Shown: positions 1-6,773 of the stretch, one piece after another
Numbering within the stretch: the stretch's first letter is position 1
How the letters are laid out: the number at the start of each line of letters is the position of its first letter
Source of the DNA: a virus
Taxonomy: Duplodnaviria > Heunggongvirae > Uroviricota > Caudoviricetes
Reading direction: 5' to 3' (one strand)
Virus record (IMG/VR): IMGVR_UViG_2778261086_000001
Location: 1-6,773 of that record
DNA: 6,773 nucleotides
Notes under the pieces: model-generated
Databases searched by the model: none
What the model was told of the DNA's origin: nothing
Seen by the model: only the letters and a program-made list of their open reading frames with translations
Made by a program: the position numbers and the translations under genes

Positions 1-117
1 ATTATATCGAATGTGATTACAATCGGTGGCGGCGGCACAGTTGGTGTGGCGGCCTCAGTCCGGAACAATTTGAAAACCAGAACCTCGCTTAGGCCTGTGT
101 CCATATTACGTGGGTAG

Positions 118-645
<528 letters not shown>

Positions 646-827
646 GGTAATATTAAATCGGAACATTTACATCGCGGAATGTAAAATTTAAATAAAAAGG
701 ACTCTTCCATGAGCCAAAATTCCTGAAATCTTAAGGGTAAGATAAAAGGTCTTAATCAGAATGACACGTTTTATTAATAAATAAAGCTATTCTTTCATTG
801 CTGTGTTTTTCTTTACAAAAGTAATCC

Positions 828-856
828 TTGCTATGGGTGGTTAATCATGCGTTAAT
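828..856 (+). promoter_or_regulatory. Putative sigma70 promoter of cspI (TTGCTA-N17-GTTAAT), implying a ~145-nt 5' UTR
   Basis: Hexamers TTGCTA (828-833) and GTTAAT (851-856) with a 17-bp spacer in AT-rich DNA. Resembles the cspA promoter layout (TTGCAT-N17-CTTAAT, from memory). The predicted start near 863 gives the long leader typical of cspA-family genes. By eye only. Confidence 0.3.
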
Positions 857-1007
857 GGTGTTCTGGTTTGTTACAAATTTATCTGAAGCAGTCATTGTTA
901 TAATTTTATTATTTGTACCTCTTGAGATTTCCTTGTTGGTTTTTCTCTCTGATATTTTTTTTCGGACCATTCTGCCCAAGGGCTAATTTCTTCAAAAGGT
1001 AATAATT

Positions 1008-1220
1008 ATGTCTAACAAAATGACTGGTTTAGTGAAATGGTTTAACCCTGAAAAAGGTTTTGGTTTCATCACGCCGAAAGATGGCAGCAAAGATGTGTTT
1101 GTCCATTTCTCAGCAATTCAGAGCAACGATTTCAAAACATTAACTGAGAATCAGGAAGTTGAATTTGGTATTGAGAACGGACCTAAAGGTCCTGCCGCTG
1201 TTCATGTAGTGGCGCTTTGA
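1008..1220 (+). CDS. cspI: Cold-shock protein, CspA family (CspI-like)
   Basis: 70-aa [41 protein letters not shown]... with the RNP1 (KGFGFI) and RNP2 (VFVHF) motifs of the cold-shock domain. The AAAGGTAATA Shine-Dalgarno context resembles cspA. Sequence matches my recollection of K-12 Qin CspI. Confidence 0.9.
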
Positions 1221-1242
1221 GGTAGACAATATTACAAACCAT

Positions 1243-1419
1243 ATTCACTTTAGATGCCCGTGTTGTCATGGTTCCCAGTATAGAACATCATCTTTTGATG
1301 TTTCTGACATGAATCCTTTCGGGGCAAAATGTATCTTTTGTAAATCAATGATGATTACATTTGATAATATTTCACAATACTTAAATGCCAGCCGTCTGTC
1401 GTTGGATTTAAAAAAGTGA
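1243..1419 (+). CDS. Putative zinc-ribbon small protein (CPCC...CIFC); start codon uncertain, no in-frame ATG/GTG/TTG upstream of the first Cys pair
   Basis: Open frame from 1210 to TGA 1417-1419 encoding ...HFRCPCCHGSQYRTSSFDVSDMNPFGAKCIFCKSMMITFDNISQYLNASRLSLDLKK. Two Cys pairs about 22 residues apart suggest a zinc ribbon. The only in-frame ATG (1309) lies after the first Cys pair; ATT at 1243 is used here as a nominal start. An intrinsic terminator follows immediately. Could be a start-codon-mutated pseudogene. Confidence 0.3.
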   Translation: MHFRCPCCHGSQYRTSSFDVSDMNPFGAKCIFCKSMMITFDNISQYLNASRLSLDLKK

Positions 1420-1423
1420 AAAT

Positions 1424-1448
1424 GAAGGCTCCTTCGGGAGCTTTTTTG
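1424..1448 (+). terminator. Rho-independent terminator closing the cspI / micro-ORF transcription unit
   Basis: GC stem GCTCC/GGAGC around a TTCG tetraloop (1428-1441), extendable by A-U pairs, followed by TTTTTT (1442-1447). Confidence 0.5.
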
Positions 1449-1491
1449 CTTGGTGTCTATTCGATGGATACTCACATACTACGGTAACATC

Positions 1492-1722
1492 ATGAAAAAA
1501 ATCATAGTTTTTTTTAACTCTGAACCAGCAGTGGTAGTGCCAGCGATGACTGGAGTTAACACCATCATGCGTGAATATCCAAATGGCGAAAAAACACACC
1601 TTACTGTAATGGCCGCAGGGTTTCCATCTCTGACCGGAGATCATAAAGTCATTTATGTAGCCGCGGATCGACATGTTACTTCAGAAGAAATTCTGGAAGC
1701 AGCAATAAGGCTCTTGAGTTGA
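1492..1722 (+). CDS. Small hypothetical protein of the Qin-type cold-shock cargo cluster (possibly YnfN/YmcE-like)
   Basis: 76-aa ORF MKKIIVFFNSEPAVVVPAMTGVNTIMREYPNGEKTHLTVMAAGFPSLTGDHKVIYVAADRHVTSEEILEAAIRLLS, immediately upstream of gnsB on the same strand. No strong Shine-Dalgarno at 1492. An internal ATG at 1567 (GGAG 11 nt upstream) would give 51 aa. Identity is inferred from position, not from recognised sequence. Confidence 0.5.
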   Translation: MKKIIVFFNSEPAVVVPAMTGVNTIMREYPNGEKTHLTVMAAGFPSLTGDHKVIYVAADRHVTSEEILEAAIRLLS

Positions 1723-1811
1723 TTTGATGCTATTGCATTGATAATTCAGGAAAATTCTCTTTGTCTGTTTGTGTAAAATTTAGACTATCGTATGTTGATT
1801 ATTGCGATGTT

Positions 1812-1846
1812 TCATCTTATCTTTTACACGTTTGCACCATATAATC
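1812..1846 (+). promoter_or_regulatory. Putative promoter upstream of gnsB (consensus -10 TATAAT at 1840-1845)
   Basis: Perfect TATAAT hexamer 48 nt upstream of the gnsB start. No well-spaced -35 (TTTACA at 1823-1828 is only 11 bp away). Weak call. Confidence 0.25.
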
Positions 1847-1893
1847 GACTTACTGTGTAACTGGAAAGTCATAACAGACTAAAAGAGGAAATG

Positions 1894-2067
1894 ATGAATA
1901 TTGAAAACTTAAAAACAAAAGCAGAAGCAGATATTTCTGAATATATAACAAAAAAAATTATTGAACTTAAGAAAAAGACCGGGAAAGAAGTTACCAGTAT
2001 TCAGTTTACCGCACGGGAAAAAATGACGGGTCTTGAAAGCTATGATGTCAAGATTAATTTAATCTGA
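1894..2067 (+). CDS. gnsB: GnsB (GnsA/GnsB family small protein, Qin prophage)
   Basis: 57-aa ORF MNIENLKTKAEADISEYITKKIIELKKKTGKEVTSIQFTAREKMTGLESYDVKINLI with AAGAGG Shine-Dalgarno 5 nt upstream. Matches my recollection of GnsB and closely resembles GnsA. Confidence 0.85.
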   Translation: MNIENLKTKAEADISEYITKKIIELKKKTGKEVTSIQFTAREKMTGLESYDVKINLI

Positions 2068-2093
2068 TGTATTCAATAATAAAATTTATCCAT

Positions 2094-2125
2094 AAACCTC
2101 GTTTTTACGGGGTTTTGTTATATTT
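2094..2125 (+). terminator. Putative intrinsic terminator downstream of gnsB
   Basis: Hairpin AAACCTCG / CGGGGTTT (2094-2101 and 2108-2115) with a 6-nt loop, followed by a T-rich stretch (TGTTATATTT). Confidence 0.4.
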
Positions 2126-2181
2126 GAATGGTTCCGAATATCTAAATCACAATTGTTGATGGTTTTTATTAAACCAATGCA

Positions 2182-2210
2182 GTCCGGCTCAGGAGTGAGA
2201 GAAGCCGGAC
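2182..2210 (-). terminator. Putative intrinsic terminator of the minus-strand ynfO-ydfO unit
   Basis: Perfect 8-bp stem GTCCGGCT / AGCCGGAC (2182-2189 and 2203-2210) directly 3' of the ydfO stop on the minus strand, followed on that strand by a U-containing tract (UGCAUUGGUUUAAU). Confidence 0.35.
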
Positions 2211-2218
2211 GTTATGGT

Positions 2219-2629
2219 TTAGCGTGGTAAGATCTGTGTAGTTTTCTGGATGCTTTCAGTAAATAGTAATGAATTATCAAAGGTATAGTAATATCTTTTT
2301 TGTTCGTGGATATTTGTAACCCACCGAAAAACTCCTGCTTTAGCAAGGTTTCTTCTGTATTCCTGAAATGTGATCTCTCTGGATTTCAGCTTATTAGAGG
2401 TCGTTTCTATAAGATGCCTATCCTTTGAAAATTTGACAGACACAATGTTTTTTAGGCCCTTTAATAACACTGTATTATCATTTTTTAATACAATATGAAC
2501 ATTCTCTGTGGCTAAATAGTAAATGTAATGTGAGACATTGTGACGTTTTAGCTCAGAATAAAACCATTGATAGTTTAAATCGTTTCGAACTTTATCAAAT
2601 ATTTGTTTAAAAATGACTACCTGATCCAT
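2219..2629 (-). CDS. ydfO: DUF1398-family protein (YdfO/YbcV-like prophage protein)
   Basis: Minus-strand [34 protein letters not shown]...QKTTQILPR (136 aa from ATG 2629; the track's extended start at 2644 gives 141 aa). Neither start has a strong Shine-Dalgarno. Matches my recollection of K-12 Qin YdfO; lies in the Rz-cos interval as YbcV does in DLP12. Confidence 0.75.
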
Positions 2630-2686
2630 AGATAAACCGTCCATGTGATATGAGGGGGCGTAGTCTGCACGATTATCTAAATTGCT

Positions 2687-2920
2687 TCAATCTGGTCTGA
2701 CCTGTTTTCTGAGCAATTCAGTAATGTCACTCTTTTCTTTGTTTGCTTCAGAAGAAACTCTTTTTTCTGAGCACAGTCTCCGGCGGCAGGCTTCAATGAC
2801 CCAGGCTGAGAAATTCCCGGACCCTTTTTGCTCAAGAGCGATGTTAATTTGTTCAATCATTTGGTTAGGAAAGCGGATGTTGCGGGTTGTTGTTCTGCGG
2901 GTTCTGTTCTTCGTTGACAT
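2687..2920 (-). CDS. ynfO: Small ribbon-helix-helix-like protein (YnfO/YlcI-like), directly upstream of ydfO on the same strand
   Basis: 77-aa minus-strand ORF MSTKNRTRRTTTRNIRFPNQMIEQINIALEQKGSGNFSAWVIEACRRRL... The pattern of a basic N-terminus, a short strand (RNIRFP), helix, Gly turn and second helix is RHH-like. The antisense + ORF 2682..2948 was rejected. The lambda right end just before cos carries a similar small minus-strand ORF, as far as I recall. Confidence 0.65.
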   Translation of the reverse strand: MSTKNRTRRTTTRNIRFPNQMIEQINIALEQKGSGNFSAWVIEACRRRLCSEKRVSSEANKEKSDITELLRKQVRPD

Positions 2921-3094
2921 GAGGTTGCCCCGTATTCAGTGTCGCTGATTTGTATTGTCTGAAGTTGTTTTTACGTTAAGTTGATGCAGATCAATTAATA
3001 CGATACCTGCGTCATAATTGATTATTTGACGTGGTTTGATGGCCTCCACGCACGTTGTGATATGTAGATGATAATCATTATCACTTTACGGGTC

Positions 3095-3295
3095 CTTTCC
3101 GGTGATCCGACAGGTTACGGGGCGGCGACCTCGCGGGTTTTCGCTATTTATGAAAATTTTCCGGTTTAAGGCGTTTCCGTTCTTCTTCGTCGTAACTTAA
3201 TGTTTTTATTTAAAATACCCCCTAAAAAGAAAGGAAACGACAGGTGCTGAAAACGAACTTTTGGGCCTCTGTCGTTTCCTTTCTCTGTTTTTGGC
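3095..3295. other. Lambdoid cos site: cosQ, cosN (12-nt cohesive end GGGCGGCGACCT at 3120-3131) and cosB with terminase R sites
   Basis: 3090-3119 reads ...GGGTCCTTTCCGGTGATCCGACAGGTTACG (the lambda right end) followed at 3120 by GGGCGGCGACCTCGCGGGTTTTCGCTATTTATGAAAATTTTCCGGTTTAAGGCGTTTCCGTTCTTCTTCG..., which is near-identical to the first ~190 nt of the lambda genome as I remember it, and leads into the Nu1 homolog. Confidence 0.9.
3229..3283. repeat. Perfect 15-bp inverted repeat GAAAGGAAACGACAG / CTGTCGTTTCCTTTC (lambda cosB R2/R1 terminase small-subunit binding sites)
   Basis: 3229-3243 and 3269-3283 are exact reverse complements. A third copy of the CGTTTCC core (R3) lies at about 3172-3183. 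Confidence 0.7.
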
Positions 3296-3308
3296 CGTGG
3301 AATGAACA

Positions 3309-3830
3309 ATGGAAGTCAACAAAAAGCAGCTGGCTGACATTTTCGGTGCGAGTATCCGTACCATTCAGAACTGGCAGGAACAGGGAATGCCCGTTCTGCG
3401 AGGCGGTGGCAAGGGTAATGAGGTGCTTTATGACTCTGCCGCCGTTATAAGATGGTATGCCGAAAGGGATGCTGAAATTGAGAACGAAAAGCTGCGCCGG
3501 GAAGTTGAAGAACTGCGGCGGGCCAGCGAGACAGATCTCCAGCCAGGGACTATTGAGTACGAACGCCATCGACTTACGCGTGCGCAGGCCGACGCACAGG
3601 AGCTGAAAAATGCCAGAGACTCCGCTGAAGTGGTGGAAACCGCATTCTGTACTTTCGTGCTGTCGCGGATCGCAGGTGAAATTGCCAGTATTCTCGACGG
3701 GATCCCCCTGTCGGTGCAGCGGCGTTTTCCGGAACTGGAAAACCGACATGTTGATTTCCTGAAACGGGATATCATCAAAGCCATGAACAAAGCAGCCGCG
3801 CTGGATGAACTGATACAGCATGGACGTTGA
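3309..3830 (+). CDS. nohA: Terminase small subunit Nu1 homolog, C-terminally truncated (NohA/NohQ-like)
   Basis: 173-aa [72 protein letters not shown]... that follows lambda Nu1 (181 aa) closely through residue ~168 and then ends ...ELIQHGR instead of ELIPGLLSEYIEQSG. No terminase large subunit gene follows. Confidence 0.9.
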
Positions 3831-6696
3831 GTACGGTCAGTACAGCGTTATTCTGTTGGTGGAGGGATTCCCGCCGTCACATGCCGGGACCATCACCGTG
3901 TATGAAGATTCTCAACCCGGTACGCTGAATGATTTTCTCGGTGCCATGACGGAGGATGATGCCCGTCCGGAGGCACTGCGTCGTTTTGAACTGATGGTGG
4001 AAGAGGTGGCGCGTAACGCGTCCGTGGTGGCACAGAACACGGCAGCCGCAAAGAAGTCAGCCAGTGATGCCAGCACATCTGCCAGTGAGGCGGCAACCCG
4101 TGCGACTGATGCTGCAGATTCAGCACGTGCAGCCAGCACGTCAGCCGGACAGGCCGCGTCGTCGGCTCAGTCAGCGTCTTCCAGCGCAGGAACGGCATCA
4201 ACAAAGGCCACTGAAGCCTCAAAAAGTGCTGCCGCTGCAGAGTCCTCAAAAAGCGCGGCGGCTACCAGTGCCGGTGCGGCGAAAACGTCAGAAACGAATG
4301 CGGCAGCGTCAGAACAATCAGCCGCCACTTCTGCATCCACCGCGACCACGAAAGCGTCAGAAGCTGCCACCTCAGCCAGGGATGCGTCGGCTTCAAAAGA
4401 GGCGGCAAAATCATCAGAAACGAGCGCAGCCTCGAGCGCCAGTCGTGCAGCCTCCTCGGCAACAGCGGCAGGAACTTCCGCGAAGGCGGCAAAAACGTCC
4501 GAGACGAACGCAAAGTCTTCTGAGACGGCAGCGGGACAGAGTGCCTCCGCAGCAGCAGACTCAAAAACAGCGGCTGCCTCATCTGCCAGCGCCGCGTCAA
4601 CAAATGCCGGGCAGGCCTCAGCCAGTGCCACCGCTGCCGGAAAGTCGGCAGAAAGCGCCGCATCATCCGCTTCAACAGCCACAACGAAGGCTGGCGAAGC
4701 CACTGAACAGGCCACGGTAGCAGCGAGGTCAGCTTCCGCAGCGAAGACATCCGAAACGAACGCGAAAGCGTCGGAAACCAGCGCAGAATCCTCAAAAACG
4801 GCTGCCGCATCGTCAGCCAGTTCGGCGGCGTCATCGGCATCATCGGCGTCTGCTTCAAAAGATGAGGCGACCAGACAGGCGTCAGCAGCGAAGGGCAGCG
4901 CCACGACGGCATCCACGAAGGCGACAGAGGCAGCTGGCAGTGCGACGGCGGCAGCTCAGAGCAAAAGTACGGCGGAATCCGCGGCAACGCGCGCCGAGAC
5001 AGCAGCAAAACGGGCAGAGGATATTGCATCCGCCGTGGCGCTTGAGGATGCGAGCACGACGAAAAAGGGGATAGTACAGCTCAGCAGTGCGACCAACAGT
5101 ACGTCTGAAACGCTGGCGGCAACGCCAAAGGCAGTAAAATCAGCCTATGACAATGCAGAGAAACGTCTGCAGAAAGACCAGAACGGCACTGATATACCCG
5201 ATAAGGGACGCTTCCTGAACAACATTAACGCGGTCAGTAAAATAGACTTTGCTGATAAGCGTGGTATGCGTTATGTGCGGGTTAACGCTCCTGCAGGTGC
5301 AACATCTGGAAAATATTACCCTGTTGTTGTTATGCGTTCTGCTGGCTCAGTAAGCGAACTGGCATCAAGGGTCATTATCACCACGGCAACGCGAACCGCA
5401 GGCGATCCGATGAATAACTGCGAGTTTAACGGATTTGTTATGCCTGGTGGCTGGACTGACAGGGGGCGTTATGCTTATGGAATGTTCTGGCAATATCAAA
5501 ACAATGAACGAGCCATCCACTCAATAATGATGAGTAATAAGGGCGATGATTTGCGCTCTGTGTTCTATGTTGATGGCGCTGCTTTCCCTGTTTTTGCGTT
5601 TATCGAAGATGGCCTGTCAATATCCGCACCTGGTGCTGATCTCGTTGTTAATGATACGACCTATAAGTTTGGGGCAACAAATCCAGCGACTGAATGTATC
5701 GCGGCGGACGTTATCCTTGATTTTAAGAGTGGGCGTGGTTTTTATGAGTCTCATTCGTTAATCGTTAACGATAATTTGTCGTGCAAAAAACTTTTTGCCA
5801 CAGACGAAATTGTAGCGCGTGGTGGTAATCAGATTCGAATGATAGGTGGGGAGTATGGTGCATTATGGCGTAATGATGGCGCTAAAACTTACCTGCTGCT
5901 TACCAATCAAGGTGATGTTTATGGTGGCTGGAATACATTAAGACCGTTTGCTATTGATAACGCAACCGGCGAACTGGTTATTGGAACCAAACTGTCCGCA
6001 AGTCTGAACGGTAATGCATTAACAGCAACAAAGCTGCAAACGCCAAGACTGGTTTCTGGTGTTGAGTTTGATGGTTCCAGAGATATTACTTTAACCGCCG
6101 CGCATGTGGCTGCTTTTGCCAGAAGGGCAACGGATACATATGCCGATGCGGATGGTGGCGTTCCCTGGAATGCCGAATCAGGTGCTTACAATGTCACCCG
6201 CTCTGGCGACAGCTATATTCTGGTTAACTTCTATACCGGAGTCGGAAGTTGCCGGACCTTGCAGATGAAGGCGCATTACAGAAATGGTGGTCTGTTCTAC
6301 CGTTCTTCAAGAGACGGTTATGGTTTTGAGGATGACTGGGCAGAAGTTTATACCTCGAAAAATCTTCCACCAGAAAGCTACCCAGTCGGCGCACCAATCC
6401 CGTGGCCATCAGATACCGTTCCGTCTGGCTATGCCCTGATGCAGGGGCAGACTTTTGACAAATCTGCATACCCGAAACTTGCAGTGGCTTATCCGTCAGG
6501 CGTTATTCCTGATATGCGTGGCTGGACGATTAAGGGCAAGCCCGCCAGTGGTCGTGCCGTATTGTCTCAGGAACAGGACGGCATTAAATCGCACACCCAC
6601 AGCGCCAGCGCATCCAGTACGGATTTGGGGACGAAAACCACATCATCGTTTGATTACGGCACTAAATCCACGAATAACACTGGTGCACATACCCAT
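3820..6696 (+). pseudogene. stf: Side tail fibre gene (lambda Stf / StfQ/StfR family), missing ~50 N-terminal codons through the deletion that fused it to nohA, and cut at the 3' end by IS2
   Basis: Hand translation from ATG 3820 (11 nt overlap with the nohA stop) gives [72 protein letters not shown]..., which aligns with lambda Stf from residue ~51. A long Ala/Ser/Thr-rich repeat shaft follows, then a beta-rich domain (...[21 protein letters not shown]...), then a lambda-like C-terminal region (...[74 protein letters not shown]...TNNTGAHTH). The frame has no stop to the window end but is replaced by IS2 sequence at 6697. Confidence 0.8.
4040..5010 (+). repeat. Degenerate tandem repeats encoding the Ala/Ser/Thr-rich tail-fibre shaft (recurring AAKTSETNA...SASTATTKA units)
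   Basis: Recurrent DNA motifs such as GCGGCAAAAACGTCNGAGACGAANGC at about 4270, 4490 and 4745. High GC and strong codon periodicity generate the long spurious ORFs in other frames and on the opposite strand (4064..4720 +, 4167..4916 -, 4262..5029 -). Confidence 0.5.
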
Positions 6697-6773
6697 TGGA
6701 TTTGCCCCTATATTTCCAGACACCTGTTATCACTTAACCCATTACTGGCCTGCTGCCGCAGATATTCCCGTGG
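6697..6773 (-). mobile_element. IS2 insertion sequence, right inverted repeat and 3' end of orfB (partial; continues beyond the window)
   Basis: TGGATTTGCCCCTATATTTCCAGACACCTGTTATCACTTAACCCATTAC...CCGCAGATATTCCCGTGG matches my recollection of the IS2 terminal inverted repeat and adjoining insD 3' end. It begins abruptly inside the tail-fibre frame. Confidence 0.85.
6708..6773 (-). CDS. insD: IS2 transposase OrfB (InsD), C-terminal 21 codons only (partial at the window edge)
   Basis: Minus-strand translation of 6773..6708 gives ...[21 protein letters not shown] followed by a stop (TAG, complement of 6708-6710), consistent with an IS2 transposase reading into the terminal repeat. Confidence 0.65.

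Follow-up and report, generated by a model that had tools for sequence, protein, structure and literature searches.

Introduction

Two genes of Escherichia coli, infC and pcnB, are initiated at AUU, and in infC this codon serves the autoregulation of IF3. The AUU start of infC is cited in PMC2268962, and non-canonical starts are disfavoured by IF3 (PMC2268962; PMC12548453). In coupled gene pairs such as M13 gene V-VII and the trp operon, the intercistronic distance is very short, a Shine-Dalgarno motif lies within the upstream gene or at its end, and ribosomes re-initiate at AUG or GUG (PMC2268962; PMC12548453). The efficiency of coupling drops as the intercistronic distance grows, and re-initiation is helped by a Shine-Dalgarno sequence (PMC2268962; PMC12548453).

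The closest described relative of the gene considered here is ymcF, a core gene downstream of cspG. Its paralogue ynfQ has been listed among the uncharacterised genes of the Qin prophage (PMC11551758). The two genes are alike in product length (62 aa, with ~65% identity between YnfQ and E. coli YmcF), in the ATT start, in a TAAGG-type motif with the csp stop 10 nt upstream, and in a hairpin and T-run directly after the stop. They differ in that ynfQ is a prophage-borne copy (Qin, lambdoid phage), whereas ymcF is found in nearly all E. coli.

Here we analysed a window of 6,773 nt, positions 1 to 6,773 of the IMG/VR virus record IMGVR_UViG_2778261086_000001 (Caudoviricetes). The window matches the Qin prophage of E. 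coli K-12 with 100% identity. The cspI-ynfQ pair in this window resembles the classic coupled pairs in its very short intercistronic distance and in the position of its Shine-Dalgarno-like motif at the end of the upstream gene. It differs from them in that the ynfQ start is a near-cognate AUU, or AUC in some relatives, and in that coupling is proposed from comparative genomics. ynfQ resembles infC and pcnB in that its AUU initiation codon is conserved and follows a Shine-Dalgarno motif. In the ynfQ family, however, AUU or AUC goes together with an upstream stop codon at a distance of 9-10 nt, and ATG takes its place where the upstream gene is missing. Taken as a whole, we consider it highly likely that the frame is the ynfQ gene, that it starts at the AUU at 1231, that its initiation would be coupled to cspI, and that it encodes a putative metal-binding protein acting with Csp.

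Results

The Cys-rich frame downstream of cspI is ynfQ

The frame that opens after a TAG at 1207-1209 runs for about 70 sense codons and closes with a TGA at 1417-1419. A sequence-only reading of this DNA had described the frame from 1210 to 1419 as open and as encoding a Cys-pair protein, with no in-frame ATG, GTG or TTG ahead of the first Cys pair. This description was accurate, and no such codon occurs in the window between the TAG at 1207-1209 and the first Cys. As had also been stated, an ATG-based ORF track misses the frame; the program-made list holds only a 36-aa ATG ORF at 1309-1419. RefSeq annotates ynfQ from 1231 and names the product either 'cold-shock protein' or 'cold shock small protein YmcF'. 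The 62-aa product matched the Pfam family PF23641 ("YmcF-like") with 111.8 bits against a cut-off of 27 (E 1.7e-32), with residues 1-62 aligned to positions 1-62 of 62, which places the ynfQ frame far beyond chance. All invariant columns of the PF23641 core, IHFRCPCCHGSQYRTSxFD...NPFGAKCIFCKS, as given by two alignments, are found in the window protein. The features of the locus are as follows.

148-645, plus strand: rzpQ, neighbouring gene (RefSeq)
862-1007, plus strand: cspI 5' untranslated leader, cspA-type thermoregulator (Rfam RF01766)
1008-1220, plus strand: cspI coding sequence, 70 aa, stop TGA at 1218-1220 (RefSeq, ORF list)
1231-1419, plus strand: ynfQ coding sequence, 62 aa, YmcF-like family; ATT start at 1231-1233, TGA stop at 1417-1419 (RefSeq WP_071524604.1)
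1422-1487, plus strand: ynfR, 21-codon ORF (RefSeq)
1425-1447, plus strand: intrinsic-terminator-like hairpin with T6 (folding, sequence)
1492-1722, plus strand: ynfN, neighbouring gene (RefSeq)
1893-2066, plus strand: gnsB, neighbouring gene (RefSeq)

The Cys-rich frame is thus ynfQ, a gene that is already annotated, named and in Pfam and is not new. The sequence-only reading had missed this, together with the overlap of ynfR with the terminator and the reported read-through into ynfR and ynfN. The name ynfQ has also been used for another gene. The 'ynfQ' of VanOrsdel 2018 (PMC6001520) is a distinct gene, flanked by ydfJ and ydfK, for a 37-aa paralogue of YnaM; under its present name, ynfT, it lies at the right end of the window (6672-6773, minus strand).

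YnfQ belongs to a narrow family under purifying selection

The Qin-type cspI-ynfQ pair was found in 2153 of 5426 complete E. coli genomes, and the stretch 1000-1500 is present at 80% or more in 2128 of them. The cspG-ymcF paralogue is near-universal, with a match in 5415 of the 5426. The same cassette (S, ydfR, endolysin, Rz, cspI, ynfQ, ynfN, gnsB) is carried by the lambdoid phage Tritos. Among nine phage records with this ORF, five have no feature annotated under it, and no PHROG family was found for YnfQ. A search of a 5.8-billion-protein collection returned 132 homologues, nearly all from Enterobacteriaceae, mostly of 62 aa and named cold shock small protein YmcF. When 1.84 billion cluster representatives were searched with a profile, only 41 clusters came up, all of small standalone proteins, and the YmcF-like family therefore appears narrow, Enterobacterales-restricted and without informative distant relatives. 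NCBIfam NF047912 (ECs_2282 putative zinc-binding protein) scored 17.8 bits, below its cut-off of 37, and a PDB sequence search with YnfQ gave nothing significant.

Conservation was assessed on 80 loci from species-representative Enterobacterales genomes, which yielded 73 unique core coding sequences. In these 73 sequences, the variable columns at codon positions 1, 2 and 3 numbered 22, 17 and 44 (each of 45), and the column entropies summed to 16.6, 9.9 and 54.3, respectively. None of the 73 contains an in-frame stop. Cys9, Cys12, Cys34 and Cys37 are invariant, their codons alternating between TGC and TGT, and Cys11 is substituted twice. As the variation falls mostly on third positions and the Cys codons change only synonymously, the frame is under strong purifying selection and bears the mark of a translated gene. 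Frame, length and residues are kept across more than 15 genera.

These data bear on the suggestion in the sequence-only reading that the frame might be a recently start-mutated pseudogene, and equally on its being a chance open frame in the cspI 3' UTR. The lack of a canonical start, and the fact that standard ORF callers and five of the nine phage records leave the frame unannotated, would fit such an origin. It is opposed by the conservation in more than 15 genera with third-position-dominated variation, by the retention of ATT in 56 loci (see below), and by the existence of a Pfam family. Drift of the Cys codons or of the frame among homologues, which had been named as an argument against a gene, was not seen. 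We reject an inactivated or chance frame, whose probability we regard as negligible. ynfQ is best read, from these comparisons, as a translated and conserved gene starting at 1231.

Sequence comparison places the ynfQ start at ATT 1231

Of the starts that align with 1231 across the 80 loci, 56 are ATT, 21 ATG and 4 ATC, and ATT and ATC together account for 60 of the 80 species-level loci. The ATG of Klebsiella, Raoultella, Leclercia, Silvania, Enterobacter and Shimwellia aligns exactly with the ATT of Escherichia, Citrobacter and Kosakonia, and the ATC of Salmonella aligns with this same codon. Counted from here, the protein is 62 residues long in most lineages. Since other genera have ATG at the aligned codon and the length of 62 is shared, translation of ynfQ is placed at ATT 1231 rather than at 1243 or 1309. 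Several ATT loci besides the window are likewise without a canonical in-frame start ahead of Cys9.

The sequence-only reading had proposed an ATT start at 1231 or 1243, and had suggested aligning the interval with K-12 Qin and other homologues to see whether an ATG is present elsewhere. The K-12 sequence is identical to the window, and the ATG found at the aligned codon in 21 loci, together with the RefSeq start, singles out 1231. The ATT at 1243 was ruled out because both the ATG of the 21 loci and the first position of the Pfam profile fall on 1231. The ATG at 1309, which gives the 36-aa ORF, was ruled out because it would drop the invariant first Cys knuckle, half of the metal site as had been pointed out, and because residues 1-26 are under purifying selection. 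A candidate ribosome-binding motif lies immediately upstream of ATT 1231.

1219-1223, plus strand: Shine-Dalgarno-like GAGGT, read from sequence; 7 nt before the ATT and overlapping the cspI stop (tTGAGGt)

The GAGGT includes the final two bases of the cspI stop TGA (1218-1220). In the literature searched, we found no ribosome-profiling, N-terminal or mutational data on the ynfQ/ymcF start site.

ynfQ lies in a compact cspI unit with a probably leaky terminator

The Rfam cspA thermoregulator RF01766 matched 862-1247 with 112.8 bits (gathering score 78), in an alignment that is confident only up to the cspI stop. The 5' end of the cspI-ynfQ mRNA is likely to lie near 862. The terminator hairpin of the RF01766 model itself is deleted in the alignment, which places ynfQ between the cspI stop and the terminator. 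The RF01766 match, which takes in the cspI leader and coding region, is absent from the RefSeq features of this stretch. The locus is a compact unit consisting of the leader from ~862, cspI, a 10-nt spacer, ynfQ and the hairpin/T-run terminator at 1425-1447. The idea, also raised in the sequence-only reading, that the frame is a translated 3' element of the cspI transcript holds in so far as ynfQ lies between cspI and the terminator and its initiation is probably coupled, but ynfQ is a separate cistron.

A terminator directly after the frame had been noticed previously, and we find it as a hairpin that starts 6 nt past the ynfQ stop. Its core stem, GCUCC-UUCG-GGAGC, spans 1428-1441, can be extended to 1425-1444 and is followed by T6 at 1442-1447. 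The 56-nt hairpin context has an MFE of -15.3 kcal/mol (z = -2.6); the consensus scan gave the stem on the minus strand only, and the plus-strand reading is taken from the sequence. A GC-rich hairpin and T-run after the stop were also found in E. coli ymcF and in Citrobacter, Salmonella, Klebsiella, Raoultella and Kosakonia, with stems that differ. The recurrence of hairpin and T-run with divergent stems supports a functional terminator closing the csp-ymcF operon.

The start of ynfR lies 2 nt beyond the ynfQ stop, and its ORF traverses the hairpin, codons 3-9 being the terminator hairpin and T-run. A ynfR overlapping the terminator is found only behind the Qin copy. Cold shock strongly induces YnfR-SPA (PMC6001520), and the induction ratios of cspI, ynfQ and ynfN were near-equal in one transcriptome study (PMC11228462). 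Because ynfR crosses the hairpin, YnfR-SPA is cold-induced and ynfN is co-induced with cspI and ynfQ, the Qin terminator is probably leaky. A close E. coli variant of the locus (L006) has an earlier in-frame ynfR stop that leaves 12 codons, so the peptide sequence of ynfR may be less important than the act of translating through the terminator.

The start and length of the next gene, ynfN, look unsettled. The 76-aa ORF from the ATG at 1492 matched phrog_3425 over residues 1-76 of 76 (E 7e-54), and phrog_4911 covers residues 26-76 only. In Tritos, ynfN is annotated with 51 aa (L082, 2837-2992), equivalent to a start at ATG 1567 of the window. One RefSeq K-12 record gives ynfN as 'frameshifted' at 1492-1721, and homopolymer runs A7 and T8 lie at 1494-1520 in this region.

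An intact csp gene 9-10 nt upstream goes with a near-cognate start

The csp genes in the 80 loci were located by tblastn with CspI. In 53 loci and in the window, the ynfQ/ymcF start follows the end of an intact csp by 9-10 nt, and the start codon is ATT (49 loci and the window) or ATC (four loci). The csp stop, TAA or TGA, lies within a TAAGG or TGAGG Shine-Dalgarno-like motif in these 53 csp-linked loci and in the window. None of the 21 ATG loci has an intact csp ending 9-10 nt upstream. The gap is 10 nt in most lineages and 9 nt in Kosakonia, where both genes are in one frame. ATC, even rarer than ATT as a start, occurs in L014, L033, L048 (Salmonella) and L061 (Siccibacter) (position 1501), and in every one of these the csp stop is 10 nt upstream.

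In a rough NJ tree built on 135 nt, the ATG/no-csp state falls into three separate clades: Leclercia with Silvania and Enterobacter; Klebsiella with Raoultella and Shimwellia; and Citrobacter sedlakii, which is nested among Citrobacter with ATT and csp. Exceptions to the pattern are Atlantibacter, in which the ATT is followed directly by ATG; eight Pseudescherichia-type loci that have ATT without csp; and Enterobacter sp. EA-1, in which csp ends 29 nt upstream. Upstream of the ATG-start genes, tblastn detected no csp remnants except in C. sedlakii and Enterobacter sp. EA-1, and collinear similarity at the DNA level was limited to a marginal signal in two Klebsiella loci. Given that the loci belong to related lineages, with approximately three independent ATG clades, and that the NJ tree is rough, the link between csp and start codon is suggestive rather than statistical. 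We did not find this pattern in the papers searched.

Two of the exceptional loci deserve description. In C. sedlakii (L008, ~1258-1689), a csp-like ORF without a stop is fused in frame to the ATG-starting ymcF homologue, and conserved motifs are lost from the csp part (KWFN to KEFN, VFVHF to VFVPS); this could be either a decaying gene or a natural Csp-YmcF fusion. In Pseudescherichia (L017, 1483-1509), where there is no csp upstream, the ATT start of the ymcF homologue is overlapped by an 8-codon ATG mini-ORF, ATGAAAAAAGGATACTATTATTACTAA, to which its translation might be coupled instead. Most of the L017 upstream sequence recurs in the related Pseudescherichia-type loci; the mini-ORF was read in L017 only.

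The pattern across loci suggests that ynfQ initiation depends on ribosomes terminating on csp, and coupling from cspI to ynfQ is probable. The geometry is that expected for coupling, with a 10-nt gap and the TGA inside tTGAGGt in the window, and likewise gaps of 9-10 nt in the 53 other loci. The weak AUU would be used mainly by ribosomes that have just finished cspI, whose stop, 10 nt upstream, sits within the Shine-Dalgarno-like motif of ynfQ itself. YnfQ would then be made in a small, fixed proportion to Csp and be induced by cold along with it, and loss of csp would select for AUG at the ynfQ/ymcF start.

Initiation at AUU 1231 could alternatively occur de novo, with 30S subunits recruited by the GAGGT independently of cspI and the AUU keeping expression low or IF3-sensitive, as in infC. 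Such initiation would be consistent with the good spacing of GAGGT, 7 nt upstream of the ATT, which could alone support weak AUU initiation, with the discrimination of IF3 against non-canonical starts (PMC2268962), and with the Pseudescherichia loci, which keep ATT with an AAGGA motif in the absence of csp. It leaves unexplained, however, why the csp stop is at a fixed distance of 9-10 nt, inside the Shine-Dalgarno-like motif, in every csp-linked locus, and why ATC, weaker still, occurs four times and always csp-linked. ATG is found only where csp is absent or decaying, which would be unexpected were csp translation irrelevant. We consider cspI-independent initiation rather unlikely, while taking it seriously.

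The overlap of the two frames raises a further explanation, in which recoding from cspI, by a +1 frameshift in the 11-nt overlap (1210-1220) or by read-through of the stop, would yield a CspI-YnfQ fusion. An open ynfQ frame that reaches back to 1210, into the end of cspI, and the fusion of the csp and ymcF frames in C. sedlakii would fit this. The frame relation between csp and the downstream gene varies by lineage, however (10 nt mostly, 9 nt in Kosakonia), so no single recoding event is conserved, and the fusion was rejected on this ground. Moreover, csp-less genera start the protein with ATG at exactly this codon, the Pfam profile has 62 positions from there, and the csp part in C. sedlakii lacks the conserved motifs and looks like a decaying gene. 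Recoding is accordingly very improbable in our judgement. An inhibitory hairpin over the Shine-Dalgarno motif and start, opened by ribosomes translating cspI, was also considered; it folds in the window but is not supported across loci, where the fold energies of 60-nt windows did not beat those of shuffled sequences (z mostly above 0) and the structure was not conserved. The preferred reading remains coupling of ynfQ initiation to termination on cspI.

YnfQ has two invariant Cys knuckles and a predicted zinc-ribbon-like fold

The Cys residues of YnfQ are arranged in two putative metal knuckles.

1255-1266, plus strand: first putative metal knuckle, Cys9-Pro-Cys11-Cys12, with Cys9 and Cys12 invariant
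1330-1341, plus strand: second putative metal knuckle, Cys34-Ile-Phe-Cys37, with Cys34 and Cys37 invariant

The sequence-only reading had given the motif as RCPCCHG...22 aa...CIFCKS and likened the product to a small zinc ribbon. The two knuckles stand, and the spacing is corrected to 21 residues between Cys12 and Cys34. Two CxxC knuckles with four invariant Cys are the sequence signature of a Cys4 zinc ribbon, and knuckles ~21 residues apart on short beta-strands are a likeness to zinc-ribbon and rubredoxin-like modules. In an AF2 model based on a 49-sequence alignment (mean pLDDT 74), two short strands carry the knuckles and residues 44-58 form a C-terminal helix. The closest fold matches of this model, all weak, are Cys4 zinc ribbons, with the TFIIE-alpha zinc finger, the MqsA N-terminal domain, ribosomal eL43 and the UvrA zinc finger at the top. 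An AF3 model of YnfQ in a 2026 review shows a rubredoxin topology that includes a metal site (PMC13348028). A zinc-ribbon-like fold is therefore a reasonable but unproven prediction for YnfQ; the sequence fits it, and metal binding is predicted. YnfQ would bind one metal ion, most likely zinc, via Cys9, Cys12, Cys34 and Cys37, and would work alongside the Csp RNA chaperone, with nucleic acid or the ribosome as a plausible target.

The invariant motif HFRCPCCHGSQY (1246-1272, residues 6-14) has an additional conserved Cys11 and His13 beside the CxxC knuckle. The motif FRCPCCHGSQYR showed local likeness only to Rieske box II and to the UvrA zinc finger (E 0.05-0.1), the latter through CPxCHG..Y. 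Comparison of HFRCPCCHGSQY with Rieske box II (CPCHGSQY) was sub-significant (E 0.05), and an iron or Fe-S ligand set in place of zinc at this Cys/His motif is a possibility. Assignment to Rieske or other Fe-S proteins from CPCCHGSQY was rejected, as this match is sub-significant and box I (CxHxGC), which Rieske proteins have in addition to box II (CxCH), is absent; the second site, CIFC, has no His and thus does not provide a Rieske ligand set.

Discussion

As ynfQ is already known, the catalogue of genes gains nothing from this analysis. ATT-start genes escape ORF scans for ATG, GTG and TTG, as the five phage records that leave the ORF unannotated and the missing PHROG family illustrate. What remains of interest is the function of the YmcF/YnfQ family and the association between the start codon and the csp stop, which suggests Csp-coupled near-cognate re-initiation. 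The association is of modest interest in itself, as a testable hypothesis for the use of a rare near-cognate start in E. coli.

In its strongest form, this hypothesis states that YmcF/YnfQ in Enterobacteriaceae would be made by obligate termination-reinitiation from csp via AUU or AUC, that its synthesis would be stoichiometric with Csp, and that csp loss would lead to AUG. We put this form forward tentatively, as a possibility that falls somewhat short of an even chance. If this holds, the family would exemplify near-cognate re-initiation that is natural and conserved, and YmcF/YnfQ would stand out as a functional partner of the Csp RNA chaperones. The pattern suggests that YmcF, a small protein near-universal in E. 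coli, and its prophage copy YnfQ are coupled to the Csp RNA chaperones in the cold-shock response.

Follow-up and report, generated by a model that had tools for sequence, protein, structure and literature searches.

The ynfO and ydfO genes, neighbours in the 6,773-nucleotide stretch of viral DNA analysed here (the window), very probably do not form a toxin-antitoxin or any other obligate two-gene module. With moderate confidence, they are interpreted as two independent accessory genes of a Qin-type lambdoid prophage, located in its variable Rz-to-cos region and oriented against late transcription; ynfO would be a regulator and ydfO a self-contained cargo gene. Both were previously annotated and belong to the 'y-ome' of E. 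coli K-12, and both have homologues in lambda, whose genome is among the best studied. The analysis distinguishes a conserved regulator-like DUF3950 gene from an exchangeable cargo gene with a PdhR-linked promoter element. Rejecting a toxin-antitoxin pair also spares the spread of a wrong annotation; the adjoining gnsB is already labelled 'addiction module toxin'.

Locus and gene identities

The window comes from a defective lambda-like E. coli prophage of the Qin type, in which ynfO and ydfO are both located on the minus strand between gnsB and cosN. The genes and landmarks of this region are the following:

2219-2629, minus strand: ydfO coding sequence, 136 aa, DUF1398 (Pfam PF07166, PDB 2HH8, RefSeq start)
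2687-2920, minus strand: ynfO coding sequence, 77 aa, YlcI/YnfO family, DUF3950 (Pfam PF13132, NCBIfam NF041551, RefSeq in identical genomes, dN/dS)
2771-2920, minus strand: conserved ynfO core, codons 1-50, putative ribbon-helix-helix (RHH) DNA-binding domain (alignments, AF2, DNA identity with the lambda right end)
2687-2770, minus strand: hypervariable C-terminal tail of ynfO, codons 51-77 (differs between lineages past residue ~50)
3120-3131, plus strand: cosN cohesive-end sequence, exact match to GGGCGGCGACCT, 200 bp from the ynfO start
3309-3830: nohA/Nu1, on the other side of cosN from ynfO

YnfO belongs to the YlcI/YnfO family above the curated cut-offs, with 75.6 bits against PF13132 (cut-off 25, E=2.7e-21) and 36.6 bits against NF041551 (YlcI_YnfO_N, cut-off 30). 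YdfO is a full-length DUF1398 member (YdfO/YbcV/YcgX), scoring 157.5 bits against PF07166 (cut-off 22, E=1.7e-46) over profile positions 1-119 of 119, and it shares 98% identity with PDB 2HH8, 'ydfO' (E=4.7e-90). An alternative upstream ATG at 2644 would give a YdfO of 141 aa instead of the 136 aa counted from the RefSeq start; in lambda-type homologues, a GGAAGG Shine-Dalgarno sequence precedes the second ATG. Both genes are under purifying selection, more than chance ORFs (dN/dS 0.02-0.18), with values of 0.02-0.15 for the first 50 ynfO codons against the homologues of 434 and Stx phages, and 0.18 for ydfO against lambda.

The initial annotation had described a 77-aa ynfO-like protein and a 136-aa ydfO-like DUF1398 protein on the minus strand, 57 nt apart, beside cos and between Rz and cos, where lambdoid phages carry variable cargo. 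All of this is correct: the ORF list gives the same 57-nt gap, with ynfO upstream; the family matches agree with RefSeq, where E. coli chromosomes of 100% identity have the same two genes under the names ynfO and ydfO; and the positions of cosN and nohA/Nu1 place the genes beside cos. The last base of the lambda record is the base just before the cosN sequence.

Arrangement and co-occurrence of the two genes

In lambda, the YdfO homologue (lambdap78) is encoded at 47045-47452 and the YnfO homologue is a 64-aa ORF at 48109-48303 that is unannotated in RefSeq. Some 690 bp separate the two, and lambdap79 lies in this interval on the other strand. In DLP12, ylcI and ybcV are likewise about 690 bp apart and separated by ybcW, also on the other strand. 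Strand, order and location between Rz/bor and cos are alike in lambda, DLP12 and Qin. YdfO shares 79% identity with lambdap78 and the YnfO core 98% with its lambda counterpart, and from the ynfO core to cosN Qin and lambda do not differ at any of the 345 bp. Unlike in lambda and DLP12, the late-strand lambdap79/ybcW segment is absent here. The similar ylcI/ybcV pair that had been placed in this region of DLP12 is indeed there, but its genes are not adjacent, given the divergent gene in between. The adjacency of ynfO and ydfO in the window is best attributed to the lack of the gene found between them in lambda, and not to a partnership. Regarding ylcI, the 'mutations' reported in evolution experiments are uninformative and, in our inference, probably reflect mis-mapping between paralogues.

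A 2026 preprint describes lambda escaping the Vulcan NADase defence by swapping the lambdap79-containing segment for Qin DNA, an exchange that would lead to the arrangement seen here.

The ynfO core matches 9861 places in complete E. coli genomes; at least 80% of the Qin-type junction is present in 2172 genomes. In 79 of 80 Qin-type IMG/VR contigs the two genes remain neighbours, DUF1398 lying some 60 nt behind the 77-aa YnfO, and this is so for both of two diverged YdfO alleles. Behind YnfO at least 96% identical, YdfO alleles of ~100% and ~76% identity alternate. Among 50,697 phage records searched by tblastn, YnfO was found in 155 and YdfO in 43, so that DUF3950 is about 3.6 times commoner than DUF1398. 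In phage 434 the order is cos, DUF3950, bor, and in YYZ-2008 and JLK-2012 it is HNH/TerS, DUF3950 and then Ant, TonB-like or KilA-N cargo. With DUF3950 also present without DUF1398 in Stx phages and satellites, no conserved, co-inherited pair was found across these genomes.

A 7-sequence DUF1398 alignment led to 31 distant loci (30-49% identity) in Escherichia/Shigella (ycgX), Citrobacter, Klebsiella, Kluyvera, Raoultella, Pseudocitrobacter and Salmonella, none of which has a YnfO homologue within 5 kb. The neighbours of these DUF1398 genes are unrelated to one another and the genes stand alone, in seven genera. The module idea, for which a neighbourhood survey had been suggested, is not supported: outside nearly identical lambdoid DNA the families do not co-occur, DUF3950 precedes bor or other cargo elsewhere, and distant DUF1398 genes are found alone.

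These data bear directly on the idea that the two genes are a type II toxin-antitoxin system, in which the C-terminal tail of an RHH antitoxin, YnfO, would neutralise a YdfO toxin, and YnfO would also autoregulate the operon. This idea had been drawn from a small RHH-like gene preceding a larger partner on the same strand, and the order and the short spacer (57 nt, with no terminator between the genes) are those of operons with RHH antitoxins such as ParDE, RelBE and CcdAB. The near-constant adjacency in Qin-type contigs and the appearance of the ParD2 antitoxin among the non-significant structural neighbours of YnfO also point that way. Nevertheless, it is hardly credible. Unlike in ParDE, RelBE and CcdAB, neither the partnership nor an antitoxin C-terminal domain is conserved, and YdfO falls in no known toxin family. 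The pair does not co-occur beyond near-identical DNA, a divergent gene separates the two in lambda and DLP12, and DUF1398 genes are otherwise solitary. No conserved toxin-neutralising domain was found beside the putative DNA-binding domain of YnfO, and the tail that should bind the toxin is hypervariable and ends within the ydfO promoter element. PADLOC gave no match for ynfO, ydfO, gnsB or ynfN.

Indirect evidence from published work points the same way. YdfO could be over-produced for NMR, 2HH8 being the solution structure of a small soluble protein made in quantity, and lambdap78 is non-essential, its CRISPRi knock-down having no effect on plating. In the portion of the TraDIS report available, higA, hipB and relB are listed as essential antitoxins, and it is ydfO, not ynfO, that is among the insertion-poor genes, which is the opposite of the pattern for real antitoxins. 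The 'essential' status of ydfO stems solely from TraDIS and is probably an artefact of an AT-rich or paralogous target, according to our own inference.

YnfO, a putative ribbon-helix-helix regulator

The conservation of YnfO is limited to its first 50 residues, which comprise a basic N-terminus, an IRFP strand, a helix (19-32), a GSGNFS turn and a second helix (34-50). Residues R16, F17, P18, N36, F37, S38, W40, V41 and C45 are invariant in the alignments, and phage and satellite clades alike retain the IRFP...NFSxWVxxAC core, with indels in the loop. Past residue ~50 the sequence is entirely different from lineage to lineage, and the homologues vary in length from 48 to 134 aa among the matches. 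In Qin, the ynfO frame has a 27-residue tail different from that of lambda, which runs into the ydfO promoter region: the last six codons and the stop fall within the conserved element upstream of ydfO, and GGTCAGACCAGATTGAA marks the point where homology to the lambda p78 upstream region resumes. The charged C-terminal tail that had been noticed does exist, but as a toxin-binding part it fails, since it is hypervariable and its last codons and stop are borrowed from the ydfO promoter region. The tail is arbitrary.

An RHH-like N-terminus had also been proposed, with structure prediction as the check. The AF2 monomer places helices at 19-32 and 34-50(+), where the RHH fold needs them, with a pLDDT of ~85 for residues 20-50; as would be expected of a monomer, residues 12-18 have an extended form but no strand. 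Arc aligns with YnfO in register and N-x-R-[WF]-P is matched; hhalign gave P=0.0088 and a probability of 4.6% for Arc in the correct register, and P=0.41 for Mnt. The Foldseek top ten ranks in PDB are mostly of RHH type (TCP domain, ParD2 antitoxin), all with E values of at least 2.6; no match with E<0.7 was obtained against PDB or BFVD, and none in BFVD was significant. No RHH family appeared in a Pfam search at E up to 10, nor any RHH match in a profile search against PDB. Since no search reached significance, the RHH fold fits the helices and the register without being established. The conserved core is most likely a dimeric DNA-binding domain of this fold and of Arc/Mnt type, judging from the model and the alignment.

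YnfO is thus probably a small DNA-binding regulator resembling Arc and Mnt of the phage P22 immI region. These proteins share with it a small size, a basic N-terminus and the succession of a strand N-[ILF]-R-[FWM]-P, a helix, a G-x-x turn bearing N/S and a second helix. Like mnt, ynfO faces against the surrounding late operon, and its satellite homologues adjoin antirepressor-like genes (AntA, Bro-N, ORF6N, pRha). On the other hand, no significant sequence or fold match was obtained, and unlike in P22 immI there is no ant gene near ynfO in Qin or lambda, its operators and DNA binding being putative.

DUF3950 genes in PICI-like satellites

A sister clade of DUF3950 genes was found in PICI-like satellites, without DUF1398. 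There, DUF3950 is the only gene on the opposite strand, divergent from a consensus promoter of the primase operon (TTGACG-17-TATAGT or TTGACG-18-TATGTT) that is flanked by three lineage-specific repeats; those of the Klebsiella satellite read GGTGxACCCxCAC. In satellite L153 a terminator-like hairpin directly follows the DUF3950 gene, which therefore looks monocistronic.

It is tentatively possible that DUF3950 is an unrecognised Arc/Mnt-like repressor family of lambdoid phages and PICI-like satellites. In satellites it could act as a switch on the three repeats that bracket the primase/replication promoter, near antirepressor-like genes; in lambda, whose copy of the gene lies 200 bp from cos, and in its relatives it could control either leftward transcription of the cargo region, of lysogen type, or rightward transcription across cos, with CACGTCAA, conserved across six lineages, as part of a shared control region and ydfO as one interchangeable cargo. 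If true, this would fill a gap in how PICI-like satellites stay silent.

The position of DUF3950 raises another question, that is, whether YnfO binds DNA close to cos, on its cosQ side, so as to influence packaging, the cleavage of cos or transcription across it. DUF3950 lies within 200-400 bp of cos or terminase genes under two packaging systems, Nu1/A (lambda, 434, Qin) and HNH+TerS+TerL (YYZ-2008, JLK-2012), and such a role would account for its always adjoining the packaging module; the complete identity between Qin and lambda from the ynfO core to cosN fits as well. Nevertheless, a packaging role is very unlikely. The satellite homologue is in a regulatory/replication module away from packaging genes, and ynfO faces against late transcription, which is the pattern of a moron and not of a late gene. 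Moreover, a cos segment of ~200 bp suffices for lambda packaging, and terminase is the only phage protein needed, assisted by host IHF and gpFI.

Candidate control sequences

Four candidate control features were located around the two genes:

2990-3033, minus strand: candidate operator region upstream of ynfO (inverted repeat and motif)
2694-2702, minus strand: palindrome GGTCAGACC, the core of the published PdhR gSELEX box AAcaGGTcagACCAgaT (2690-2706), unique in the window
2662-2690, minus strand: candidate ydfO promoter, TTGAAG (2685-2690), 17-nt spacer, CAGACT (2662-2667), a conserved element with a putative promoter function
2182-2210, minus strand: stem-loop just past the ydfO stop, with a 9-bp stem, an 11-nt loop and no U-tract (RNA fold)

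A sigma-70 scan of 1850-3320 found no consensus promoter against 4.4 expected, and upstream of ynfO the best matches scored 8/12, so the promoter that had been placed there was not recovered. The region upstream of ynfO does contain an inverted repeat (2990-3002/3010-3022) with 13-nt arms, 85% complementary, and the motif CACGTCAA at 3026-3033 on the minus strand, common to satellite DUF3950 genes. In 86 kb of loci from six lineages, this motif was found only 54-113 nt upstream of DUF3950 starts. ynfO, the constant cos-proximal gene, would encode a small regulator of transcription that most likely acts as a repressor or autoregulator, and its likely target would be the ~200 bp between the ynfO start and cosN, where the inverted repeat at 2990-3022 and CACGTCAA form a candidate site.

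The candidate ydfO promoter is weak (7/12), and the ynfO stop TGA (2687-2689) is inside its -35-like TTGAAG. Nevertheless, neither the element GATTGAA-17 nt-TGCAnACTA nor its spacing varies in front of ydfO in Qin, p78 in lambda and four paralogues of the ycgX type with only 44-49% protein identity. ydfO has its own conserved promoter-like element, which travels with DUF1398 genes including the chromosomal ycgX and may be active as a promoter. YcgX, encoded beside bluR in E. coli, is a DUF1398 protein of 44% identity preceded by the same element (TTGAAG-17-CAnACT); it differs in being chromosomal, with neither a DUF3950 gene nor cos, and in its degenerate PdhR-type palindrome (GGACAGACC).

The PdhR-type palindrome is conserved in lambda and DLP12 and inexact upstream of distant DUF1398 genes, where the conserved part is the adjoining promoter-like element. 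A PdhR box is listed at the ynfO/ydfO locus and a homologous one at ybcV, whose mRNA was 10-fold lower in a pdhR mutant (PMC7660256). By analogy, transcription of ydfO is probably PdhR-dependent, the dependence having been measured only for ybcV.

As for the hairpin terminator described downstream of ydfO, the hairpin is real (-23.9 kcal/mol and z=-3.95 for a 96-nt stretch), but it has no U-tract and was not called as an intrinsic terminator. Nor was a terminator called between ynfO and ydfO, so read-through from ynfO into ydfO may occur, though it would not be required, and co-transcription and regulation of ydfO by YnfO are conceivable.

Such regulation would be the purpose of a dedicated cassette, with YnfO controlling ydfO through operon autoregulation or at the ydfO promoter, and the next cargo, e.g. 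bor, elsewhere. The leftward cargo region always begins, on its cos-proximal side, with DUF3950 and continues with different cargo (ydfO, ybcW/ybcV, bor, others), which would suit a regulator of whatever follows, as would the missing terminator and the repressor-like setting of the satellite homologues at a repeat-flanked divergent promoter. However, this arrangement is unlikely, because ydfO's own promoter-like element is present even where there is no DUF3950 gene and ydfO also brings the PdhR box. In addition, a comparison of the ynfO and ydfO upstream regions found no common sequence, in YYZ-2008 nothing but convergent late genes comes after the DUF3950 gene, and the L153 gene appears monocistronic. 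Independence of the two genes is preferred: in the Qin-type arrangement lacking lambdap79/ybcW, the ynfO frame simply runs into the ydfO promoter region and ends there.

ydfO as a probable cargo gene

Following this preferred reading, ydfO would be a self-contained unit made up of the promoter-like element and the abutting PdhR-type box, the DUF1398 coding sequence and the trailing hairpin. Cargo genes of this type, often termed morons, would be expressed in the lysogen. ydfO has the attributes of a lambdoid moron: a conserved promoter-like element, a trailing hairpin, atypical GC (0.28-0.37 vs 0.42-0.53 in the neighbouring cos/nohA DNA), a non-essential lambda homologue and a patchy presence, with YdfO in 43 phage records against 155 with the neighbouring DUF3950 gene. 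The lambda morons bor and lom, lysogenic-conversion genes embedded in late regions, resemble it: they lie in the Rz-to-cos variable region, are oriented against late transcription, and share with it low GC (~0.3 in ydfO), an own promoter-like element and a hairpin at the end, while being patchily distributed and dispensable for lytic growth. On the other hand, Bor is a lipoprotein with a serum-resistance phenotype, whereas YdfO is soluble and no phenotype is known for it.

Several functions attributed to DUF1398 proteins were considered and discarded. The PHROG 413 label 'head protein' was rejected because lambdap78 is non-essential, YdfO is soluble by NMR and distant members are solitary chromosomal genes; as labels of the lambda homologue, both 'head protein' and 'envelope protein' are unsupported. 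The statement that over-expression of YdfO shields from oxidative stress (PMC4077768) was also rejected, as the source it cites names YfdK, YfdO and YfdS of CPS-53, and ydfO was not found in the accessible part of that source's text. A 233-aa database protein suggested a YnfO-YdfO fusion by programmed TGA read-through, which was rejected as a conserved feature since the 76%-type allele carries an in-frame TAG in the spacer. Concerning the fold, the comparison that started from the YdfO model gave no result and is uninformative because the AF2 model is poor (pLDDT 48). Finally, the ionic-liquid cation [C2mim]+ is reported to induce ydfO strongly, by 12- to 116-fold, an effect that equimolar sodium salts do not have.

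Genomic setting of ynfO and ydfO

The window represents what is left of the late region of a defective, Qin-type lambdoid prophage of E. coli, and its positions 2000-3300 are 100% identical to several complete chromosomes (e.g., strains 1303 and G4/9). The RefSeq annotation, which agrees with the ORF list and the Pfam scan, places rzpQ, cspI, ynfQ/R/N and gnsB in this order on the plus strand, followed by ydfO and ynfO on the minus strand, and then nohA. The coordinates, sizes and 57-nt spacing of the two genes in the initial annotation were correct according to the ORF list and Pfam. The protein of PDB entry 2HH8 is 98% identical to YdfO.

Main features of the window
862-1247, plus strand: cspA thermoregulator (Rfam, 112.8 bits), spanning the cspI leader and coding region
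2219-2629, minus strand: ydfO, 136 aa, DUF1398 (Pfam E=1.7e-46)
2687-2920, minus strand: ynfO, 77 aa, DUF3950 (Pfam E=2.7e-21)
3120-3131: cosN, GGGCGGCGACCT
3309-3830: nohA, Nu1 homologue, 173 aa

The Rfam scan of the window showed nothing besides the cspA thermoregulator, and no tRNAs were found in it. In the best-matching genome, a prophage tail-fibre gene comes directly after nohA (window 3309-3830 and 3830-6773), and E. coli 1303 retains terminase and capsid fragments between them. The head genes are deleted in the window, hence cos is unusable by this prophage alone. A palindrome (GATAATGATTATC, 3070-3082), identical in lambda, lies around 40-50 bp to the left of cosN, and presumably resembles a Fur-box half (GATAATGATAATCATTATC).

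The initial observation is correct in its core. Since ynfO and ydfO have been annotated before and belong to known families without an assigned function, the finding itself is ordinary. What remains of interest is that DUF3950 may be a repressor family common to lambda-like phages and satellites, together with the conserved promoter-like element of the DUF1398 genes.

Coding status and flanking signals

Codon comparisons show that both ORFs are real genes. Codons 1-50 of ynfO, compared with the homologues of phage 434 and two Stx-type phages, showed dS values of 0.15 to >1 and dN values of 0.02-0.11 (dN/dS = 0.02-0.15), and dN/dS was 0.18 for ydfO against its lambda homologue. A second DUF3950 clade, 35-44% identical, retains the invariant residues R16 F17 P18 ... 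N36 F37 S38 x W40 V41 ... C45 despite four residues inserted in the loop, a pattern of conservation at the protein level and not at the DNA level.

The promoter region proposed upstream of ynfO was not recovered: the consensus scan of 1850-3320 detected no sigma-70 promoter on either strand, and a relaxed scan upstream of ynfO reached 8/12 matches at best. The terminator proposed after ydfO held in part, as there is a stable hairpin (2182-2210), but it has no U-tract and was not scored as a terminator.

Comparison with lambda and DLP12

From around 2775 to 3119 the window is identical to the lambda right end at every base. Lambda carries there an intact 64-aa DUF3950 ORF (48109-48303, l-strand, minus, of NC_001416.1; 2710-2904 of locus L002). 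It lies 200 bp short of the right cohesive end and shares 98% identity with YnfO across 54 residues. This ORF lacks annotation in the NC_001416 RefSeq record, and its family is under strong purifying selection. The lambda homologue of YdfO is lambdap78 (79% identity). In lambda the two homologues are around 690 bp apart, and ylcI and ybcV of DLP12 are identically arranged; the gap holds lambdap79 or ybcW, respectively, on the opposite (late) strand. The initial annotation was therefore right about the presence and position of the pair in DLP12, but not about its adjacency.

Homology between Qin and lambda restarts at GGTCAGACCAGATTGAA, which comprises the last six ynfO codons and the stop codon. 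The Qin arrangement is that of lambda minus the lambdap79 segment. According to a 2026 preprint (bioRxiv 10.64898/2026.09.04.749371), lambdap79 triggers the Vulcan NADase defence, and all lambda-vir escapers had lost this gene, "likely through recombination with the Qin prophage". The tight junction of ynfO and ydfO is therefore an allele that can be exchanged in nature and is distinguished by lacking a defence trigger; functional coupling of both genes need not be involved.

Co-occurrence of the two families

If the RHH-like gene and the DUF1398 gene formed a toxin-antitoxin (TA) or regulatory module, as initially proposed, both families should travel together, but co-occurrence fails in both directions. 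Among 50,697 phage records, tblastn detected relatives of YnfO in 155 and of YdfO in 43. Phage 434 has the order cos, DUF3950, bor, Rz, without DUF1398. The Stx-type phages YYZ-2008 and JLK-2012 have a different packaging module (HNH, TerS, TerL), which DUF3950 adjoins; genes of the Ant, TonB-like or KilA-N type come next.

In a whole-library HMMER search DUF1398 proved to be a small family, with 200 clusters at 50% identity, many of them fragments. Scanning one genome per species gave 67 loci. Those at 75-100% identity are lambdoid DNA, those at around 79% in non-enteric taxa being nearly all lambda contamination, and one more locus carries a Qin-type copy in degraded form. At 30-49% identity there are 31 loci (Escherichia/Shigella ycgX, Citrobacter, Klebsiella, Kluyvera, Raoultella, Pseudocitrobacter and Salmonella diarizonae), which have no YnfO match within 5 kb and share no small co-directional upstream ORF; their neighbours are mutually unrelated (CSD protein, DinI, BhsA-like, SopE, LuxR-type, phosphatase). 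In two Kluyvera loci a conserved 74-aa ORF (MLEGYFDLDGATG...; L058 4504-4728 and L072 4532-4756, both minus strand) that matches no Pfam family is found upstream of the DUF1398 gene, in divergent orientation to it; the DUF1398 gene is followed by a CSD protein or a DinI-like protein.

Within E. coli, the ynfO core gave 9,861 matches in 5,426 complete genomes, up to 12 per genome, and the Qin-type junction was covered at >=80% in 2,172 of them. Adjacency is stable within the Qin type (79/80 IMG/VR contigs). Behind a YnfO that stays >=96% identical, however, YdfO alleles of around 100% and 76% identity alternate, so a mosaic boundary lies between the genes.

Further, indirect data also weigh against a TA pair, a reading that we regard as very improbable; the broader idea of a two-gene module is likewise unsupported. 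The supposed neutralising tail of YnfO is not conserved, neither protein matches a PADLOC model, CRISPRi knock-down of lambdap78 had no effect on lambda plating (PMC10695390), and YdfO was produced for NMR. Moreover, in a TraDIS essential-gene study the known antitoxins higA, hipB and relB are listed among the essential genes, and it is ydfO, not ynfO, that is listed as insertion-poor (PMC5821084).

Regarding gnsB (1891-2067, plus strand), it is convergent with ydfO at around 150 nt, matches the Pfam family GnsAB_toxin (E=3.3e-35), is named "addiction module toxin" in RefSeq and is followed by a terminator-like hairpin (2094-2115, plus strand). It is the toxin-like gene of this neighbourhood, if there is one at all.

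Lambda DNA is present in around 30 "genomes" from unrelated taxa (L011-L033, L037, L041, L043-L045 and L050), including Pseudomonas, Kitasatospora, Flavobacterium, Bradyrhizobium, Cohnella and Nanosynbacter MAGs, many in contigs of around 3.5 kb spanning the lambda right end. This would be contamination, probably from sequencing control DNA, and the same source explains many noisy 3.5-kb ENA contigs in the protein searches.

ydfO as a self-contained unit

The upstream regions (around 100 nt) of Qin ydfO, the 76% allele, lambdap78 and four chromosomal ycgX-type paralogues, whose proteins are 44-49% identical and which have no ynfO nearby, were aligned. Two invariant blocks with fixed spacing appeared, GATTGAA (2686-2692) and TGCAnACTA (2661-2669), which correspond to a -35-like TTGAAG and a -10-like CAGACT separated by 17 nt. 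As this DNA is more conserved than the protein after it, it is best explained as a control element of the DUF1398 gene itself, and we infer that it could be the active ydfO promoter. The ynfO stop codon TGA (2687-2689) falls within the -35-like hexamer.

Immediately upstream of that element is GGTCAGACC (2694-2702), unique in the window and the core of the PdhR box assigned by genomic SELEX here and at ybcV, whose mRNA decreased 10-fold in a pdhR mutant (PMC7660256). Furthermore, ydfO mRNA rose 12- to 116-fold on exposure to the ionic-liquid cation [C2mim]+, with no rise for equimolar sodium salts (PMC4077768), and ydfO is among the four Qin genes responding to DicC induction (PMC11430063). 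The gene is AT-rich (GC 0.28-0.37, against 0.42-0.53 in the neighbouring cos and nohA DNA). The conserved element, the PdhR box, the regulated mRNA and the AT-richness are hallmarks of a moron, a phage accessory cargo gene.

ynfO and its stop codon share the reading frame of ydfO, the spacer (2630-2686) has no further stop, and a 233-aa ynfO-ydfO fusion protein (P0002) is present in the protein collection. A conserved frame relationship was rejected, as the 76%-identity allele has an in-frame TAG in the spacer.

Protection against oxidative stress by YdfO over-expression was also discarded: ydfO (Qin) and yfdO (CPS-53) have been confused in at least two papers, and the phenotype is that of YfdO (PMC4077768, PMC9181523, PMC3105296). 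Neither "head protein", the name given by PHROG 413 and by RefSeq for lambda, nor "putative envelope protein" is a supported label.

DUF3950 as a possible repressor family

Conservation of YnfO is limited to residues 1-50 (TRNIRFPNQMIEQINIALEQKGSGNFSAWVIEACRRRL), the tail being wholly different between lineages. Arc (PQFNLRWPREVLDLVRKVAEENGRSVNSEIYQRVMESF) and Mnt align with this core in register for strand, helix, turn and helix, including the N-x-R-[WF]-P strand. AF2 predicts helices at 19-32 and 34-50 (pLDDT around 85), with residues 12-18 extended, which is expected of an RHH protein modelled as a monomer. These features make the RHH-like N-terminus of the initial annotation plausible, but no remote-homology search reached significance: RHH-type proteins (TCP domain, ParD2 antitoxin) made up most of the top ten Foldseek PDB hits at E values of 2.6 or worse, hhalign against Arc gave P=0.009 (probability <5%), no Pfam RHH model matched, and a YnfO profile search of PDB returned nothing. 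The RHH fold is a candidate: it is consistent with these data and is the only common DNA-binding fold to suit a 35-40-residue core of one strand plus two helices.

The sister DUF3950 clade is found in PICI-like elements of Klebsiella, Serratia, Yersinia, Dickeya, Pectobacterium, Xenorhabdus, Moellerella and Pasteurella. The order is int, cargo, alpA, an antirepressor-like gene (AntA, Bro-N, ORF6N or pRha), DUF3950, small ORFs, primase and, in some, capsid genes, with DUF3950 as the sole gene on its strand. Its upstream regions (L153 4800-5000; L159, L160, L163 and L164 2300-2500; L005 3800-4000) contain a repeat that occurs three times and is specific to the lineage (GGTGCACCCCCAC in Klebsiella, GTGTTTAAACA in Dickeya and Xenorhabdus, GGTGTGTAGA in Yersinia) and an opposite-facing near-consensus promoter into the primase operon (TTGACG-17-TATAGT or TTGACG-18-TATGTT). 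In L153 a terminator-like hairpin lies directly 3' of the gene. By analogy, this layout is that of a putative small repressor at a divergent promoter.

In L153 a 324-aa ORF was called on the other strand across DUF3950, where L154 has two smaller flanking ORFs; this call appears doubtful. One Dickeya satellite carries KwaA/KwaB (Kiwa defence) cargo beside alpA (L160 3326-4724), two genes from DUF3950.

The satellite -35, read on the DUF3950 strand, is the octamer CACGTCAA. Across 86 kb of these loci this motif, found post hoc, is confined to positions 54-113 nt ahead of DUF3950 start codons, which holds for six lineages, lambda and Qin among them. The consensus promoter scan found no -10 after it in lambda and Qin. 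In Qin it lies at 3026-3033, adjoined by an inverted repeat with 13-nt arms (2990-3002/3010-3022).

Follow-up and report, generated by a model that had tools for sequence, protein, structure and literature searches.

A lambda-type cos site in the Qin cryptic prophage of Escherichia coli: a relic that a helper terminase could probably still cleave

Background

What can a phage packaging site still do once the packaging genes of its own prophage have been lost? The question is raised by a stretch of 6,773 nucleotides (hereafter the window) that makes up positions 1 to 6,773 of the IMG/VR virus record IMGVR_UViG_2778261086_000001, assigned to the Caudoviricetes. An initial annotation, made from the letters alone, had noticed in it an apparently intact lambda-type cos site in front of a truncated small-terminase gene, and had supposed that a lambdoid helper supplying terminase could package the adjacent cargo, so that the element might be mobilised as a cos-bearing, satellite-like remnant.

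The way in which lambda is packaged sets the terms in which this idea has to be judged. Once TerL has nicked cosN, terminase remains on the cosB end in the form of Complex I, which docks on a prohead and moves rightwards along the DNA. Packaging stops only when a downstream cosQ-cosN reaches a nearly full head, and transduction of host DNA by a cos phage requires two suitably spaced cos sites. The cos genetics of the Feiss group established that the spacing between cosN and R3 is critical for accurate nicking and that both I2 and this spacing are required, and lambda 48442-178 is the minimal fragment sufficient for cosmid packaging.

The presence of lambda-type cos sites in the defective prophages of K-12 and the packaging of a prophage in trans through a retained cos are both already published. 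A patch of lambda homology in the DLP12 prophage has been described, and it takes in the cos site of lambda (De Paepe et al. 2014, Poteete et al. 2004). Feiss et al. adopted E. coli C as indicator strain because it contains 'no cosN-lambda' and, in contrast to K-12, little DNA of defective lambdoid origin. In E. coli O157 Sakai, the prophage Sp4 is still packaged in spite of a disrupted nu1, which was attributed to the terminase of Sp14, the two cos sequences being nearly identical (Asadulghani et al. 2009). Our literature search returned nothing usable on lambda 'doc' particles or on cos-initiated packaging of an unexcised prophage.

Methods

Lambda (NC_001416), with its two ends joined, served as the reference for aligning the window, and the cos subsites were delimited following the definitions of Feiss et al. 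2015, Sippy/Feiss 2016 and Murialdo & Feiss 2022. Eight phages were used for the comparison of cosB (PhiR26_1, PhiR49_1, PhiR34_1, PhiR42_1, Kati, 2H10, an Stx1a phage and PhiR29_1). Window genes were taken from the list of open reading frames (ORFs) together with annotation transfer and Pfam profile matches.

Identity of the locus

By sequence identity and gene order, the locus is the Qin cryptic (defective lambdoid) prophage of E. coli. Window positions 123-3816 are 99.84% identical over 3,694 bp to the Qin prophage of K-12 MG1655 (NC_000913) and 100% identical to that of E. coli 1303, and positions 123-6696 match E. coli G4/9 (NZ_CP060073), the closest complete genome, in a single piece at 100% identity. 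Qin is flanked by rspB and ydfJ in both G4/9 (where ydfJ is truncated) and K-12, and the copy of strain 1303 is likewise located at the rspB-ydfJ locus. The window and K-12 Qin have in common the gene order rzpQ-cspI-ynfN-gnsB-ydfO-ynfO-cos-nohA-stf, in which small cold-shock-associated genes come after cspI and are followed by gnsB and ydfO; the coordinates are collected in Table 1. The Qin prophage of G4/9 is approximately 26 kb long and has annotated integrase and excisionase genes. Replication genes are absent from the window ORFs and Pfam matches, and the annotation of the complete G4/9 Qin lists none either. The window proteins share 98-100% identity with proteins already annotated.

The window fragment is flanked by IS3 and IS2-like insertions, unlike K-12 Qin. 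Its first 122 bases match copies annotated 'IS3-like element IS3 family transposase' and finish ...GGGTAGGATCA at position 122, the insertion point being the rrrQ/rzpQ boundary of Qin. The other end carries, within stf, a terminal repeat which we take to be the IS2 inverted repeat. Neither of the two IS/Qin junctions is present in 5426 complete E. coli genomes, in which both window ends were searched with BLAST, and the IS3/Qin junction has no exact match in the one-genome-per-species (GTDB representative) collection. The window probably represents a complete short-read contig ending in repeats, derived from an IS-rich and so far unsampled strain.

Table 1. Features of the window, with coordinates counted from its first base
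Feature	Position	Strand	Remarks
IS3 element end (terminal 122 bp)	1-122		Homology to the Qin of other strains begins at 123
rzpQ	148-645		ORF list, annotation transfer
cspI	1008-1220		ORF list, annotation transfer
ydfO		-	Left of cos
ynfO (DUF3950)	2687-2920	-	Final gene left of cos
cosQ (GGGTCCT)	3090-3096	+	Lambda 48473-48479; packaging-termination signal
cosN, 12-nt cohesive end (GGGCGGCGACCT)	3120-3131	+	Flanks identical to lambda; sole copy in the window
I2 spacer	3137-3169	+	Lambda bp 18-50; contains the essential bp 30-35
cosB R3	3169-3184	+	Lambda bp 50-65; critical TerS-binding site; bp 55-63 as in lambda
R3-R2 interval with predicted IHF site I1	3185-3227		Best IHF-consensus matches at 3193-3210, minus strand
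cosB R2	3228-3243	-	Exact 16-bp inverted copy of R1; identical to lambda
cosB R1 (CTGTCGTTTCCTTTCT)	3269-3284	+	Identical to lambda
nohA start codon (ATG)	3309	+	Position equivalent to the lambda Nu1 start
nohA, Nu1 (TerS) homologue, 173 aa	3309-3830	+	
Deletion junction (3-bp 'TAC' microhomology)	3814-3816	+	nu1 codon 169 joined to stf at about codon 50
stf (stfQ-like side-tail-fibre gene), 5'-truncated	3820-6696	+	3' end cut by an IS element
IS3-family element end, inserted in stf	6697-6773		Matches annotated 'IS3 family transposase'

Structure of the cos site

The alignment places a full lambda-type cos at window positions 3090-3284, inside a longer block of homology (window 2758-3816) that spans lambda 48141 to 698 across the cohesive ends with 97.8% identity and that includes 408 bp with zero mismatches (2784-3191). 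The joined lambda ends, bp 48502 and bp 1, align with window 3119 and 3120 respectively. For each of cosQ, cosN, I2, R3, R2 and R1, identity to the lambda counterpart is 100%, cosQ being also invariant across the 10 lambda-like cos sites that were aligned, and the order, orientation and spacing of cosQ-cosN-I2-cosB (R3, a predicted I1, R2 and R1) are those of lambda. From window 3132 to 3184 (lambda 13-65), there is no substitution or indel, and the distance between cosN and cosB is kept. The 98-nt lambda string that extends from cosQ to R3 has one match in the window, with 0 mismatches, and 0 matches in 200 shuffles, so that chance is excluded and the resemblance reflects homology. The predicted nicks fall between 3119 and 3120 on the top strand and between 3131 and 3132 on the bottom strand.

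The initial annotation had described cosQ, cosN and the three R sites of cosB as intact and near-identical to lambda, and the alignment bears this out, with 0 mismatches in cosN and the R sites; the DNA end that it had anticipated at 3119/3120 is exactly the top-strand nick position, at the lambda 48502/1 boundary. It had drawn the site from 3095 to 3295, where a cos is indeed present, but cosQ begins at 3090, 5 bp before that start.

Just left of cos, lambda 48141-48303 shares with the window the 5' portion of ynfO, the homology to lambda starting inside ynfO at window 2758. NC_001416 annotates no gene at 48141-48303, and the alignment suggests that lambda has a remnant or unannotated ynfO-like ORF.

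Differences from lambda in cosB

Within cosB, the window departs from lambda at 8 places, corresponding to lambda bp 73, 102, 105, 134, 138 (a 1-bp deletion), 139, 145 and 176. All of them lie between or after the R sites, and none falls in an R site or in the IHF-consensus matches. The substitutions closest to the predicted I1 are found at window 3192 (just left of the interval of these matches), 3221 and 3224, and leave the consensus matches unchanged. Seven of the 8 differences also occur in viable lambda-like phages among the 8 that were aligned, those at 3192 and 3221 included. The remaining one is a G>A change at window 3224 (lambda 105), 4 bp away from R2, which neither lambda nor K-12 Qin nor any of the 8 aligned phages shows. 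The spacer between R2 and R1 has 1 bp fewer than in lambda, and K-12 Qin and all 8 other aligned phages share this shorter form.

Two positions, lambda bp 73 and 138, set laboratory lambda apart from the rest: all 8 other phages and Qin have a G at 73 and are without the extra G at 138.

In K-12 (NC_000913), the Qin cosN lies at approximately 1,636,545-1,636,556 on the minus strand. The R3 of K-12 Qin carries a change (lambda 54 G>A) that is also found in the viable phage PhiR42_1, whereas the R3 of the window is wild type. This change is therefore a natural polymorphism, possibly swapped between phage and cryptic prophage. Judged by sequence, the window cos resembles lambda no less than the cos of K-12 Qin does. 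A lambda-type terminase acting in trans should recognise it, because cosQ, cosN, bp 30-35 of I2, the cosN-cosB spacing and bp 56, 58 and 59 of R3 are all identical to lambda. As the window has no A gene, its cos can work only with a terminase supplied in this manner.

nohA, the deletion junction and the stf remnant

The gene following cos, nohA, keeps 169 of the 181 codons of lambda nu1, and residues 1-169 of its product are 98% identical to lambda Nu1 (165/169), in a region that includes the recognition helix (residues 17-24) and the wing (31-39). The Pfam Phage_Nu1 model is fully covered by NohA. The final 12 residues of Nu1, which belong to the TerL-binding C-terminal region, are replaced by QHGR.

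The truncation coincides with the junction at which nu1 has been joined to stf; the three bases 'TAC' found there correspond both to lambda 696-698 and to lambda 19794-19796. In the Qin of strain 1303, nohA is full-length; fragments of A, E, FI, FII and Z come next, and then an intact stf. Compared with this copy, the window shows one clean deletion of 2,830 bp that takes out these five gene fragments and that is shared, among the complete genomes, with G4/9 only. A single 19-kb deletion from a lambda-like ancestor was considered and rejected, since the 1303 intermediate differs from the window by one 2,830-bp deletion. In the extracted 1303 locus, the deleted segment lies at 6694-9525. The 3' end of nohA varies between strains (189 aa in K-12, 181 aa in strain 1303 and 173 aa in the window), and the nohA-stf junction of K-12 differs from that of the window. 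Taken from these sequence comparisons, the picture of the Qin late region is one of stepwise neutral decay.

The stf remnant aligns with the phage_tail_N profile starting at position 51, and its G4/9 homologue is annotated as a pseudogene without N-terminus. It is far longer than the 320-aa StfQ of K-12. Between approximately 4000 and 5000, it contains a long, internally repetitive segment rich in Ala, Ser and Thr, which gives rise to several long spurious ORFs in other frames.

The initial annotation had regarded Nu1 as truncated, and this is correct, although the truncation is a mild one. Its statement that no large terminase, head or tail genes follow holds for A, for the head genes and for the tail-shaft genes; it does not hold for stf, which follows directly. 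The intact lambda-type cos that it had recognised is confirmed, at the level of the sequence, as one of lambda specificity in a defective prophage without gpA and head genes.

Discussion

We consider it quite probable that the window cos is a relic of Qin, left behind by stepwise deletions, which a helper terminase could probably still cleave, thereby promoting recombination, and that it is not a satellite. The deletions would have emptied the whole interval from the 3' end of nu1 to the side-tail-fibre gene, cos surviving as a by-product. A helper terminase of lambda specificity, provided by an infecting or co-resident phage, would bind R3, I1 and R2 together with IHF, would nick cosN at the two predicted positions and would then stay on the cosB/nohA side. 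In the resulting double-strand break, the unprotected left end, on the side of ynfO, would be recombinogenic and would favour the swapping of Qin late-region genes with incoming lambdoid phages. Hybrids of the lambda-qin and 434B types, as well as the cos-proximal DLP12 junctions, could be products of such events. Qin was reportedly defined through the lambda hybrid qin111, and these hybrids are said to have carried DNA of the Qin late region. The Q-lysis region of phage 434B came from DLP12. At most, rightward packaging might start from the window cos without proper termination, because no second cos lies at a head-filling distance in the closest complete genome. That the window cos is actually cleaved, with these consequences, is something that we infer from its sequence, and the site has no demonstrated host function.

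The argument for a recombination hotspot is made by analogy and stems from DLP12, not from Qin. In the study of De Paepe et al. 2014, 10 of the 19 junctions of lambda x DLP12 recombinants immediately adjoin cos, which these authors read as the outcome of terminase-made breaks whose left side is recombinogenic and whose right side is shielded by the bound terminase; their Qin assay relied on tfaQ, not on cos.

The proposal that the element is a cos-bearing, satellite-like remnant, whose adjacent cargo a helper lambdoid phage would package into infectious particles, is not new and seems to us distinctly improbable. It can appeal to a cos that is intact by sequence, to the E. coli PICIs that lambda and phi80 move via their cos sites, to the precedent of Sp4, probably packaged by the Sp14 terminase through a common cos, and to the annotated integrase and excisionase genes retained in the G4/9 homologue. 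The direction of packaging, however, speaks against it: since terminase stays on the cosB end, the packaged DNA would consist of nohA, the stf remnant, the IS element and DNA further right, and rightward packaging leaves cspI, gnsB, ydfO and ynfO on the wrong (left) side of the cut. Termination requires a second cos, yet the window holds a single cosN where a cos-type satellite should offer two cos sites, and no cosN, even with one mismatch allowed, was found within approximately 60 kb downstream in G4/9. With no replication genes, concatemers carrying cos sites one unit apart are not expected. The size of the element is also unsuited to a lambda head: lambda packages roughly 78-105% of 48.5 kb, and the G4/9 Qin would represent approximately 54% of the lambda genome as a monomer and 108% as a dimer, both outside these limits. 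In the genome from which the window derives, the fragment has been further broken by two IS elements. Nor does anything point to a redirection of the PICI type, as no Rpp-type or capsid-redirecting gene was recognised among the window genes, in particular no Rpp gene after cos, cosB is of the plain lambda kind and nohA is a decayed phage nu1. Finally, when the DNA of lambda particles from a K-12 lysogen was sequenced, the host reads lay 'almost exclusively' at lambda, within approximately 25 kb on either side. The particle reads are public (PRJEB33536). This lysogen carries the cos sites of both Qin and DLP12, and no cryptic-prophage cos signal was reported; such coverage means that packaging from the cryptic-prophage sites must be rare, although the authors made no specific search there.

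The same virion DNA, essentially devoid of host DNA beyond the lambda flanks, would also fit a cos that looks intact and is no longer used, either because the 3224 G>A change or the non-concatemeric chromosomal context blocks terminase, and whose retention has no biological consequence. The visible decay of the prophage, with nested deletions and IS insertions, and the one substitution (3224) that none of the aligned phages carries can be read in this direction. We nevertheless hold an inert fossil to be rather unlikely, given that every genetically important position is wild type, that the minimal lambda fragment mentioned above, whose window equivalent is 3059-3296, is enough for cosmid packaging and that the cryptic DLP12 cos appears to be used as a site of breakage and recombination during lambda infection. 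As for a domesticated module, in which the orphan cos and a NohA deprived of gpA would hinder superinfecting lambda-type phages by titrating their terminase or by forming defective TerS hetero-oligomers, we find it scarcely credible. NohA does retain an intact DNA-binding and oligomerisation region while missing the last 12 residues of the TerL-binding region, and E. coli strains very commonly carry lambda-type cos and noh genes; but this prevalence is explained equally well by lambdoid prophages being abundant and often recombining, the strain-variable 3' end of nohA resembles neutral decay, and no published phenotype was found. Satellite mobilisation and a domesticated decoy are thus both unlikely, and the interpretation given by the initial annotation is, overall, partly supported.

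From lambda, the window differs by the 8 cosB changes outside the R sites, by a nu1 without its last 12 codons and by the absence of A. The Qin of K-12, with its nohA region (nohA/nohQ, the DLP12 counterpart being nohD), agrees with the window in gene order and in sequence identity, and differs by its nohA-stf junction, by the 54 G>A change in R3 and by a much shorter stf remnant. The PICIs (EcCICFT073) and SaPIbov5 resemble the window in having cosQ and cosN of the helper type and in lacking terminase, head and tail genes of their own, and they depend on the helper terminase. Unlike the window, PICIs possess an integrase, a regulation that responds to the helper, a replication origin with replication genes, and a distinct cosB that is read through Rpp; their replication leads to concatemers with regularly spaced cos sites, whereas the window is a decayed prophage and not a dedicated satellite. 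Sp4 of O157 Sakai is, like the window element, a defective lambdoid prophage that has kept cos without a functional terminase. It is, however, near full-length, has replication functions, and is excised and amplified, being co-amplified by the neighbouring Sp5, whereas the window element is a short, IS-broken remnant without a replication module.

If the window cos is cleaved, it would mark the point at which a helper terminase breaks the chromosome and where the Qin late genes most readily recombine into lambdoid phages. The genes exposed to such an exchange would be the cold-shock and other accessory 'moron' genes together with the lysis genes. The route of phage mosaicism involved is already recognised and is not new.

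Distribution of lambda-type cos sites in E. coli

A wider role for sites of this kind can be imagined, in which orphan E. coli cos sites beside a near-full-length noh would be used as launch sites for the unidirectional packaging of the flanking chromosome, or would act with NohA as a decoy against lambda-type terminases; we give this idea a very slim chance. If it were true, packaging initiated at the G4/9 cos would run towards ydfJ and marRAB and would be the counterpart, for a cos phage, of lateral transduction.

The majority of E. coli hosts have a lambda-type cos, a point of importance for cosmid and lambda-packaging genetics. A 231-bp cos segment has matches in 4592 of the 5426 complete E. 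coli genomes (85%), and at least 80% of the segment is covered in 3983 of them. The number of lambda-type cos sites per complete genome has a median of 2 and a maximum of 8, and 37 of the places are on plasmids. These segments usually lie under genes annotated nohA or nohD.

Follow-up and report, generated by a model that had tools for sequence, protein, structure and literature searches.

A deletion scar joining nohA to stf in the Qin cryptic prophage of E. coli

In the DNA analysed here (virus record IMGVR_UViG_2778261086_000001, positions 1 to 6,773; this whole stretch of 6,773 nt is called the window), the gene of a lambda-type terminase small subunit, nohA', runs directly into a side-tail-fibre gene, stf', and no terminase large subunit, portal, head or tail gene lies between the two. 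The question raised by this locus is how both genes were brought together and what was lost in the process. A preliminary description had proposed a deletion at a short common sequence. The analysis presented below revealed that the junction is a genuine deletion scar, resulting from ordinary prophage decay, and that both the element and the type of event are already known.

The Qin locus and the ends of the window

Nucleotide identity and gene order identify the locus as Qin, a cryptic lambdoid prophage of E. coli that adjoins ydfJ. Window positions 123-3816 are 99.84% identical to the Qin prophage of MG1655 over 3,694 bp, and the genes are found in the order rzpQ-cspI-ynfN-gnsB-ydfO-ynfO-nohA-stf(-tfaQ-pinQ-ydfK-ydfJ) that characterizes Qin; the arrangement from rzpQ to ynfO followed by nohA-stf-tfaQ-pinQ-ydfK-ydfJ is common to strains G4/9 and K-12. 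The complete genome of G4/9 is 100% identical to the window over positions 123-6696 (6,574 bp) and provides the full Qin context. The length of Qin is known to vary widely among strains (PMC6379469). Literature searches on nohA and the Qin prophage yielded nothing specific to this junction, and those on deletion and microhomology in defective lambdoid prophages returned general background only.

Both ends of the window are occupied by insertion sequences. Positions 1-122 correspond to the terminal 122 nt of IS3 and are 100% identical to the IS3 ends in G4/9, 1303 and EC26. This IS3 end is directly joined to rrrQ, the lysozyme gene of the prophage, 29 bp short of the rrrQ stop, and Qin homology starts at position 123. 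It is a feature of the contig end, separate from the nohA-stf junction. The same break point in rrrQ was matched in two Logan contigs only (L019 and L020). At the other extremity, positions 6697-6773 carry an IS2-type terminal inverted repeat (97.4% identity to an IS3-family element of HCP30S3_I2 and 94.8% to IS2E of K-12), which interrupts stf' at 6696/6697, about 325 bp before the normal stf stop; in G4/9 and nine other junction-bearing loci, stf continues past the position equivalent to 6696. Neither the IS3-rrrQ nor the stf-IS2-type junction was found in the complete E. coli genomes searched.

The junction between nohA and stf

The segment preceding the junction is of lambda type. Alignment with lambda placed a cos region (cosQ, cosN and cosB) at 2758-3308 on the plus strand, and window positions 2758-3816 are colinear with lambda cos-Nu1 (48141-48502 followed by 1-698) at 97.8% identity. 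The 12-nt cohesive-end sequence GGGCGGCGACCT is located at 3120-3131 and an inverted repeat of the R3/R2 type, detected as a self-inverted match, at 3228-3284. The truncated Nu1 homologue nohA' occupies positions 3309-3830 of the plus strand and was recognized from its open reading frame, from PF07471 and by BLASTP. It encodes 173 residues, namely residues 1-169 of the 181 of Nu1 followed by a tail, QHGR, and a stop, both created by the junction. As the preliminary description had noted, the protein follows lambda Nu1 up to AALDELI before this tail is read; over residues 1-169, BLASTP gave 165 identical positions out of 169 (98%). The Phage_Nu1 family PF07471 is matched over its entire length (1-164/164, E = 6e-101), and the C-terminus is incomplete, the last 12 residues of Nu1 being replaced by QHGR. 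Residues 170-181 belong to the gpA-interaction region of lambda terminase; NohA' would retain the DNA-binding and self-assembly parts of the subunit, without its extreme C-terminus.

On the other side, the side-tail-fibre gene stf', deprived of codons 1-48, extends from 3814 to 6696 on the plus strand and was identified by alignment with lambda Stf, by PF08400 and by its identity to Qin stf. Its product is 86% identical to residues 49-286 of lambda Stf (orf-401). At the DNA level, stf' is 99.9% identical to the full-length Qin stf genes of 1303 and VG888-46E9 and is colinear with them downstream of the break. Only positions 51-134 of the 134 of the PF08400 N-terminal domain are found in Stf', followed by Gp34_trimer and Collar domains, whereas the intact Qin Stf (1116 aa) matches PF08400 over 1-134.

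The join was located with base precision. In blastn comparisons, window positions 3120-3816 correspond to lambda 1-698 and positions 3814-4577 to lambda 19794-20557, so that the Nu1-side and stf-side homologies overlap in one TAC at 3814-3816, the common trinucleotide in which the join had been expected to lie. The last intact Nu1 codon is codon 169, codon 170 being changed from CCG to CAG, and from 3814 onward the window is colinear with lambda stf starting at codon 49; the fusion proposed earlier between codons of about 168 and 50 is thus real, with slightly different codons at its two sides. This TAC (plus strand) is present once at the join and also at each of the two parental breakpoints, that is at nucleotides 506-508 of Nu1/nohA and at stf codon 49. 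Three-way alignments with the intact arrangement as reference did not reveal any filler DNA, insertion sequence or repeat at the join, and the same breakpoints and TAC overlap were obtained with each of four references (lambda, HCP30S3_I2, 1303 and VG888-46E9).

The parental arrangement is preserved in related strains. HCP30S3_I2 was taken as the first intact reference and was replaced by VG888-46E9, a better proxy, because HCP30S3_I2 carries a somewhat divergent allele of the nohA region (97.7-99.4% identity). VG888-46E9 differs from the window at none of 3694 positions on the left and at one of 2185 on the right, and carries between the two breakpoints the complete block nohA-A-W-B-C-D-E-FI-FII-Z-U-V-G-T-H-M-L-K-I-J-lom-stf. 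Since the flanks are 99.9-100% identical to those of a related intact prophage, the resemblance at the junction is not due to chance. The flanks are colinear with one and the same intact arrangement (VG888-46E9, HCP30S3_I2 and lambda) and the join is clean, as expected for a deletion. The absent interval corresponds to lambda 699-19796 (19,098 bp) and amounts to 19,153 bp relative to VG888-46E9, the closest intact Qin, which exceeds the loss of roughly 17 kb estimated beforehand.

These results are very probably explained by a deletion within Qin that joined nohA to stf through short-homology illegitimate recombination between the two TACs. Taken alone, the TAC goes only weakly beyond chance, an overlap of 3 nt or more being obtained at a single random join with P = 0.058 (200,000 simulated joins). 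The microhomology becomes convincing only because all five deletion junctions of this Qin clade carry 3-4 nt, a regularity which points to short-homology illegitimate recombination. A RecA-independent process, for example replication slippage or misjoining between the nohA and stf TACs, would have eliminated the 12 terminal codons of nohA, genes A, W, B, C, D, E, FI, FII, Z to J and lom, and stf codons 1-48. The loss would be of 19,153 bp from an intact Qin, or of the last 2,833 bp if the ancestor was already decayed, and the non-functional remnant would consist of an intact cos, a C-terminally shortened NohA and an N-truncated fibre pseudogene.

Course and consequences of the deletion

The preliminary description attributed the loss of the whole morphogenetic region to this junction. 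The genes are indeed gone, and the attribution of all of them to one event does not follow: most head and tail genes are already absent from strain 1303, and the scar could stem from a single deletion of 19 kb or from a last step of 2.8 kb. According to the second possibility, the junction is the last deletion, of 2,833 bp, in a 1303-like ancestor that had undergone two earlier ones, from A(3') to E(5') and from Z(3') to lom, and did not itself remove the morphogenetic region. In 1303, the arrangement is nohA-A'(1233 bp)-'E-FI-FII-Z'-stf with two internal deletions, and its mismatches with the window are limited to none of 3167 positions on the left and two of 2883 on the right. Stepwise loss does occur in the clade, EC26 displaying the A'^'E junction of 1303 together with a further nested deletion, and an IS3 between ydfW and flxA is common to G4/9, 1303 and EC26 and absent from VG888-46E9 and HCP30S3_I2. 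This IS3 unites the three strains without ordering them. Over 35.8 kb of common sequence, they form a star tree, since the SNPs among them are all private (6 in EC26, 4 in G4/9, and 1 plus a 20-bp deletion in 1303), and none is a shared derived SNP that would put G4/9 within the clade with the A'^'E junction. Moreover, four events are counted whether the history was one-step or stepwise, and the sequence of the intact VG888-46E9 is just as close to that of the window. Stepwise decay is therefore quite possible, though we would stop short of favouring it.

It had also been suggested that an N-truncated fibre could be translationally coupled to nohA. The geometry on which this idea was based is correct: the first in-frame ATG of stf' (3820-3822), Met51 of the Stf frame, sits 8 nt upstream of the nohA stop TGA at 3828-3830. 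The stf' frame contains no stop between the junction and the IS end and is open over 3.2 kb in G4/9, and automatic gene callers begin a 1066-aa product exactly at this ATG (L016 and L019). The ribosome-binding signal gave no support to such coupling. The Shine-Dalgarno (anti-SD duplex) energy at ATG 3820 is at background level, -3.1 kcal/mol or the 43rd percentile of the ATGs of the window, against -6.0 kcal/mol at the native stf start. No promoter-like site was found in a promoter and terminator scan of positions 2900-4200, and the one terminator-like match in this region, on the minus strand, is at or below the shuffled expectation. Furthermore, Stf' is devoid of positions 1-50 of the 134 of PF08400, no tail genes are left in the prophage, and stf has suffered additional damage in the form of the IS2-type insertion in the window, an IS1 in VG888-46E9 and split gene calls in L017, L020 and L021. 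In G4/9, RefSeq annotates the stf frame as a pseudogene missing its N-terminus. It is consequently highly improbable that a working expression unit arose at the junction, in which reinitiation at ATG 3820 after the nohA TGA would yield a useful 1066-aa fibre. NohA' and Stf' are both probably non-functional.

All the decayed Qin alleles seen (the window, K-12, 52F4, GmM062, 1303 and EC26) have lost the terminase large subunit and retain an intact cos, together with no fewer than 169 NohA codons out of 181. We consider it very unlikely that this retention is selected, with NohA' acting as a packaging decoy or dominant-negative subunit or the locus hitch-hiking on a helper terminase. If it were, a cos-binding small subunit unable to recruit gpA, placed beside a functional cos, would hinder packaging by superinfecting lambdoid phages or, alternatively, the locus would be packaged by the terminase of a helper phage. 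Ascertainment could account for the pattern just as well, the searches having begun at nohA and stf.

A different origin of stf' can be envisaged, in which a chromosomal rearrangement linked Qin nohA to a fibre gene from another lambdoid prophage, for example Rac. Side-tail-fibre genes are mosaic, the Qin stf of 52F4 reaching no more than 94% identity and having a central part that does not align, and a prophage of NT1F10 at a different locus, near paoD, possesses an stf that is 96.7% identical. Such an exchange is nevertheless scarcely credible for the window: over 2.9 kb, stf' shares 99.7-99.9% identity with its counterparts in 1303, VG888-46E9 and HCP30S3_I2, whose Qin prophages occupy the same locus, and the native Qin right end tfaQ-pinQ-ydfK-ynfT-ydfJ follows stf' in G4/9 and other loci.

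Finally, the collapse of two lambdoid prophages into a chimeric contig by a short-read assembler, an artefact suggested by the likeness of the window to a short draft contig with IS ends on both sides and by the frequent occurrence in E. coli genomes of several lambdoid prophages whose Nu1 and stf genes resemble one another (median of 3 places per genome), is effectively refuted. The same junction is present in the closed genome of G4/9, in a polished 4.8-Mb ENA contig and in assemblies of many samples from NCBI and Logan, and in each of them identical Qin flanks extend to ydfJ. The junction-specific 173-aa NohA was detected on at least 132 contigs (217 index blocks), and the 60-nt junction is identical in the nine loci read out of nine. 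Judged by this recurrence, the junction is real and inherited.

Comparison with related prophages

The scar records, to the base, the loss of the Qin structural genes in one E. coli lineage and is of small import alone. Its added value is modest and comparative, and resides in the coexisting forms, in the series of 3-4 nt microhomologies and in the independent K-12 junction. Intact, partly deleted and fully deleted Qin prophages coexist among strains with less than about 10 SNPs between them over 36 kb, and the Qin locus could serve as a handy natural series for the study of deletion rates and mechanisms in prophage domestication.

Among short-homology illegitimate deletions of prophages, the join of the window is set apart by no distinctive feature: it is clean, its 3 nt occur at both parental sites, neither filler nor mobile element is present, and four other junctions of the clade bear the same signature of 3-4 nt. 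The sequence does not tell slippage from end joining. The Qin prophages with an intact region (VG888-46E9, HCP30S3_I2 and ETEC1732) lie at the same locus with near-identical flanks and keep the complete 19.15-kb morphogenetic block from nohA to stf that is missing from the window. The identity with lambda amounts to 97.6-97.8% in the cos-Nu1 segment and, in the 5' region of stf, to 85.6% for DNA and 86% for protein. In lambda, stf is split by a frameshift into orf-401 and orf-314, whereas the stf of the window is of the long, uninterrupted Ur-lambda type.

The closest parallel is the Qin prophage of K-12 MG1655 (nohA b1548 and stfQ b1547), which has the same chromosomal locus and gene order and in which, as in the window, nohA abuts a truncated stf and the head and tail genes are all missing. 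The identity of both junctions was considered and rejected. In K-12, the Nu1 segment is longer by 21 nucleotides (ending near lambda 719), so that NohA has 189 aa against 173 aa for NohA', and it is joined to a late part of stf (StfQ, 320 aa), whereas the window possesses about 2.5 kb of stf absent from K-12. On this comparison, the K-12 and window junctions are independent, the former having arisen 21 nt away on the nohA side, and neither form is ancestral to the other.

Identity and ends of the window

Judged by its sequence, the window is a late-region remnant of Qin, a cryptic lambdoid prophage of E. coli. From the open reading frames (ORFs) and annotated relatives, the genes were assigned as rzpQ (148-645), cspI (1008-1220), gnsB (1891-2067), ydfO (2219-2644, minus strand), ynfO (2687-2920, minus strand) and nohA (3309-3830), the homologue of the lambda terminase small subunit gene Nu1, and from 3814 a long open frame with homology to stf, the side tail fibre gene, continues as far as the prophage-derived sequence does. 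Directly upstream of the truncated nohA lies a full cos region of the lambda type (cosQ-cosN-cosB, 2758-3308; cosN at 3120-3131), with 97.8% identity to lambda. Positions 123-6696 match E. coli G4/9, a closed genome, at 100% identity, and there the segment is followed by tfaQ, pinQ, ydfK, ynfT and then the truncated host gene ydfJ; over positions 123-3816, the Qin prophage of K-12 MG1655 shows 99.84% identity. Two antisense ORFs of 249 and 255 aa (minus strand, 4167-4916 and 4262-5029), most likely compositional artefacts, were also observed within stf, in its Ala/Ser-rich repeat part, and lambda orf206b is annotated at the same place on the strand opposite to stf.

Both ends of the window carry repeated elements, a pattern typical of a short-read contig stopping at repeats. 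Positions 1-122 form the outermost 122 nt of an IS3 element and do not belong to Qin; their junction with rrrQ (122/123) lies 29 bp short of the stop of this lysozyme gene, a short way upstream of rzpQ. This exact IS3/rrrQ join is absent from complete E. coli genomes, and it is at this point that two Logan contigs (L019 and L020) also break, so that the insertion in rrrQ marks a sub-lineage among the strains bearing the nohA-stf junction. Positions 6697-6773 correspond to an IS2-type terminal inverted repeat (TGGATTTGCCCCTATATTTCCAGACAC...), likewise foreign to Qin, which cuts the truncated stf at 6696/6697, about 325 bp before its stop. This insertion is not present in G4/9 and nine other junction-bearing loci; because it adds to the N-terminal truncation, the fibre gene is doubly disrupted in the source strain.

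Deletion of the morphogenetic block

The preliminary description had read the passage from nohA to stf as a deletion junction, and this was essentially right. As it had stated, the nohA frame follows lambda Nu1 up to AALDELI and then reads QHGR-stop (residues 1-169 against Nu1 1-169, 98% identity), the next frame continues as lambda Stf (aligned from 3814, at Stf residue 49), and the two homologies overlap at a shared TAC (3814-3816). At the DNA level, 3120-3816 corresponds to lambda 1-698 at 97.6% and 3814-4577 to lambda 19794-20557 at 85.6%. The breakpoints had been placed at about codons 168 and 50; the Nu1/stf join holds, but Nu1 is intact through codon 169 and Stf begins at codon 49. Removal of the morphogenetic genes also stands, although the interval in lambda is 19,098 bp and not about 17 kb.

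Comparison with related intact prophages, as had been suggested, revealed an intact block at the same chromosomal locus, for example in VG888-46E9, whose Qin carries the complete lambda-like series nohA-A-W-B-C-D-E-FI-FII-Z-U-V-G-T-H-M-L-K-I-J-lom-stf. Left of the junction this prophage and the window do not differ over 3,694 bp, right of it they show 1 mismatch in 2,185 bp and a single gap over another 711 bp, and the window lacks exactly 19,153 bp. The block is likewise intact in HCP30S3_I2 and ETEC1732. Since complete versions of both truncated genes exist in the same context, the change is a deletion. TAC occurs at both parental sites and one copy is kept at the join, where comparison with the intact parental sites revealed no filler DNA, IS or repeat.

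When 200,000 random joins were simulated inside the intact region, an overlap of at least 3 nt arose in 5.8% of them, and 3 nt is by itself weak evidence. Five independent junctions of the Qin clade were each compared against VG888-46E9: the nohA-stf join of the window (TAC), the A-E join common to strains 1303 and EC26 (TAT), the join of Z to the region before stf in 1303 (ATTA), the FI-stf join of EC26 (GAAG) and the A-stf join of GmM062 (TTCC, inside a 9/11 imperfect match). All five show a microhomology of 3-4 nt, for which the simulated frequency gives a probability of about 7e-7 (at least 3 nt at 5/5). As far as sequence can tell, these results support a general erosion of the region by short-homology, RecA-independent illegitimate recombination, whose particular enzymology we infer.

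A single 19.15-kb deletion and a stepwise loss ending with a 2.8-kb step are about equally likely. The stretch from nohA to the fibre genes exists in several partly deleted states: 52F4 retains 249 bp of A, then the end of lom and stf; GmM062 retains 1170 bp of A, then stf from codon ~67; 1303 retains 1233 bp of A, the end of E, FI, FII, 96 bp of Z and full stf; and EC26 shares the A-E junction of 1303, with a truncated FI joined to late stf. In sequence, the 1303 prophage (mismatches: 0/3167 left, 2/2883 right) and the intact VG888-46E9 are equally close to the window, and from a 1303-like ancestor the junction needs the loss of only 2,833 bp. In G4/9, 1303 and EC26, but not in the intact strains, IS3 has inserted between ydfW and flxA. 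However, the 35.8 kb common to these three contains private changes only (EC26, 6 SNPs; G4/9, 4 SNPs; 1303, 1 SNP and a 20-bp deletion), so that their tree is a star, and both histories require the same number of events. With ~10 or fewer private SNPs per 35.8 kb, each of the three strains has a deletion architecture of its own from nohA to tfaQ; structural decay here is fast relative to point mutation.

Consequences for the retained genes

The truncated NohA covers the Pfam Nu1 profile from end to end (1-164/164) and lacks the last 12 residues, which we take to lie within the C-terminal region binding the large subunit gpA; the gpA gene is itself absent from the prophage in the window. Translated from ATG 3820, the truncated Stf would contain only positions 51-134 of the 134 of its N-terminal domain; the Gp34_trimer and Collar domains downstream are normal. 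This in-frame ATG and the nohA stop (3828-3830) are both as claimed, and the geometry proposed for translational coupling of the fibre to nohA is real, the ATG lying 8 nt upstream of the stop. Ribosome-binding support fails: the anti-Shine-Dalgarno pairing upstream of 3820 is -3.1 kcal/mol (43rd percentile of all window ATGs) against -6.0 at the native stf start. A scan found no promoter-like site near this ATG. Coupling would therefore be geometrically possible, with nothing to support it. RefSeq annotates the truncated stf as a pseudogene, in other strains the gene has IS1 insertions or split calls, and the prophage lacks a tail to which a fibre could attach.

In all decayed alleles examined (window, K-12, 52F4, GmM062, 1303 and EC26), cos and no fewer than 169 of 181 codons of nohA remain, and the left breakpoints cluster within ~1.9 kb of the start of the 19-kb block. 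This retention may reflect ascertainment bias, the searches having been seeded with nohA and stf; that it was selected is very improbable.

Occurrence of the junction and comparison with K-12 Qin

A search of 5,426 complete genomes of E. coli found the junction in one piece only in G4/9. Its diagnostic product, a NohA of 173 aa ending in QHGR, occurs as an exact sequence on at least 132 contigs (217 index blocks; NCBI, ENA and Logan assemblies), and the identical 60-nt junction stood in Qin context at 9/9 loci read. An assembly artefact is ruled out by the closed genome, these contigs and these loci.

In K-12 Qin, nohA also adjoins a truncated stf. There, however, 21 more nt of Nu1 (CGGGGTTGCTGAGTGAATATA) are followed by a late part of stf, giving a NohA of 189 aa and a StfQ of 320 aa, whereas the window lacks these 21 nt and possesses about 2.5 kb of stf absent from K-12. 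Neither form can be derived from the other, which indicates independent deletions. The nohA-side ends of the two lie within 21 nt (window 3816, compared with 5799-6368 of the K-12 MG1655 locus). The present junction differs from that of K-12 and seems to be undescribed, although public records already contain and annotate it.

At the ydfJ locus, Qin of VG888-46E9, HCP30S3_I2 and ETEC1732 has a full lambda-like head and tail gene block, and in G4/9 and 1303 the annotation treats the Qin integrase and excisionase as intact; Qin is thus not uniformly cryptic. Across 189 strains, published Qin sizes span 11 to 97 kb (PMC6379469). What the window records is ordinary erosion, in an already known cryptic prophage, Qin.
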